Source: an uncultured delta proteobacterium (lineage in GTDB: Bacteria > Desulfobacterota > RBG-13-43-22). Taken from it: a DNA stretch of 64,000 bases. The position numbers were made by a program, and so were the translations under genes. This document shows positions 1-64,000 of this stretch, one piece after another (the stretch's first letter is position 1; each line of letters begins with the position of its first letter). The stretch lies in NCBI GenBank assembly GCA_963843145.1, contig CAWJJC010000028.1, forward strand, positions 416,001 to 480,000. The letters run 5' to 3'. Under the pieces are notes generated by a model, which made no database searches, was not told where the DNA came from, and saw only the letters and a program-made list of their open reading frames with translations.

Positions 1-927
1 AAAGATAAAAGGAAGGTCCCTCTTGAGTATCCCGATCCCGTTGTCGGTTACCCTGACCCAATAGTGCTGGCCGTTCGTTCCGCTCGTAAAGGTGATCTCC
101 CCGAATTCTTCCATGGCCTCAATGGCATTTTCAATCAAAATCATAAAGGCCCTCACCGAAAGATTTCTATCCACCCGCAGGGAAATTTCCGTAAGAGACT
201 TGTTGACGCTGATGGTTTTGCTTTTCAGTGGGTGGGCAAATAACCGGAGGGCCTCCTCGATGAGCTCTTCCAGTGGTTCATTGGTGAAAGAGGGCTTCGG
301 CAGCGTAGCAAAGGAATCGGTTTTTTTCACCAGCCGCTCTATTTTTTGCAGGTCGCTTAAAATGTACCGGTAATACCGCTCGTTGTCTTCGTTTCGCTCG
401 CAGGCGGCATGGAGCTTCTTGCAGTAGCCGCCGATACCGGCCAGGGGGTTCCGAAGTTCGTGGGCCACTCCTCCGGCAATTTGGACCAGATCGGCATAAT
501 GGCCATCCAGAAGGATTTTTTCGAGTTGCTTCTTCTGGTCAATATTCTGGATGCAGATGAAAATCAGGGCGTGCCCCCGCTCGGGCGCACACATGGCCTG
601 CATATTGATGAAGGCGAAGAAACGGGTCTGGTCCTTTCGCTGGAGCATCAGCTCGCCCTCAAAGGGACAATTCTTTTGGGCCAGGTCCATCAAATTGGAA
701 AATAGATAGGTTACATCCTCCGGTGTAAATAGGAGGGAAAGCATTTCTCCTTCCATCTCGTCCGGGGTAAACCCAAAGAGGTTTTCCACTACCGGACTGG
801 TGAAACAGATGCGACCGCTCAGGTCGGTGACAATAACCGCCTGTTTGAGGCAGGCCAGAATGCTTTCCAGCATTTCCCAAGAGTCACAATACGTTAGCGG
901 CCAGGCCAAGTTGGTATTTTTATTCAT
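1..927 (-). CDS. PAS-domain sensor histidine kinase (3' end runs off the window)
   Basis: Not in the ORF track; translated by hand from ATG at 927 (GAAGGAG upstream). PAS-like AVIVTDLSGRICF, H-box VAHELRNPLA, G1 box VRVTDNGIGI near the window edge. Confidence 0.9.
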   Translation of the reverse strand, partial: MNKNTNLAWPLTYCDSWEMLESILACLKQAVIVTDLSGRICFTSPVVENLFGFTPDEMEGEMLSLLFTPEDVTYLFSNLMDLAQKNCPFEGELMLQRKDQTRFFAFINMQAMCAPERGHALIFICIQNIDQKKQLEKILLDGHYADLVQIAGGVAHELRNPLAGIGGYCKKLHAACERNEDNERYYRYILSDLQKIERLVKKTDSFATLPKPSFTNEPLEELIEEALRLFAHPLKSKTISVNKSLTEISLRVDRNLSVRAFMILIENAIEAMEEFGEITFTSGTNGQHYWVRVTDNGIGILKRDLPFIF

Positions 928-1008
928 CGGGTACTCCTTCTCGGTTGCCAAGCAACGAAAAAGAAAAGGGGGTTTCCCTTAGCAGGGGGTTGGCCTTTGC
1001 GGGGCCCA

Positions 1009-2082
1009 TCACAGCTCCGACGCTAAGGTAGGTTTAATCAATCCCAGGGTTCCCAGAGTGGGTTCGATTCCCTGATCGGTGAAAAGCCGTGAATCCGTCC
1101 CCAGCCTGGAAAGGGCGAGGCTGGTTATCTGTCCTAACCGCTCGAGAAAAAATTCTTCCCGATGGGTGAGTTGTTGTTTAATGGTATTGATCCAGAGGTA
1201 GAGGGTGCCCAGTTTTTTGTGGTCAAAGGATAGGGGTACGGTCTCCAAAAGGTTGGGCTGGGACTTTTGCCCGAAGGCCCCTCGGTCTTCAGCGTTCCCG
1301 AAGGGTTTCCCGGCCTTCAAGGATTTTTTGATGGCCGGAAACCGGGCCAGGTCCAAGACGATGGGTTCCGTTTCCGGAGAATCGTTGGAGGAAACCATTA
1401 ATCCGCTTTTCTCCCGGGAATCCACAAAAATGGCCGAACAGCGAACGATGGAAAATTTTTCGCAGATGATCCGGGTCAGTTGCAGCAGGTAGTCGGAAAA
1501 GCGTTTCCCCTGACCGATGGACTGGGCCACCTCGGTCAGCGCCTCCAACTCCAGATAGTCTTCCCTCAGGATCTCCTTTTCCTGCAGAAGACGGTTATAG
1601 GATTCGATCATGCCGTAGAAGAAAAAGGTCACAATAAATAGAAAGGGAAAGCGGAGCAAGGTCCCGGTACTCCAAAAATCGTTCGGGGATTTCAGATAAA
1701 GGGAAGTCCCGTAGATGACCAGAATTAACCCGAAGGCGGAACCGATCAGTTTGAGTCGCCTCGAGGTGGCGGCCAATAAAAGAATCAAAAAGTAGATGAC
1801 ATAGAATTCCGAATCCGATTGCGCGGCAAAAAAAAGGGCCAGAGTGGTCAATAAGATATCAAGGGAAAGAATATAAAAAAGAAAACGTTTCTTTCGAAAG
1901 AGGGTTTTGGGAAAAAAAGTCAGTCCCAGGTTGCTCAAGGCGTATAGGGAAAAGCCGAAGATAAATGAGAGGGGCAGGTGCTCTTGCGAGAGGCTGAAGA
2001 GGAGGACATAGCCGACGATGATGATCAGCGCCCAACGCAGCAGCAAGATGGTCCTTTTGTTATATTCTTCTTTTAGCAACAT
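1009..2082 (-). CDS. Multi-pass membrane protein with a C-terminal GAF-like domain and no recognisable output domain
   Basis: About 5-6 hydrophobic segments, a coiled linker, then GAF-like RCSAIF...VPLSFDHKKLGTLYL...HREEFFLERLG. Start taken at ATG 2082 (ORF track uses TTG 2100). Confidence 0.7.
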   Translation of the reverse strand: MLLKEEYNKRTILLLRWALIIIVGYVLLFSLSQEHLPLSFIFGFSLYALSNLGLTFFPKTLFRKKRFLFYILSLDILLTTLALFFAAQSDSEFYVIYFLILLLAATSRRLKLIGSAFGLILVIYGTSLYLKSPNDFWSTGTLLRFPFLFIVTFFFYGMIESYNRLLQEKEILREDYLELEALTEVAQSIGQGKRFSDYLLQLTRIICEKFSIVRCSAIFVDSREKSGLMVSSNDSPETEPIVLDLARFPAIKKSLKAGKPFGNAEDRGAFGQKSQPNLLETVPLSFDHKKLGTLYLWINTIKQQLTHREEFFLERLGQITSLALSRLGTDSRLFTDQGIEPTLGTLGLIKPTLASEL

Positions 2083-2109
2083 ACCGTTTTCCCCCCCCAA
2101 TAGAAGGTT

Positions 2110-2922
2110 TCAGGTCAGCTTGGCCCTTAATTTTGAACGGACCTGCGAATGAATTTGAGATACCCGTCCTTCGGAACAGCCTAGAATGTGGCCGATTTCA
2201 CTTCCGGAAAGTTCTTCGTAATAGTAGAGGGAAAGGAAGGTCTGCTCCCGCTGGGTGAGTCGATCAATGGCCTGGGCCAGGTGTTGTTTTAGATCCAGCA
2301 GAATGACCTGGAAGGACGGATCTTGTCTTTCATCCGCCGGTAAGGCCTCCAGCATCCGGTCGGATGGATCACTGTCGGAGGGGCGCGGGGTCATTTTCAG
2401 GTTTTGCGCCGAAAGCCCATAGGCCTCCTTGACCAGCTTGTAAAAAAGATCCAGGGTTTTGCCGAGCGCCTGGGCCACTTCTTCGTCTTCAACCGGATAG
2501 CCTTTGGCCTGCTCCAATTCCCGCACCGTATTTTCCAGAAGCATTTTTTTCTGGCGGACGGATCGCGGGACCCAGTCCAGGGCCCGCAGTTCGTCCAACA
2601 TGGCCCCCCGGATGCGGTATTCCGCGTAGGTGGAAAAATTCACTTTTTTGTCCGGATCAAATTTTTGCAGGGCATCCATCAAACCGATCATCCCGACACT
2701 GATTAAGTCCTCTAGCGCAATATGATCCGGTAACCGCCTGACCAGTCGCTGGGCCACAAATTTTACCATAGGGCTGTGCTTGAGGATTAAGGCTTCCCGA
2801 TCGCTAAGGGAAATAGGGAGGGCCTCGCAGACCGGCGGGGGCGTCTTCCCTTCTAATTTGTTGTATCCGCTTACGGTGGCTTTCACGTGTTCCTCCTGTT
2901 GGGTTCTCTGACCAGGTAGCAT
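2110..2922 (-). CDS. fliA: FliA/WhiG-family RNA polymerase sigma factor (sigma-28)
   Basis: EDLISVGMIGLMDA, FSTYAEYRIRGAMLDELRALDWVPRSVR, region 4 LYYYEELS..EIG..LGCSEGRVSQIH. Confidence 0.92.
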   Translation of the reverse strand: MLPGQRTQQEEHVKATVSGYNKLEGKTPPPVCEALPISLSDREALILKHSPMVKFVAQRLVRRLPDHIALEDLISVGMIGLMDALQKFDPDKKVNFSTYAEYRIRGAMLDELRALDWVPRSVRQKKMLLENTVRELEQAKGYPVEDEEVAQALGKTLDLFYKLVKEAYGLSAQNLKMTPRPSDSDPSDRMLEALPADERQDPSFQVILLDLKQHLAQAIDRLTQREQTFLSLYYYEELSGSEIGHILGCSEGRVSQIHSQVRSKLRAKLT

Positions 2923-4137
2923 TTATACCCCCCGGCTGGTTTCCAAAACGGTAGTTTGGTTGATCAATCCCTGATCGCAGGGGGGGATCTCCGGATAATG
3001 TGGAAGTAGACTTGACCGTTCATCCCGTGGCGGTCCTAGGACCTTCCCCCCATCCGAGTGATTGGGCAAGCCGGTTGTTTGACCCTCTAGTTTTTCCCAG
3101 GCCAGGCCGAAGTCCTTCCCCTTGAACAGGATCAAACAGGCTTCCACCACCCGGGGATCATAAAGCACGCCTGCTTGGGCCTCAATTTCCTCCAGGGCCT
3201 TGTCGATTCCCAAAGCCGGTCGGTAAGGCCGGTGGGACGCGATGGCCTCCACCACGTCGGCCACCGCCAGAATTCTGGCCTCCAAGATAATCTCCGCCTT
3301 CGACAAGCCTTGAGGATATCCGCTCCCGTCGATCCTTTCGTGGTGCTGATGCACGATATCGGCTATCGGCCAGGGGAAATCAATGGGCTCCAGCAACTGG
3401 TACCCCAATTGAGCATGGGATTTGACGATGGCGAATTCGATGGCTGATATTTTCCCCGGCTTGCTGAGGATCTCGGCGGGTATAAATATCTTGCCGACAT
3501 CATGAACCAATCCGGCCATGCGGATTCCTTCGGTCTGAGGACGGGGAAGCCCCAGCTCGCCGGCAATCGCTGCGGCCAGTTTAGACACTCTTTGCTGGTG
3601 ACCGGCGGTATAAGGATCCCTTATTTCTACGGTTGAAGCCACCAGATTGATGGTTCCGGTGATGGATTTTTGCAGGTCATTTACGGTGGTCAGCAGATCT
3701 TGGGTTCGTTCTCTGACCTTGGTTTCAAGGTTCTGAAGGTAGCGCCGGTTCTCAATCTCCAATTCGCGGCGGCGGAGGGCGTTCGACACCTGGATCATCA
3801 GTTGATTCAAACTAAAGGGTTTAATCAGGTATCCATAGGCGCCGATGGCCAAGGCTTCCTCCGCAGTCCGCAGGTCATCTATCCCGCTTTCCATGATAAT
3901 GACCGTATCGGGATATCGATGGGCGACAAATTTAATCAATTCGAGGCCGGATTCCCCGACCAGATTGATATCGCTGAGGATCAAGGAAAAGATCTGGCGC
4001 TGCAGGAGAGCCCGCGCTTCTTTGGCATTTCTGGCCAACTGGCAGATATAACCATGCGAACGGAGCTCTTTAGCAATGAGCCGGAGTATATTTTCCTCGT
4101 CCTCTACGACCAAGATTGGATGTGAATCCATTTTCAT
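2923..4137 (-). CDS. Response regulator with HD-GYP cyclic-dinucleotide phosphodiesterase domain
   Basis: REC (ILVVEDE, SDINL, YLIKPF); RDPYTAGHQQRV, HDVGK, HHERIDGSGYP, ADVVEA. Confidence 0.93.
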   Translation of the reverse strand: MKMDSHPILVVEDEENILRLIAKELRSHGYICQLARNAKEARALLQRQIFSLILSDINLVGESGLELIKFVAHRYPDTVIIMESGIDDLRTAEEALAIGAYGYLIKPFSLNQLMIQVSNALRRRELEIENRRYLQNLETKVRERTQDLLTTVNDLQKSITGTINLVASTVEIRDPYTAGHQQRVSKLAAAIAGELGLPRPQTEGIRMAGLVHDVGKIFIPAEILSKPGKISAIEFAIVKSHAQLGYQLLEPIDFPWPIADIVHQHHERIDGSGYPQGLSKAEIILEARILAVADVVEAIASHRPYRPALGIDKALEEIEAQAGVLYDPRVVEACLILFKGKDFGLAWEKLEGQTTGLPNHSDGGKVLGPPRDERSSLLPHYPEIPPCDQGLINQTTVLETSRGV

Positions 4138-4184
4138 GTCATCTCCCGATACGTTGCCTCTTAGACTTGTTATATGGAAATATA

Positions 4185-4200
4185 CTCAAGAACCATGCCA
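4185..4200 (-). promoter_or_regulatory. Putative sigma-54 -24/-12 promoter of the HD-GYP/fliA operon
   Basis: Minus strand TGGCATGGTTCTTGAG versus consensus TGGCAC-N5-TTGC (TTGA variant), about 50 nt upstream of the ATG. Confidence 0.5.
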
Positions 4201-4287
4201 GGAAAGGCAAATAGAGACAAAGGCAGGATTAACGAGGAGTTATTGAAGCAGGCCCGAGGGGGTTGAACTCGATATCTGGTTATGAAC

Positions 4288-4322
4288 GAGACGATTGGTC
4301 TCATTTCTGAGAAATATGAGAC
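4288..4322. promoter_or_regulatory. Putative upstream activator sequence (GAGAC/GTCTC inverted repeats)
   Basis: GAGACgattgGTCTCAtttcTGAGAaataTGAGAC, about 100 bp upstream of the putative -24/-12 site and just past the activator stop codon. Confidence 0.45.
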
Positions 4323-4325
4323 GGA

Positions 4326-5657
4326 TTAATTATTTTGGTTTCTTATTTTTTTCAGTTTCCGATAGAGCGTCGCCCGGGAGATCCCCAGGGCTTTGGCCGT
4401 TTGGGCGACTTCTCCTTGATGCTCCTTCAGGGTTGATAAGATGGCCGAGGCCTTGACCCCCTGGGTGTCTTCAGGAGGGGTCCCGGGACTGGAGAAAGGT
4501 TTGGTGCCCAATAAGCCGGGAAAATGCTCCTCTGCCAGGGGGGCGCCCCGTGATAGCAAACAGGCCCTTTCCAGGATATTTCGTAATTCCCTGATATTTC
4601 CGGGCCAGGGGTATTGTTGCAACAGCTTGATTATTTTCGTCGGCACCCTGATCTCGGATTTTGCCAGTGAAGCCAGGAGGTGGGAGACCAGTCCCTCCAT
4701 ATCTTCAAGCCGCCTCCGTAAAGGAGGAATTTGAATGGGAAACACCTGTATGCGGAAAAACAGGTCCTTGCGGAATCGCTGTTGGGCAATCTCTTCTTCC
4801 AGATTTTTATTGGTCGCGCACAACAGCCGGAAGTCACTGTGGCGGGATTTCACATCTCCAACCCGACGGAACCATTTATCTTCAATGACCTTAAGGAATT
4901 GGGCCTGAACCTCCAAGTCCATATCACCGATTTCGTCCAAGAAAAGGGTGCCCCGATCGGCAATCTCGATCAGACCCTGCCGGTTCTGGATGGCCGAGGT
5001 AAAAGCCCCGCGAACCACACCGAAAAGTTCGCTGGCCATCAGTGCTCCTTTCAGACCGGAACAATTCACTTCAATCAAAGGTTCGGATCCGCGCTGGCCG
5101 TGTTGGTGTATCCATTGGGCCAGCAATCCCTTTCCGGTTCCGGTTTCTCCCAAAATTAATATCGTGGAGTCATTCTCAGCCGCCAGAGAGGCGAGTTCTT
5201 TGACCAAGGCCATGCCCGGACTCGGCCCCCAAAAAAAATTCTCCCGGTAGTTCGATCGTTCTTTGGCCGTCCGCTGCCGGCGCAACGCGCCCCATTCTAG
5301 AGCCTTTTGGAGAAAAATCTGCAGGCCGGCCATTTCTACCGGCTTGGGCAGAAAATTATCCGCACCCCGGCGCATGGCTTCCACGGCTTTCGGGATGTCG
5401 CCTTCCCCGCTGATGACAATAATGGGTAGCCCGGGATAATTTTCCCTGAGTTCCGGTATCCAATCCAGCCCATTGCCGTCGGGAAGGTTTAAATCGAGCA
5501 AGAGGGCATCAAAGCGCCGGTTCAGGATGGTTTCCCGAGCTTCTTTCAAGGAGGAGGCTTCAGCGACGATAAAGCCGGCTTCAGCCAGGAATTTAGAAAA
5601 CAATACCCGGATTGCCGGATCATCATCGACCACTAGAATTTGAGGATTCATCCTCAT
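4326..5657 (-). CDS. NtrC-family sigma-54-dependent response regulator (REC-AAA+-Fis HTH)
   Basis: GETGTGK, SELFG..GAFTSA, LFLDEIG, RKDLFFR, WPGNIREL, LGISRATLYRKL. Confidence 0.95.
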   Translation of the reverse strand: MRMNPQILVVDDDPAIRVLFSKFLAEAGFIVAEASSLKEARETILNRRFDALLLDLNLPDGNGLDWIPELRENYPGLPIIVISGEGDIPKAVEAMRRGADNFLPKPVEMAGLQIFLQKALEWGALRRQRTAKERSNYRENFFWGPSPGMALVKELASLAAENDSTILILGETGTGKGLLAQWIHQHGQRGSEPLIEVNCSGLKGALMASELFGVVRGAFTSAIQNRQGLIEIADRGTLFLDEIGDMDLEVQAQFLKVIEDKWFRRVGDVKSRHSDFRLLCATNKNLEEEIAQQRFRKDLFFRIQVFPIQIPPLRRRLEDMEGLVSHLLASLAKSEIRVPTKIIKLLQQYPWPGNIRELRNILERACLLSRGAPLAEEHFPGLLGTKPFSSPGTPPEDTQGVKASAILSTLKEHQGEVAQTAKALGISRATLYRKLKKIRNQNN

Positions 5658-5764
5658 CCCCCTTGAAGCGCAAAAGGCGGGTTTCTGCCGACCGAGTCTT
5701 GAACGGAAGTTCGGAAGCGATGGCGTCCTGGTCCTTCAATCGCCTCCGGCCTTTTCCCCGGCAG

Positions 5765-6772
5765 TCACTCGAATTTGAACGTCCCTTTTTTAAACAGGCG
5801 CAGACAGGCATCCACAACCCCGGGGTCGTAGAGTACGCCCCGGTTTCTGAGAATCTCATCCAACGCGAGATCGGTTCCCATGGCCGGGCGATAAGGCCGG
5901 TGGGAGGCCATGGCTTCCACCACGTCGGCCACACACAGGATCCGTGCCTCGAGAAGAATATCCTCTCCCGAAAGCCCCTGGGGATAGCCGCTGCCGTTCA
6001 TTTTCTCGTGATGCTCTAATACTATTCGGGCAATCGGCCACGGAAACTCAATATCGGCTATGATAGCATAGCCGGCTTGGGGGTGCGTCTTGATAAGGTC
6101 TATTTCATTTTCCGTTAACCTGTTCGGCTTGCTCAGTATCTCCGCAGGCACGGATATTTTTCCTAGATCATGAATCATTCCGGCCAGGCGAATCCCTTCT
6201 ATGCGGTCTTTCGTCAGGTTCATTTCCGTTGCCAGGGCAGCGGCAAGATCGGCCACCCGCCGCTGATGGCCCGCGGTGTAAGGGTCCCGGGCTTCAACTG
6301 TCCGGGTCATCGCCTGTATGATCCCCTCCAGGGCCTTTTTCAGTTTGGCGGTTCGTTCCTCCACCCTCTGCTCAAGCTCCTGGCGGTACATTCGGTTGGC
6401 GATCTCCAACTTCCGCCGCCGCAAGACATTCCGGATATTAATGATGAGCTCATGGAGATTAAAAGGCTTTAAAACATAACCCGAGGCCCCCAATTGGATG
6501 GCGGCATCGGCAATTTTAGAATCATCCACCGCCGTCACGATGATGACCGCAGTGTCCCCATACTCCGTCGCGATATGTCTGGCCAAATCAATGCCGGATT
6601 CCCCCGGCATGTTCACATCGCAGAGAGCCAGATTGAAGGTTTGTTCACCAAGGCATTTTCGGGCTTCCGCCGCATTAGCGGCCAAGGTACAGGCATGACC
6701 GTTCGTCGAGAGTGTTCGGTCCAGCAAGCGACGCATCTGTTCTTCGTCGTCAACGATCAAGATACTTGCCAT
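5765..6772 (-). CDS. Response regulator with HD-GYP domain (paralog of 2923..4137)
   Basis: ILIVDDE, CDVNMP, RDPYTAGHQRRV, HDLGK, HHEKMNGSGYP. Confidence 0.94.
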   Translation of the reverse strand: MASILIVDDEEQMRRLLDRTLSTNGHACTLAANAAEARKCLGEQTFNLALCDVNMPGESGIDLARHIATEYGDTAVIIVTAVDDSKIADAAIQLGASGYVLKPFNLHELIINIRNVLRRRKLEIANRMYRQELEQRVEERTAKLKKALEGIIQAMTRTVEARDPYTAGHQRRVADLAAALATEMNLTKDRIEGIRLAGMIHDLGKISVPAEILSKPNRLTENEIDLIKTHPQAGYAIIADIEFPWPIARIVLEHHEKMNGSGYPQGLSGEDILLEARILCVADVVEAMASHRPYRPAMGTDLALDEILRNRGVLYDPGVVDACLRLFKKGTFKFE

Positions 6773-6779
6773 GCTCTAT

Positions 6780-6963
6780 CCTCAACCATTATCTTCCGAT
6801 CGCGCGGGGTTTTTGGGAGCAGGTCCTCGTCGATCGGCCTGGAAGAGCAGCCGCCGAACCCGTGGGACAGGATTGCCTTTCGACCGCCGGTCAGAGCGCT
6901 GGAGGTGACGGTGATTACCGGAATGTCCCGCAGGGTGTCGTCCTGGCGAACCTCCTTGTGGGC
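6780..6963 (-). pseudogene. Degenerate C-terminal half of a receiver (DivK/CheY-like) domain
   Basis: Hand translation: KEVRQDDTLRDIPVITVTSSALTGGRKAILSHGFGGCSSRPIDEDLL; in-frame TAG at 6964-6966 upstream and no start codon. Confidence 0.7.
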
Positions 6964-7437
6964 CTACCTGGACCCTAATGCATCGTTAAATTATACTGAT
7001 CCGCGAGACAAAAGCAAGGGAAAAGCCTGGGAAAACCGCGGACTGCGGTGGCAGGGGATATGCCGCTAGGGCCTGAAGAGGAATGATCAGGGACAGAAAG
7101 TCAGCGTGAATTTGGTGCTGTAATGGCAGTTGAAATTGCCTGAAAGATCATCGTAGGCCTATCCCTAGGTGTTGGGACACCTCTGATGTACGGCGGTTAC
7201 CCATAGTCATCCGGTCCTCCGTCTCCATCGACACTCTGGTCTCAGAGACCGTTTTCGCCCTGGGCATCGCAGCCCCGTTTAGGCCAGAAGGTGCAACTAT
7301 TTTTCACGGTCAGAGAAGGGGCACCGGAACTTCCAGGGCCAGATTCTATAAATTGCCTAAAAGGGAAAAAAAGAAAACGACAGATTAAGCGGGTAGTCAA
7401 ACCATCCATCGGCAGAAACGGAAAAAGGGGTTACAAG

Positions 7438-7698
7438 ATGAAGAATAAAATAAGAATGGATACCAAGAAGCGAAAAAAAATCTCGCCGCAGCTCGGGGAG
7501 GTGGACCCGGTCGGACGAAGGGAGTGCCTTTGCCTCCAGTGCGGGATATCCAATTATCTCGTACTGGCAGATCTGCCTCCGGATGCCTGGGAACCTTCGG
7601 AAACCAAGGTGTTGGCCGGCATATTTTGTTCCGAGTGCGGCGGCCCCTTGCTGGTCCGAGGGGCCGCCGGAGAAGAGCCTTTTTACCCAACCCAATAA
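7438..7698 (+). CDS. Small hypothetical Zn-ribbon protein
   Basis: CLQC...CSECG pair; ATG at 7438 preferred over GTG 7291. Confidence 0.55.
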   Translation: MKNKIRMDTKKRKKISPQLGEVDPVGRRECLCLQCGISNYLVLADLPPDAWEPSETKVLAGIFCSECGGPLLVRGAAGEEPFYPTQ

Positions 7699-7831
7699 CC
7701 GGCGAGTCCGAAAAGGGTTTCCGATACAGCGGCCACCAGGTTCAGAGTGGGGTCGTACCCTTCAGCGGCTCGGCCTATGATCTGCTGTAGGCGGCGGTGG
7801 CCCTGCCGGCCGTTTTTAGCAACCTTGCGGA

Positions 7832-8176
7832 CTAAAAAAAGTTGGTCCGATAAAGATACCAGATTTCCTCTTCTTCGTCCTCGTGCAGCAGGATAAACGG
7901 CCTGGCGCCCAAATGGCACAGGAAGTTGGGAGCGGAGCCGAACAGGCGACAGATGAAAGGCCGGACCGGGTAAATGGTGCAACCCCGGTCGGAGACATAG
8001 GGGCAGGTAGTGCCCTCGGCTAACTTGAAAATTATTCCGTTGTTTTTTAGGTACTTTTTGATCCGCTGGGTTTCTATCTTGGTCTGGGAAGGTATTCCAA
8101 AGGCCTGACAGCAGGCCGTACAACCTGGGAGGCAAGGGACCCCGGGGATCAGGGCATAAAGATCCTGGATTTTCAA
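7832..8176 (-). CDS. YkgJ/UPF0153 cysteine-cluster (CxxxCxxCC) protein
   Basis: CLPGCTACC, CPYV...CTIYPVRPFICRLFG. Confidence 0.85.
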   Translation of the reverse strand: MKIQDLYALIPGVPCLPGCTACCQAFGIPSQTKIETQRIKKYLKNNGIIFKLAEGTTCPYVSDRGCTIYPVRPFICRLFGSAPNFLCHLGARPFILLHEDEEEEIWYLYRTNFF

Positions 8177-8191
8177 ATGAGGATGGAGTCC

Positions 8192-8935
8192 TTAAGAGAG
8201 CAGTTCCTTTAGATCCTGCCAGTGGGAGATGCGAGGGACGTCGAACTCGGGTTCATCCTCCCGGGCCGCGGTGTAGCCCGGAAAGGTCGGGACCTGGTTA
8301 TCCCGGACATAGGTCATCCAAACCGGGTTCAGCCCGGCTTCTTTGGCCCCTTGGATGTCCGATTCCAAGTCGTCCCCGATAAAAAACATTTGATCTCCTT
8401 CTACCCCCAATTCGCTGATCAGTTGTTCGAAAACCGAGCAATGGGGTTTCCGGTATCCCAGATCCCCGGAGATCAAGATTACCTCAAAAAAAGAAGTCAG
8501 CCCAAAGTAGTCCAACAGGCCGCGGGCCGCGGGCGGGTGGGTGAAATTGGAGAGTAAGCCCAGTCGGTATTTGCCCTTCAGACCGGCCAACATCTCGTCC
8601 GTCCCGGGGATCAGGCGGCAGAAGGGATAAAAGGCCGAGAAGTAGGCTTCCACGGCCGCGGCGACCCGGGCATCCTCCGGAACCAGGGGATACCCCATTT
8701 CCGTTAACGCCGCGCTGATCCAGAACCGATTGTGGGTTTCTCTTCCTTCCCGGTGGGCTTCTTTGATGAAGCGAATCGCCGCCTCGCGATAAACGGTCTG
8801 GAACCGGGCCGGATCAAGATCCAGACCGTCGGCGCGGAGGTTGTCGGTGAGTCGGGTTATCGCCTCCCCTACGGCCCCGGGTCCGGCCATGATCAGGGTG
8901 TTGAAGAGATCAAACCCGATCGCCTTGATAGCCAA
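8192..8935 (-). CDS. HAD-family hydrolase
   Basis: FDLFNTL, LLSN, RKP, IGDDLESDIQGA. Confidence 0.9.
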   Translation of the reverse strand: MAIKAIGFDLFNTLIMAGPGAVGEAITRLTDNLRADGLDLDPARFQTVYREAAIRFIKEAHREGRETHNRFWISAALTEMGYPLVPEDARVAAAVEAYFSAFYPFCRLIPGTDEMLAGLKGKYRLGLLSNFTHPPAARGLLDYFGLTSFFEVILISGDLGYRKPHCSVFEQLISELGVEGDQMFFIGDDLESDIQGAKEAGLNPVWMTYVRDNQVPTFPGYTAAREDEPEFDVPRISHWQDLKELLS

Positions 8936-8939
8936 TCGT

Positions 8940-9389
8940 TTACTCTATTCTTCTCAGGTTAATGGTCAGGTTTTCCTTGGCCCCCGGGTAAACGTCGATA
9001 AATCGCATATAATCCCGGTAGCCCCCTTTCTTGGCCTCCACCTTGTGCCGCCCCGCCAACACCCCTTCCTCATAGGTGTTGTCTTCCCGGGGATCCACCT
9101 TGTGTCCGTCGATATACACCGCCGCTTCCGAAGGTTCGACTTCGATAAAAATCCAGCCGGAACCCTTGGCCCCTTTGGTGCCCTGATAATTGTCCGGGAT
9201 CGGGGGATAATAGCCGGGTGGATAATGGTTGGGGTAATATTGGACCGGGGTCAGGGCAGGGGGATTGATCGAGGGGACATCGATCAGAGCGACTGCCTGC
9301 ACCGTTCCGCCAGAACCCAAAATCAGCAGAGCGAGAATCAAGAGAACAGAGGAAACGACAAAGTGAACATTGGTTACTCGGAAAAACAT
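8940..9389 (-). CDS. Secreted PEGA-domain protein
   Basis: Signal peptide from ATG 9389, Pro/Tyr-rich linker, IEVEPSEAAVYIDG...GRHKVEAKKGGY. Confidence 0.75.
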   Translation of the reverse strand: MFFRVTNVHFVVSSVLLILALLILGSGGTVQAVALIDVPSINPPALTPVQYYPNHYPPGYYPPIPDNYQGTKGAKGSGWIFIEVEPSEAAVYIDGHKVDPREDNTYEEGVLAGRHKVEAKKGGYRDYMRFIDVYPGAKENLTINLRRIE

Positions 9390-9472
9390 AGTGCCCCCCT
9401 CAGGGATTATCAATACCGGGTGAGAATAGGATCCGAAGCTCAGCCCCGCAGGCCTCGAACCGTCCAATCTAA

Positions 9473-9802
9473 TTATTCCAGGACCTCCATCAACTTGCCG
9501 CAGCAGGGAGGAATCCGGTCCCCCTTCTTGAGGTCCGCATATTTGTTGCAGGTCTGGCAGTAGCAGCGGCCGTCTTTATCCATATACACCTCCGCGTATT
9601 CACCGGCTCCTTTCACTTCCAAGCCTTCAATGGCGAAGCGGGCAAATTTGTTTTTCTGGGGGAGGAATTCGCCGACCGGGACCAACTTCTTACTGAAACG
9701 GACACAGTCGATCATGATTTTCCACAGCGCTTCGATTTTTTTGGTTTCGTCGGCGTTTTCCGGAGTAAATTCCACCAAATTCTTTTCGATGTTGATCTGC
9801 AT
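9473..9802 (-). CDS. Hypothetical protein with C-terminal CxxC...CCG metal-binding ribbon
   Basis: GGAGG RBS; YCQTCNK...PPCCGKLM. Confidence 0.7.
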   Translation of the reverse strand: MQINIEKNLVEFTPENADETKKIEALWKIMIDCVRFSKKLVPVGEFLPQKNKFARFAIEGLEVKGAGEYAEVYMDKDGRCYCQTCNKYADLKKGDRIPPCCGKLMEVLE

Positions 9803-10031
9803 TGGTCTACCTCCAAGTCATTATGGGTTGATTATGATCAATATAAGGGATGCCGCTCAAAAGGTCAAGGTAGGGTTAAAAAGACCTTTAACCGGGTAGC
9901 CATGTCAATAGCCTGGGCGCCGGGCCTTGTCAATCAAAGGAAAGCCGAGTCTTTGGCCACTGGATGCTTTTTCATAGGGAACCAGCCGGGTTGATGGTAT
10001 AGTGCTCTCAGGTAACTCTACCTAATCAAAG

Positions 10032-11009
10032 GTGATGAATATGCCCGATGAAATCTATCCCGATCTCTACCGGCTGGAAATCCCCCTGCCGGAGAGCCCG
10101 CTCAAAACCCTCAATTCCTATGTCCTCAAGAGTCCGGACCGGAACCTGATCATCGACACCGGACTCAATCGTCGGGAGTGCCTGGAGGCCATGCAGAGCG
10201 GCCTGGCGAAGTTGTCCGTCGATCTGAACCGAACCGATATTTTCATCACCCACTTGCACGCCGACCACTTCGGGCTGGTTAACAAGCTGGCCACGGATTC
10301 CAACCGCATTTTTTTCAGCCGTCCCGAAAAGGAGCTGATCGAATCCTGGGAAGGCTTCGAGGCCATGATCGCCTACGGCGGCCGAAACGGTTTTCCGGAA
10401 GAGCAATTGCGGGCCGCCCTGGATAAACACCCGGGGAAAAAATACGGCACCCAGTGGATACCGGACCTGAGCCTCCTGGACGACGGGGACGTCATCGAAT
10501 GCGGTCGTTATTCTTTCCGTTGCGTCACCACTCCCGGTCACACCCTGGGGCATATCTGCCTCTACGAGGCCGAGCGAAAGATTCTCATTGCCGGCGACCA
10601 TATCCTGGACGACATCACCCCCAACATTCAATGCTGGACCGATATTCAGAATCCATTAAAATGGTACCTGGCCAGCCTCGATAAAACGGCGGCCCTGGAA
10701 GTGGACCAGGTCCTGCCGGGACACCGGCGGCTCATCCGGGACCATCGCTCCCGGATCGACGAGCTGAAGAGGCACCATGAAAATCGGTTGGCGGAAGTCC
10801 TGGAAATCCTCAAAAGCGGACCCCAGAGCGCTTATCGTGTTGCCTCCCGGATGACCTGGGATATCAAGTGTGATTCCTGGGAGGCCTTCCCGGTGACCCA
10901 AAAATGGTTTGCCACCGGGGAAGCCATTTCTCATTTGAGATATCTGGAGGAGGAGGGTAAACTTCTAAAAGGGCAGGAAGGCGGAGCCATCCGATATAGT
11001 TCATCTTGA
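10032..11009 (+). CDS. Metallo-beta-lactamase-fold hydrolase
   Basis: THLHADH, TPGHTLGH, AGDH, LPGH. Confidence 0.92.
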   Translation: MMNMPDEIYPDLYRLEIPLPESPLKTLNSYVLKSPDRNLIIDTGLNRRECLEAMQSGLAKLSVDLNRTDIFITHLHADHFGLVNKLATDSNRIFFSRPEKELIESWEGFEAMIAYGGRNGFPEEQLRAALDKHPGKKYGTQWIPDLSLLDDGDVIECGRYSFRCVTTPGHTLGHICLYEAERKILIAGDHILDDITPNIQCWTDIQNPLKWYLASLDKTAALEVDQVLPGHRRLIRDHRSRIDELKRHHENRLAEVLEILKSGPQSAYRVASRMTWDIKCDSWEAFPVTQKWFATGEAISHLRYLEEEGKLLKGQEGGAIRYSSS

Positions 11010-11027
11010 ATAGAGGGGCACCCACCC

Positions 11028-12371
11028 ATGCAAAATGATGGTCAAGACGATAGTAATGGAAGGAAAGGTAAAGGGCGAACTGCTCGGCCTGGGAGGCGAT
11101 TGCCCGTCCTGATTACTTTGGGGCTGATGGTTTTCCTCTTTTGGGGACAGGATTGTCCGGCGGCAACGAATGACTTATTCCTGGAGGCGAGCTTGCCCGA
11201 TCGACTGGAGCAAGCGAATCCGCCTTTTGTTAAGCGTTCAAGAGTGGCGCAAATCAACTGGCAGGCCTTAGAGGCCGGAGCGGTTCAAGAAAACGACGAA
11301 AAGGGGAAGAAGACTGTTCGGTTGAATCTATTTCCGGACACCGCTTATACGGCTTGGGTCCGGCGAACCGAGGTCACCCCCAACCGGGAAACAATCTGGC
11401 AGGGAGGGCTGGAAGGGAACCCGGCCAGCGAAGTGACCCTGGTAACGAAGGACGGCCTCTTGGTGGGTAATGTCAGTTCTCCCGGGGGAAGGTTTCAGAT
11501 CCGCTTTCTGGGGGAGGGATTCCACCGCATTCGAGAAGTGGATCCCGGCGGCTATCCAAAGGAGGGGGATCCCATTCCGATCCTGGCGGTGGAGAATTCG
11601 GAGGAAAAAGTTCCCGAAAAGAATGAAATCTCGGGTTTATTCCAAAAGCTTTTTCTTCCGCTGGTTCTTAAGCCCCCGATAGTCGATGTAATGGTGGGGT
11701 ATACCTCGAGGGCTCTGGCAGCGGCCGGAGGAATTTCGGCCGTCAACGCCTTGATTGCCCTGGCGGTGAGTGAAACCAATACCGGTTATGCCAACAGCGG
11801 GATCGACCAGCGGATCAATCTGGTCCACACCCTGGAAGTGGCCTATTCCGAAGCCTTTTTTGATTGGGATATCACTCTGGACCGGTTGCAGGGAACGAAC
11901 GACGGATTCATGGACCAAGTGCATCCCGCGAGAGACGCCCACCGGGCGGATCTGGTGGTGCTCCTGGTAAACGATGGGCAATCATGCGGACTGGGATACC
12001 TCATGGGGACACCCCAGATATCCTTTGCTCCTTGGGGATTCAGCCTGGTCAATTGGGAATGCGCCACCGGGAATTATTCACTGGCCCATGAAATGGGGCA
12101 CAATATGGGTTGCGAACACGATCGGGCCAACGCGGGAGGTTCGGGGAGTTATCCCTATTCCTTTGGATATCAGGCCCCGGACCATTCTTTTCGGACCATT
12201 ATGGCCTATGACTGCGACTACCCGGGGGGCTGTCCTCGAATCAACTACTGGTCAAATCCCGAGGTCTTCTATAACGGCCGTCCCACCGGAGTGGTTTTTA
12301 CCTCCCCCGTTTCCGCCGATAACCGGCGGACTCTCAACAACACGGCTCCTTTTGTGGGTAATTTTCGTTAA
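11028..12371 (+). CDS. Secreted reprolysin-like metzincin (peptidyl-Asp metalloendopeptidase-like)
   Basis: Signal peptide, prodomain, HEMGHNMGCEH zinc motif, RTIMAY Met-turn. Confidence 0.88.
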   Translation: MQNDGQDDSNGRKGKGRTARPGRRLPVLITLGLMVFLFWGQDCPAATNDLFLEASLPDRLEQANPPFVKRSRVAQINWQALEAGAVQENDEKGKKTVRLNLFPDTAYTAWVRRTEVTPNRETIWQGGLEGNPASEVTLVTKDGLLVGNVSSPGGRFQIRFLGEGFHRIREVDPGGYPKEGDPIPILAVENSEEKVPEKNEISGLFQKLFLPLVLKPPIVDVMVGYTSRALAAAGGISAVNALIALAVSETNTGYANSGIDQRINLVHTLEVAYSEAFFDWDITLDRLQGTNDGFMDQVHPARDAHRADLVVLLVNDGQSCGLGYLMGTPQISFAPWGFSLVNWECATGNYSLAHEMGHNMGCEHDRANAGGSGSYPYSFGYQAPDHSFRTIMAYDCDYPGGCPRINYWSNPEVFYNGRPTGVVFTSPVSADNRRTLNNTAPFVGNFR

Positions 12372-12430
12372 GTCCTAACTAAATTTGGCGTTCGAGATTC
12401 GGCGTTTGTTTTGTTGGGGGGAGAGTGGAA

Positions 12431-12985
12431 TTAGACCGTTAGCCCCTCGCGGATATACCGCGCCCCCTCCTGCAACGCCGCGGAGTTGATGGGGATCATC
12501 TTGTGATAGCGCTTGTCCAGGGCCTTGGTCAGGGAATGGATCAACGCGTCTAAGGAGACCACCCGACTTTCTTCCACAATGGCGCCCAGCATGGCCATGT
12601 TGGCCATGTGGCTGTCGCCGGCCTTGGCGGCCAGTTCCATGGTGGGGATCGGGACGATCTTCGGACCATCCCAAGAGGCCTCTTGGGGATCGATCAGGGA
12701 AGAATTAACAAATACCGTTCCTCCCGGCTGGACCATGGGCCCGAACCGGAGCAGGGATGGTTTATTCAGCACGGCCGCCGCGACCGGGTGGTGGATAATC
12801 GGGGAGCCGATTTCCCGGTCCGAGACCACCACCGTGCAATTGGCCGTTCCGCCCCGCATTTCCACGCCGTACACCGGCATGTAGGTAACCTGCCGCCCCT
12901 CTTCCATGGCGGCATAGGCCAGAAGGTTGCCGATGAACATGACTCCCTGCCCCCCAAATCCGGCGATAATAATATCGAAATACAT
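12431..12985 (-). CDS. 2-oxoacid:ferredoxin oxidoreductase gamma subunit
   Basis: AGFGGQG, YGVEMRGGTANC, ANMAMLGA. Confidence 0.93.
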   Translation of the reverse strand: MYFDIIIAGFGGQGVMFIGNLLAYAAMEEGRQVTYMPVYGVEMRGGTANCTVVVSDREIGSPIIHHPVAAAVLNKPSLLRFGPMVQPGGTVFVNSSLIDPQEASWDGPKIVPIPTMELAAKAGDSHMANMAMLGAIVEESRVVSLDALIHSLTKALDKRYHKMIPINSAALQEGARYIREGLTV

Positions 12986-13726
12986 CTAAGCCTCCTTCTC
13001 TTTGAAAACGCCCAACGGGAAATAGGGGATCATTTCGTTCTGTATCCGCTGGTTGGCCTTTTCCGGGCTCATCTTCCAGTTGGTGGGGCAGCTCGACAAG
13101 AATTCGATAAAGGCAAAACCGAGTTTGTTGATTTGGACTTCAAAGGCTTTTTTTAACATCTTCTTGGCCGTCATCAAGTGTTTGGGGGTATGGACCGCCA
13201 CTCGGGCGGAGAAGGCCGTTCCCTCCAACACGGCCATGATCTCCGCCATTCTTATCGGATAGCCTTCGTTGTGGAAATCCCGGCCGTAGGGGCTGGTGGT
13301 GGTGGACTGCCCCAGCATGGTGGTGGGGGCCATCTGTCCCCCGGTCATGCCGTAAACGGTATTATTGACGAAGATGATGGTGACCCCTTCTCCCCGGTTG
13401 GCGCAGTGCAGGCTTTCGGCGATGCCTATGGAGGCCAGGTCTCCGTCGCCCTGATAGGTAAAAACGAAATTATCCGGGCGGGCCCGTTTGATGCCGGTGG
13501 CCACCGCCGCGGCTCGGCCGTGAGGAGACTCGCAAACATCCACGTCAAAATAATCATACATGAAGACCGAACAACCCACCGAGGCGGCGCAGATAGTCTT
13601 TTCCCGGAGATGGTAGGTATCAATACATTCCGCCACCAGGCGGTGAATGATCCCGTGATGGCAGCCCGGGCAAAAATGGAAAGGGACATCGATTAAACTC
13701 TCGGGGCGTTTGAATACTTGTTTCAT
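12986..13726 (-). CDS. 2-oxoacid:ferredoxin oxidoreductase beta (TPP-binding) subunit
   Basis: [33 protein letters not shown]. Confidence 0.94.
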
Positions 13727-14778
13727 TTTGAATACCTTTTCTTTATTTCATCGAACAATTCATTCGGCGTCGGAATCGACCCGGGCGGGCGTCCGTAAAA
13801 ATTCACATCCGCCCCTTTGTCCACCGAGAGCTTGACGTCTTCCACCATCTGGCCGGTGTTCAGTTCCACCACAAAAAAACGGCGGATGCGGCGGGACAGT
13901 TCCCGGAGGGGTTCTTCCGGATAGGGGTACAGGGTGATGGGGCGGAAAAGTCCGACCTTCATCCCTTGCTCCCGGGCCATATCGATGGAGGACTTGATGA
14001 TTCGGGCCACGGACCCGAAGGAGACCACCACCAGGTCGGCGTCTGCGATCAAATAGGTCTGGTATTCGATCTCCGCCTTCATGCGCTGGTATTTCTGGAA
14101 GAGATTCCAGTTGTGCACGGTCAACTCCCCCTCGGTCAGATAAAGGCTTTTCAGATACTGGGCTTTGCGGCCCACGGCCCCGGTCAGGGCCCAGGGCTTG
14201 GGAAATTCTTTGGGTTGGTAAGGGCGCAGAGTGACCGGTTCCTTAATCTGCCCCAGCAAGGCATCGCCCAGGACCATCACCGGGTTCCGGTACTGGTCGG
14301 CCAGGTCAAAGGCCTTCATGGTCAGGTCGTAATTCTCCTGGGCGGAAAAAGGGGCCAGGACCAGTGTCCGATAGTCTCCGTGGCCGCCCCCCCGGGTGGC
14401 CTGAAAATAATCCCCCTGGGAAGGGGAAATACCCCCCAGGCCCGGTCCGCTGCGGCTCATGTTGACGATGACCCCCGGGATCTCGGAACCGGCCATATAG
14501 GAGATTCCTTCCTGCTTTAGGGAAATGCCCGGACTGGAGGAGGAGGTCATGGCCCGGGCGCCCGTGGCCGCAGCGCCCAGAAGCATATTGATGGAGGCAA
14601 CCTCGCTCTCCGCCTGGATGAAGGTACCTCCGGCCAGTGGCAGGTGCCGGGACATGTATTCCGGGATGTCGTTCTGGGGAGTTATCGGGTAGCCGAAGTA
14701 AAAGCGGCATCCGGCGGCAATGGCCCCCATGGCAATAGCCTCATTTCCCTTTATTAAATCAGTGCTTGGGTTAGTCAT
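13723..14778 (-). CDS. vorB: 2-oxoacid:ferredoxin oxidoreductase alpha subunit, 2-oxoisovalerate (Vor) type
   Basis: [37 protein letters not shown]; start ATG 14778. Confidence 0.88.
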
Positions 14779-14826
14779 TTGAACCTCTTCTTTGACACCA
14801 CGATTTTGAACCATTTGGACCTGGTT

Positions 14827-14964
14827 AAACTCGAAATCCAAAATTCGAAATCCGAAACAAGCTCAAAAGTTCGAAATTAAAAAGACCGAAACCAAAACGT
14901 TTTGAATGTTTGATATTTGGTCATTTGAAGTTGTTTCGGATTTCGGATTTCGAGTTTCGAATTT
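14827..14964. repeat. Palindromic element built of AAATCCG-type heptamers
   Basis: AAACTCG AAATCCA AAATTCG AAATCCG AAACAA ... TTGTTTCGGATTTCGGATTTCGAGTTTCGAATTT; relatives at 30051 and 53478. Confidence 0.85.
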
Positions 14965-14975
14965 AAATTATCTCA

Positions 14976-15179
14976 TTACTTCCAAACTTCTATTACGACG
15001 TCAGGACACATCTCGGCGCAGAGGGCGCAACCGGTGCAGGACGCCTCTTCTTTCAGGCAGGCCACGGTATAGCCCTGGTCGTTGATCCGGTCGCTTAAGG
15101 CTATGATTTTTTTCGGGCAGGCCAAGACGCAGAGTCGGCAGCCTTTACAGCGTTCTTCTTGAAAAGTGACTTTGGGCAT
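14976..15179 (-). CDS. 2[4Fe-4S] ferredoxin (oxidoreductase delta subunit)
   Basis: CKGCRLCVLACP and CTGCALCAEMCP; ATG 15179 with GAGG RBS. Confidence 0.93.
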   Translation of the reverse strand: MPKVTFQEERCKGCRLCVLACPKKIIALSDRINDQGYTVACLKEEASCTGCALCAEMCPDVVIEVWK

Positions 15180-15204
15180 AAAACGATTCCTCAAAAATTC
15201 TTGG

Positions 15205-16143
15205 TTAGGGATTGGCCGCAATAAAGGACTGGAAGGTCTTGACATCTTCCACGTTGGAAGCGGTATAGACAAACTCCTTGGGGAGGCATTTTTTCACTAA
15301 TCCCAGGAGGACCTTCTTGGGGCCCACCTCCAGAAAGCGGGTGAATCCGTCCGCTCGCAGTTGCTGGACGATATTGACCCAGCGGACGGGACTTCCCATC
15401 TGTCGCCCCATGATTTCTTTGATTTGTCCCGCATCCTGAACCGTATGTCCAGTCACATTTAAGTAGATCGGGCATTGGGGGAGCTGAAAGGGTAGGGCGG
15501 CCAATTCTTTCTGAAAAGACTCCTGGGCCTCCCGCATGAGCGGGCTGTGCCAGGCCCCGCTGACGGCCAGCGGAACCGCCTTCCCTCCCCGTTCCGCCAC
15601 CAGGCGGCAGGCCGCTTCCACCAGGGGCTTTGATCCGGAAATGACCGTCTGTTCCAGGGTATTGAAATTGGCGGCGCCGATGGCCCCCTGGCCCTGCAAT
15701 CCGGCCAGGATGGAATCTAATTGCTCCGTGGACAACTCTATAACGGCCGCCATGGCGCCCGGAACTTTTTGCGCCGCCTGGTCCATGAGCGCCCCGCGTA
15801 TTTTGACCAGCTTCAAGGTGTCCTCGAGGGATGTGACCCGGGCGGCATACAGGGCGGTATATTCGCCCAAACTGTGGCCGGCCACGGCGGCCGGCCGAAA
15901 CCCCAGGTCTTCCAGCACGGCCAGCGCGGCCAGATTGACCGCGGTCACCGCCGGTTGGAGGTTTCGAGTCAGGGTCAGTGCCTCCAGAGGTCCCTCGAAG
16001 CACAGCTTCCGGAGGGGCAGCTCGAGCAGCGCTTCGGCCCGCTCAAACGCTTCGCGGGCCGCGGGGTATTGATCGTGGATTTCCCGGCCCATGCCCACAT
16101 ACTGGGAACCCTGCCCTGGAAATAAGAATGCCCTATCGGCCAT
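15205..16143 (-). CDS. fabD: Malonyl-CoA:ACP transacylase
   Basis: FPGQGSQ, GHSLGE, VSGAWHS, EVGP. Confidence 0.96.
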   Translation of the reverse strand: MADRAFLFPGQGSQYVGMGREIHDQYPAAREAFERAEALLELPLRKLCFEGPLEALTLTRNLQPAVTAVNLAALAVLEDLGFRPAAVAGHSLGEYTALYAARVTSLEDTLKLVKIRGALMDQAAQKVPGAMAAVIELSTEQLDSILAGLQGQGAIGAANFNTLEQTVISGSKPLVEAACRLVAERGGKAVPLAVSGAWHSPLMREAQESFQKELAALPFQLPQCPIYLNVTGHTVQDAGQIKEIMGRQMGSPVRWVNIVQQLRADGFTRFLEVGPKKVLLGLVKKCLPKEFVYTASNVEDVKTFQSFIAANP

Positions 16144-16235
16144 GCCCCACCTCCGTCGGAAAATCTAATTTTATAAACGTAGACCGGCCTAAATTCAAGA
16201 AAAAAAAGGCTTAGCTGCGAACTTGATCCGGGGGC

Positions 16236-16340
16236 AGCAATCCCCCCGATTGGGCTTGGGGAGCGTGGTACATTAATGGGGGGATTGCTTCGTTCTGACA
16301 ATGACCAGTAATCCGGATATTTTCATGCTTCGAGGATACC
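16236..16340. repeat. REP-like hairpin (AGCAATCCCCCC/GGGGGGATTGCT) followed by a TATTTTCATGCTTCG element end
   Basis: 12-bp inverted repeat at 16236-16247 and 16278-16289; family-A end at 16318-16332. Confidence 0.7.
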
Positions 16341-16497
16341 CTACCCGTGGAAGCCAGTATAATAATTAGCATGAATGGTGCCTAATGTCAAAATTGTCCC
16401 TCCCAGGATCTGAGTTCACCCAGGAATTGTTTAAATAGGCGAATATTGCCTAGCAACTCCCCCCCAGGATCAGGTCCGATTTAACCATCCATCCTGA

Positions 16498-16526
16498 TTG
16501 ACTTTTATTTGCCTTTGGACTATTCT
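16498..16526 (+). promoter_or_regulatory. Putative sigma-70 promoter of hpt
   Basis: TTGACT-17 bp-TATTCT. Confidence 0.6.
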
Positions 16527-16553
16527 CGATTTTGAAACAAAAAGGAGCCATCC

Positions 16554-17087
16554 ATGTCCCGACCCCCCCAAAAAGAACGCCTTTTCTCCAGCCGTGAGAT
16601 TCAGAAAAGGGTGGGAGAACTGGCCCGGACCCTTTCCCGGGATTATAGGGGCCGGGAACTGGTCCTGATCGGAGTCCTGAACGGGGCCTTCATCTTCCTG
16701 GCCGATTTGGTGAAACGAATGACCATTCCGGTCCAGATAGATTTTGTTCGCTTGTCCAGTTACGGCAGCGGCAGTGAGAGCCAGGGCCGGATAAAAGTGA
16801 TCAAACCGACGGAATTTTCCCTGGCGGGGAAGTCGGTGCTGATAGTGGAGGACATCATTGATACCGGCTTGACGCTGGATTTTTTGTGCCGGTCCTTAAA
16901 AGAGCAAAATCCGGAGTCTGTCCGCATCTGCGCTTTGGTCGATAAGAGCGAACGGAGGAAACTGCCCGTGTCCATCGATTATGCGGGGTTTGTCGTTCCT
17001 TCGGGATTTATTGTCGGCTATGGCCTGGATTTCAATGAACAGTATCGGCAGCTTCCGGCTATTTATCGTTTGTTATCTTTTGGGTAG
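16554..17087 (+). CDS. hpt: Hypoxanthine phosphoribosyltransferase
   Basis: GVLNGAFIFLADL, VLIVEDIIDTGLT, FIVGYGLD. Confidence 0.96.
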   Translation: MSRPPQKERLFSSREIQKRVGELARTLSRDYRGRELVLIGVLNGAFIFLADLVKRMTIPVQIDFVRLSSYGSGSESQGRIKVIKPTEFSLAGKSVLIVEDIIDTGLTLDFLCRSLKEQNPESVRICALVDKSERRKLPVSIDYAGFVVPSGFIVGYGLDFNEQYRQLPAIYRLLSFG

Positions 17088-17114
17088 ATTATTTATGGTA
17101 TACCGCTAATTTTT

Positions 17115-17199
17115 CGTCATTCCCGAATGTCTTTATCGGGGGGCCAGTGTTCTTTGAGAAAATCCTGGATTCCCGCTCAGAAGCGCTGCGGGAATGACG
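17115..17199. repeat. CGTC-type REP-like palindromic repeat
   Basis: CGTCATTCCCG...CCAG...CTGGATTCCCG...CGGGAATGACG; relatives at 43380 and 48163. Confidence 0.8.
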
Positions 17200-17242
17200 A
17201 CTTGGTTTGAATTCGTTTTTAATTTGAACTTAGGAGAACGTC

Positions 17243-18022
17243 GTGCAGATTCAATGTCCCCAATGCGAAACGACCTTCCAATTGGATGAAAATCAATTAG
17301 GGGAAAGCGGTTCCAAGGTGCGTTGCAGTCGGTGCGGTCGGATTTTTTGGGCCGAGGCCCCGGCTAAGAAGGAAGCGCCGTCACCGGAAGAGACTACCCC
17401 GGAAGAGTCCGACCTTCCGTCGGAAGAAGAGCTTATGACCGCCTTCCAAGGACCTCCCCAGCGCCGGGTCAGAGCAATGGTCGGGTTTTTCATGCTGTTG
17501 CTGCTTTTGGTCGTTACCGTCCGCTATTCCTATCTGCAACTCCTGGAACCCGACCAGGAATTCGGCGAAACGGTCAAGAAGGTATTTTTTCTGGACTCCG
17601 ATCCGCGGGGCGCTAAAAAAATTCGCTTGCAAGAGGTCAAGGGCTACTTCAAAACCAATCCCCTGGAGGGCCGTTTTTTCGTGGTGGAGGGGAAGGTGGT
17701 GAACGGCTACAGCAACCCCCGTGATTCTATCCATCTGCGCGGGAATCTGAAAAACGCCGCTCAGCAGGTGGTGGCGACCCGGGAAGTGGTGGCCGGTTGG
17801 AGTTTGAATCCGGAGGAACTGGAGACGTTGTCCTTCGCCGAGATCAATACCCTGGCCGCCGGCCAGCCGCAACGTTTTTCTTCCAAGATTCGCCTGGCCC
17901 CAACAGCCGCAGCCCCTTTCATGATCATCTTTCCCCCTTCACCACAACCGTTGGCCGAATTTTCCGTGGAAGTTGTCGATTCGAAAAAAAGTTCGGCGGC
18001 GGCCCAATTCACCCATAAATAG
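17243..18022 (+). CDS. MJ0042-type zinc-ribbon / DUF3426-like membrane protein
   Basis: CPQCETTF...KVRCSRC, one TM helix, periplasmic domain ending PFMIIF. Confidence 0.85.
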   Translation: MQIQCPQCETTFQLDENQLGESGSKVRCSRCGRIFWAEAPAKKEAPSPEETTPEESDLPSEEELMTAFQGPPQRRVRAMVGFFMLLLLLVVTVRYSYLQLLEPDQEFGETVKKVFFLDSDPRGAKKIRLQEVKGYFKTNPLEGRFFVVEGKVVNGYSNPRDSIHLRGNLKNAAQQVVATREVVAGWSLNPEELETLSFAEINTLAAGQPQRFSSKIRLAPTAAAPFMIIFPPSPQPLAEFSVEVVDSKKSSAAAQFTHK

Positions 18023-18025
18023 GCC

Positions 18026-19027
18026 ATGTCCGTTGCCCGCTGGATTCTGATCAATTGCCTGATCTTCTCGATTATCCTCCTGGGGGGGAGCGCAGGGTTC
18101 CTCGTCATCGAAGGGCCTCACTGGAGCCTGTTGGACGCCGTGTATCAGACCATAACCACCATATCCACCGTGGGCTTCATGGAGGTCCATCCCTTGAGTC
18201 CGGCCGGCCGGATCTTTACCATCTTTCTGATCCTGGCCGGCGTCGGTTTTATTTTTTATTTCCTAGCCCGGATGACCGAGATTGTGGTTGAAGGGACGAT
18301 TAAGGATATTTATGGGAGGCGGAAATTGGATAAGAAAGTGACGCGTCTGGAAGGGCACTACATCGTTTGCGGGTACGGCCGAATCGGTCGGACGGTCACC
18401 CAACTTCTGAAAGAAAAACCCCTGGAGGTGGTAGTCATTGAAAAAGACCCGGAATACATACCCCTGTTCCAGGAAAAAGGGATTCTCTATCTTATGGGTG
18501 AGGCGACCGATGAAGACGTTCTGCTCAAGGCCGGGATCAAGAGGGCCAAGGGCCTGGTGGCTGCCGTTTCCTCCGATGCCGACAATGTCTACATCACCCT
18601 GACAGCCCGGGGATTGAATGCCCAGCTATTTATCCTGGCCCGGGCCGCCGAGGAGGCCTCCGGCCGGAAGATGCTCCGGGCCGGGGCCGATAAGGTGGTT
18701 TCGCCTTATGACATCGGGGCGCGACGTATGGCCAATACCATCCTCCGGCCGACGGTCATCGATTTCATTGAACTGGCCATGCACACTAAGAGTCTGGATC
18801 TGGCCATGGAGGAGATTACCGTTCAGGAGGGTGCCCTGCTTCATGACGTTACCCTACTGGAGGCATCCATCCGCAAGGATTATAACCTGATCGTGGTGGC
18901 CATCAAGAAGCGTTCCGGCGAGATGATCTTTAACCCCTATTCCCAGACCAAAATCCATCTGGGCGATACCCTGGTCGTCCTGGGGGACCGGGAGAACGTG
19001 TCTTTGCTGGAGAAGAAGCTGAGGTGA
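18026..19027 (+). CDS. MthK/Kch-like potassium channel with TrkA-N/TrkA-C (RCK) domains
   Basis: Pore filter TISTVGF, GYGRIG Rossmann motif, TrkA-C tail. Confidence 0.93.
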   Translation: MSVARWILINCLIFSIILLGGSAGFLVIEGPHWSLLDAVYQTITTISTVGFMEVHPLSPAGRIFTIFLILAGVGFIFYFLARMTEIVVEGTIKDIYGRRKLDKKVTRLEGHYIVCGYGRIGRTVTQLLKEKPLEVVVIEKDPEYIPLFQEKGILYLMGEATDEDVLLKAGIKRAKGLVAAVSSDADNVYITLTARGLNAQLFILARAAEEASGRKMLRAGADKVVSPYDIGARRMANTILRPTVIDFIELAMHTKSLDLAMEEITVQEGALLHDVTLLEASIRKDYNLIVVAIKKRSGEMIFNPYSQTKIHLGDTLVVLGDRENVSLLEKKLR

Positions 19028-19028
19028 G

Positions 19029-19883
19029 TTAACCGGACCCATAACTATGCAGGCCCGACAATATAAAATTAACCCCGAAATAAGTGAAAAGTACACAGGC
19101 AAAGCCGATAATGGAAAACCAGGCGATCCGTTTTCCGTACCAACCTTTCATCATTCGAGCATGCAATAACGTGGCATAGACCAGCCAGGTAATGAGCGAC
19201 CAGGTTTCTTTCGGGTCCCAGCTCCAGTAAGTCCCCCAGGCCGAATGGGCCCAGATGGCCCCGGTAGCGATCCCGACGGTGAGCAACAAAAACCCCACGA
19301 TCACCGTTTGATAAACCAAATCATCTAAAACCGACTGCTCCGGCAGAAAGCCTGTAGATTTTGCAGCGGAGGACTTTGCTTTTTCCGGTCTTTTGCCGCG
19401 GAGCAGGTACATGAAAGCCAATCCGCAGGAAACGGCAAAGGCGGCGTACCCTAAAAAACAGGTGATGACATGAGCGATCAGCCAGTTGCTCTTCAGGGCC
19501 GGCAGCAGGGGCTGGATCCGGGTATTCATATCCGGGGAAAAGGAGGCGTAGGCCATGGAAAGAAAGGCAAAGGGCAGGGTAAAGGCCCCAATGGTTTTCA
19601 GCCCGGTTTTGAACTCGATCCACAAGTAAATGAAGGCGATGGTCCAGGCAAAGAAAATAAGGGATTCGTAGAGATTGGAAAAAGGGGCGTGGCCGATCCC
19701 CAGTTGATAGGATTCAATCCAGCGCCAGATGATGGCCCAGGTTTGAAGAGCAAGAACAATCAGGGTGATCCAGGTGGCCAAACGGCCAAAAGCATCTCTC
19801 CGGAAAACCAGTAAGAGTAAATAGGCCAAGGCGGCGAATAAATAGCCGAAAGTGACGATACTCAGGATAAAAGAGCTGCTCAT
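19029..19883 (-). CDS. ccsA: System II cytochrome c biogenesis protein CcsA/ResC
   Basis: WWD motif WAHSAWGTYWSWDPKETW, NLYES, GLHSY. Confidence 0.95.
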   Translation of the reverse strand: MSSSFILSIVTFGYLFAALAYLLLLVFRRDAFGRLATWITLIVLALQTWAIIWRWIESYQLGIGHAPFSNLYESLIFFAWTIAFIYLWIEFKTGLKTIGAFTLPFAFLSMAYASFSPDMNTRIQPLLPALKSNWLIAHVITCFLGYAAFAVSCGLAFMYLLRGKRPEKAKSSAAKSTGFLPEQSVLDDLVYQTVIVGFLLLTVGIATGAIWAHSAWGTYWSWDPKETWSLITWLVYATLLHARMMKGWYGKRIAWFSIIGFACVLFTYFGVNFILSGLHSYGSG

Positions 19884-19885
19884 AG

Positions 19886-20106
19886 TAAATCCTCATGCCC
19901 GGAGCGGGCAACCACAAAGCATAAAAGACCTTTCATCATACTAAACCCCCATGCCCCGAGCGGGCGCCCTAAGGCATGAAAATAACAGGGCCGAGATAAC
20001 TCCTTAACCGCATGATATTAATAATCAATAATCAATTGTTCATTATCAATTGATTATTGATTATTGGCCTTTTTGCAGGTCATGGAGTCTATTTTCGTAT
20101 TAAACC
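19886..20106. repeat. MITE-like family-A element (short unit plus about 165-bp unit with an AATAATC heptamer palindrome)
   Basis: 19942-20106 is near-identical to 62785-62947; both bounded by TAAACC; core AATAATCAATAATCAATTG..CAATTGATTATTGATTATT. Confidence 0.9.
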
Positions 20107-20116
20107 ACAATAAACG

Positions 20117-21478
20117 CTATTCATTCCCCCAACGGTTGACCAGGCGTTCCAGATTGAGGATAAAACCGGCCCGATTCTTATGGGCCGTTCCCCCAAAATC
20201 CAGTTCCATCCGGGTTTTCCCTTTGGGGTCCGTTTTCTCCCGGATCCAGACCCAGACCTGCTGATGGGAAAAATAAAAGGCCGCGATGAAGCCCAAGAGC
20301 ATCAGGCAGGAGCCGATCCAGATAAACCAGATGCCGGGATCCTGGTTGACCTGCAGTCCGGTGACGTACCGGGTTTTCATTCCTTCCACTTTGATCCGGA
20401 AGTCGGCCAGTTGATTGCCGTGAAACTCGGGGTGTTCGGCCAGGATCCAGCTATGTTCCACTTCCCGGCCGTCTTTAAGCAGGACCAAACCCAAGGCCGG
20501 GCCAAAGTTCGAAAGGTCATTGACAAACCGTTCCAGGGAAAGACTGTACGGGGTGCCGGGAATCTCCGTGATCTGCCCTTGGGCCACGGTCACTTTCCGG
20601 ACCTGGTCACCCTGAGCCAACGAGAGGTCCACGGTCGAGGGCACCCGATCCCAGGTGGCCTGATAAAAGGTAATTCCCTGATAGGTGAAAGGATCATTAA
20701 CCCGGATGGATGCTTTTTGAACCTCCCGGCCCCCTTCAAGAATGGTCAAGTCCGAGCGGTATTCCTTGGGCATCCCGTTTTCATAGAAAGAGACCAGAAA
20801 ACGGTCGCAACGAACGGAAAAACCAAGTGCCCGAAGTCCGCCGGAGTTGCTAATGGTAATTTTGTCTTTCGTTTCCCCTTCCTTCAAATCCATAAAGCCT
20901 TTAAAACCCCAAAGGGATCCGGCGATGGCCCCGGCAAAGATCACCAGGATGCTGAAATGGACTAAATAAACGCCCAAACGGGAGTACCGTCCCTTCTCGG
21001 CGTAAAAAGCCAGGCCTGAAGGGGCCTCCAGGGTCTTTACCGTCTTGAATTTTTTCCCCAACAGGGCGTGCACCCGCTCCCGCGAAGTGTCCAGGTCAAT
21101 GGACAGGCGCATTTTTTTTCGAAAGGGCAGGGTGTCAAATAAGCCGTCACTAACGGGGCGGGGCGGCGCCTGGATGACCTTCCAGGTACTCGAGAAACGC
21201 TTGAGGGAGCAGACAATCAGGTTGACGGATAAGAGCAGCAAGAGCCACTGAAACCACCAGGAATGATACATGTCCTGGAGCTGGAAAAACGCGAACAGCC
21301 TGGCGGTTGTCGGTCCAGAGCGTTGGACAACCATTTCTAAAGGCTCGCCCTGGGGCAAAACGGTCCCGATGATGGACGTGGCGGCCAGGGTGATCAGGAT
21401 CACGATGGCCAGTTTGACCGAAGCAAAAAAATCAATAATTTGAGCAAAAAATCCTTTGGGAGTCCGGTTTCCGGCCAT
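20117..21478 (-). CDS. resB: System II cytochrome c biogenesis protein ResB/Ccs1
   Basis: FFASVKLA, IGTVLPQ, MYHSWWF, YLVHFS, VNDPF, TGLQVNQDPG. Confidence 0.93.
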   Translation of the reverse strand: MAGNRTPKGFFAQIIDFFASVKLAIVILITLAATSIIGTVLPQGEPLEMVVQRSGPTTARLFAFFQLQDMYHSWWFQWLLLLLSVNLIVCSLKRFSSTWKVIQAPPRPVSDGLFDTLPFRKKMRLSIDLDTSRERVHALLGKKFKTVKTLEAPSGLAFYAEKGRYSRLGVYLVHFSILVIFAGAIAGSLWGFKGFMDLKEGETKDKITISNSGGLRALGFSVRCDRFLVSFYENGMPKEYRSDLTILEGGREVQKASIRVNDPFTYQGITFYQATWDRVPSTVDLSLAQGDQVRKVTVAQGQITEIPGTPYSLSLERFVNDLSNFGPALGLVLLKDGREVEHSWILAEHPEFHGNQLADFRIKVEGMKTRYVTGLQVNQDPGIWFIWIGSCLMLLGFIAAFYFSHQQVWVWIREKTDPKGKTRMELDFGGTAHKNRAGFILNLERLVNRWGNE

Positions 21479-21619
21479 GATTGAATAGGGTACTCGTCGA
21501 TTCGTTTATTTGGCGCCCAAGCCATTAATGGGCAGGTAAGTTAAAATAATGCATCGGTTAAAAAAAACAACCCTTTCAACTAAGTTTCCAATTCGGGTCA
21601 ATCCCATTTATTCATTTGA

Positions 21620-23325
<1,706 letters not shown>

Positions 23326-23328
23326 GGT

Positions 23329-23547
23329 TTAACCCAACCGCTCACTTTTGAGCGTCTTCAGTCGATTCTGGATTTTCTGCACCAAGGCTTTAAGGTCGAG
23401 TTGCATACCGGACAAATCCTGATGGCGTTTATCCGCTACCCGTTGGATTTCTCCCAGCCAATATTGGACCACTTCCATTTCTTTTTTGGCCAATTCCTCC
23501 TGGATCCGCTGATTCATCTGGCGGATCACCGCAACGTCTAACGGCAT
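23329..23547 (-). CDS. Small helical hypothetical protein
   Basis: GGAGGG RBS, stop 3 nt before the queD start, coiled-coil-like sequence. Confidence 0.7.
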   Translation of the reverse strand: MPLDVAVIRQMNQRIQEELAKKEMEVVQYWLGEIQRVADKRHQDLSGMQLDLKALVQKIQNRLKTLKSERLG

Positions 23548-23709
23548 AGGGCCCCTCCCGGCAATAGATTTTAAATGGCCATTTAATACCTGTATGTTAA
23601 CGTTAGGGAGCGTTTCCTGTCAACCGGCCATTTAACCTCTCCCGTCGGAACGGTTCTAACTTAAAGGGTTGACAGAGGAAATAAGAAAGGTTAAGGTAAA
23701 AGGCTAATT

Positions 23710-25383
23710 ATGAATACTAAAATTTTAAAAACCGGGTTGATTTTTCTTTTGGGGCTTTGTTTTTTTTGTCCACTGACCGTTTTCGGGGCGGCTGAAACCG
23801 CTAAAGTGGCTCTTCTGCCCTTGACCATCAACGCCCCCGACCGCCTGGACTACCTGCGCCAGGGCCTTCAGGACATCATGGCCTCCCGGATATCCTGGGA
23901 GGGGAAAGTTCTGGTGCTGGATAAGACGCTGGTGCAGAAGGCCTTGACCCAAGTCCCGGGGTCAATCGATGAAACCCGGGCCCTGGAGATCGGTAAAAAT
24001 CTAGGGGCCGATTACGTGATTTTCGGGAGCCTGACCATGGCCGGCACCAGTGTAAGCATTGATCTGCGGGTGGCCGACTTGAACAAAAAACAGGCGGGAG
24101 ATAAATTTTTTACCCAGGCCAAGGGAGTGGACGAAGTCATCCCCCGAATAAACGACTTGATCGAAGACCTCAATGAAAAAGTCTTTAAGCGGCCCCGAAC
24201 CCCAGCGGCGGCCGTTAAAGGTCCGATTGAGCTGCGGTCGGCCGCCGCCGGGGAGAAAGCGCCCATTGCCCTAAAGGATTTCACCTTGAAACCCCTGTCC
24301 CCTAAGATCAACATGAATGCCGGCGGTTTCGATCTGGCCGGTATCTGGCGGAGCAGCCTACTGCCATACGCCATGCGGGATTTGGCTTTTGGCGATTTCG
24401 ACGGGGACGGCAATCTGGAAACGGTGGTCATCAGTCAGAAAGCCGTTTATATCTACCGCTTCAAAGATGAAAAGTTTGAGCTGCTCAAGGAAATCAAGGG
24501 GGGGCGGAATGACAACTATGTCGGCGTGGATGTGGCGGATATCAAAGGTGCCGGAAGGCCCCAGATTTTCGTCAGCAACTTCCGCGAAGACGGTGATCGG
24601 TCACTGGTGGTCTCCTGGGACCAGGGCAATTATGCGGTCATCGCCGAAAAAATACCCTACCTTTTCCGGGTTCATCGTCTGCCGGGACGGGGCCAGGTTT
24701 TGTTGGGGCAGCAGCGGTGGGGGGATTGGGCCTTGGGCGGACCCATCAAGGTCCTTTCCTGGAAAGATAACCGCTATACCCCCACGGAAACCTTGAAACT
24801 TCCCGAGGGAATAAACATTTACAATTTCACCGTGGCGGATTTAAACGGGGACGGTTCTCCAGAAACTATTTATTTGAATGATAAGAATCAATTGGTCATA
24901 CTGTCCGATAAAGGGAAAATGGAATTCACCAGCTCCGCCCATTACGGGGGCACCGTAAATATGATTACCTCCAAGCAATTTACCACCGTCGATGCAGTCA
25001 GTGGGACCATCATGAGTGATCGGGTCGGACGGACCTATTTGCCGGCTCGATTGGTGGTGGTCCCGGGCATGACTCCGGGTAAAATGGAGATTATCGTCAA
25101 TAAGAATAAAGATTCCCTTTGGAATGTTGTCGACCGCTTTGAGTCTTTTACCAGCGGGGTGATTTATTCACTCACTTGGGACGGGACGGAAGTCAAAGAA
25201 GGGTGGCGGACCATGACCATCAATGACTACGTGGCCACTTACGGGGTGGAAGACTTCAAGAACAACCGCCAAAGACAGTTGGTCGTGGGCGTCGTTCAAT
25301 CCCAGGGGTTTCTTTTATTGTCCAGCGGGCGCAGCCTGCTGTATTGCTATGATTTAGGGTTGTTTAAGCCCGATAAAAAATAA
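23710..25383 (+). CDS. Exported protein with TolB-N/CsgG-like N-domain and FG-GAP/VCBS repeats
   Basis: Signal peptide; GADYVIFGSL; repeats GDFDGDGNLE, ADIKGAGRPQ, ADLNGDGSPE. Confidence 0.85.
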   Translation: MNTKILKTGLIFLLGLCFFCPLTVFGAAETAKVALLPLTINAPDRLDYLRQGLQDIMASRISWEGKVLVLDKTLVQKALTQVPGSIDETRALEIGKNLGADYVIFGSLTMAGTSVSIDLRVADLNKKQAGDKFFTQAKGVDEVIPRINDLIEDLNEKVFKRPRTPAAAVKGPIELRSAAAGEKAPIALKDFTLKPLSPKINMNAGGFDLAGIWRSSLLPYAMRDLAFGDFDGDGNLETVVISQKAVYIYRFKDEKFELLKEIKGGRNDNYVGVDVADIKGAGRPQIFVSNFREDGDRSLVVSWDQGNYAVIAEKIPYLFRVHRLPGRGQVLLGQQRWGDWALGGPIKVLSWKDNRYTPTETLKLPEGINIYNFTVADLNGDGSPETIYLNDKNQLVILSDKGKMEFTSSAHYGGTVNMITSKQFTTVDAVSGTIMSDRVGRTYLPARLVVVPGMTPGKMEIIVNKNKDSLWNVVDRFESFTSGVIYSLTWDGTEVKEGWRTMTINDYVATYGVEDFKNNRQRQLVVGVVQSQGFLLLSSGRSLLYCYDLGLFKPDKK

Positions 25384-25387
25384 TTCC

Positions 25388-25464
25388 GGCGGTGTAGCTC
25401 AGGTGGTCAGAGCATGCGGCTCATATCCGCAGTGTCCGGGGTTCAAATCCCTGCACCGCCACCA
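25388..25464 (+). tRNA. tRNA-Met (CAT), elongator type
   Basis: GGCGGTG/CACCGCC acceptor stem with G1-C72, TGCGG-CTCATAT-CCGCA anticodon arm, GTTCAAATC, CCA end. Confidence 0.96.
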
Positions 25465-25665
25465 AATTTCAGAAAAGCCGATTTTTGGTTTGATCCCGGG
25501 AGCGGCTTCATCCCCGTTTTAAGAGACCTTGAAAATGCGGATATTTTTTTCTTGTTTTTATTATTACTTTTATTCCGGCGTCTGCCCGGATTAAGGGAGA
25601 CTGGAACCTCTTCTCCAGTAAAACCTGACCGGGACAGAGGCCGAAAGCGGCTGCCCCGGAAAAAA

Positions 25666-25692
25666 GCCCTGGGCCCCCTCAGGGCTTTTTTT
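25666..25692 (+). terminator. Intrinsic terminator at the end of a structured leader, 40 nt before the GNAT gene
   Basis: (AAAAAA)GCCCTG-ggccccct-CAGGGC-TTTTTTT. Confidence 0.8.
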
Positions 25693-25731
25693 ATTTGGCG
25701 AACAACTTTTTTACTTGATGGTGAGTAGGTT

Positions 25732-27360
25732 ATGCCTGTTAATGCTCCCTATACTAAAACCGGTCAGATCGCCAGGAAGTTTCAGCAGGCCGGTTTGGGA
25801 CTGAAAGAGATGCTGTCCTTAATCGAAATGACCTGGGAGGATAACCCCCAGGAATCTCCGCTGCTCCCTTCCAGTCAGGTCTTCGCGGATTTGGACCAAC
25901 TGATCCGTCACACCGCCCAAGGCAGCCGGATCAAACGTTTTCGGGCGGTTGACCGGAAGCATCCCTTTCAGGCCTTCGAGGTCTATACTCGGGAAGGGGA
26001 GATTTTGGGGTACCTGAATATGCTTTACTTCCGGAAACCGGTTCCCTGTTATTACCTGGTTTACGTGGAAATCGACCATCCTTTCCGGGGTCAGGGCCTG
26101 GGAGGTCGGATCATTGAAGCCTTCAAGGAGCTGGTGGAGAGCAAAGGCGCTCTGGGTTTACTCGACAACATCATCCCTCCCGATGACCCTACCTTTGATC
26201 TCTACACCAAGTTGGGCTGGAAACCCGTGGAGGCCTTTACCGGGACGATGGTGGGTCAACCCTCGGGACACTATCTGTTCTATCGTCCCGCTTCGATGAA
26301 GGTCAACAATCTGACCGAAAAACTGCCCAAGCTGCTTTTCAATCTCCAGAAGAAACGGCCGGTCATTGAGATGCGGGATAATGAGGAGATGGTTAAAAGG
26401 ACCATTCGGGAATTCAACCAGATCTACCTGGCGTTGGAAAAACTGTTTCAGGAGGAACTTCACCAAGGCCAGAGCACCCCCTTGATGCGATTTATGTTTA
26501 CCAAATTCACCACCCGATTTTTGCATTTTCGCCGAAGAATTCAGGACCTGCTGGGCTATACGGGGGGTGAGTCTCTGGAGCAAATTGCTTTTTCCGATTC
26601 GGTTAAAGGTTTGGTCATCCAGGCGTACAGTTTTAACTGGGAACCGGGCCTTAAGGTCAAGTCTTTTACCGAAGCATCTCTCTGGAACAGGCTCCCGGAA
26701 GAGATTCGAAAAAATCCTACCCGGGCCATCGAAGGACTTCCCTTGTACGGCCGGCCGTATTTGCGGGAATGGCTTAGAAAAACAGGCCGAAAGGAACCCC
26801 TGACCCTGACCATCGGCGATTTGCTGGACCTGGGTTTTGATCCCACCCGACTGCGGGAAATCGCCATCCAGGAAGAAGTTTTTATGTTGGAAAGAGTCAC
26901 GCCGTTGTTGTTCGCTGAAACTGAGGCTCGGGAGGCCGTCTTGAGAAAGGCGGGTCAGAAGGCCTTAAACTCCCGGATCCATGGTTCGCGTCTGCTGGTC
27001 AATCCCCCCCTGTTATGGATTAAGGAGCGGGGCAACGGCTATATTCTCAGAAAAAAGATTCCGGGTATCCACGGCGAAGAGGCCTTATCGCAACTCCGAA
27101 GTCAGGAAGCCCTAAAAGATCTGAGCCGGCAATTGCGAGTGGATAAAACCATTGAGCGGACCATCGGCGCGGTTCAGGACTTTTTAAAGTCCCACCTCCG
27201 GCTACCGGCCCTTTTGGCCCCGGCCGACTTAGCGGTTTTTGTTCCCTGGGATTTGCAGAGTAATCGACCGCTGGTCGCGATCGATGACCGGCTGCAGCCC
27301 TACCTGGAACAGGTCTGGCTGGCTGATTATAAAGAGACCGTGGTTCTTAAATTGGCTTGA
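25732..27360 (+). CDS. Large GNAT-family acetyltransferase-like protein with an uncharacterised C-terminal region
   Basis: Acetyl-CoA motif A YVEIDHPFRGQGLGGRII and LYTKLGWK; about 350 further residues unassigned. Confidence 0.8.
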   Translation: MPVNAPYTKTGQIARKFQQAGLGLKEMLSLIEMTWEDNPQESPLLPSSQVFADLDQLIRHTAQGSRIKRFRAVDRKHPFQAFEVYTREGEILGYLNMLYFRKPVPCYYLVYVEIDHPFRGQGLGGRIIEAFKELVESKGALGLLDNIIPPDDPTFDLYTKLGWKPVEAFTGTMVGQPSGHYLFYRPASMKVNNLTEKLPKLLFNLQKKRPVIEMRDNEEMVKRTIREFNQIYLALEKLFQEELHQGQSTPLMRFMFTKFTTRFLHFRRRIQDLLGYTGGESLEQIAFSDSVKGLVIQAYSFNWEPGLKVKSFTEASLWNRLPEEIRKNPTRAIEGLPLYGRPYLREWLRKTGRKEPLTLTIGDLLDLGFDPTRLREIAIQEEVFMLERVTPLLFAETEAREAVLRKAGQKALNSRIHGSRLLVNPPLLWIKERGNGYILRKKIPGIHGEEALSQLRSQEALKDLSRQLRVDKTIERTIGAVQDFLKSHLRLPALLAPADLAVFVPWDLQSNRPLVAIDDRLQPYLEQVWLADYKETVVLKLA

Positions 27361-27896
27361 CAGGCGAAGAGGGGTTCATTAATATAAAAAATTTAAAAAT
27401 TAAGCCGTTGCGGGAGAAGGCTGAGGGGTTGGGATCCGAGGGCCGGTGGTTCTGGGAACGTCTGATGGGCGAGGCCCTGGATCAGGCTCGGGAGGCTGCC
27501 CGGCAGGAGGAAGTCCCGATAGGCGCCATCCTGGTAGGTAACGGTGGTGAACGGCTGGCCGCCGCTTCCAATCATCCCCGGGGACTGGCGGACCCCACGG
27601 CCCACGCTGAAATAATCGTTTTGCGTCGAGCGGCCCGGGAACTTGATAATTACCGGCTTCCCGGGACCACTTTAGTCGTAACGGTCGAACCCTGCCTGAT
27701 GTGTGCCGGGGCCCTGATTCAGGCCCGGGTAGCCCGGATCGTTTTTGGGGCCTTTGATCCCAAAGCCGGAGCCTTGGGTTCTTTGTATGATCTATCCCGG
27801 GATCAGCGGTTAAATCATCGCCTGGAGGTAATCCCGGGAATCCGGGAAGCCGAGTGTCGTGAGCTGATTCAGGGCTTTTTTAAGACGCGAAGATAA
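27357..27896 (+). CDS. tadA: tRNA adenosine(34) deaminase
   Basis: EVPIGA, DPTAHAE, EPCLMC, DPKAGA, RLNH; true start may lie downstream. Confidence 0.93.
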   Translation: MTGEEGFINIKNLKIKPLREKAEGLGSEGRWFWERLMGEALDQAREAARQEEVPIGAILVGNGGERLAAASNHPRGLADPTAHAEIIVLRRAARELDNYRLPGTTLVVTVEPCLMCAGALIQARVARIVFGAFDPKAGALGSLYDLSRDQRLNHRLEVIPGIREAECRELIQGFFKTRR

Positions 27897-27901
27897 AAAC
27901 C

Positions 27902-27995
<94 letters not shown>

Positions 27996-28031
27996 AAATA
28001 GCCGAAAATGTTTTGTTAGCTTCAATTGAAC

Positions 28032-28125
28032 GGAGAGATGCCCGAGCTGGCTGAAGGGGCACGACTGGAAATCGTGTGTACGCCCAAAAGGTGTACCGAG
28101 GGTTCGAATCCCTCTCTCTCCGCCA
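28032..28125 (+). tRNA. tRNA-Ser (GGA)
   Basis: CACGA-CTGGAAA-TCGTG anticodon arm, long variable arm, GCCA end. Confidence 0.96.
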
Positions 28126-28149
28126 TTCATTTTTTCGGGGGCCCGCAAT

Positions 28150-28320
28150 TGCGAAGCATGAAAAAATATTGCTCCTGCATAGTCTTTCCTATCTACGAAA
28201 AGACAAATAATCAATAATCAATTCCTAATTAAAAATTGATTATTGATTATTGGGCTGATTGAGGTCTTCAATACTATTTTCGTTACCTTACACGTTACCC
28301 CTCACCCCTTACGCCTCACG
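28150..28320. repeat. Diverged family-A element followed by five CCTYACN-like heptamers
   Basis: GAAGCATGAAAA...AATAATCAATAATCAATT..AATTGATTATTGATTATT...CTATTTTCGT; then CCTTACA CGTTACC CCTCACC CCTTACG CCTCACG (28286-28320). Confidence 0.8.
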
Positions 28321-28328
28321 GATTGGTT

Positions 28329-30038
28329 ATGTCTTATCTGGTTTTAGCTCGGAAATTCCGCCCTCAAGTTTTCGAAGAGGTCATCGGACAGCCTCATGTA
28401 ACCCGGACGCTGCAGAATGCCCTCAAAACCGGCCGAGTGGCCCATGCGTATTTGTTCAGCGGACCCCGGGGGGTGGGCAAAACCTCGGTGGCCCGTATTC
28501 TAGCTAAAGCCTTGAACTGCCAGGAAGGGCCGGGCCCCAATCCCTGCAACCACTGCCCTTCCTGCCGGGAAATCACCCAGGGGGGCAACCTGGATGTTTT
28601 TGAAATTGATGGAGCCTCCAACCGGGGGATTGACGATATCCGGGAATTGCGAGAAAATATCCGTTACTTGCCGGCCCGGGGGCGCTATAAAATCTATATT
28701 GTCGATGAAGTGCACATGCTGACCAAGGAGGCCTTTAACGCGCTGCTAAAAACGCTGGAGGAACCTCCCGATCAGGCGATATTTATTTTCGCCACCACCG
28801 AACTCAACAATGTCCCGCTGACTATTTATTCCCGCTGTCAGTCTTTTCATTTCCGCCGTATTTCCCCGGAAGCCATGGTCAAGCATTTGGTCCGGCTGGT
28901 GGAGCAAGAGCAGATTGCCTATCGGGAAGAGGCCCTGCGCCTGATTGCCCGTCAGGCCGAGGGCAGCATCCGGGATTCGTTGAGCCTGCTGGATCAAATT
29001 CTTTCTTTCTCACCGGGGGAGATCAACGAGGCGATCATCCAGGAGATTCTGGGCCTGGTGGATCGGCGTCTGCTCCTGGACCTGGGCCAGGCTGTTCTCG
29101 GCGGGGATCTGAAAAAGATCATGGCCTTGGTGGGTGAAGTCTACGAATACGGCTATGACCTGAAAGTCTTTTTCAAGGACCTGGTGGACGTTTTTCGCAA
29201 TCTGCTTCTGGTCAAAATGGGGCAGGAACAGGGGCCGCTCTTGGATCTTTCCACCGGGGAAATCGGCGAGTTAAAGGACTTGAGCGCCCCGGTTTCTCTG
29301 GATTATCTTCAAGACGGCTTGCATTTTCTAATCCAGTCGGAGGGCGAATTGCGGAAAACCGGGCAGCCCCGTTTGGCCCTGGAGATGATTTTATTGCGTC
29401 TGGCCCGGCTGCGAGAAGTGATTCCCATCGATGCGCTGCTTCAGAAACTCGAGCAGTTGGAACAGGGAACTCGGGGAGGGGAATCACCGGTATTCAATTC
29501 CCCTGAGAGGCCGGCCGCCGATTCATCACTCAAAGAGGAACGACAGGAATATCGCCAACCCCAACGGAAGGACGCCGCCCAAAGGCCGCCCATTTTGGAG
29601 GCCCCGGTTTCCGCCCCGCCCGAGCCTGATCCGGGTCCCGGCCCCCGGGCCGGCGGAATAAACCCGGAACGTTTGCTGGAGCATATTCGCAGGGAAAATT
29701 TACCCTTGGCAACTTATTTAGCCCAGGGGAAACTTCGAATCCTTGAAGACCAGACCCTGGAATGGGACTTTGAGGACAATGCCTTTCATTTGGAATTGAT
29801 GGAAGGGAATGGAAACAAAAAGCGGCTGGAAGAAATATGTCAGGCCTTTTGCGGTAAGAAGGTCAGGATTCGCCTGCTGGGGCGGGCTAAAAACGCTCTC
29901 AAAGGCAAACAATCGACACCGGCCCAGCAGACCCAAAAAAAACGGAAGGTGATCAAGGAAACCCTGGAACAACCCCCGATCCGCGATATCCTGGATATAT
30001 TTCAAGCCGAAGTGATTGACGTCAAGATCCCCGAATGA
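28329..30038 (+). CDS. dnaX: DNA polymerase III subunit gamma/tau
   Basis: YLVLARKFRP, GPRGVGKT, EIDGASNRG, DEVHML, SRC. Confidence 0.98.
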   Translation: MSYLVLARKFRPQVFEEVIGQPHVTRTLQNALKTGRVAHAYLFSGPRGVGKTSVARILAKALNCQEGPGPNPCNHCPSCREITQGGNLDVFEIDGASNRGIDDIRELRENIRYLPARGRYKIYIVDEVHMLTKEAFNALLKTLEEPPDQAIFIFATTELNNVPLTIYSRCQSFHFRRISPEAMVKHLVRLVEQEQIAYREEALRLIARQAEGSIRDSLSLLDQILSFSPGEINEAIIQEILGLVDRRLLLDLGQAVLGGDLKKIMALVGEVYEYGYDLKVFFKDLVDVFRNLLLVKMGQEQGPLLDLSTGEIGELKDLSAPVSLDYLQDGLHFLIQSEGELRKTGQPRLALEMILLRLARLREVIPIDALLQKLEQLEQGTRGGESPVFNSPERPAADSSLKEERQEYRQPQRKDAAQRPPILEAPVSAPPEPDPGPGPRAGGINPERLLEHIRRENLPLATYLAQGKLRILEDQTLEWDFEDNAFHLELMEGNGNKKRLEEICQAFCGKKVRIRLLGRAKNALKGKQSTPAQQTQKKRKVIKETLEQPPIRDILDIFQAEVIDVKIPE

Positions 30039-30050
30039 TTGCCTACCAGT

Positions 30051-30203
30051 AAATCCGAAATACGAAGCACGAAATCCGAAACAAGCACGAAGGTCCAAAA
30101 TCCAAAGGATCAAAACAAAACCTTTTCTATTTTGAAATTTGATCATTTGAATTTGTTTCGGCCTGCGACGAGCTCAGCCGTGTCGATTTCGGATTTCGGA
30201 TTT
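30051..30203. repeat. AAATCCG-heptamer palindromic element overlapping the 3' end of the arsC fusion
   Basis: AAATCCG AAATACG AAGCACG AAATCCG AAACAA ... GATTTCGGATTTCGGATTT. Confidence 0.85.
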
Positions 30204-30909
30204 GATCCAACTCCAAATAGGGAATCAACTGGTTTCTCATGTCGTCGCGAAGTTTCCGGAAAAGGCTTTTCCAGCCGATGCCGAAGGTGGACAAGGTCAA
30301 GGGATCGGTGTACGGCAAGTGGACCCGGTTACCGTAGGCCGGATAAAAGGCGCACATCCGGTCGGCATCGGAGCATAGGGTGATGACCCGATCAAAGGTC
30401 AAGCCAGTAAAGAGATCCAGATGTTTGGCGGGCTGTTGGGCGGCATCGATCCCAATTTCCTTCAGGGCCTTGACGACCAAGGGACTGATTCCGGCCGGCA
30501 AAAATCCAGCGGAAAAGGCGGCCCAGCGGCCCTTAAGAAAATGATTGACCAGGGCCTCGGCCATCTGGGAACGCACCGCATTGCCGGTGCAAATGAAAAG
30601 GACTGTCTTCAGTTCGGCGGCCTGGGCGATTTTGAATTTTAGTAGTTGCCCATCCGGTACCCCGGTTCCGGTTTTATAAATCCGACAGCCGGAGGCGACG
30701 GTTCGGGCGCTTTCCGGTTCCAGATCCTGGCCATCAATGCGAATGGTCGGCGATCCGGGGAAAGCCTCTGCTTCGGCCTTGCCCGGGTCGGATACCTCCA
30801 TTTCTCTGGGGGACAGGTTCAATCCCAGGGACTGAAGTGTTTCCCGAAGGAGAACCCTGACCTTAGGCAGGTTTGGGCAGCCCGGGGTGTATAATAGTTC
30901 AAGGCGCAT
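30127..30909 (-). CDS. arsC: Thioredoxin-like (DUF2703-like) domain fused to an LMW-PTP-type arsenate reductase
   Basis: YTPGCPN...FPGSPTIRIDGQD...CRIY, then FICTGNAVRSQMAE, ITLCSDADRMC, DP; start ATG 30909. Confidence 0.8.
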   Translation of the reverse strand: MRLELLYTPGCPNLPKVRVLLRETLQSLGLNLSPREMEVSDPGKAEAEAFPGSPTIRIDGQDLEPESARTVASGCRIYKTGTGVPDGQLLKFKIAQAAELKTVLFICTGNAVRSQMAEALVNHFLKGRWAAFSAGFLPAGISPLVVKALKEIGIDAAQQPAKHLDLFTGLTFDRVITLCSDADRMCAFYPAYGNRVHLPYTDPLTLSTFGIGWKSLFRKLRDDMRNQLIPYLELDQIRNPKSTRLSSSQAETNSNDQISK

Positions 30910-31026
30910 ACGTATTCCTTCTAACGTGATCCAACTCTTTCCTCTGCCACGCCGGGCCACCCCTGGCTGATCCTTTAGACCGATACCGTCCAAATTTTCG
31001 GAAACGTACTGGGACCATTTAGCCGT

Positions 31027-32094
31027 TCAGCCGAGGTGATTCGGGCTTAGGGGTTTTGGCTCCCGTTGATTAGGGAACCGGCCTCCTGACCGCCACCAGA
31101 TTATCCCGATCATGATCAGTGCCGCGCCTCCCAGGCTGTATTCAAAAATCTGGGACAACAAGTGCATGGCAAAAGAAATAAATATCCCCTGAGAGGTCTT
31201 AATACCTTGACCGGCCAATACCGTCCCCAGGATGCCCTCGTATAACCCAAATCCGGCAATCCCGCTGACGGGCAGGCTGGCCGCAACCTCGGAAGCCATG
31301 ATCCCGAACATTATTTTCAGAAAGGGAAGGGAAGGGCTGGATTCCAATAATGCCGCCATGACGGCATATAAAAGCAGATAAATCAGGGTATATTTGATGG
31401 CCCGCAGCAGAACGGAGAGGCCCAAGAGGGGCCAGAAGAGACGGGCTCGGCGCAGCGTTAGAAAGGAACGGCTGACCGCCACAAGTTCCTCGGTGACTCT
31501 TTTTAACCAGAGATGTCTTAGCTGATAGGAAAAGGCCCTTCGCTCGATCCAGGCGGAAAGCTTTTGAAATAAGGGTTCCAGAAAGATAATCGCTGTAATT
31601 CCACCCAAGGTGATGCCTATCCCCAGAACCCATAAAAGGGGGTGAACTGCCGAACCCCTGAGCCTTTCGATGGCCAGAACGACGGCCAGTATTGGCCCCA
31701 GAGCCAGCAGATCGAAGAGGGCGGCATAGGTGAAGGATGTGAGGCAGGCGGAGAAATCCACGGCAAAGATGCGGTTCAGGATCACCAGGTAGGATAGCGA
31801 TCCGGTTCGGGCCGGAAGAAAATCCACCAGCATATTGCGTACAGCCGTAACCAGGATCAAGCGGCCGAAAGCAGGAGTCCGAGGTGTCCCCGAGCCTTGT
31901 AATAACACCTGATAGCGCCAGGTTCGCAGCAGCAGCCCGATCCCATAGAGGCCGACATACAGGAATAGCAGGTCGGTCCGGATTTGCGACAGGAGCCTGG
32001 TCCATTGGCTTAAAGAATTCTGGGAAAATATCAGCGAGAGGAGAATACCGGAAATGCCGATGGAAATAACTAAATAGAAAGCCTTTTTCCCCAT
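31027..32094 (-). CDS. Lysylphosphatidylglycerol synthase TM-domain (UPF0104, flippase-like) protein
   Basis: LRTWRYQVLL, FLPARTG, LPVSGIAGFGLYE; many TM segments. Confidence 0.8.
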   Translation of the reverse strand: MGKKAFYLVISIGISGILLSLIFSQNSLSQWTRLLSQIRTDLLFLYVGLYGIGLLLRTWRYQVLLQGSGTPRTPAFGRLILVTAVRNMLVDFLPARTGSLSYLVILNRIFAVDFSACLTSFTYAALFDLLALGPILAVVLAIERLRGSAVHPLLWVLGIGITLGGITAIIFLEPLFQKLSAWIERRAFSYQLRHLWLKRVTEELVAVSRSFLTLRRARLFWPLLGLSVLLRAIKYTLIYLLLYAVMAALLESSPSLPFLKIMFGIMASEVAASLPVSGIAGFGLYEGILGTVLAGQGIKTSQGIFISFAMHLLSQIFEYSLGGAALIMIGIIWWRSGGRFPNQREPKPLSPNHLG

Positions 32095-32163
32095 AACTCC
32101 TCTACCTGGGCGGGATTTCAGTCATCCGCAGCGAGGGCTAAGGGAATAGGCCGGCCCATGACC

Positions 32164-32700
32164 CTACCGAGTCAGGGTTATATTAAAACGGACATACTGC
32201 GGATCCTGGTGAAGATCCATGAGGCCGGCCAGGGTTCTTTTATTAGGCCCGGAATAATTCAGGGAATATTTGGTATAGAGGCTGGTATCAGTACACCAGG
32301 CAAAATTGCGGCCCTTCACATACCCGTCACTATAGGTCCAGAATTCCGCCCGGGTTATCGACTGAGTCGAACAGCAGGAATTGGTATAGCCGATAAGGGA
32401 GGTCCCCGAGAAGGTCATGGTTCCGCTGCAGGATTGTCCCCCGCCCTGGGGAGAGGCTATATAATTCCAGTTCCCGGTCAGGTCCTTCTCCGAATAAGTG
32501 GGGGTGTTCGTTCCTCCCCCACCGATTATGGGGGCATCCCCACCAGTGGTCGTACCGGTGGAGCCTGTCGCGCTGCCTCCCCCGCCGCTGCTGCTGCCGG
32601 AACTGCAGGCTGAACTTAAAATGGCCAGGAACAATAACAATACCCCTAAGAAGTTACGAACCACCCTGGTTTTCCTTTGGCTTATTTTAGTGATCCACAT
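32164..32700 (-). CDS. Lipoprotein of unknown function (lipocalin-like GxW motif), paralog A
   Basis: Lipobox LSSA-C, Gly/Ser/Thr linker, clear similarity to 32970..33536. Confidence 0.8.
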   Translation of the reverse strand: MWITKISQRKTRVVRNFLGVLLLFLAILSSACSSGSSSGGGGSATGSTGTTTGGDAPIIGGGGTNTPTYSEKDLTGNWNYIASPQGGGQSCSGTMTFSGTSLIGYTNSCCSTQSITRAEFWTYSDGYVKGRNFAWCTDTSLYTKYSLNYSGPNKRTLAGLMDLHQDPQYVRFNITLTR

Positions 32701-32919
32701 TAAAACAACGGAAATAGTTTTTCAAGCCCAAGTTTGTTGTTCCTGATATTTATTTGGAACAGCCGGTCATGACCCAATCGTTGAAAAAAAACAGACAATT
32801 CGCCCCCTTGGGCGGGTATTTTCCGGATCAGGTCTGCCGAGAGGTCTCGGCGAAAGGATTTTCCAGGGGCGAACAACCCATCCAATTAAAAGAATTTCGG
32901 AAAATCTATTGATTGGCTT

Positions 32920-32946
32920 TAAAGAATTCGTTAAAATCCCCGATAA
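32920..32946 (+). promoter_or_regulatory. Putative sigma-28 promoter
   Basis: TAAA-N15-CCCGATAA versus consensus TAAA-N15-GCCGATAA; AGGAG at 32955, ATG at 32970. Confidence 0.6.
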
Positions 32947-32969
32947 AAATTTTTAGGAGATCGGAAGCC

Positions 32970-33536
32970 ATGAAAAGGTTATGGTGGTGGGTTGGTATCT
33001 TGACTTGTCTCACCCTTTCCTGCAGCAGCAGCGGGAGCGGCAGCGGGGGGGGGGGTAATATTATGGGCAATAGTATTACCTATAAAAAGGAGGACTTGGC
33101 GGGGAGCTGGAATTACTCGGCGAGACAGCAAGGAGGGCCGAACAACTGCAGCGGAACGATGACCTTTGACCAGAATATCCATCTGACGGGAATCAGCAAC
33201 AGTTGCTGCCCTGGGGGGCAGCAACTCAATCGATCGGAATTTTGGTTTTGGGATTACGGTTATGTCAAAGCGTATAATTACGCCTGGTGCACTAATCCGG
33301 ATATGCTCATGAAATATTCCATGAACTTCCAGGGGTCGGACAAAAGGACCATCGCCGGGTTGCTGGATGTCCATGAAAGCGTAGGGGACAATTACACCCG
33401 GTTTGATATCACCATGACCAGCCAGGCACCAAGACCAGTAACTCCTCTCCCGATCGATCCGGGAACGAGTCCCGCCCTGCAAGGCAAAAGGCCTGTCAGG
33501 ACAGCAGGTCTATCGATGGTCCCTCCGAAAAAGTAG
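32970..33536 (+). CDS. Lipoprotein of unknown function, paralog B
   Basis: Lipobox LTLS-C, Gly/Ser linker, DLAGSWNY, CSGTMTF, NSCC, AWC. Confidence 0.82.
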   Translation: MKRLWWWVGILTCLTLSCSSSGSGSGGGGNIMGNSITYKKEDLAGSWNYSARQQGGPNNCSGTMTFDQNIHLTGISNSCCPGGQQLNRSEFWFWDYGYVKAYNYAWCTNPDMLMKYSMNFQGSDKRTIAGLLDVHESVGDNYTRFDITMTSQAPRPVTPLPIDPGTSPALQGKRPVRTAGLSMVPPKK

Positions 33537-33542
33537 TGGAAG

Positions 33543-33866
33543 TCAGGCCGGAACTACCCCGTAGGTGCGGGGTTTTTCCTTCCTGAAGGCTGCCACGGTA
33601 AAATTCCTAAACCAGATCATCGAATCCGCTTTGCTCCAGAGGCAGGGGTGCCCTTTTAAGGGGGTGTCCGTCTTATAGGTCAAAATCGGATCTTCATCCA
33701 GATACCCCGTTATGGTCCGGTCGTTTATTTTCACCTCCAAGGCCTACCGGCGATCGGACTCGATTTTCTTGGGACTCGCCGCCCGTTGAATGCGCCGGTG
33801 ATTGTCATATTCAAAAAGAACCAATTTGTCCTCCAGGGCGTTCAGACGCCAGGCAACATAATTCCG
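33543..33866 (-). pseudogene. Remnant of a ConA-like/DUF1080-type beta-sandwich domain
   Basis: NYVAWRLNALEDKLVLFEY...DRR*ALEVKI...GYLD...CLWSKADS; in-frame TAG at 33744-33746 and no 5' portion. Confidence 0.6.
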
Positions 33867-33892
33867 GGATGATCAGAATGTTTTTAACCGAT

Positions 33893-35227
33893 TTAAATCG
33901 GCCCCAACAGTTTTACCAAAAGTCCTAGGACCCCGGCCGAAATTAGTGCCGTGATCATCCCCACCCTGAGCCACTGCAGGGCGGCGAAGGAAGTAAAGCC
34001 TATAACTATCCCCAACCAATTTACTTCACCGGCTGCCGGAAAGAGGACCTGGATTCCGAACCAGACGGCCAGATTGAGAACCACCCCGAAGACCGCGGCG
34101 GTGATGGCCGAGAGGGCGGCGGTCAATTTTTTATTTCTTCTGAATTTCTCAATATAGGGGCCCCCCAGCATAATAAATAAGAAAGAGGGGAGAAAGGTAA
34201 AGTAAGTGGCGGTGAGGGAGCCGATAAGTCCGGCCCAGATTGGATTTAATGCTCCCGGATGATTCCTGCCAGCCATAAAGCCCACAAACTGGACCACCAT
34301 GATTAACGGGCCGGGAGTGGTTTCGGCTAACCCCAATCCATCAAGCATCTGGGGACCGGTCAGCCAGGCGAATTGCTCCACTCCGGCCTGGGCGATATAG
34401 GCCAAGACGGCGTAGGCTCCGCCAAAGGTTAGAAAAGCGGCCTTGCTGAAGAACAATCCTTCGGTGACAAAGACCGGATTTGAAAATAAGGTCAGCCCTC
34501 CCATCGGGACAATCCAGAGCGACAGAAAAACTAGAATTAGAATAATATTCCTTTTCATGGAGGGTTCGATATGGCAGGGGAGGTCTAGGTCACAGTATTG
34601 GACATAAGCATCCTCAGAATCACCGTCCTTCTCCTTGATGGTCTCGAATTTCCTGGGAAGGAATATTCCTCCCAGGAGCCCTATCAATCCGGCGCTGAGG
34701 ATGATTAGTGGAAAGGGAACTTTGAAAAAGAAAATCGCTACAAAGGACAGGACCCCCATGGCTATCATCACTTCATTCTTTAAGGCCTTTTGGGCAATTT
34801 TAATGACGGCGGCAGCCACAATGGCCAGGACGGCCGGTTTAAGACCGCTGAAAACCGCGGCAATCCAGGGGATATTCCCATAGACGGCATAAACCAGGCT
34901 GAGGCCGAAAAGGATAAAAATAGAGGGGATAACAAAGAAACACCCCGCCGCCACCCCTCCCGGAATTTTATGGAGTAGCCAGCCGATATAGATGGCCAAC
35001 TGCTTCGCTTCGGGGCCCGGCAGGAGCATGCAGTAGTTAAGGGCTTGGAGGAACCGGGTGTTGGAAATCCATTTCCGTTTTTCTACCAGTTCCTGGTGCA
35101 TGATGGCGATTTGCCCGGTTGGTCCGCCGAAACTGATGAATCCCAGTTTTAGCCAGAATTTGAAAGCCTCTAAAAAGGAAGGGTGTGGCGTTCTTCCGTT
35201 CATCTGAGGATAACTGGGATTTGCCAA
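33893..35227 (-). CDS. chrA: Chromate efflux transporter (long-chain CHR family)
   Basis: LGFISFGGPTGQIA, LPGPEA, TFGGAYAV, ETTPGP. Confidence 0.95.
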   Translation of the reverse strand: MANPSYPQMNGRTPHPSFLEAFKFWLKLGFISFGGPTGQIAIMHQELVEKRKWISNTRFLQALNYCMLLPGPEAKQLAIYIGWLLHKIPGGVAAGCFFVIPSIFILFGLSLVYAVYGNIPWIAAVFSGLKPAVLAIVAAAVIKIAQKALKNEVMIAMGVLSFVAIFFFKVPFPLIILSAGLIGLLGGIFLPRKFETIKEKDGDSEDAYVQYCDLDLPCHIEPSMKRNIILILVFLSLWIVPMGGLTLFSNPVFVTEGLFFSKAAFLTFGGAYAVLAYIAQAGVEQFAWLTGPQMLDGLGLAETTPGPLIMVVQFVGFMAGRNHPGALNPIWAGLIGSLTATYFTFLPSFLFIMLGGPYIEKFRRNKKLTAALSAITAAVFGVVLNLAVWFGIQVLFPAAGEVNWLGIVIGFTSFAALQWLRVGMITALISAGVLGLLVKLLGPI

Positions 35228-35238
35228 GGGGATAGCTC

Positions 35239-35907
35239 CTATTTCTCGGTATTTTCAAGGACCAGGATATCCTGTCCCCAAATCGCAAAACCAACCGTGC
35301 CGATGATCCCAAAGATGAAGGCCGTGATGAAGTTCGTCTCCGGGCTGATTTGCCATAGAAACGCGCCTCCCAGGGCGGCGGCGGATACAAAGACGTCCCG
35401 GATCAGGTAATAGAGCCCGAACATGCCCGCCTGGCAGCTTTTGGGGGAGAGATCCATGATCAGGGACTTGCGGGTGGGCTCGCCGAATTCCTTGAGACCT
35501 CGGAGGATAAAAGCCAGGACCAGCCATTCGAAGGAGCGGCTATAAAGTAAGACCAAGGGGAAGAAAGTGAAAAACACAAAGGTCGTGAGAACAAAAGGCT
35601 TCTTGTGGCTCCGATCCGCCCAGTAGGCCACCGGGATATAGACCAATACCGCCGTGGCCATCTCGATCGTCGTCAGGAGGCCGAATTGAAGGGCCGACAC
35701 CGGATCGGCGATGGTTTTCAGGCACCAGACCACTACGAAGGCGTAGGGGATCTGCTCGCAGAAGCGGATCAGGATATCGGTAACCAGGAGCCCCTTCATG
35801 GACGGGTTCATCAGCCGCAGTAGTCTCAGCGGATTTTTTTCCGGGGAAAGTGCGCAGGCCTCCCCCGAGGATTTCGTGGCGGACCTGTCGTCGGCGAGCA
35901 GCCGTTG
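35239..35907 (-). pseudogene. C-terminal half of an MFS transporter
   Basis: Only about 6 TMs (YWADRSHKKP, KEFGEPTRK); the frame extends upstream as QRLLADDRS...EKNPLRLLRL into the chrB tail without a start codon. Confidence 0.75.
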
Positions 35908-36869
35908 CGTCTTTGGAAATAGGTATACAAATTTTCATACATACGGATGCCCTCCTCGAGGCGCTGATCGTCGTCCGGATGAGACGAGACCAGTCCGGTC
36001 AATAAGGCTCGGAAGCCGTCCGTTTCACGTCGGTTGAATTTATCGTCCTTTAAGTCGATGTCGTGGACGATCTCGGCCAGCGGTACCAGTCCCCGGTCCC
36101 GGAGTTGGCATCGCCCGATCATTACCTCAAAAGTACACCGGTCTCCTTCGTGGGTGAATTCTCCGTCGAACAGGTCGAAACGAAGTTCCCCGGGCTGGGG
36201 GGTATAATGGGGGCCGCGGACGAACTTGAAGACCGCTTCTTGATCGATAAAGCGCCTGATCAACCAGCCGCAGGCCAGGCGATCCACAAAGAGGTTTTTC
36301 CGGGTCACCCAGGTTATTCCCTGCAGCCGGTCGACCTCCTCCCGACCGCCAGGCGCCGTCGAGGGCTCACCGGCAACTTGGGTTTCCAGGTCCAGGAGCA
36401 GGGCTTCCGCGGTTCCCCGTTCGACCGTTTGAAAGAAGTCGATGGCGAAAACCTCGTCTAATCGGCGCCGCAGCCGGGAGACCCGGGCCGGTCCCTTCAG
36501 CGTCGGATCCCTTGGGTCGTCTGGCCTGGACGCCCCGGTGTTGAGCAACTGCCGGGCCTCCCGGATAATGTTTTCGTAATCGGACCGCCGGGCGCCTTGA
36601 AAAAGGGCGATGATCTGGTCGTCAGCCAGGCCTTCCAGAAACCGCGCCTCCGAGATGGACCCCTCCCCGCCGCCCTCGACGATCTCTTTGAGTATCCAGT
36701 TCAAGTCCTCCCGTGAGTGTTCGGAATGGGGTAAGGCATAGACCGATTGTTTTACGGCCACTGCGCCCACCTGCTGTAACCGCCGCCAGATTTTCACCCG
36801 CAACGCGTTGGGTTTGGGGGGAATTTGATGCATCAGAAGCAACCACTTTTTCGGATCATTGGGGGGCAT
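35826..36869 (-). CDS. chrB: Chromate resistance regulator ChrB
   Basis: WLLL..P..LRVKIWRRL, WVTR, VDRLACGWLIRRFID, FTHEGDRCTFE, VHDIDLKD. Confidence 0.92.
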   Translation of the reverse strand: MPPNDPKKWLLLMHQIPPKPNALRVKIWRRLQQVGAVAVKQSVYALPHSEHSREDLNWILKEIVEGGGEGSISEARFLEGLADDQIIALFQGARRSDYENIIREARQLLNTGASRPDDPRDPTLKGPARVSRLRRRLDEVFAIDFFQTVERGTAEALLLDLETQVAGEPSTAPGGREEVDRLQGITWVTRKNLFVDRLACGWLIRRFIDQEAVFKFVRGPHYTPQPGELRFDLFDGEFTHEGDRCTFEVMIGRCQLRDRGLVPLAEIVHDIDLKDDKFNRRETDGFRALLTGLVSSHPDDDQRLEEGIRMYENLYTYFQRRNGCSPTTGPPRNPRGRPAHFPRKKIR

Positions 36870-36884
36870 GAGTTACTCCAAAAA

Positions 36885-36928
36885 ACAATTGTTACATATT
36901 TAATGTATCATCTGTTACAAATTGTCAA
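36885..36928 (-). promoter_or_regulatory. chrB promoter with a putative operator
   Basis: Minus strand TTGACA followed by the imperfect palindrome TGTAACAGATGATACA and a second TGTAACA. Confidence 0.5.
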
Positions 36929-36961
36929 GAGCGATTTCTATTAATTTGGTCAAAAGAGCAC

Positions 36962-36990
36962 TTTACAATATTTGAATAACAGTGTAAAAT
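36962..36990 (+). promoter_or_regulatory. Putative sigma-70 promoter of ybaB-recR
   Basis: TTTACA-17 bp-TAAAAT. Confidence 0.6.
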
Positions 36991-37034
36991 TCCTCAAAAT
37001 ATCAAACCATTTTGCAGCAGGTAGGGGAAAAATT

Positions 37035-37355
37035 ATGAAAAGTATTGGCAATATGGGTAATATCATGAACCAGGCCAAAAAAATGCAGGAGCGGTTGGCC
37101 TCCGTTCAGGAGGAGATGGCCCTCAAAACGATCGATGGGTCGGCCGGGGGCGGGATGGTGACCGTTACCGCCAATGGCCGCCAGGAGATCATTTCCTTGA
37201 AAATCGAACCGGAGGTGGTCAATCCGGAGGACATCGAGATGCTCCAGGACCTGGTTCAGGCCGCGGTGAACGATGCCTTGCGCAAATCCCAGGAGATGGT
37301 CCAACAGGAAATGTCCAAGATCACCGGGGGCCTGAAGATTCCCGGTTTGTTCTAG
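37035..37355 (+). CDS. ybaB: YbaB/EbfC nucleoid-associated protein
   Basis: QAKKMQ, GSAGGGMV, EMLQDLV.AAVNDA; directly upstream of recR. Confidence 0.96.
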   Translation: MKSIGNMGNIMNQAKKMQERLASVQEEMALKTIDGSAGGGMVTVTANGRQEIISLKIEPEVVNPEDIEMLQDLVQAAVNDALRKSQEMVQQEMSKITGGLKIPGLF

Positions 37356-37357
37356 CC

Positions 37358-37963
37358 ATGGCCTTATACCCGCCCCCCCTGGCCCGGCTGATCGCCTCCC
37401 TGACCCGCCTGCCGGGGTTGGGGGAGAAGAGCGCCACCCGCCTGGCCCTGCACTTCCTGCGCACCTCGGAGGAGGAAATCCAGGAATTGGCCCGAAGCCT
37501 GGTCCAGGTGAAGGAAAAGATCCGCACCTGCTCCATCTGTTTTAACTGGACGGAATCCGACCCCTGCCCTTTGTGTCTCCATCCGGGAAGAAGGGCCGAC
37601 CTGCTTTGCGTGGTGGAAGGTCCGGGTGACTTATTGGCCCTGGAAAAGAGCGGAGGATTCAAAGGAAAATATCATGTCCTCCAGGGGACCTTGTCGCCGA
37701 TCGACGGAATCGGCCCCCGGGAATTGCGGATTCGAGAACTCCTGGATCGACTGGAGAAAGAGTCCATCAGCGAAGTGGTTCTGGCCCTCAATCCGACCAC
37801 GGAAGGGGAGGCGACCATCTCCTATCTGACCGAACAGATCAAGGCCCGCAGACCCCAGGCGCGCCTCACCCGGATCGCCTACGGCATTCCCATGGGCGGG
37901 GACTTGAAATATATGGATAACTACACCATCAAAATGTCGCTGGAAAGCCGGAGAGAAACATAA
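37358..37963 (+). CDS. recR: Recombination mediator RecR
   Basis: LPGLGEKSA, CSIC..CPLC, CVVE, YHVLQG, EGEAT. Confidence 0.97.
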   Translation: MALYPPPLARLIASLTRLPGLGEKSATRLALHFLRTSEEEIQELARSLVQVKEKIRTCSICFNWTESDPCPLCLHPGRRADLLCVVEGPGDLLALEKSGGFKGKYHVLQGTLSPIDGIGPRELRIRELLDRLEKESISEVVLALNPTTEGEATISYLTEQIKARRPQARLTRIAYGIPMGGDLKYMDNYTIKMSLESRRET

Positions 37964-38072
37964 CCAAAACTATTTGAATTTTTGGTCCAAATCCAATATT
38001 CGACGCCTGAATTTCGAAATCGTTCACGAATCTCGACAAGATAATACAAAAATTCAACAGGTGAAAAACACT

Positions 38073-39752
38073 ATGACCAGTAGCGGATTAATGAAGGGTT
38101 CAGAAATCATCGTCGAGGTCCTGCGGGAAGAGGGGGTGGACGTGCTGTTCGGTTTTCCCGGCGGATCGGTTATCCCGCTCTACGACGCACTCTACGACTG
38201 TTCCATCCGTCATATCTTGACTCGCCATGAGCAGGGTGCGGTCCACGCGGCCGATGGCTATGCCCGGGCGACCGGCAAGGTGGGGGTCTGCATCGCCACC
38301 TCCGGACCCGGGGCCACGAATCTGGTGACCGGGCTGGCCAACGCCAACATGGATTCCGTGCCCCTGGTGGCCCTAACCGGCCAGGTGCCCACCCACATGA
38401 TCGGCAACGACAGTTTTCAGGAAGCCGATATTTACGGGATCAGCATTCCCATTACCAAGTATAATTTTTTGGTGAAGGACTTGAAGGATCTGGCCCGGAC
38501 CCTGAAAGAGGCCTTTTATATTGCCCGCACCGGGCGTCCGGGTCCGGTCCTGGTGGACCTGCCCAAGGATATCCAGGAAAACAAAATAAGGTATAAACCC
38601 GTCGGAGAGGTTCAAATTCCGAGCTACCATCCCACCTTTAAGGGGCATCCCAAGCAGATCGAGACCATGGTCCGGGCCATCCGGGAAGCACAGCGTCCGG
38701 TGGCTTATGTGGGCGGCGGGGTTATCTCCGCCGGGGCCACTGAGGAACTGGGGCGGTTTATCCGTACCTTACAGATTCCCATTACCAGCACTCTGATGGG
38801 TAAGGGAAGTTTTCCCGAAAACGATCCGCTGGCCCTGGGCATGCTGGGCATGCACGGCACCCGGTATGCCAATAACTCCGTCTACCACTCCGACCTCATC
38901 CTGGCCTTAGGGGTCCGGTTCGACGACCGGGTGGCCGGGGATGTGAAGAAATTCGCTCCCCAGGCCAAGATCGTCCACGTCGATATCGATCCGGCTGAAA
39001 TCGGCAAACGGGTGAATGTGGATATTCCCATTGTGGGCGACTTGAAAACGGTGCTGACCCAGGCCTTGGCTCTGATCAAGGCCGGGGAACGGAAAAAATG
39101 GCTGGAGCAGATCAGCGAGTGGAAACGGCTGTACCCCTTGAAATATTCTCTGGAGGGGGGCCTGAAGCCCCAATATATCCTGGAGTGTATCAACGAGATC
39201 CCGGGTCGGGACCTGATCGTGGCCACCGATGTGGGACAGCATCAGATGTGGGCCGCCCAGTTCATCAAAACCCGGAAGCCGAGGGGTTTCATTTCCTCCG
39301 GCGGCCTGGGGACCATGGGTTTCGGCTTTCCGGCGGCTATTGGCGCTCAGGTGGGCTGTCCGGAGGACACGGTTATCGTGGTCTCCGGAGACGGGAGCTT
39401 CCAGATGTGTATTCAGGAATTGGCTACCATCAGGACCTATAATATCCCGGTCAAGATTTTTATATTCAATAACGGCGTCCTGGGGATGGTTCGTCAATGG
39501 CAGGAATTGTTCTGCAACAAGCGCTACTCCCAGACCCGGTTTGAATTCAACCCCGAGTTCACCAAGGTGGCGGAGGGCTACAGTATCCCGGGGCTGATCG
39601 TCCGGACTCACGAAGAGGTTAGGCCGGCCATCGATAAGGCCCTCTCGGACCCCGGGCCCTATCTGCTTGATTTTCGCGTGGCCCCGGAGGAAAACGTCTT
39701 CCCCATGGTCCCGGCCGGTAAGGGGATTTGTGAAAATATGGAGGAGTGTTAG
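38073..39752 (+). CDS. ilvB: Acetolactate synthase large subunit
   Basis: FGFPGG, RHEQGA, GMLGMHG, RFDDRV, DVGQHQMW, GDGSF, LGMVRQWQ. Confidence 0.97.
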   Translation: MTSSGLMKGSEIIVEVLREEGVDVLFGFPGGSVIPLYDALYDCSIRHILTRHEQGAVHAADGYARATGKVGVCIATSGPGATNLVTGLANANMDSVPLVALTGQVPTHMIGNDSFQEADIYGISIPITKYNFLVKDLKDLARTLKEAFYIARTGRPGPVLVDLPKDIQENKIRYKPVGEVQIPSYHPTFKGHPKQIETMVRAIREAQRPVAYVGGGVISAGATEELGRFIRTLQIPITSTLMGKGSFPENDPLALGMLGMHGTRYANNSVYHSDLILALGVRFDDRVAGDVKKFAPQAKIVHVDIDPAEIGKRVNVDIPIVGDLKTVLTQALALIKAGERKKWLEQISEWKRLYPLKYSLEGGLKPQYILECINEIPGRDLIVATDVGQHQMWAAQFIKTRKPRGFISSGGLGTMGFGFPAAIGAQVGCPEDTVIVVSGDGSFQMCIQELATIRTYNIPVKIFIFNNGVLGMVRQWQELFCNKRYSQTRFEFNPEFTKVAEGYSIPGLIVRTHEEVRPAIDKALSDPGPYLLDFRVAPEENVFPMVPAGKGICENMEEC

Positions 39753-39755
39753 GTT

Positions 39756-40259
39756 ATGCGTCAGGTCATATCGGTCCTGGTTCGAAATCATCCCGGGGTT
39801 CTCTCCCATGTGGCCAGCCTCTTCACCCGGCGGGCCTATAATATTGAAAGCATTGCCGCCGGCGTTACCGAACGGCCGGACGTGACCCGCATCACCCTGG
39901 TGGTCTCCGGGGATGAAACGGTGCTGGAGCAGGTCATCAAGCAGCTTCGGAAACTGATCGACGTCATCCGGGTCATTGACCTTAAATATTCCCAGGCGGT
40001 CACCCGGGAATTAATTCTGATGACCGTCTTGCTCCCGGCGGATAAAAGGGTGGAATTTATCCAGATCGCCAATTCCTTCGGGGCGGTGATCGTGGATATT
40101 TCCGATCAGACGGCCACCATTGAATTTTCAGGGAACGAACGGCAGATCCACTCCGTCTTAATGGCCCTGGCGGCTTTCAAGGCCAAGGAAATGGCCCGCA
40201 CCGGTCTGATCGCCCTGCCGATCGAGAGTTTGGGGGACAGCAAAGAATTTATCGTTTAA
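39756..40259 (+). CDS. ilvN: Acetolactate synthase small subunit
   Basis: VLVRNHPGVL, RRAYNIES, KQLRKLIDV, ARTG. Confidence 0.95.
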   Translation: MRQVISVLVRNHPGVLSHVASLFTRRAYNIESIAAGVTERPDVTRITLVVSGDETVLEQVIKQLRKLIDVIRVIDLKYSQAVTRELILMTVLLPADKRVEFIQIANSFGAVIVDISDQTATIEFSGNERQIHSVLMALAAFKAKEMARTGLIALPIESLGDSKEFIV

Positions 40260-40336
40260 CTCTTGACAAGAAATTAAGGGATATGATAAATAATAACGTT
40301 TTATGGATTTAAAATCTGGAAAGTGCGAGTGAAACC

Positions 40337-40897
40337 GTGAAAAATCCAATGATTGAAGTGCGCATTCATGGCCGGGGAGGGCAGGGAGCAGTGACTTCGG
40401 CGGAGCTGATGGCCTTGGCGGCCATCGACGAAGGAAAATACGCTCAGGCTTTTCCCAGCTTCGGCCCGGAACGCCGAGGCGCGCCGGTGGTGGCCTTTCT
40501 GAGAGTCAGTGAGGCTCAGATTCGGATTCGGTCCAAGGTCTATCAACCCGACGTGGTGGTGGTCTTGGATCCCACCTTGTTGGATATCGTGGACGTTTCT
40601 GCCGGGCTGAAACCCAAAGGAACCGTGATTATTAATTCCGCCAAAAGCGCCGAACAGATCCAAAAGCAATACGGCTTTAAAGGGCGGCTGGCGACCGTGG
40701 ATGCGACGAAAATTGCGATGGAGGAAATGCGGGTCCCGATTACCAATACCACCATGCTGGGGGCCTTGATCAAGGCAACCGGCATGACCCGGTTGCCCTC
40801 CATGGAAAAACCGCTCAAGGTCCGCTTCGGCAAGATAGCGGAGCGCAACCAAAAATCCATGCAGCGGGCCTATGAAGAAACCGCGATAAGGGAGTAA
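40337..40897 (+). CDS. porC: Pyruvate/2-oxoacid:ferredoxin oxidoreductase gamma subunit
   Basis: HGRGGQGAVT, FGPERRGAPV, NTTMLGA. Confidence 0.93.
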   Translation: MKNPMIEVRIHGRGGQGAVTSAELMALAAIDEGKYAQAFPSFGPERRGAPVVAFLRVSEAQIRIRSKVYQPDVVVVLDPTLLDIVDVSAGLKPKGTVIINSAKSAEQIQKQYGFKGRLATVDATKIAMEEMRVPITNTTMLGALIKATGMTRLPSMEKPLKVRFGKIAERNQKSMQRAYEETAIRE

Positions 40898-40901
40898 ACC
40901 G

Positions 40902-41198
40902 GTGGCGAAAATTGATGCCTTGATGCCCTGGAGAGAGGTGCCTTTGGGAGGCGCCATCCTGGAACCGGGCAATGCCAGGAAGTTTAAGACCGGAGACTGG
41001 CGGTCCAAAATCCGCCCGGTCACCGATCGAGAAAAATGCATTAAATGCGGAATGTGCTGGGTGTTTTGTCCGGATATGGCCTATGCCCACCGGGAAGACG
41101 GCTATTTCGACTGGAACAGCGATTACTGCAAAGGTTGCGGTATTTGCGCCCGGGAATGTCCCAAAGAGGCCATTCAGATGGTTGCGGAGGAAGAATAG
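40902..41198 (+). CDS. porD: Oxidoreductase delta subunit (2[4Fe-4S])
   Basis: TGDWR, CIKCGMCWVFCP, CKGCGICARECP. Confidence 0.93.
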   Translation: MAKIDALMPWREVPLGGAILEPGNARKFKTGDWRSKIRPVTDREKCIKCGMCWVFCPDMAYAHREDGYFDWNSDYCKGCGICARECPKEAIQMVAEEE

Positions 41199-41200
41199 CT

Positions 41201-42379
41201 ATGGCCAAACGAGTCGGCATGGAGGTTTCCATTGCCATCAGCGAAGCGGTGAAGTTGGCCAATGTGGATGTTATTTCGGCCTATCCCATCACGCCCCAGA
41301 CCCATATCGTGGAGCACCTTTCCGAATTTGTCAATGACGGAGAACTGCATAGCGCTTTCATCCCGGTGGAGTCGGAGCATTCAGCCCTGAGCGCCGCCGT
41401 GGGGTCCTCGGCCGTGGGGGCCCGGACCTTCACCGCCACCAGTTCCCAGGGCCTGGCCCTGATGCACGAGATCATGTTCGTGGCCTCCAGCCTGCGTCTG
41501 CCTATCGTCATGTCCGTGGTCAACCGGGCCTTGTCGGCGCCGATCAATATCTGGAATGACCTGAGCGATATCATGACCGAGCGGGATACCGGCTGGGTCC
41601 AGCTTTTTGCCATCAACGGCCAGGAGGCCTTCGACCTGACCTTGCAGGCGTTTAAGATCGCCGAAGACCCGAGGGTTCTGCTTCCGGTGGCCGTCAACCT
41701 GGACGGGTTTATCCTCAGTCACGTGATTGAGCCCATCGAACTTTTGGACCAGCAGGAAGTGGATCAATTCCTGAGTCCCTTCCAGCCGGTGCTGCGCCTC
41801 GATCCGGACAAGCCCGTTTCCCTGGGCGCCTTTGGCAGTCCGGACGTCTTTATCGAGGTCAAAAAACAGATCGAAGAAGCCTTGATCGGCTCCCAGAAGG
41901 TGGTGACCGAGGTCTGGAAGGATTTCGGCCGGCTCTTTGGACGAAACTACAAAGCCGTGGAATCCTACAGAACCAAGGAGGCCGAAACGTTGCTGATCAC
42001 CATGGGCAGCATCAGCGAAACCGCCATGATGTCCGTGGATGCCCTGCGGGAGAAGGGGCAGAAGGTGGGCCTGATTCACATCCGACTCTGGCGGCCTTTT
42101 CCCTTTAAGGAATTTCTCCAGGCGATCAAGGGGGCCAAGGTCCTGGCGGTCCTGGATCGCGCCCTGGTGCCCGGGGGAGTCGGCGGGCCGGTGGGCCTGG
42201 AAGTGAAAGCCGCCCTTTACGGAAAAGACAACCGTCCCTATGTGGCTGAATTTGTGGCCGGGTTGGGCGGCCGGGATTTGACGGTGGAGACCTTCATCGA
42301 GGTGCTGGAAAAGGCCGGACGCTATGCCCAAAAACAAAAAGACTTTCAATACGAATTGATCGGGGTGCGCGAAAAATGA
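41201..42379 (+). CDS. porA: Oxidoreductase alpha subunit
   Basis: AYPITPQT, VESEHSA, TATSSQG, GLGGRD; ATG 41201. Confidence 0.94.
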   Translation: MAKRVGMEVSIAISEAVKLANVDVISAYPITPQTHIVEHLSEFVNDGELHSAFIPVESEHSALSAAVGSSAVGARTFTATSSQGLALMHEIMFVASSLRLPIVMSVVNRALSAPINIWNDLSDIMTERDTGWVQLFAINGQEAFDLTLQAFKIAEDPRVLLPVAVNLDGFILSHVIEPIELLDQQEVDQFLSPFQPVLRLDPDKPVSLGAFGSPDVFIEVKKQIEEALIGSQKVVTEVWKDFGRLFGRNYKAVESYRTKEAETLLITMGSISETAMMSVDALREKGQKVGLIHIRLWRPFPFKEFLQAIKGAKVLAVLDRALVPGGVGGPVGLEVKAALYGKDNRPYVAEFVAGLGGRDLTVETFIEVLEKAGRYAQKQKDFQYELIGVREK

Positions 42380-43362
42380 TTGCCGAGGATCTGAAAGAGT
42401 TCAAAAAATTTACGCCCAAGACCCTTCCCCGGGAAGAACCCCTGGTCTCCGGTCACCGGGCCTGCCAGGGTTGCGGGGAAGTGTTGGCCTTACGCCTGGT
42501 GGCTAAGGCCATCGGCACGCCTATGATCGTCGTCAGCGCCACGGGCTGCATGGAGATCATTTCCTCCCCTTTCCCCCAGACCGCCTGGGACGTGCCTTGG
42601 CTCCATGTGGCCTTTGAAAACTCCGCTGCCGTGGCTTCCGGGGTCGAGGCCGGGTTGAAAATCCTGATGGAGAAGAAAAGGATCCCGCAAAAGTCGATCA
42701 ACGTGGTGGCTTTTGCCGGGGATGGGGGTACCGCCGATATCGGCCTTCAGTCCCTTTCCGGCGCCATGGAACGGGGCCATAATTTTGTGTATGTCTGCCT
42801 GGATAACGAAGCCTATATGAACACCGGTATCCAGCGTTCCAGTTCCACCCCTTTCGGGGCCATGACCACCACTTCACCGGCCGGCAAGGTGATCTCCGGG
42901 CAAACCACCTGGAAAAAGAATATGCCGGCCATCATGGCGGCCCATAATATCCCTTACGTGGCCACGGCCTCGCCGGCTTTTTACCTGGACCTGATGAACA
43001 AGGCCAAAAAAGCCTCGATGATCAAAGGCCCAGCCTATCTCCATGTCTATGCCTCCTGCCCCACGGGCTGGCGGCACGGATCGGATCTGGCCATCGAAGT
43101 GAGCCGGAAAGTGGTGGAGACGAATATCTTCCCCTTGTATGAAATTGAAGAAGGGAGATACACGGTCCGCAAGAACAACAACCCCAAACCGGTGGAGGAA
43201 TATTTTAAACAGCAGCGGCGCTTCGCTCACCTGACGCCGGAAATGTTAAAGATGATCCAGGACCGAACGGACCGGGATTACCAGCGCTTGCTGCAGATGG
43301 AAGCTTTGACCAACCCGGCCGCCGTTAAGAAGGAAGAACCGAAAGAAGACGCGGTTCAGTAA
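42376..43362 (+). CDS. porB: Oxidoreductase beta subunit
   Basis: GHRACQGCG, ATGC, GDGG, YMNTGIQRS, CPTGW. Confidence 0.94.
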   Translation: MIAEDLKEFKKFTPKTLPREEPLVSGHRACQGCGEVLALRLVAKAIGTPMIVVSATGCMEIISSPFPQTAWDVPWLHVAFENSAAVASGVEAGLKILMEKKRIPQKSINVVAFAGDGGTADIGLQSLSGAMERGHNFVYVCLDNEAYMNTGIQRSSSTPFGAMTTTSPAGKVISGQTTWKKNMPAIMAAHNIPYVATASPAFYLDLMNKAKKASMIKGPAYLHVYASCPTGWRHGSDLAIEVSRKVVETNIFPLYEIEEGRYTVRKNNNPKPVEEYFKQQRRFAHLTPEMLKMIQDRTDRDYQRLLQMEALTNPAAVKKEEPKEDAVQ

Positions 43363-43379
43363 CAATAATTGGCAAGATT

Positions 43380-43488
43380 CGTCACCCCGGCGAAAGCCGG
43401 GGTCCAGAGCGGATGAAGAACACTGGATTCCGGCCATTCGACAAAGCTCATGGCCCTGAGCCAGCCGAAGGGCTTTCGCCGGAATGAC
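43380..43488. repeat. CGTC-type REP-like repeat with a nested TTCGAC..GCTCA element
   Basis: CGTCACCCCGGCGAAAGCCGGGGTCCAG..CTGGATTCCGG[CCATTCGACAAAGCTCATGGCCCTGAGCCAGCCGAAGGG]CTTTCGCCGGAATGAC. Confidence 0.8.
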
Positions 43489-43535
43489 AACTAAAGAATC
43501 TTTATATAGAGTCAGAAGTCAAGTATGTTTTAAAT

Positions 43536-43611
43536 TCCCCGGTAGCTCAGCCGGTAGAGCGGGTGGCTGTTAACCACTTGGTCGGCGGTTCGAATCCGTC
43601 CCGGGGAGCCA
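43536..43611 (+). tRNA. tRNA-Asn (GTT)
   Basis: TCCCCGG/CCGGGGA acceptor stem, GGTGG-CTGTTAA-CCACT anticodon arm, GTTCGAATC, GCCA end. Confidence 0.97.
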
Positions 43612-43619
43612 TTCGACGC

Positions 43620-43655
43620 GAAAAGGGTCCCTTTATAAAACAAGGGACCCTTTTC
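43620..43655 (+). terminator. Hairpin terminator after tRNA-Asn
   Basis: GAAAAGGGTCCCTT-tataaaac-AAGGGACCCTTTTC. Confidence 0.75.
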
Positions 43656-43696
43656 TTGCTCATGGCTATCGCCAGTTACAGGAATGTTTAATAAAA

Positions 43697-43756
43697 TAGC
43701 GTCGAATGAGCCTTGAGCCGGCCCGAATGGGAATGAGGGGCGAGTCGAAAGGCCAA
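43697..43756 (+). repeat. 60-bp direct repeat, copy 1, upstream of the GIY-YIG gene
   Basis: 54/60 identical to 44102-44161 by manual alignment. Confidence 0.92.
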
Positions 43757-43788
43757 GTTTCCACAAGGGTAAGATCAGGTACAAGACC

Positions 43789-44091
43789 ATGCCTGCTTGG
43801 TGTTATATTCTGCGTTTAAAATCAGGCAAGTTATACATTGGATCTACCTCAAACATTAATCAGCGATACCATGATCATTTAAGTGGTCGGGCTTGCCGAA
43901 CTACAAAATATGATCCCGCCATTCATTTTGTCTATTCGGAAGAATTTGAAAATTTAAAGATTGCCCAGTTACGAGAGGCACAAATAAAACGTTGGTCCCG
44001 GGCAAAGAAGGAAGCACTAATAGCTGCTGACCTTAATAAGTTAAACCAGTTGTCCAAAACAAAGTCAAAACAAGAGGGGCGTAAGGATTAG
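43789..44091 (+). CDS. Small GIY-YIG nuclease (UPF0213-like)
   Basis: WCYILR..LYIGST..RY.DH..G..TTKY..AQLREAQIKRWSRAKKEALI. Confidence 0.92.
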   Translation: MPAWCYILRLKSGKLYIGSTSNINQRYHDHLSGRACRTTKYDPAIHFVYSEEFENLKIAQLREAQIKRWSRAKKEALIAADLNKLNQLSKTKSKQEGRKD

Positions 44092-44101
44092 GTTATAAAT
44101 T

Positions 44102-44161
44102 TAGCGTCGAATGATCCTTGAGCCGGCCCGAGTAGTATTGAGGGACGAGTCGAAAGGCCAA
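44102..44161 (+). repeat. 60-bp direct repeat, copy 2, downstream of the GIY-YIG gene
   Basis: TAGCGTCGAATGATCCTTGAGCCGGCCCGAGTAGTATTGAGGGACGAGTCGAAAGGCCAA. Confidence 0.92.
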
Positions 44162-44255
44162 AATCTAGGAAATGACTCAATCCTTTTCCTGAAGCCAATT
44201 ATTCTCTCCATTCCGCAATCAAAATTCCACAAAGCCCCCTGACCTGAAATCCCCC

Positions 44256-44292
44256 TTGACACCTTTTCTTCTTATTGTATGATATATCATAC
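44256..44292 (+). promoter_or_regulatory. Sigma-70 promoter with a perfect 16-bp palindrome over the -10
   Basis: TTGACA (44256)-16 bp-TATGAT (44278); GTATGATATATCATAC at 44277-44292. Confidence 0.7.
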
Positions 44293-44357
44293 GATGTACA
44301 GCTTGCTATGAATATTGATTGGACCAAATCTCTCAGGGGCTTGAAAGGAGAGCGGCT

Positions 44358-44570
44358 TTGAGTACCCCGGTCGACATACCCCGATTAGTCCGTGAGCTCC
44401 GAAAACGAACGGGGCTCACCCAGGAAAAATTCGCCGCCAAGCTCGGTGTGACCTTCCCGACCATCAACCGCTGGGAAAACGGTCGGGCCAAGCCGTCGCC
44501 GTTGGCCATGCAGAGGATTGAGGATCTGCTAGACAGCATGGGTGAGAAAGATGTTGAATTGCTGAAATGA
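44358..44570 (+). CDS. XRE-family HTH regulator
   Basis: LRKRTGLTQEKFAAKLGVTFPTINRWENGRAKPS; AAGGAG then TTG at 44358. Confidence 0.9.
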   Translation: MSTPVDIPRLVRELRKRTGLTQEKFAAKLGVTFPTINRWENGRAKPSPLAMQRIEDLLDSMGEKDVELLK

Positions 44571-44789
44571 CCTACTGGCGGTGGAAATTTGAGGTTATCC
44601 GGTGACTGAGTCGGGGAGAATAAGAAAATCAGACCTGAAGGCCTTTATTGCATTGGGAGAAGACAGCCGTCTTTAATCCAAGAAAGATGTGCAAGTGGGG
44701 CGGGTTTGTCGGTCACCAGCGCCAATTGAATGAAAAATATTATGGCGCCTCTTATGACGTCGAACAATTGGTAATCCGCAGAGGAGACA

Positions 44790-45995
44790 ATGATCTACAC
44801 AGAGAAACAACTGGAAATACTCCTGGCCGATATCGAATCGGATCTTGCCGAGCGAAAGGAATCCTGGAAGGGTGACGCCCCGGAGACCGGACGGCAGGCC
44901 GCTTGCGCATTTGCAAACGATTTGCCCGATCATCGACGGCCAGGGGTTCTCTTTATCGGAGCGAAGAACGATGGTTCACCCTCCCATTTGAACATCACAG
45001 ATGAACTGTTGCGTACCCTTTCCGATATCAGGACAGATGGCAACACCCTGCCGCCGACTTCAATCGTTGTTGAAAAACGAAACCTCAGAGGAGCCGCCAT
45101 GGCGGTCGTTATTGTTCTGCCTTCGGATACCCCGCCGGTCAGATATAAGGGAAGGATCTGGATTCGCACTGGGCCCCGCAGGTCTGTAGCTACTCCCCAG
45201 GAGGAACGCATCCTGAATGAAAAGCGCCGTTACCGGGATATCCCCTTTGACATCCAGCCGCTTCCATCCTGCCCCTTGTCGGCGCTCAGTCGGATTTTAT
45301 TCGAGCAGGAGTATTTGCCCAATGCCTTTGCTCCGGATGTGGTAGCAACCAACGAACGATCTTACGAACAGAAGCTCGCTTCGTGCCGAATGATCGCCGC
45401 CGTAGACGATCCTGTCCCGACGATACTGGGCGTATTGGTCCTGGGCGTATCGCCACGGGATTGGATCCCCGGTGCCTATACACAATTCCTTCGGATCGCC
45501 GGGACGGAGGTGAGCGATCCGATCCAGGACGAGTCTCTTATAGACGGTGCGTTGGGACAGGTTTTACGTCGCATAGACGAAAAGATCGATTCACATAATC
45601 GCCGCCAAGTCGACATTTCATCAGCCGATCGGGAAGTTCGCACGGCTCCCTATCCGCGTGTGGCGCTTCAGCAGTTGATTCGCAATGCGGTCATGCACCG
45701 CACCTATGAAAACACCAACACGCCTGTCCGCGTCCATTGGTTCGATGATCGTATAGAAATCATTAATCCGGGAGGACCGTTCGGTATTGTCACCCGGGAA
45801 AACTTCGGCCGCCCCGGTATTACCGATTATCGGAACCCAAATCTTGCAGATGCCATGAAAGTCATGGGTTTTGTTCAGCGTTTCGGCATAGGTATCCAGA
45901 CCGCAAGGGCGGAGATGAAAAAAAATGGCAATCCCGATATCGAATTTCAAATTGAACCGTTGACTGTACTCGCTACGGTCAGGAGGCGCCCATGA
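44790..45995 (+). CDS. Schlafen/AlbA_2 domain fused to a HATPase_c_4 (RecG C-terminal-like) domain
   Basis: ESDLAERK, CAFAND, GVLFIG; YPRVALQQLIRNAVMHR, DRIEIINPG, RNPNLA, VQRFGIG. Confidence 0.88.
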   Translation: MIYTEKQLEILLADIESDLAERKESWKGDAPETGRQAACAFANDLPDHRRPGVLFIGAKNDGSPSHLNITDELLRTLSDIRTDGNTLPPTSIVVEKRNLRGAAMAVVIVLPSDTPPVRYKGRIWIRTGPRRSVATPQEERILNEKRRYRDIPFDIQPLPSCPLSALSRILFEQEYLPNAFAPDVVATNERSYEQKLASCRMIAAVDDPVPTILGVLVLGVSPRDWIPGAYTQFLRIAGTEVSDPIQDESLIDGALGQVLRRIDEKIDSHNRRQVDISSADREVRTAPYPRVALQQLIRNAVMHRTYENTNTPVRVHWFDDRIEIINPGGPFGIVTRENFGRPGITDYRNPNLADAMKVMGFVQRFGIGIQTARAEMKKNGNPDIEFQIEPLTVLATVRRRP

Positions 45996-47014
45996 GTGTT
46001 CCGGTACTGACTTTTTTCAATAACAAAGGCGGTGTGGGCAAAACATCCCTCGTGTATCACCTGGCCTGGATGTTTTCCGAACTCAACCATACGGTTGTCG
46101 CTGTTGATCTTGATGCCCAAGCCAATTTGACCGCTGCCTATCTCGAAGAAGACGAGCTTGAGCAACTATGGGAAAACGAAAAAGATCCAACAACGATTTA
46201 CAGGGCCATAGAACCGCTCACCCAAGTAGGGGATATAGTTAAGCCCCGTGTTGAAAAAGTGACGCAAGGCCTGTATTTAATTCCCGGGGATGTGGCTTTG
46301 GCATCATTTGAGGATTTATTGTCTGAATCTTGGCCTAAGAGCATGGGTGACCCCAATTTGTATCGCTACTTTCGTATTCTGACGGCGTTCTGGCAAGTCG
46401 CACAAATGACGGCCCAACAGGTAGGCGCCGATATCATCCTGATGGATGTCGGTCCCAACCTCGGGGCTATCAACCGGTCGGCCTTAATCGCCTCCGATTA
46501 TGTTGCTATCCCCTTGGGAGCCGATCTTTTTTCTCTCCAGGGTTTAAGAAACCTGGGCCCGACGCTTCGTTCGTGGCGCGAAGGCTGGAAAAAACGGATA
46601 GATAATTGGAAATCCCCCGAATTTGACCTTCCCCAGGGGCGCATGAAACCGCTTGGTTATATCGTACAGCAACATAGTGTGCGGCTCAGTCGACCGGTCA
46701 AGGCCTATGATAAATGGGTCAACCGTATCCCGGCTGTTTATCATGAAGCGGTGCTTCAGAATTCCACCACCGCGGCTACCCCATCGCAAGATGAGGAATG
46801 CCTGGCCACATTGAAACACTTTCGCAGCCTGATACCGATGGGGCAGGAAGCGCGTAAACCCATATTTCACCTAACATCCGCCGATGGGGCCATTGGAAGT
46901 CACGCCCAGGCAGTCCAAGAGGCTTACAAAGACTTTAAACTACTTATGGAAAGATTGCTCGAGCGAATGGAAAGTATAACCCCTACCCTCCCAAACCTTG
47001 ACCCAAGGGTTTAG
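45992..47014 (+). CDS. ParA/MinD-family ATPase
   Basis: FNNKGGVGKT, VDLDAQANLT, DVGPNLG; ATGA overlap with the upstream gene. Confidence 0.92.
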   Translation: MSVPVLTFFNNKGGVGKTSLVYHLAWMFSELNHTVVAVDLDAQANLTAAYLEEDELEQLWENEKDPTTIYRAIEPLTQVGDIVKPRVEKVTQGLYLIPGDVALASFEDLLSESWPKSMGDPNLYRYFRILTAFWQVAQMTAQQVGADIILMDVGPNLGAINRSALIASDYVAIPLGADLFSLQGLRNLGPTLRSWREGWKKRIDNWKSPEFDLPQGRMKPLGYIVQQHSVRLSRPVKAYDKWVNRIPAVYHEAVLQNSTTAATPSQDEECLATLKHFRSLIPMGQEARKPIFHLTSADGAIGSHAQAVQEAYKDFKLLMERLLERMESITPTLPNLDPRV

Positions 47015-47160
47015 GCGCTTGGCTTGAAAAGCGGCTGATCAGAATCCGAAAGAAGCATCCCACATTATTTACCGGATGAAATCAATGAAATAAACTCCAA
47101 TCCATAGACCCAATTAACCTCTTTGACAAATTCGAAGATTTAAGAACAGATATCAACTTC

Positions 47161-48084
47161 GTGTTTAACCTCCTAAAAAACCGCGACTTCCTCCTGATCC
47201 TCTCCATCGTCCTCGGTCTGTCTCTGGGCCAGGGGGCCCAATGGACCCGAGACCTGGTGATCCCCGGTCTGGCGGTGATCATGACCCTGTCCGTCATGGG
47301 CATCCCGGGAAGTGTCTTCCGCTCTCCGCGCTCGCTGGTTATCCCGACCCTGGCCGGGTTGCTTTTGAATTACGGGGTACAGGGCGGGGTGGTGCTGGGT
47401 CTCAGCGCCCTGCTGATCAAAGAGGAGGCCCTTCGGGCCGGGTTCGTCATGGTGGCAGCGGCACCCCCGGCCGTGGCAGTGATCCCCTTTACCGTGCTGC
47501 TGAAAGGGGATGGGCCATTTTCCCTGGTAGCCACCGTTGGCTGCTATCTGGCCGCCCTGATCTTGATGCCCTTGATTATCTTCGGGTTGCTCGGAATCGG
47601 ATTCGCGGATCGCGAAAAACTGGTTTGGATCATGGTCGAGCTGATCCTGGTCCCATTGGCGATTTCCCGGGTGCTGCGCTGGTCGGGCTTTTCGGAAAAG
47701 CTGGAACCCTTCAAAGGGGCGCTCACCAACTGGGGTTTCTTCCTGGTCGTCTATACTATTGTTGGCCTAAACCGGGCTGTACTGATAAACCGCCCGCTGA
47801 GCATTCTATCCGTTTTTCTGGTGTCCTTGGCCGCTATCTTTTTGCTGGGCTGGGCCATAGAGAGAGTGGGGCGGCTCTTCAAGATCGATCCCCGAAAACG
47901 GCTGAGCCTGGTGCTGCTGGGGACTCACAAGAATACCGGCCTGGCCGCCGGTCTGGCCTTGACCCTGCTCGGCGAGCGCACGGCCTTGCCGGCCACCGTT
48001 TCCACGGTTTTCATGATTGTGTATGTCGTATCGTTGAGTATCAAACAGCGCCGAATTAGCCTGAAAAAGAAAACCCAACCTTGA
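47161..48084 (+). CDS. Bile acid:sodium symporter-like membrane transporter
   Basis: About 10 TMs, AAPPAVAV, GTHKNTGLA. Confidence 0.78.
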   Translation: MFNLLKNRDFLLILSIVLGLSLGQGAQWTRDLVIPGLAVIMTLSVMGIPGSVFRSPRSLVIPTLAGLLLNYGVQGGVVLGLSALLIKEEALRAGFVMVAAAPPAVAVIPFTVLLKGDGPFSLVATVGCYLAALILMPLIIFGLLGIGFADREKLVWIMVELILVPLAISRVLRWSGFSEKLEPFKGALTNWGFFLVVYTIVGLNRAVLINRPLSILSVFLVSLAAIFLLGWAIERVGRLFKIDPRKRLSLVLLGTHKNTGLAAGLALTLLGERTALPATVSTVFMIVYVVSLSIKQRRISLKKKTQP

Positions 48085-48100
48085 AATCATTTAGACAAAA

Positions 48101-48347
48101 GGTTAGTATGAAAAATTAATATGAAAATAATATCAGGCGCCACCTTGGGCATTTGTCTTTGCCGTCATGCCGGACTCGATAAGCCTGCCCCGGCAGGTAG
48201 TAAGCCGGGGGCATCCAGGTCTTTTGAGGCTAAACCGTGGCCTGGATTTCGGATCGCGTCACGCCGCCGGCGTGACTTGTCCGGAATGACGAGCCGACTC
48301 GACCCGTTTAAAGCTTATTTTCATGCTTCGTAGGGGGCCATGGGGGG
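48101..48347. repeat. Family-A element ends enclosing a CGTC-type REP
   Basis: TAATATGAAAATAA...[CGTCATGCCGG...CCGGAATGACG at 48163-48291]...TTATTTTCATGCTTCG...CATGGGG. Confidence 0.75.
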
Positions 48348-48381
48348 TAGTGCGACATTACGGAGAATTTCAGGGGGATTA

Positions 48382-49002
48382 ATGAAGTTAAAAATCGGCG
48401 TTATGGGGCATGCCGGTTCGGATTTACCGGAAAGAGAGAAACATCTAGCCTTTGAGCTGGGAAAGGCCATTGCCGAACAGGATGCGATTACCATTACCGG
48501 GGCCTGTCCAGGCTACCCTTTGGAAGCGGCCAGAGGGGCGGCCAGTCGGGGCGGGCTGGTGATCGGGATCTCCCCGGGACTCAGCCTCTGGGAACACCTG
48601 CACAAATATCATTCTCCCACCGAGCATCATGATGTGCTGATCTTTACCGGCAGCGGACTGATGGGCCGAGAGGTGGTCAACATCCGCAGTTCGGATATTG
48701 TAGTCATTATCGGAGGAAAATCCGGGACCTTGGGGGAATTCTCTATTGCCTACGATGAGGGCAAGCTGATCGGGATCCTGATGGGCACCGGGGGCATTAC
48801 CACGGAAATCAAGCACCTGGTTCGGATCATCCGGAAAGATACCGGGTCCAAGGTGCTTTATGACCATGAACCCCGGCGGCTCATTCAACGGCTTTGGAAA
48901 TATTACCACCAGGAGCATTTCAAGCATCCCTCCTGTTTTCGTGACGATCAGCAATATGCAGAAACCGACGGAGAAACCCCGGACCGGTTAAAGGAGGGAT
49001 AG
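48382..49002 (+). CDS. LOG/SLOG-family (TIGR00725-like) nucleotide-binding protein
   Basis: IGVMG, ITGACPG, IGISP, GREVVNIRSSD, GGKSGTLGE. Confidence 0.85.
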   Translation: MKLKIGVMGHAGSDLPEREKHLAFELGKAIAEQDAITITGACPGYPLEAARGAASRGGLVIGISPGLSLWEHLHKYHSPTEHHDVLIFTGSGLMGREVVNIRSSDIVVIIGGKSGTLGEFSIAYDEGKLIGILMGTGGITTEIKHLVRIIRKDTGSKVLYDHEPRRLIQRLWKYYHQEHFKHPSCFRDDQQYAETDGETPDRLKEG

Positions 49003-49008
49003 ACTCCA

Positions 49009-49968
49009 ATGAATTCCGGCCCTCCTTTTTTCCCCATCGCGGTTTATTGGGCCCATGTTCAAAACGTAAGTTTTCACGATTCCCTCGCCGGAGTGATTCT
49101 GGTCGGTTTTCTCGTAGGGATTCTCGTAGGGTTCTTCGGGATTGCCGGGCGATTTCTCTTGCCCCCCTTTTTGAACAGCTTCTTCAGTTTTCCCTTCAAC
49201 GTGGCGGTCGGCAGTGACCTGGGGCAGATGCTGGGCACATCCACTTTGAATCTGATGAAGTTCAAAGGGCTCCACAACGTGGACTATAAATTGGGTGGGT
49301 TCATGCTGATCGGCACCGTGGTCGGGGTGGAGGGTGGTGCCCAGATCATGGAGTGGTTGAAGCGTTCCGGTTCTTTTCTTGTCTTGGGCCGCTCCATACA
49401 GTATCTGGATCTGGTCCTGAGTATTTTCTATGTGGCCCTGCTGTTCTGGATTGGTCTCGTGGTTTACCGGGAATCCCGGGGGGCCTCCGGCAGCGAAGGG
49501 GAGGGCGGCTTTTTCCCCGTCGAACCCACGGCCTTGACGGCCAAACTGCAGCATCTGCGTCTTCCGCCCATGATCTCTCTGCCGGTCTCGGGTATCGAAT
49601 CGATCTCCTTATGGATTATTATGCTGGTGGGCCTGATCACCGGACTGCTGGTGGGCCTGCTGGGGGTGGGGGGGGCCTTTATCCGTCTGCCCGCTTTTAT
49701 CTACCTCATCGGTTGCCCGATGGTGGTGGCCATCGGCACCGATTTTTTCGAAAACCTGTTTTCCATGGGCTACGGCACCTTCACCCACTCGATGAAGGGC
49801 AACGTGGACCTTCTCCTGGTGTTGGTCCTCCTGGTCACCGTGGTGCTGGGAAGTCAAATCGGCATCGGCCTGGCCCGGAGGATTCACCAGATCAAAATCA
49901 GGGTGGGCTTTGCTTATATCGCCTTTGTGGCCGTTCTATTGATCCTTCTCAAACTCCTGTGGTTGTGA
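49009..49968 (+). CDS. Sulfite exporter TauE/SafE-family protein
   Basis: GILVGFFG, AVGSDL, GLLGVGGAFI, AIGTD, GNVD. Confidence 0.88.
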   Translation: MNSGPPFFPIAVYWAHVQNVSFHDSLAGVILVGFLVGILVGFFGIAGRFLLPPFLNSFFSFPFNVAVGSDLGQMLGTSTLNLMKFKGLHNVDYKLGGFMLIGTVVGVEGGAQIMEWLKRSGSFLVLGRSIQYLDLVLSIFYVALLFWIGLVVYRESRGASGSEGEGGFFPVEPTALTAKLQHLRLPPMISLPVSGIESISLWIIMLVGLITGLLVGLLGVGGAFIRLPAFIYLIGCPMVVAIGTDFFENLFSMGYGTFTHSMKGNVDLLLVLVLLVTVVLGSQIGIGLARRIHQIKIRVGFAYIAFVAVLLILLKLLWL

Positions 49969-49972
49969 GATC

Positions 49973-51214
49973 ATGTTAGCTATTCTCGCTCAAATTCCGT
50001 CATTTTGGATTGGTCATTTTAAGTCCCGCCATAGCGCGGGACGAAGAATCTCTTTTCTTCAACTGGGCGTCATTTTTATTTTATTGCTCACGGGTTGTGG
50101 TATCCGACAGACGCTTCCTCCGATCCCTGCGCAGGGATATCTTGAAGGGCTGAAACCAGGGGACATCCTGGAAACCCGGACCGGGCAGGTCATCTCCCCC
50201 GAAGTCCTGCTGGAGCGATTGGATGAAGCCCGGGTCGTTTATATCGGGGAAACCCATACCCGTCTAGAAGATCATCAAATCCAGGAATGGATTTTAAAAG
50301 GTCTCTTTGATCGTCATCCTTCCTTGGCAGTGGCCCTGGAGATGTTTCCTCGAGAAATCCAACCCCTTCTGGACCGTTTTTCCCGAGGGGAAGAAACGGA
50401 AGAGGAATTTCTTCGGAAAGTGGACTGGGAGGAGATTTGGGGGTATCCTTTTCAACTTTACCGCCCCATGGTCCTGTTCGCTAAGGAAAAGAGACTCCCC
50501 CTGATCGGCTTGAACGCCCCTCGAGAGGTGGTCACTAAAATTGCCCGTCAAGGTCTTTCCGGCCTTAGTCCGGAAGAGCGAAGGCGGGTGGCAGAGACTA
50601 TTTTAAGCGATCAGCCGGAAGACCGGGAGTTCGTGTTGGAGGAATATGAAAGGCATGTAAAGGGGAGCATCAAGGATTTTGAGACTTTTTACGAAGCGCA
50701 GTTGGCCTGGGAAGAGACCATGGCCGAAAGCCTGGTTGATGCGCTGAAGGTGTTGCCGGAGACCACTCGAATAGTGGTTTTGATCGGAAAAGGCCATATC
50801 TGGGAGGGACGGGGGGTACCCCGTGATGCCTGGAGACGCCTGGCCCACTCATTCCGGACCGTCATCCCGCTTTCGGCAGATTATTCCTTTCGCCCGCTGG
50901 AATCCGCGCCGGCGGACTACCTGTGGATCACGACGGCCTCCCCGGAGCCCCATCGACCCATCCTGGGAATTACAATCCAGACGCTGCCTGGGGGAGAGGG
51001 AATTGCCATCGGCGGATTGACCTCCGGCGGGAGGGCGGAGAAGGCCGGGTTTCAAAAAGGGGATGTGATCAAGAAGGTGAACGAGACCCCGATTCAGACC
51101 CTGGAGGACCTGCACCGGGCCTTGTCCGATAAAACCCCGTTGAAACGATTCGGGATCCACCGGGATGGCCGGGAAATGGAAATTCCGGTGGAATGGGGAA
51201 CGAAAAATCCTTGA
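49973..51214 (+). CDS. ChaN-family lipoprotein with C-terminal PDZ domain
   Basis: LLTGC lipobox, VVYIGETH, LEMF, AQLAWEETMAE, GKGH, PDZ AEKAGFQKGDVI; start uncertain. Confidence 0.85.
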   Translation: MLAILAQIPSFWIGHFKSRHSAGRRISFLQLGVIFILLLTGCGIRQTLPPIPAQGYLEGLKPGDILETRTGQVISPEVLLERLDEARVVYIGETHTRLEDHQIQEWILKGLFDRHPSLAVALEMFPREIQPLLDRFSRGEETEEEFLRKVDWEEIWGYPFQLYRPMVLFAKEKRLPLIGLNAPREVVTKIARQGLSGLSPEERRRVAETILSDQPEDREFVLEEYERHVKGSIKDFETFYEAQLAWEETMAESLVDALKVLPETTRIVVLIGKGHIWEGRGVPRDAWRRLAHSFRTVIPLSADYSFRPLESAPADYLWITTASPEPHRPILGITIQTLPGGEGIAIGGLTSGGRAEKAGFQKGDVIKKVNETPIQTLEDLHRALSDKTPLKRFGIHRDGREMEIPVEWGTKNP

Positions 51215-51296
51215 CAGAAAAGGCTAATCAAGTAATATTATTAAGTTTAAGTTTTTGTAGGGGCATTAATCAATAACTTTTCACAAGGAGGGAATT

Positions 51297-52418
51297 ATGC
51301 AAAGGCGGAGTCAATGGGTTTTAGCAATGGGTATCGTGGCGAGCGTCCTCTTTCTGGCGGTTGCGGCCACTCAGGCAGCGCCGATAGCGGCCAAGATCGG
51401 GGTCATTTCCATTATCACCGGCCCGGGGGCCGGATACGGGGAGGCTATCACCAACGGGTTCAAACTGGCCGCGGGAGAACTGAACGCCAAGGGGGACGTA
51501 AAAATCGACCTGATCATAGAAGATTCTTCGGGCAAACAGGAACAAGCCCTGGCGGCGGCCCAGAAACTGATCAATTCCGACCAGGTGGTGGCCATCCTCG
51601 GCCCCACGCTGAGCACGGAAATGAAGGTGGTCGGTCCGGAGGCCAATGCCAGCGGGGTCCCGATTATGGGTACCTCCACCACCGCCGTGGGCATCACCCA
51701 GATCGGGAAATATGTTTTTCGCAATTCCCTGCCGGAGGCCCTGGCCATCCCGGCTTCGGTGAAAAAGGCCGTAGCCAAGTACCATATCAAAAGCGTGGCC
51801 ATGCTCTACGGGAACGATGACGTTTTCACCAAATCGGGCTTTGACACCATGAAAAAGGTGGCCACCGACCTGGGTCTCAAGATCACCACTATCGAAGAAT
51901 TTCAAAAAGGGCAGGCCGATTACAAGGCCCAATTGACCAAGATCAAAGCTACCAAGCCCGATGCCATCTTTTGCTCGGCCCTCTATGAAGAGGGAGGGGT
52001 CATATTGTCTCAGGCCCGGAAAATGGGGATTACCGTGCCCTTTGTGGGCGGCAACGGCTTCAACTCCCCCAAAGTGATCGAAATCGCCAAAGAGGCCGCC
52101 AACGGATTGATCGTGGCCACCCCCTGGTTCGGGGATAAGGCCGACCCGAAGGTCAAAGCCTTCGTTCAGAAGTATGAAAAGGCCTACGGGAAGAAGCCGG
52201 ATCAGTTCGCCGCCCAGGCCTATGATGCCATGTATATCATGGGCGAGGCCCTGAAGAAAGCCGGGAAAGCTGACCGCGACAAGCTGCGCGACGCCTTAGC
52301 CTCCATTCGCAATTACAACGGCGTGTTGGGCAAGTTCTCCTTCGACAAAGAACGCGACGTGGTCATGGAGCCCAATGTCCTGATCGTCAAGGACGGCAAG
52401 TTTCAGATATTTAACTAA
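51297..52418 (+). CDS. livK: Branched-chain amino acid ABC transporter substrate-binding protein
   Basis: Signal peptide, KIGVI..TG, AILGP..S, DYKAQLTKIK, AQAYDA. Confidence 0.9.
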   Translation: MQRRSQWVLAMGIVASVLFLAVAATQAAPIAAKIGVISIITGPGAGYGEAITNGFKLAAGELNAKGDVKIDLIIEDSSGKQEQALAAAQKLINSDQVVAILGPTLSTEMKVVGPEANASGVPIMGTSTTAVGITQIGKYVFRNSLPEALAIPASVKKAVAKYHIKSVAMLYGNDDVFTKSGFDTMKKVATDLGLKITTIEEFQKGQADYKAQLTKIKATKPDAIFCSALYEEGGVILSQARKMGITVPFVGGNGFNSPKVIEIAKEAANGLIVATPWFGDKADPKVKAFVQKYEKAYGKKPDQFAAQAYDAMYIMGEALKKAGKADRDKLRDALASIRNYNGVLGKFSFDKERDVVMEPNVLIVKDGKFQIFN

Positions 52419-52421
52419 TTG

Positions 52422-52545
52422 CACCGCCCGCTTGCCACGCGGCTCGCTCAAGACGCAAAGGACGCAAAGAATTTTTACATCATGGCCGGTTTTCACCGGC
52501 CATGATAAAAACTATTCTCTTTGCGCCCTTTGCGCCTTTGCGGTG
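52422..52545. repeat. Palindromic element with ACGCAAAG / CTTTGCG short repeats and a central 12-bp hairpin
   Basis: CACCGC...GACGCAAAGGACGCAAAG...ATCATGGCCGGT-tttc-ACCGGCCATGAT...CTTTGCGCCCTTTGCGCCTTTGCGGTG. Confidence 0.8.
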
Positions 52546-52569
52546 AACAAATTTTTTTAAGGTCGAACC

Positions 52570-53454
52570 TTGTTTTTCGAGCAATTAATAAACGGCATCA
52601 CCCTGGGCAGTATCTATGCCATTGTGGCCTTGGGTTACACGCTGGTCTTCGGGGTCCTGGACATCATCAACATGGCCCACGGGGAGATCTTCATGTTCGG
52701 GGCCTTCATTGGTATGCTGCTCATTTCCCGTTTCGAGGCGCCGGTCGTGGTGGCCCTGGGCGGAGCCATTCTGGTGACCGCAGCTTTGGGTTTTCTGTTG
52801 GAACGACTGGCCTTGCGCCCTCTCCGGGGTCGAAGAGGGGTTTCCCATCTGGCTTCTCTGATCAGCACCATCGGCGTGTCCATTTTTCTGGAAAACCTGG
52901 CCCATCATCTTTTCGGCTCCGGCAACAAACGGTTCCCCACTTCTTTTGGAGATATCCAGTTCACTGTCGGACCGGTGTCGATCTACCTGGTGCAGGTCAT
53001 CATCCTGGCCATCTCCATTCTTCTGATGGTGGGCCTCTCCACCTGGCTTTCCAAGGCCAAGACCGGCAAGGCCCTGCGGGCCACGGCGGAAAACCTGGAG
53101 ACGGCCAGTCTGCTCGGCATCAACACGGGCCGGATCATTACCTCCACCGTGGTGGTGGCCTCGTCCATGGGCGGGATCGCCGGGGTGCTGGTGGGCATGG
53201 CCTTCAATTACGTCAACAACCAGATGGGCCTGCCCATGGGGCTTAAAGGGCTGGCCATCATCATCATGGGCGGCATGGGCAGCGTGAACGGGGCCATGGT
53301 CGGCGGATTGATCCTCGGCCTGTCCGAAACCTTCATGGTGGCTTACGGAGATTCCGGCTACCGGGACGCCATCGCCTTTATCGCCATCATTGTGATTTTG
53401 TTGATCCGTCCCCAAGGCCTTTTCGGCCAGGCCCTGCCGGAAGCCAAGCGTTAG
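52570..53454 (+). CDS. livH: Branched-chain amino acid ABC permease
   Basis: QLINGITLGSIYA, INMAHGE, GKALRA, GGMGS. Confidence 0.94.
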   Translation: MFFEQLINGITLGSIYAIVALGYTLVFGVLDIINMAHGEIFMFGAFIGMLLISRFEAPVVVALGGAILVTAALGFLLERLALRPLRGRRGVSHLASLISTIGVSIFLENLAHHLFGSGNKRFPTSFGDIQFTVGPVSIYLVQVIILAISILLMVGLSTWLSKAKTGKALRATAENLETASLLGINTGRIITSTVVVASSMGGIAGVLVGMAFNYVNNQMGLPMGLKGLAIIIMGGMGSVNGAMVGGLILGLSETFMVAYGDSGYRDAIAFIAIIVILLIRPQGLFGQALPEAKR

Positions 53455-53477
53455 CCAAAAAATTTTTGGGCTTAAAC

Positions 53478-53506
53478 TCGAATTTCGTGCTTCGGATTTC
53501 GAATTT
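53478..53506. repeat. Half copy of the AAATCCG-heptamer element
   Basis: TCGAATTTCGTGCTTCGGATTTCGAATTT. Confidence 0.65.
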
Positions 53507-53565
53507 GACAATGCTTTTGTTTGACGGTGCGAGAAATATTCTCGGAATGATTTTTTAAGGAAATA

Positions 53566-54507
53566 ATGATCAACCCTTATTACCTCCAAATCGCCTCTTT
53601 CCTCCTGATCAACATCCTGTTGGCCCTGAGCATCTACATTACCCTCTGCACCGGGCAGTTGTCCCTGGGCAGCGCTGGATTCATGAGCATCGGCGCCTAT
53701 ACCAGCGCTCTGCTGACCGCCAAACTGGGGCTGCCGATCCCTCTGGGCCTTTTGGCCGGAGGGCTGCTGGCCGCGTTCATGGGTCTGCTCATCGGCCTGC
53801 CCACCCTGCGTCTCACCGGGGTCTATCTGGCTATTGCCACGCTGGGTTTCGGAGAAGTGGTTCGTGTCGTTTTTATCAACTGGGAGTCTCTGACCAGCGG
53901 CGCGGTAGGTATCGCCGGAATTCCCCACCTGGGCCGCACCATCCTGGCCCGCCTGCAGGTGATCGGGTTTTCCCCGGAAAGCTGGGGTCTGAAGAATAAC
54001 GAGTTTATCAGCTTGAGCATTTTTCTGGTTCTCCTTTTCCTTACCCTGCTGACCTTACTTTTTTTTAGCCGTCTCCTGAACTCTCGGGTGGGCCGGGCCT
54101 TTGAGGCCATCCGCATGGATGAAAAGGCCGCCGAGGCCATGGGTATCCCGACCACCTATTACAAAATTTTAACCTTTGTGCAGGGTGCGGCCCTGGCCGG
54201 ATTCGCCGGTGCCTTGTTCGCCCATGTGACCGGCTACATCAGTCCGGCGGACTTTACCTATCACCGGGCCGTGGAAATACTGGTTTTTGCCGTTTTCGGG
54301 GGCAGCGAGGTGTTATGGGGACCGGTTTTCGGAGCTGGCTTCCTGACGGTCATGCCGGAACTGCTCCGAGGCTTAAGCGAGTACCGTTATTTTATTTACG
54401 GGGCTATACTGGTGGCCATGATGGTTTTCCGTCCTCAGGGCGTGATCGACCGGACATTGCTCGATCGGCTTCGGGGCCGCCGGAACGAGGGGAAAAATGC
54501 TGCTTGA
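53566..54507 (+). CDS. livM: Branched-chain amino acid ABC permease
   Basis: GQLSLG, LRLTGVYLAIATLGFGE, GRAFEAIR, RPQG. Confidence 0.94.
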   Translation: MINPYYLQIASFLLINILLALSIYITLCTGQLSLGSAGFMSIGAYTSALLTAKLGLPIPLGLLAGGLLAAFMGLLIGLPTLRLTGVYLAIATLGFGEVVRVVFINWESLTSGAVGIAGIPHLGRTILARLQVIGFSPESWGLKNNEFISLSIFLVLLFLTLLTLLFFSRLLNSRVGRAFEAIRMDEKAAEAMGIPTTYYKILTFVQGAALAGFAGALFAHVTGYISPADFTYHRAVEILVFAVFGGSEVLWGPVFGAGFLTVMPELLRGLSEYRYFIYGAILVAMMVFRPQGVIDRTLLDRLRGRRNEGKNAA

Positions 54508-55261
54508 GATCCGGAAGGTCAGCATGATTTTCGGCGGTCTGGCCGCCTTAAAGGATGTGGACTTCCGGTTGGAGGAGGGGGAAATCCTGGGCCTGATCGG
54601 TCCCAACGGCGCGGGTAAGACCACCTTGTTCAATGTGGTCACCTCCTTTCTACACCCAACGGGCGGTGAGATCTTTTTCAACGGTGAAAAGATCAGCGGC
54701 CTCCCTACCCACGAGATTACCAATCGCGGGATCAGCCGGACCTTTCAAAATATCCGTCTTTTCGATCAAATGACCGTGGAAGAGAACGTCATGGTCGGCC
54801 GCCACACCCGCAGCCGGGCCGGGGTTTGGAGCAGTGTCCTGCGGACCGGTTTTCAAAAAAAAGAAGAGTTGCGGATCAGGGAAAAAACCGACGAACTGCT
54901 CGACCTGGTGGGCTTATCGGGAACCAATCGCTCCCCGGCCTCCAGCCTGCCCTACGGGTACCAGCGGCGGGTGGAAATCGCTCGGGCCTTAGCCGGGGAA
55001 CCGCGGCTGATCCTCCTGGATGAACCCGTGGCCGGGATGAACGACAGCGAGACCGAGGAGATGGCCCGGTTGATCAAAAAGATTCTGGGATTCGGCATCA
55101 CCATCCTGTTGATCGAGCACGACATGTCCATGGTCATGAAGGTTTGCGACCGGTTGGTGGTCCTTAATTTCGGCGAGAAGATCGCCGAGGGCGCCCCCCA
55201 GGAGATCCAGAACAATCCCCAGGTCATCGAAGCCTACCTGGGCCGGGAAGAAGCGGAATAA
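54497..55261 (+). CDS. livG: Branched-chain amino acid ABC ATPase
   Basis: GPNGAGKTT, RTFQNIRLF, LLDEPVAG, IEHDM, VIEAYLG. Confidence 0.95.
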   Translation: MLLEIRKVSMIFGGLAALKDVDFRLEEGEILGLIGPNGAGKTTLFNVVTSFLHPTGGEIFFNGEKISGLPTHEITNRGISRTFQNIRLFDQMTVEENVMVGRHTRSRAGVWSSVLRTGFQKKEELRIREKTDELLDLVGLSGTNRSPASSLPYGYQRRVEIARALAGEPRLILLDEPVAGMNDSETEEMARLIKKILGFGITILLIEHDMSMVMKVCDRLVVLNFGEKIAEGAPQEIQNNPQVIEAYLGREEAE

Positions 55262-55968
55262 TGCTGCGGGTCGAAGGGCTGAAGACCAATTACGGAAACA
55301 TCCGGGCACTAAAGGGGGTGGACCTGGAGGTGCCCTCCGGTTCCATTGTGACCATCCTGGGCGTCAACGGGGCCGGCAAAACGACCCTGCTCAAAACCAT
55401 CGCCGGCCTGCTCAAACCCAAGGCCGGAAAGATATTTTTTCTGGACGAGGATATCGCCAGGCTTCCGCCTTTCAAGGTGGTGCAACGGGGCATCGCCCTG
55501 GTCCCGGAAGGACGGGCCATCCTGGCCCGAATGAGCGTTCTGGAAAACTTGGAGATGGGGGCCTACCAGCGCCGCGACGGCCAGGTTCGCCAGGATATCA
55601 AAAAGGAAATGGAGCGTTTCCCCTGGCTGGAAGAACGGCAGGGGCAGCCCGGCGGCTCCCTTTCCGGGGGGGAGCAGCAGATGCTGGCCATCTCCCGGGC
55701 ACTCCTCTCCCGCCCCAAACTGCTACTCTTGGATGAGCCTTCCCTGGGCCTGGCCCCCCTGGTGGTGAACGAGATCTTCCGGATCATCCGCCGCATCAAC
55801 CAGGACGGAACTACAGTCCTCCTGGTGGAGCAGAACGTCAAACAGGCCATGAAAGTCTCCCAGTACGCCTACGTACTGGAAACCGGGAAGATCGTCCTGA
55901 GCGGAACCACCGCCGAGCTCTTGGAAAACCCCAAGATCAAGGAATCATTCCTGGGGCAACGGACCTGA
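55261..55968 (+). CDS. livF: Branched-chain amino acid ABC ATPase
   Basis: NGAGKTT, VPEGR, LSGGEQQM, DEPSLGLAP, VEQN. Confidence 0.95.
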   Translation: MLRVEGLKTNYGNIRALKGVDLEVPSGSIVTILGVNGAGKTTLLKTIAGLLKPKAGKIFFLDEDIARLPPFKVVQRGIALVPEGRAILARMSVLENLEMGAYQRRDGQVRQDIKKEMERFPWLEERQGQPGGSLSGGEQQMLAISRALLSRPKLLLLDEPSLGLAPLVVNEIFRIIRRINQDGTTVLLVEQNVKQAMKVSQYAYVLETGKIVLSGTTAELLENPKIKESFLGQRT

Positions 55969-55993
55969 CCCGCCAACGTAATGCCATAAAGTC

Positions 55994-56017
55994 AAGGGCG
56001 ACCGGCCGGTCGCCCTT
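55994..56017. repeat. 24-bp perfect palindrome (REP-like, probable terminator between convergent genes)
   Basis: AAGGGCGACCGGCCGGTCGCCCTT. Confidence 0.8.
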
Positions 56018-56045
56018 CCGGTTTTTTCATAATCAATATTCTATA

Positions 56046-56318
56046 TTAGTTTTTCAGGATCAAAGGCAGATAAACGAATGACGGTCCGATGCCGGCCCAA
56101 TAACCCAATTCCAACCGAAAATTATCGCTAGCCGATGACCCGATTACCGTCTGCCCCACCGTGAAACTTACGGCATAGTTGGCAGAGGCGGATTTCCCTC
56201 CTGTTCCGGTTAGCGGAACCAACCAATCCAACCTATAATTCGTTGAACTCATGGCCTGGGCGCTGGCCGTCAGAAAGAGGAGGGCAATCAGCGCGAAAAA
56301 CAATGTCAATCGTTTCAT
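56046..56318 (-). CDS. Small secreted protein ending in VYLPLILKN
   Basis: GGAGGAGG RBS, signal peptide AQA, SSTNYRLDW..GTGG..TVGQ..GYW. Confidence 0.82.
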   Translation of the reverse strand: MKRLTLFFALIALLFLTASAQAMSSTNYRLDWLVPLTGTGGKSASANYAVSFTVGQTVIGSSASDNFRLELGYWAGIGPSFVYLPLILKN

Positions 56319-56330
56319 GACCCTCCTCCA

Positions 56331-57203
56331 TTAAAAATTGGTGTCCAGGGTTAGACGAATTCCGGTGATTTCAATGTAATTGGTATCATCAACAAAATTG
56401 AGTAAAAATCGCAGGGTCAGAATACCTTGCGAGGAGGAGAGGGTATTGTAAAGGCTGTCTGTACTTATAGTGTAACTGGATGCTGTATTGCTGATCCGGG
56501 GGGTTGTATTTTGGACCAAGTAAACAGCAGAATCGGCATCTGTATTCTTGTAGAGGTAGGTTCCCGAAATATAATTCAAAGAGCCATTTTGACATCTATA
56601 ATAGACTGTGATGGAGGTTACCCGTATCGGCTGGCCGTAGAGCATACTGGGGATGGTTACCGGATAACGGATATTCTTATTCCCGATTGTTCCTCCCCTA
56701 CGGATTAGGGCTCCTCCATAAGAAAGGTCCCAGCGAGTTGTATCTCCGGAATCTTCTTTGATTAAAGTCGATCCTGGAATGAAGTAATAGCTGGATGCCC
56801 CGCTGCTCAAAATTCCATCAACCAGGCCCCAGGCAAAGGGGGTGCCATATAAAGGTTGCCTGGGGGTCATTTCAGGGTCGCTACCCACTTGAATACCCAG
56901 ATAGAGTTGAGGGGTCCCGCTAAAATCATTGGAGCTGCAACCCCCCATATCCGTATTGAACAAGCCGTTGGCTACGACAACATCATTGGTGTCTGTGCAT
57001 AATACGGTCCCGCCCGAAGAAGCATTGTATATCGTGAATGTTACGCTGTAGGTCCCGTTCAAAGGAGTACCCCCGGCATCGGTCAACTTTCCTTGAATGG
57101 GAATGAAGTTAGACATGGCGGAGACATCTCCTGGAAACATTAGAATTCCAAGCGCCGATAAAAGAACTAAAACAAGCATTCCGACAAAAAAAATTCGCTT
57201 CAT
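56331..57203 (-). CDS. Secreted protein with a QGxLTD..PR..PFA N-terminal module (fibre/adhesin-like)
   Basis: AAGGAGG RBS, signal peptide, IQGKLTDAGGTPLNG...GLF...EMTPRQPLYGTPFA, beta-rich C-domain. Confidence 0.8.
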   Translation of the reverse strand: MKRIFFVGMLVLVLLSALGILMFPGDVSAMSNFIPIQGKLTDAGGTPLNGTYSVTFTIYNASSGGTVLCTDTNDVVVANGLFNTDMGGCSSNDFSGTPQLYLGIQVGSDPEMTPRQPLYGTPFAWGLVDGILSSGASSYYFIPGSTLIKEDSGDTTRWDLSYGGALIRRGGTIGNKNIRYPVTIPSMLYGQPIRVTSITVYYRCQNGSLNYISGTYLYKNTDADSAVYLVQNTTPRISNTASSYTISTDSLYNTLSSSQGILTLRFLLNFVDDTNYIEITGIRLTLDTNF

Positions 57204-57556
57204 GGTGTTCCTCCTTAATTAGGTTTTTAACTTCTCAACAACACGAAACAAAAATTATGAGTCCCCATTCATTTTAAAAAGTATTTAGTTCAAGTTAAAG
57301 CCCTTAAGCGATTGGTTGATTTGGCAAGAGAAATTAATGGAAAGGAACGTCCAGCGGAAATCCAACACTCGGTAAAATGCTGGAAAAACTTCATCTAATC
57401 TCCCGCAATGGTTGAGAAAATATTTTTTCAATCAATAACGGAATAACGGATGGTTGAGGGTTATCTAATTTTAATTGTTTGATATTGAATGATAAATTAT
57501 TTAAATTTATTATATCACAGTTCTATATGGTGAACAAGTTTTAAATTCGGGTGGAT

Positions 57557-58708
57557 TTAAACGTATGACTGAAATGGTTTAAAGAGACGATCCATCCGGA
57601 AGTACTGCAGCAGACTGACAAAAAAAGATAATTTTATGGGATCCTCCTTCATCCCGAACAGATGTCCCGGACAGGAACAGTCGGAGGCTCCGAATCCGGG
57701 GATTGCCCACTCGGTGATGATCCCCATCCTTTCGGCGATTTGACATTCCAGGTCCTCCGAAGCGCGGATCGGCAGTGCCGCCACGAATTCCGAAACCTCC
57801 CGCAGGTAATCGATGTGCCAGAACTTGTTCTTCCTCAAGCGGCGGTGGCGTTCCAGTCGCTGGGTCAGATTTTTCATGGCCGAGCCGACATATACGTAGT
57901 AACCGGCCGGGAAAGTCTGCCGATTTTGCCGGCGGCCGAATTCCAGATTCCTTTTGCGGTTGAGCTTCAGAATCAGCAGGTAGCTTCCCCGGTCCTGGGC
58001 CTCCCTTTGAATCAGCTCCCAGGGGATTTCCAATCGCTTTGTCCGATCGTCGAGAGACAGGTCCGGTTTCCACTCTACTGCCAGCGGGATGATTTCCACC
58101 CGATTCCGGCTGGCCAGAAAGGTTTGGGCGAAAAACAGATCCGTGTGATAATCGGGGAGAAAGAATTCCGCCTTCAGCCAGTGGACGATGAACAGCACCG
58201 CGGTCTTCCGTCCCTGGTCGCTCAATTCGGCTAATTCCCGCAAATGCCGGGCCCCGCGCTCGGTAACCGCATCCGGGAACATAGCCGTTCTCTCCCCGAA
58301 CAGAGTGCAGGATTTCACTTCGACCAGCCATTCCTTTTTCCGGTGTTCCACCAGGAGGTCAAAACGGGAATGATCGATGCGAATCTCCCGGCCGATCACC
58401 CGGGCCCCTTCCCAGCCGGGGACCTTTCCTTGATCGATCAAATTTCCGGCCACTTCGTTGGTCCGATGGGTATGGAGGAAGATCGGAACCCCCTCCCGTT
58501 CCACCGCCAACACGGTAAAGGCGTTTTTTCGGGTAGGGGAGGACGGTTCTTTGACAATATACACGGTGACCCCCGGCAGCAGGAGCTCCTGGAGCCGTCC
58601 GGGGTTGGGTAGAAAAGCCTGGATGATCCTGGCCCCCAGGCGGCAGCGGATTAGAAAACGGTTGGGGCGGTCGATAAACTGGGCCGGTAGAGGAGGGGCG
58701 GGAGGCAT
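57557..58708 (-). CDS. sfsA: SfsA nuclease-like protein fused to a DUF123/GIY-YIG-like domain
   Basis: RPNRF, LPNPGRL, SRFD, VEVKS, FPDAVTERGARHL; GYYVYVGSA, WHIDYL, GFGASDCSC. Confidence 0.9.
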   Translation of the reverse strand: MPPAPPLPAQFIDRPNRFLIRCRLGARIIQAFLPNPGRLQELLLPGVTVYIVKEPSSPTRKNAFTVLAVEREGVPIFLHTHRTNEVAGNLIDQGKVPGWEGARVIGREIRIDHSRFDLLVEHRKKEWLVEVKSCTLFGERTAMFPDAVTERGARHLRELAELSDQGRKTAVLFIVHWLKAEFFLPDYHTDLFFAQTFLASRNRVEIIPLAVEWKPDLSLDDRTKRLEIPWELIQREAQDRGSYLLILKLNRKRNLEFGRRQNRQTFPAGYYVYVGSAMKNLTQRLERHRRLRKNKFWHIDYLREVSEFVAALPIRASEDLECQIAERMGIITEWAIPGFGASDCSCPGHLFGMKEDPIKLSFFVSLLQYFRMDRLFKPFQSYV

Positions 58709-58734
58709 CAGACGGATCGGTTAGGGTGGACCAA

Positions 58735-59295
58735 TCAGTCCAGGGGAAGGGTTCCCCGGCAATTCGGGTAACCTGAACAGCCTAGAAATTGGGAACCGGC
58801 TTGTTTACCCTGTCGGGCGGTACGCACCACCAGGGATTTGCCACAAAGCGGGCAAAGGGGAAGGTTTTTCTTGGGCCGATTCGTCCGATGCCTTTTCTCC
58901 ACCTCCCGAACCGCTATCGCCTCCGGATCGTCTTTCCCCCATTGCCCCAGACCGCGCTGGCGCAGAAAATCCTCGTAGTCAAGTAAGAGATCATCAAGGC
59001 TGGCCCGGGCGACGTTTACCAGGCGCAGTTCGGTCTGGGTCGAGGTCGCCGAGGCGCGGCTGCCTTCAGCGATATTCTGCCTTCCGCTACGAGCGGCCTG
59101 CACCATCTGGTCCACCGTGCGCGAGCGTTTATCCAGAAAACGGGCGCAAAACGACACCGTGGCGTCGTAGATTAGCGTCGCGGCTTGGAAGGAACGCAAT
59201 TGGCGATAGCCCCCGCTCGGGCGAATCCTTTCGGAGTTCAAGATTTCCTGGGACTTGTCGAATCCGTTCTTTTGGGTTGGCCTATCCATTTTCAT
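58735..59295 (-). CDS. Four-helix-bundle protein with a C-terminal topoisomerase-type C4 zinc ribbon
   Basis: GGYRQLRSF, DQMVQAARSGRQNIAEG, VARASL, DYEDFL; CPLCG...FLGCSGYPNC. Confidence 0.85.
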   Translation of the reverse strand: MKMDRPTQKNGFDKSQEILNSERIRPSGGYRQLRSFQAATLIYDATVSFCARFLDKRSRTVDQMVQAARSGRQNIAEGSRASATSTQTELRLVNVARASLDDLLLDYEDFLRQRGLGQWGKDDPEAIAVREVEKRHRTNRPKKNLPLCPLCGKSLVVRTARQGKQAGSQFLGCSGYPNCRGTLPLD

Positions 59296-60757
59296 GGTGT
59301 ATAGGCGGTTTTCGCCGGGCCCAGGGCCGGGCCTCCTCCAACTGGCCGGCCAGTTGAAACAAGGTTGCCTCATCGCCGAAGCGGCCGGCGAAATGGACCC
59401 CGATCGGAATATCTTTCTTGTTCCAGAAGAGGGGTACCGACATGGCCGGCTGGCCGGTTACGTTTTGGATCCGGGTGAAGGCCACCAGGGCCTCGGTAGC
59501 TTCCAGCCAGCGGTTGGGATCTTCAACGGACCATTGAAAAGAACCGAGCTTGACCGGGGGAACCCGCAGGGTAGGGGAGAGCAGCAGGTCATAATCGCCG
59601 TCGTGATACCAGTGAGCCACTTTTCGAGTGAAACGCTGAAGCTCTTCTAAACTCCCCAGATAATCACTCCCGGTGCGTTTTAATCCGGCCCGATAAAATA
59701 TCCAGGTAAGCGGTTCGAGCTGGTCCTGGGTTATTTCCTTGGCCAGCGTTTTCTCCCAGTACTTTTTTATGTGGCCCACCAGGCAGGTAAAGAGGCCGCC
59801 ATAGGCTGCTGCGAAATTCGACCAGGCCAGTTTTTTCGGGGGGACTTCTTCGACGTTATGCCCCAGTTCTTCGCAAATTCGAACAGCATCCTGCAGGGCC
59901 TCACGGCAATCCGGATGTAACTCGGTCTGGAAGGCCCAGCCCTCCGGGACCGAGGTCAGAAATCCGATCTTGAAAGGGCCGGTTACCCGACCGACCTCCT
60001 CCCGGAACGGGCGTTCTCTAAATGGGGAGGCGTAGGCATCGCCCAGGTCCGGTCCGGAGGTCAGGTCCAGCAGGGCGGCCGAGTCTCGCACGGTGCGGGT
60101 CAGCCCATGTTCGTGGACCAATCCGCTTCCCAGATCAAAAAAATGAGGCCCCAGAGGGTTCCGTCCCCGAGTAGGCTTCAAACCGAAAACTCCGCAACAG
60201 GAAGCCGGAATCCGGATGGACCCGCCGGCATCATTCCCATGGGCCAAGGGCACGATTCCTGCCGCCACGGCCGCGGCCGCCCCGCCGCTGGAACCGCCGG
60301 GGGTTAAATCCGGATCCCAGGGGTTATGGGTCGGCCCATGCAATAACGGCTCGGTGGTGGGCAGGCAGCCGAATTCGGGAGTGTTTGTCTTGCCGACGAT
60401 GACCAATCCCCCGGCCCGCAGGCGTCCGACCAGTTCGCTATCCTGCCGGGAGATATATCCCCGGACCGCGCGTGACCCTTCCTGGAAAGGCGTGCCTGCG
60501 TATTCGGCAATCAGGTCCTTTAACAGGAAAGGAACGCCGGCGAAAACGGCAATCCCTGTTTTCCCGGCCCGGATTTTAGCCGACCACTGCTCCGCCTCGG
60601 ACCGGGCCTGGTCGTAGAGTTTGTGGATCACGGCGTTGAGCCGAGGGTTGACTCGCTCGATCCGTTCGATGGTGATCTCCAGAAGATCCAGGGGATTGAT
60701 ATCACCTTTACGGATCAGCGTTCCTAATTCTAGGGCGTCACAACCGGTCCATTCATC
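59282..60757 (-). CDS. Amidase-signature family protein (5' start codon apparently disrupted)
   Basis: [31 protein letters not shown]; homologous N-terminus continues in frame to a TGA at 60758-60760 without an ATG. Confidence 0.85.
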
Positions 60758-60782
60758 TCACAGCCAGATCCTTCCGGGTTGG

Positions 60783-61310
60783 CTAGGGTTTAGGCAGGAT
60801 AACCGGCTGATTGGATTCCAGCTTTTGCTGAAACTCTTTCCAAAAAGATTCATCCGCTTTCTGCCAGCCGGCTCCGAAACGGGTGTTGAAAAATCCCCCC
60901 AACTTTTCAAAAAGGCGTTTCCAACCGGGGGCTGATTCGTAGCGGAGGACGTCTTCCAGGAAGGGGACAATTTCACTGAGCTTTTCCTTGGGCAGATAGG
61001 CCCGGGCGCCCATTTCGATGGAACGCTTTATGGCTTCGGGAGACAAGGCATGGGCCGTAAGCATGGCGATTGGGAATCCCCTGACCACGGCCTCTTGAAG
61101 CAGATCGAAACCCCGGACCCCCATGATATCCAGGACCACCAGATCATAGGTGTAGGATCGCAGATGGTCGAGGGCCGATTCATAGGTGCTCGCCTGATGG
61201 AGGATGCAGCCCCCACAGACTTCCGTAATATCTTCTTTTAAGATTTCTAAAACGTCCGGTTCATCATCTACTGTCAAAATCACTTTTCCTTTTAAAATCG
61301 ATTCTTGCAT
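60783..61310 (-). CDS. Response regulator receiver protein
   Basis: LTVDDE, VVLDIMG, MLTAH, YLPK. Confidence 0.88.
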   Translation of the reverse strand: MQESILKGKVILTVDDEPDVLEILKEDITEVCGGCILHQASTYESALDHLRSYTYDLVVLDIMGVRGFDLLQEAVVRGFPIAMLTAHALSPEAIKRSIEMGARAYLPKEKLSEIVPFLEDVLRYESAPGWKRLFEKLGGFFNTRFGAGWQKADESFWKEFQQKLESNQPVILPKP

Positions 61311-61483
61311 TGGAACGTCCTTTGGTAATGTTTAATTTGTACAAAAAATCTTTTTGTGCTTTTAATCTATCATTATAATGCTTATCTCCTATCCGGACAA
61401 CTGTAAAAATTTGAAGACGAATTTATCCGGCGAACGTACTTACTTTATGATATAATCGCTTCAGAAAAAATGGAGAGGTTGCT

Positions 61484-61843
61484 ATGGAATGCGCACGTTG
61501 TCAAGACCCCATCGAATCAGGGGAGGAGAGGGAATACGCCGGCCGGGTCCTCTGTGAAGACTGCTACATGGATGCCCTGTCGCCGGCCAAGACTTGCGAT
61601 CCCTGGGCGGTGCACAGCGCCAAATCATTTGCCCAGGCCGGGGGGGCCGCACCGGTCCTCAGTCCCTTGCAAAAACAAATTGTGGAATACTTACAGGAGA
61701 CCGGCGGCGTTGAACCTCGGCAGATTTCCGAACGGTTTCAGATCAAGCCGGCCGACCTGGAGCGGGAAATCGCCTCCTTGCGGCATATGGAGAAGATCCG
61801 GGGAGAGCTGCGGGAAGGGCGGAAGATCATTAAGACCTGGTAG
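61484..61843 (+). CDS. Zinc-finger plus winged-helix-like hypothetical protein
   Basis: CARC...LCEDC...CDPWAV, C-terminal helix-turn-helix pattern; GGAGAGG RBS. Confidence 0.8.
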   Translation: MECARCQDPIESGEEREYAGRVLCEDCYMDALSPAKTCDPWAVHSAKSFAQAGGAAPVLSPLQKQIVEYLQETGGVEPRQISERFQIKPADLEREIASLRHMEKIRGELREGRKIIKTW

Positions 61844-62753
61844 CTAATTTCTGGGCCAGGTGGCGCACCCGGGCCTCCAGGTTGATTCGGTAGGCCGGCT
61901 CCGGCTGTTTGGGTTCAGGCCGGGAGTCATATTCATCGGCTTTGATCCATTCGACTACCCGCCGGATATCCCCGTCCTCCCGGGTCAGCAGATCAACTAC
62001 TTGATTTTTGAATTGAGGAGCCGTCCGGAGCGACCGTTTAAAATAATCCGCCACCTCCGACCCGGTGTAAACCAGGCGGTGGCCTTGGCAAAGGGTGTCC
62101 ACCTTGAGGGCCGCCAGCCGGGTCAGGGATTTTAAATAGACCTCATAGTCCACTAAAAATTCGGTGACCACATACCCCGTGGTATCGGCGCAGCCCACCG
62201 CTTCGGAAGCAATCAAGATCTTTCGTTCCGGGATGTAGTAGCTCAGAAAATCCCAGGTATGCCCTGGCGTGGCCATCACCTGGACGGAAAGCCCCGGCCC
62301 CAGTTCTATCCGCTCTCCATCCACCAGGACCCGATCCACCTCGAAGGGCTGAAAGGGTCCGCCCAGGCGCAGTTCCGGTTTCCAGCGGTTGACCGTGTCC
62401 GCCGCCGAATCATTTAAGTCGGCCATCAGCTTCCGAGCGTTAGGACGCCGGACAATCTCGGCCGCCCGTTGGGAAGCGGCAATGAGCAACCCGGGGAAGG
62501 CCTTTTTTAGATAAGCCGCGGCCCCGCAGTGGTCGAAGTGGACATGGGTCAGGAAAAGGATTTTCGGGCTTCTCCCCCCCAGGATTTTCCGGATGGCCTG
62601 TTCATAGAGAGGGCCCAAGACGCTGAAGCCGGCATCGAACAGAACCGGCCGGTCGCCGTCCAGGAGATAGGAAGGGACTTCACTGGCCCCGATGACGTAA
62701 AAGCCCGGGGCCACTTCGCCGGTTTTATCGAAAATCAAAAGGAAGCCTTTCAC
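61830..62753 (-). CDS. Metallo-beta-lactamase-fold hydrolase
   Basis: THVHFDH, TPGHT, CQGH. Confidence 0.88.
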   Translation of the reverse strand: MKGFLLIFDKTGEVAPGFYVIGASEVPSYLLDGDRPVLFDAGFSVLGPLYEQAIRKILGGRSPKILFLTHVHFDHCGAAAYLKKAFPGLLIAASQRAAEIVRRPNARKLMADLNDSAADTVNRWKPELRLGGPFQPFEVDRVLVDGERIELGPGLSVQVMATPGHTWDFLSYYIPERKILIASEAVGCADTTGYVVTEFLVDYEVYLKSLTRLAALKVDTLCQGHRLVYTGSEVADYFKRSLRTAPQFKNQVVDLLTREDGDIRRVVEWIKADEYDSRPEPKQPEPAYRINLEARVRHLAQKLATRS

Positions 62754-62784
62754 AACAAGCGGAAGGTCAGTGCTATGTTCGTAT

Positions 62785-62947
62785 TAAACCCGCATGCTCG
62801 GGGGGGGCACCCCAAGGCATAAAAATAATAGGGCCGAGACAACTCTCTAACCGCATGATATTAATAATCAATAATCAATTGTTCATTATCAATTGACTAT
62901 TGATTATTGGCCTTTTTGCAGGTCATAGAGTCTATTTTCGTTAAACC
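62785..62947. repeat. MITE-like family-A element, second full copy
   Basis: Near-identical to 19942-20106, TAAACC at both ends. Confidence 0.9.
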
Positions 62948-63005
62948 CCCAAGGAACTAGTATGTGCCTTGATTGCGCTCGGCACCCAACGCTTCGCGCT
63001 CCGCC

Positions 63006-63497
63006 TTACCCCACCGGGTCTTTAATCGTGAAGTAGCGGTTGGACAACCAGGCCAGGGGAACGGCTTTTTCATCCACCCGGTAATCGACCGCCTCGGCCA
63101 AATAGATGACATATTTCCCGACCGGATAGGAGGTGACCACCCGGCATTCGAGAAAGGCGTAAGAACCCTTGATGCCCGGCGAGGCGATGACTCTTGATTT
63201 CTCCAGGCCGATTTTAAACTTGGCGAATTTATCGACCCGGCTGCCATGCGTCGCACCCAGGGCCTTGGCCAGTTTGACCTGGCCGGCGGAGGCGATATTC
63301 AGGACAAATTCCGCTGATTCTTCGATCAACTGATAGGTGGTGGAGGACTTGGCCACGCTGACCACAAAATAGGCCGGGTCCTCGGAAACGAACATGCAGG
63401 TAGCGGTCATAGCATCTTTTTTCTTTTTGCCGGCAACACTCAGCAGCACCACCGAACAGGGAACCCAACGGGCGACATTGGTCATTTTTTTTTCCAT
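63006..63497 (-). CDS. Flavin reductase-family protein
   Basis: AMTATC..VSEDP, EFVLNI, DKF, LECRV. Confidence 0.85.
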   Translation of the reverse strand: MEKKMTNVARWVPCSVVLLSVAGKKKKDAMTATCMFVSEDPAYFVVSVAKSSTTYQLIEESAEFVLNIASAGQVKLAKALGATHGSRVDKFAKFKIGLEKSRVIASPGIKGSYAFLECRVVTSYPVGKYVIYLAEAVDYRVDEKAVPLAWLSNRYFTIKDPVG

Positions 63498-63859
63498 AAC
63501 CGACCTCCTATTTTATTAAGCAATACCTGTCTGCATCTTGAACGATCCGTTCTTTTTTTGCAAGCCAATCCAGATGCTTTTTCATAATGGCCCTTTCCCC
63601 GAACTCGAAAAAGGCCCGGGGTAGGGAGGACTTCGACGGTCAAGGAACCCAGATCGATGATTTCTCCATCCACATGCCAGTGGCTGAGCCAGATCTGGCG
63701 GACGGGCCTGGTATCCCGCAGCTTAATCAAGGCTTTTCGATCCGAGCCCGGATCGATCAGGATTCCGGCTTCTTCGATATAGACCGGGTTGCAATAGGGA
63801 TAACGCCCCCGGTTTTCACCTGGAATAAATCGAAGGGGGCCTACTGGTTGGCCAATCAT
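63482..63859 (-). pseudogene. Internally deleted metallo-beta-lactamase-fold gene
   Basis: ILIDP...WLSHWH joins directly to DGEIIDLG..VLPTPG and then diverges; the DH of HxHxDH and the His after TPG are missing. Confidence 0.72.
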
Positions 63860-63890
63860 CCCGCGTTATGTTCCTCTGGTTGCTTCCGCA

Positions 63891-64000
63891 TTAAATCACG
63901 CCGCGGTAATAGGCCAATTGGCGGGCATAGGGGGCAAAGCGCTGAGTCAAGTTTTCCTGTTCACTCGGAGAAAGGGGCTCGAAATCCCGACCGGCAGCAG
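63891..64000 (-). CDS. 3' end of a gene entering from the right edge, possibly an aldo/keto reductase
   Basis: Hand translation: AAGRDFEPLSPSEQENLTQRFAPYARQLAYYRGVI*. Confidence 0.5.
   Translation of the reverse strand, partial: AAGRDFEPLSPSEQENLTQRFAPYARQLAYYRGVI

What the first reader, a model, noticed from the sequence alone, without database searches (positions are those of the whole stretch)
44790..47014. Candidate anti-phage system: Schlafen/AlbA_2-ATPase translationally coupled to an orphan ParA-like ATPase
Seen: ATGA overlap; position just downstream of tRNA-Asn behind a nuclease and an XRE gene; no parB or replication gene nearby; ParA is 340 aa with insertions; the DNA looks more AT-rich than neighbouring core genes by eye. 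The AlbA_2 domain keeps the acidic ExxxxE motif. Known: Schlafen core domains are tRNA/rRNA endoribonucleases in antiviral immunity, and many defence systems pair an NTPase with a nuclease. Inference: a two-gene sensor or antitoxin plus RNase module. This is the best candidate for an undescribed system in the window.
Basis: partly seen in the sequence, partly recalled or inferred. Interest (0 to 1): 0.75.

Follow-up and report, generated by a model that had tools for sequence, protein, structure and literature searches.

The report
Schlafen RNase paired with ParA switch
These two overlapping genes, a probable tRNA-cutting enzyme and a ParA-type ATP switch, travel together across many bacterial phyla and most likely form an anti-virus module that a recent preprint predicted but nobody appears to have tested.

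Summary
The pair is real: a 401-aa Schlafen–GHKL-ATPase ("Schlatpase") overlapping by ATGA a 340-aa ParA-like ATPase, with intact nuclease and P-loop motifs and no parB found. It is a conserved unit. 79 of the 80 best ParA relatives in genomes of 20 phyla have the Schlatpase directly upstream, the two trees agree (r=0.85), and the genes fused repeatedly. Some copies sit inside Hma and DISARM operons, but 66 of 80 show no defence neighbour and enrichment is modest. tRNA, XRE and GIY-YIG neighbours are local, not part of the unit.

It is not undescribed. A bioRxiv preprint of 22 Oct 2026 (Li, Burroughs, Aravind) lists ParA plus a histidine-kinase-fold/Schlafen fusion among predicted "ParA-effector" immune systems, from computation only; my searches found no experiment.

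Most likely the ParA gates a tRNA-cleaving Schlafen oligomer to arrest infected cells (inferred, about 0.55). Added here: two subtypes. This one keeps the nuclease lysine but has Gln for the GHKL catalytic Glu; the other has the reverse.

The parts
44790..45995 (+). Schlafen (AlbA_2) RNase domain fused to a GHKL-fold ATP-binding domain (Schlatpase), 401 aa. Nuclease motif E16/E21/K23 and AFAND box; GHKL N-box has Q295 in place of the usual catalytic Glu, with N299, H303, R304 and the G366/G368 box
   Evidence: Pfam; conservation in 61 linked homologues; subtype table; alignment to 3LMM, which has E at the matching position
45992..47014 (+). ParA/Soj-like ATPase, 340 aa, with intact deviant Walker A (K12, K17), D39/D41/Q43, Walker B D152, helical insertions and conserved basic residues R231, R234, K275, K289
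   Evidence: Pfam; AlphaFold model pLDDT 95; best fold match 3PG5, then Soj/ParA; conservation in 75 homologues
45992..45995 (+). ATGA start/stop overlap joining the two genes
   Evidence: Sequence; same type of overlap in 58 of 67 intact related pairs
44256..44295 (+). Strong sigma-70-like promoter match (TTGACA-16-TATGAT) with a palindrome over the -10 region; candidate XRE operator. Local feature that may drive the pair in this genome
   Evidence: 11 of 12 consensus match; palindrome I13; function inferred
44358..44570 (+). XRE-family HTH gene (longest ORF from 44319; likelier start TTG 44358 behind an AAGGAG site). Local neighbour, not a conserved part of the unit
   Evidence: Pfam HTH_3 E 2e-15; among 80 loci the only homologue next to a pair is an HTH fused to HmaA in L051, plus an HTH gene two ORFs upstream in L009
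43789..44091 (+). Small GIY-YIG nuclease gene between two 69-nt direct repeats (43688-43756, 44093-44161); a separate small insertion, not part of the unit
   Evidence: GC 0.40; no hit in the 80 related loci
43536..43611 (+). tRNA-Asn gene upstream of the inserted genes; not a conserved neighbour
   Evidence: only 6 of 80 related loci hold any tRNA gene and none abuts the pair

Best explanation
A mobile two-gene conflict module, most likely anti-phage, in which the ParA-type ATPase gates a Schlafen tRNA nuclease. Shown here: the genes are a co-inherited unit with conserved catalytic residues. [quoted passage not shown] In this subtype the GHKL base is Gln, so the Schlatpase probably binds ATP but hydrolyses it poorly, leaving the ParA as the only cycling ATPase. 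I lean to ParA as sensor/activator over plain antitoxin (roughly 60:40), because most Schlatpases live without a ParA and the pair fuses 1:1.
For: 79 of 80 loci linked over 20 phyla. Tree distances correlate r=0.85 (1000 permutations, maximum 0.24) and 22 of 29 strong Schlatpase splits recur in the ParA tree. 16 of 28 longer ParA-clade proteins are Schlatpase-ParA fusions, 10 nearly full length, needing 7 changes on the tree. E16 and E21 are kept in 60 of 61 (one row gapped); ParA K12 and K17 in 74 of 75, D39, D41, D152 in 75 of 75. The pair lies between hmaA and hmaB in L010 and L051 and between drmMI and drmA in L049; L045, L050, L061 show the same Hma-type neighbours. Distant relatives of the ParA (27-34% identity) sit next to SIR2 genes, in the accessory slot of a Pf prophage and between cI and N of a P22-like phage. 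Literature: bacterial Schlafens cut tRNA in defence (PMC13056530); GHKL-driven tetramer and tRNA cleavage in Schlafen-pAgo (10.64898/2026.05.29.728809); predicted ParA-effector systems.
Against: No activity has been measured. 66 of 80 loci have no defence-type Pfam domain in the two nearest ORFs on each side; near versus distal enrichment is 25 of 285 against 4 of 150 ORFs (p=0.015, ORFs not independent) and 9 against 3 by paired locus (p=0.15); no TA enrichment (8 of 285 against 3 of 150). HisKinase-type Schlafens were among the groups tested alone in E. coli and were not among the two that protected. The 10 T/E-subtype proteins lack the motif lysine, so nuclease activity may not be universal. 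The Schlatpase is broken or absent in 10 of 80 loci that keep the ParA, which fits an antitoxin as well. No PADLOC system model fits either gene over its length.
Confidence: 0.55

Rival explanations
1. ParA is itself the first-line effector: it binds and coats invading phage or plasmid DNA, and the Schlafen protein is a back-up suicide effector released only if that fails (the model proposed in the Li, Burroughs and Aravind preprint).
For: Preprint sections 16 and 41. Basic residues R231 (67 of 75), R234 (73), K275 (69), K289 (74) are conserved. A stand-alone ParA-like prophage gene, GiPD474, protects Salmonella (PMC12724215 passages; kinship to this ParA not tested). ParA persists where the Schlatpase is broken. 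Some distant relatives have no obvious effector neighbour.
Against: This ParA clade is almost never without the Schlatpase (79 of 80) and fuses to it repeatedly. The ParA is well conserved (57% mean column identity), close to its partner's 61%, not fast-changing as a direct invader-binding surface might be. DNA binding was not tested.
Confidence: 0.2
2. A selfish toxin-antitoxin or dormancy cassette with no phage trigger: the Schlatpase is the toxin, ParA the antitoxin, and the unit spreads by inserting between housekeeping genes.
For: Most copies are lone insertions between core genes such as purA, ffh, gyrA, metK, uvrA. Schlatpase broken or absent in 10 of 80, ParA broken in 1 (biased, since loci were picked by ParA score). 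ParA/Soj plus HEPN dyads were predicted as TA modules in PMC3710099 (passages). Patchy spread: 25 phylum changes against a minimum of 15.
Against: 58.6% of 103,533 prokaryotic Schlafen proteins carry this GHKL domain, most with little else, so they need no dedicated antitoxin as a rule. Repeated fusion and toxin-first order are unusual for addiction modules (general knowledge). Copies are embedded in Hma and DISARM operons.
Confidence: 0.18
3. A non-conflict role: a DNA-binding regulator positioned by an orphan ParA, or a partition function, as database names ('putative DNA binding domain', 'chromosome partitioning protein', 'RecG') suggest.
For: Source names; ParA fold.
Against: No ParB among 285 nearest ORFs or in the window scan; NCBIfam partition models score far below cut-off; no close relative on plasmids (best 35% and 27% identity); nuclease acidic residues invariant; no stable genomic position.
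Confidence: 0.05

Closest known systems
[quoted passage not shown]
   Same: Same two components in a two-gene unit; ParA has the PriB1/ConB1 marks (leading Asn and Val in Walker A, Gln two residues after DxD); related ParAs pair with SIR2 as the paper says.
   Different: The text read gives one clause and no experiment; it does not mention gene fusions for this variant, the Q/E and K/T subtypes, or embedding in Hma/DISARM. I could not compare with its example accession. Its model makes ParA the DNA interceptor; I favour ParA as the gate.
Schlatpase supradomain and Schlafen-pAgo RzAgo (Kuzmenko et al., bioRxiv 10.64898/2026.05.29.728809; seen: abstract, sections 5, 9, 10)
   Same: SLFN (PF04326) plus GHKL (PF13749), E-x4-(D/E)-x-K motif, Schlafen box, N-box Asn.
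   Different: No Argonaute sensor; a ParA stands in its place. Gln replaces the Glu whose mutation (E314A) stops hydrolysis but not ATP binding in RzAgo; the match rests on the E-x3-N spacing, not on a direct alignment to RzAgo.
pSlfn-HisKinase proteins (Perez Taboada et al. 2026, PMC13056530; seen: section 6 and passages)
   Same: Commonest prokaryotic Schlafen architecture (34%), same catalytic motif.
   Different: Tested as single genes from Enterobacterales, not reported protective; ParA partners are not mentioned in the main text.
RemAIN of Gifsy-1 (seen only through passages of PMC13043305 and PMC12724215 and the preprint's section 14, which describes such a system without that name in the text read)
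   Same: ATPase plus tRNA anticodon nuclease in one defence unit, experimentally shown.
   Different: Three genes, HEPN nuclease, separate immunity protein. That RemA is ParA-like and that the preprint's Salmonella example is RemAIN is my recall; no sequence comparison was made.
ParA/Soj-HEPN (MAE_18760) dyads (Anantharaman et al. 2013, PMC3710099; passages)
   Same: ParA-like ATPase paired with an RNase, predicted TA-like.
   Different: HEPN, not Schlafen-GHKL, effector.

Membership tests
ParA-effector system (iii), ConB1 | ParA-clade ATPase: KGGxGK[ST] Walker A, DxD sensor, Walker B Asp | tested here: met
   K12-G-G-V-G-K17-T, D39/D41, D152; 74-75 of 75 homologues; definition from section 10
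ParA-effector system (iii), ConB1 | PriB1/ConB1 marks: Asn opening Walker A, Val within it, Gln two after DxD | tested here: met
   N11 73, V15 73, Q43 75 of 75; definition from section 12
ParA-effector system (iii), ConB1 | Conserved coupling to a histidine-kinase-fold plus Schlafen protein, without ParB | tested here: met
   79 of 80 loci; no ParB among 285 nearest ORFs
ParA-effector system (iii), ConB1 | Falls in the paper's ParA-effector branch, with its example accession | not testable with these tools
   Figure 4D and the preprint's supplement cannot be seen
ParA-effector system (iii), ConB1 | Enrichment in multicellular taxa | not tested
   80 loci are mostly Pseudomonadota 26, Thermodesulfobacteriota 10, Actinomycetota 8, Acidobacteriota 8, Cyanobacteriota 5; no test run
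Schlatpase / pSlfn-HisKinase | SLFN_AlbA_2 followed by HATPase_c_4 | tested here: met
   atlas neighbours all carry PF04326, most also PF13749
Schlatpase / pSlfn-HisKinase | E-x4-(E/D)-x-K nuclease motif and Schlafen box | tested here: met
   E16, E21, K23 and A40-F-A-N-D44 in the window protein; K23 is Thr in 10 of 61 relatives
Schlatpase / pSlfn-HisKinase | GHKL catalytic Glu four residues before the Mg-binding Asn (E314/N318 in RzAgo) | tested here: not met
   Q295 here and in 51 of 61 linked proteins; Glu in 10 and in 3LMM. Lowers 'is an ATP hydrolase', not 'binds ATP'
Schlatpase / pSlfn-HisKinase | ATP-driven oligomer and tRNA cleavage | not testable with these tools
   Needs biochemistry
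ParABS partition system | Adjacent parB and replicon or origin context | tested here: not met
   partition models below cut-off
Named system in PADLOC-DB 2.0 | Full-length match to a system's protein models | tested here: not met
   Only partial hits: GHKL part to pAgo-associated models, Walker A region to PDC-M28B at 1e-5
RemAIN | ATPase, immunity protein and HEPN nuclease in three genes | tested here: not met
   No third conserved gene in the clustering of 1175 ORFs from 80 loci; effector is Schlafen

The most novel reading that the evidence does not exclude
The pair divides the labour between two unrelated ATP switches. In the major subtype the GHKL domain is a natural hydrolysis-dead clamp that would hold the Schlafen nuclease assembled, and the ParA is the timer that loads or releases it on sensing foreign DNA. 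The minor subtype, with Glu restored and the nuclease Lys replaced by Thr, runs the logic differently. ParA would also be the missing trigger that explains why lone Schlafen-HisKinase genes showed no defence.
Probability: 0.2. Interest if true: 0.7.

Novelty: new member of a known kind. Interest (0 to 1): 0.42.

Why it matters
Schlafen-GHKL is the commonest bacterial Schlafen architecture, yet the papers I read show function for it only inside an Argonaute fusion. A compact two-gene or natural single-chain version with a defined partner makes its trigger and regulation directly testable, and it would be an early experimental test of the proposal that ParA ATPases were recruited as immune switches. 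The idea is already in a preprint, so the value lies in the test and in the subtype and fusion details, not in the discovery.

Tried and rejected
Complex prediction of the two proteins with ATP and Mg: no answer, score 0.01, controls not folded; not used either way; one ParA copy only, so a dimer-dependent interface was not represented. AlphaFold of the Schlatpase: pLDDT 56, too poor to use, no fold search run on it. Plasmid and phage searches found no close relative of either gene (ParA 21 plasmid and 9 phage records, all under 35% identity; Schlatpase none at 1e-20, 125 records at 1e-4, the 40 listed under 28%); the Schlatpase was not searched in phages. A third conserved gene was sought and not found. 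tRNA-linked integration, XRE and GIY-YIG as fixed parts: rejected. P0361 looked like a fusion but its middle does not match the GHKL domain, probably a frameshift artefact; left out of the tree. The K/Q versus T/E match is one split on the tree, a single event, so it is not independent evidence of co-evolution; the T/E group is not one clade in the ParA tree. Reverse linkage (Schlatpase without ParA) could be probed only by a proxy: 43 of 119 Schlatpase hits share a contig length with a ParA hit, against 1.7 by chance; truncated lists make this a lower bound. Literature searches found no experimental study of the pair; the library lacks most subscription papers. PMC13552941, PMC12111858 and 10.1101/2024.01.29.577857 were checked by term search and held nothing on it. 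Metagenome and viral contig context stayed unchecked, as did DefenseFinder.

Full report
Observation. The window holds two same-strand ORFs, 44790-45995 (401 aa) and 45992-47014 (340 aa), overlapping by ATGA. The first is Schlafen AlbA_2 plus HATPase_c_4, the second a ParA-type AAA_31 protein. They lie downstream of tRNA-Asn, a GIY-YIG gene bracketed by 69-nt repeats and an XRE gene with a strong promoter match, between a pyruvate:ferredoxin oxidoreductase-type operon and a transporter gene (named from their translations). Composition is only mildly atypical: GC 0.539 and 0.504 against a median of 0.551, third-position GC 0.571 and 0.524 against 0.645. No ParB domain was found in the 46 window ORFs.

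The pair is a unit. 79 of these 80 have a Schlatpase homologue directly upstream; the exception, L039, has an IS110 gene there. They come from 20 phyla. 58 of 67 intact pairs keep a 4-base start/stop overlap. Tree distances of the two proteins correlate at r=0.85, and 22 of 29 strongly supported Schlatpase splits recur in the ParA tree (32 of 64 overall); phylum changes 25 times on the tree against a minimum of 15 and a shuffled mean of 36, which fits transfer with some vertical signal (FastTree only). Among 28 longer proteins of the ParA clade, 16 are Schlatpase-ParA fusions, 11 carry an unnamed C-terminal domain and one a HerA domain. The ten near-complete fusions need 7 changes on the tree; some may be sequencing slips, but sister pairs P0391/P0394 and P0403/P0260 are fused together and P0260 was seen on 7 contigs. 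No third gene is conserved. These counts are conditional on the ParA; the reverse was probed only by a contig-length proxy (43 of 119, chance 1.7).

Catalytic anatomy. The ParA folds confidently (pLDDT 95) and is closest to the uncharacterised 3PG5, then to Soj/ParA. Its signature Lys, Walker A Lys, DxDxQ and Walker B Asp are kept in 74-75 of 75 homologues, as are several basic residues of the C-terminal half. The Schlafen glutamates are kept in 60 of 61. Two subtypes appear: 50 proteins, this one included, have the motif Lys with Gln at the GHKL catalytic position; 10 have Thr with Glu; one row is gapped. This is one split on the tree, so it is a description, not a statistical test. In RzAgo the corresponding Glu is needed for hydrolysis but not for ATP binding or oligomer formation; the correspondence rests on E-x3-N spacing and on 3LMM.

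Neighbourhood. With a crude ORF caller, 25 of the 285 nearest ORFs (two per side) carry restriction or defence-type domains, in 14 of 80 loci, against 4 of 150 distal ORFs (150 of 177 picked were scanned). Fisher p is 0.015 by ORF but 0.15 when paired by locus; toxin-antitoxin genes are not enriched. The classification is mine, and ambiguous helicases and Ter-type genes were left out. The positive cases are telling: the pair sits between hmaA and hmaB (L010, L051) and between drmMI and drmA of a DISARM operon (L049). Most copies, however, are lone insertions between housekeeping genes. tRNA, XRE and GIY-YIG neighbours are local. The Schlatpase is broken in 9 loci, absent in 1 and cut by a contig end in 1, whereas the ParA is broken in 1; selection on the ParA biases this. 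Distant ParA relatives pair with SIR2 genes or occupy prophage accessory slots.

Mechanism. The likeliest reading is a ParA-gated Schlafen tRNase acting in abortive defence (0.55). Only linkage and residue conservation are shown; ATP-driven assembly, tRNA cleavage, DNA sensing, physical contact and anti-phage action are inferred from Schlafen-pAgo, other bacterial Schlafens and ParA biology. Against it: modest island enrichment, and HisKinase-type Schlafens were not among the protective genes when tested alone. Rivals are ParA as the primary DNA-coating effector (0.2), a selfish toxin-antitoxin cassette (0.18) and a housekeeping role (0.05).

[quoted passage not shown] The window's ParA meets the motif marks that the paper gives for that clade. 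I read the abstract and sections 10-13, 16, 41 and 42; its figures and supplement were not visible and may already cover the fusions or subtypes. Eight literature searches found no experiment on the pair, and PADLOC 2.0 has no model for it.

Verdict. A real, tightly conserved and widespread module, already predicted computationally and apparently still untested: a new member of a known kind. Interest 0.42. The subtypes and natural fusions are useful handles for the first experiments.

Noticed in passing
Proteins P0242-P0390 (50%-identity cluster representatives; 92 aligned in A1): Only 40 of 92 divergent relatives of the ParA keep both Walker A lysines (K17 is Thr in 18) while D39 and D41 are invariant. 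Could be decayed orphans or a programmed inactive ParA; P0241 holds two ParA copies in one chain. Context unknown.
   Followed up: partly
Proteins P0392, P0393, P0395, P0396, P0398, P0407, P0410-P0413, P0415 (676-678 aa): The same ParA fused to a C-terminal domain of about 330 aa with no Pfam or PADLOC match in P0392; by eye it has a restriction-endonuclease-like P-D...E-x-K pattern (recalled motif, not tested). P0322 is ParA-RES and P0408 ParA-HerA.
   Followed up: partly
window 43688-44161: AT-rich 100-aa GIY-YIG gene bracketed by 69-nt direct repeats (86% alike); a further palindromic repeat at 43381-43488 with a partial copy at 48266-48290. Looks like small repeat-associated mobile elements.
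   Followed up: no
window 44617-44690: A short stop-interrupted frame between the XRE gene and the Schlatpase resembles the start of another Schlafen/AlbA_2 gene (recalled motif; no hit in the fetched loci), possibly a remnant of an earlier occupant of this slot.
   Followed up: partly
L003 4896-7910 and L002 3423-7898: Distant ParA relatives in methyltransferase-ParA-SIR2 (near tRNA-Asn genes) and helicase-ParA-SIR2 operons, three-gene forms of the ParA-Sirtuin theme.
   Followed up: no
L006 3509-5062 and L005 4067-5020: ParA-like genes in prophage defence slots: with a DUF3024 gene between cI and N of phage ST160/SE1, and alone in the accessory region of a Pf prophage.
   Followed up: no
L073 11037-13129 and L078 11037-12470: T/E-subtype pairs directly upstream of a Ter-type stress cluster (C-C bond lyase TIM barrel, StiP/PELOTA).
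   Followed up: no
window 48340-49002: Stand-alone SLOG cluster 4 protein two genes downstream of the pair; no link to the pair seen in related loci.
   Followed up: no
L007-L066: No tRNA gene at all in these 60 loci, fewer than expected for random chromosomal DNA; may reflect assembly of metagenome-derived genomes.
   Followed up: partly
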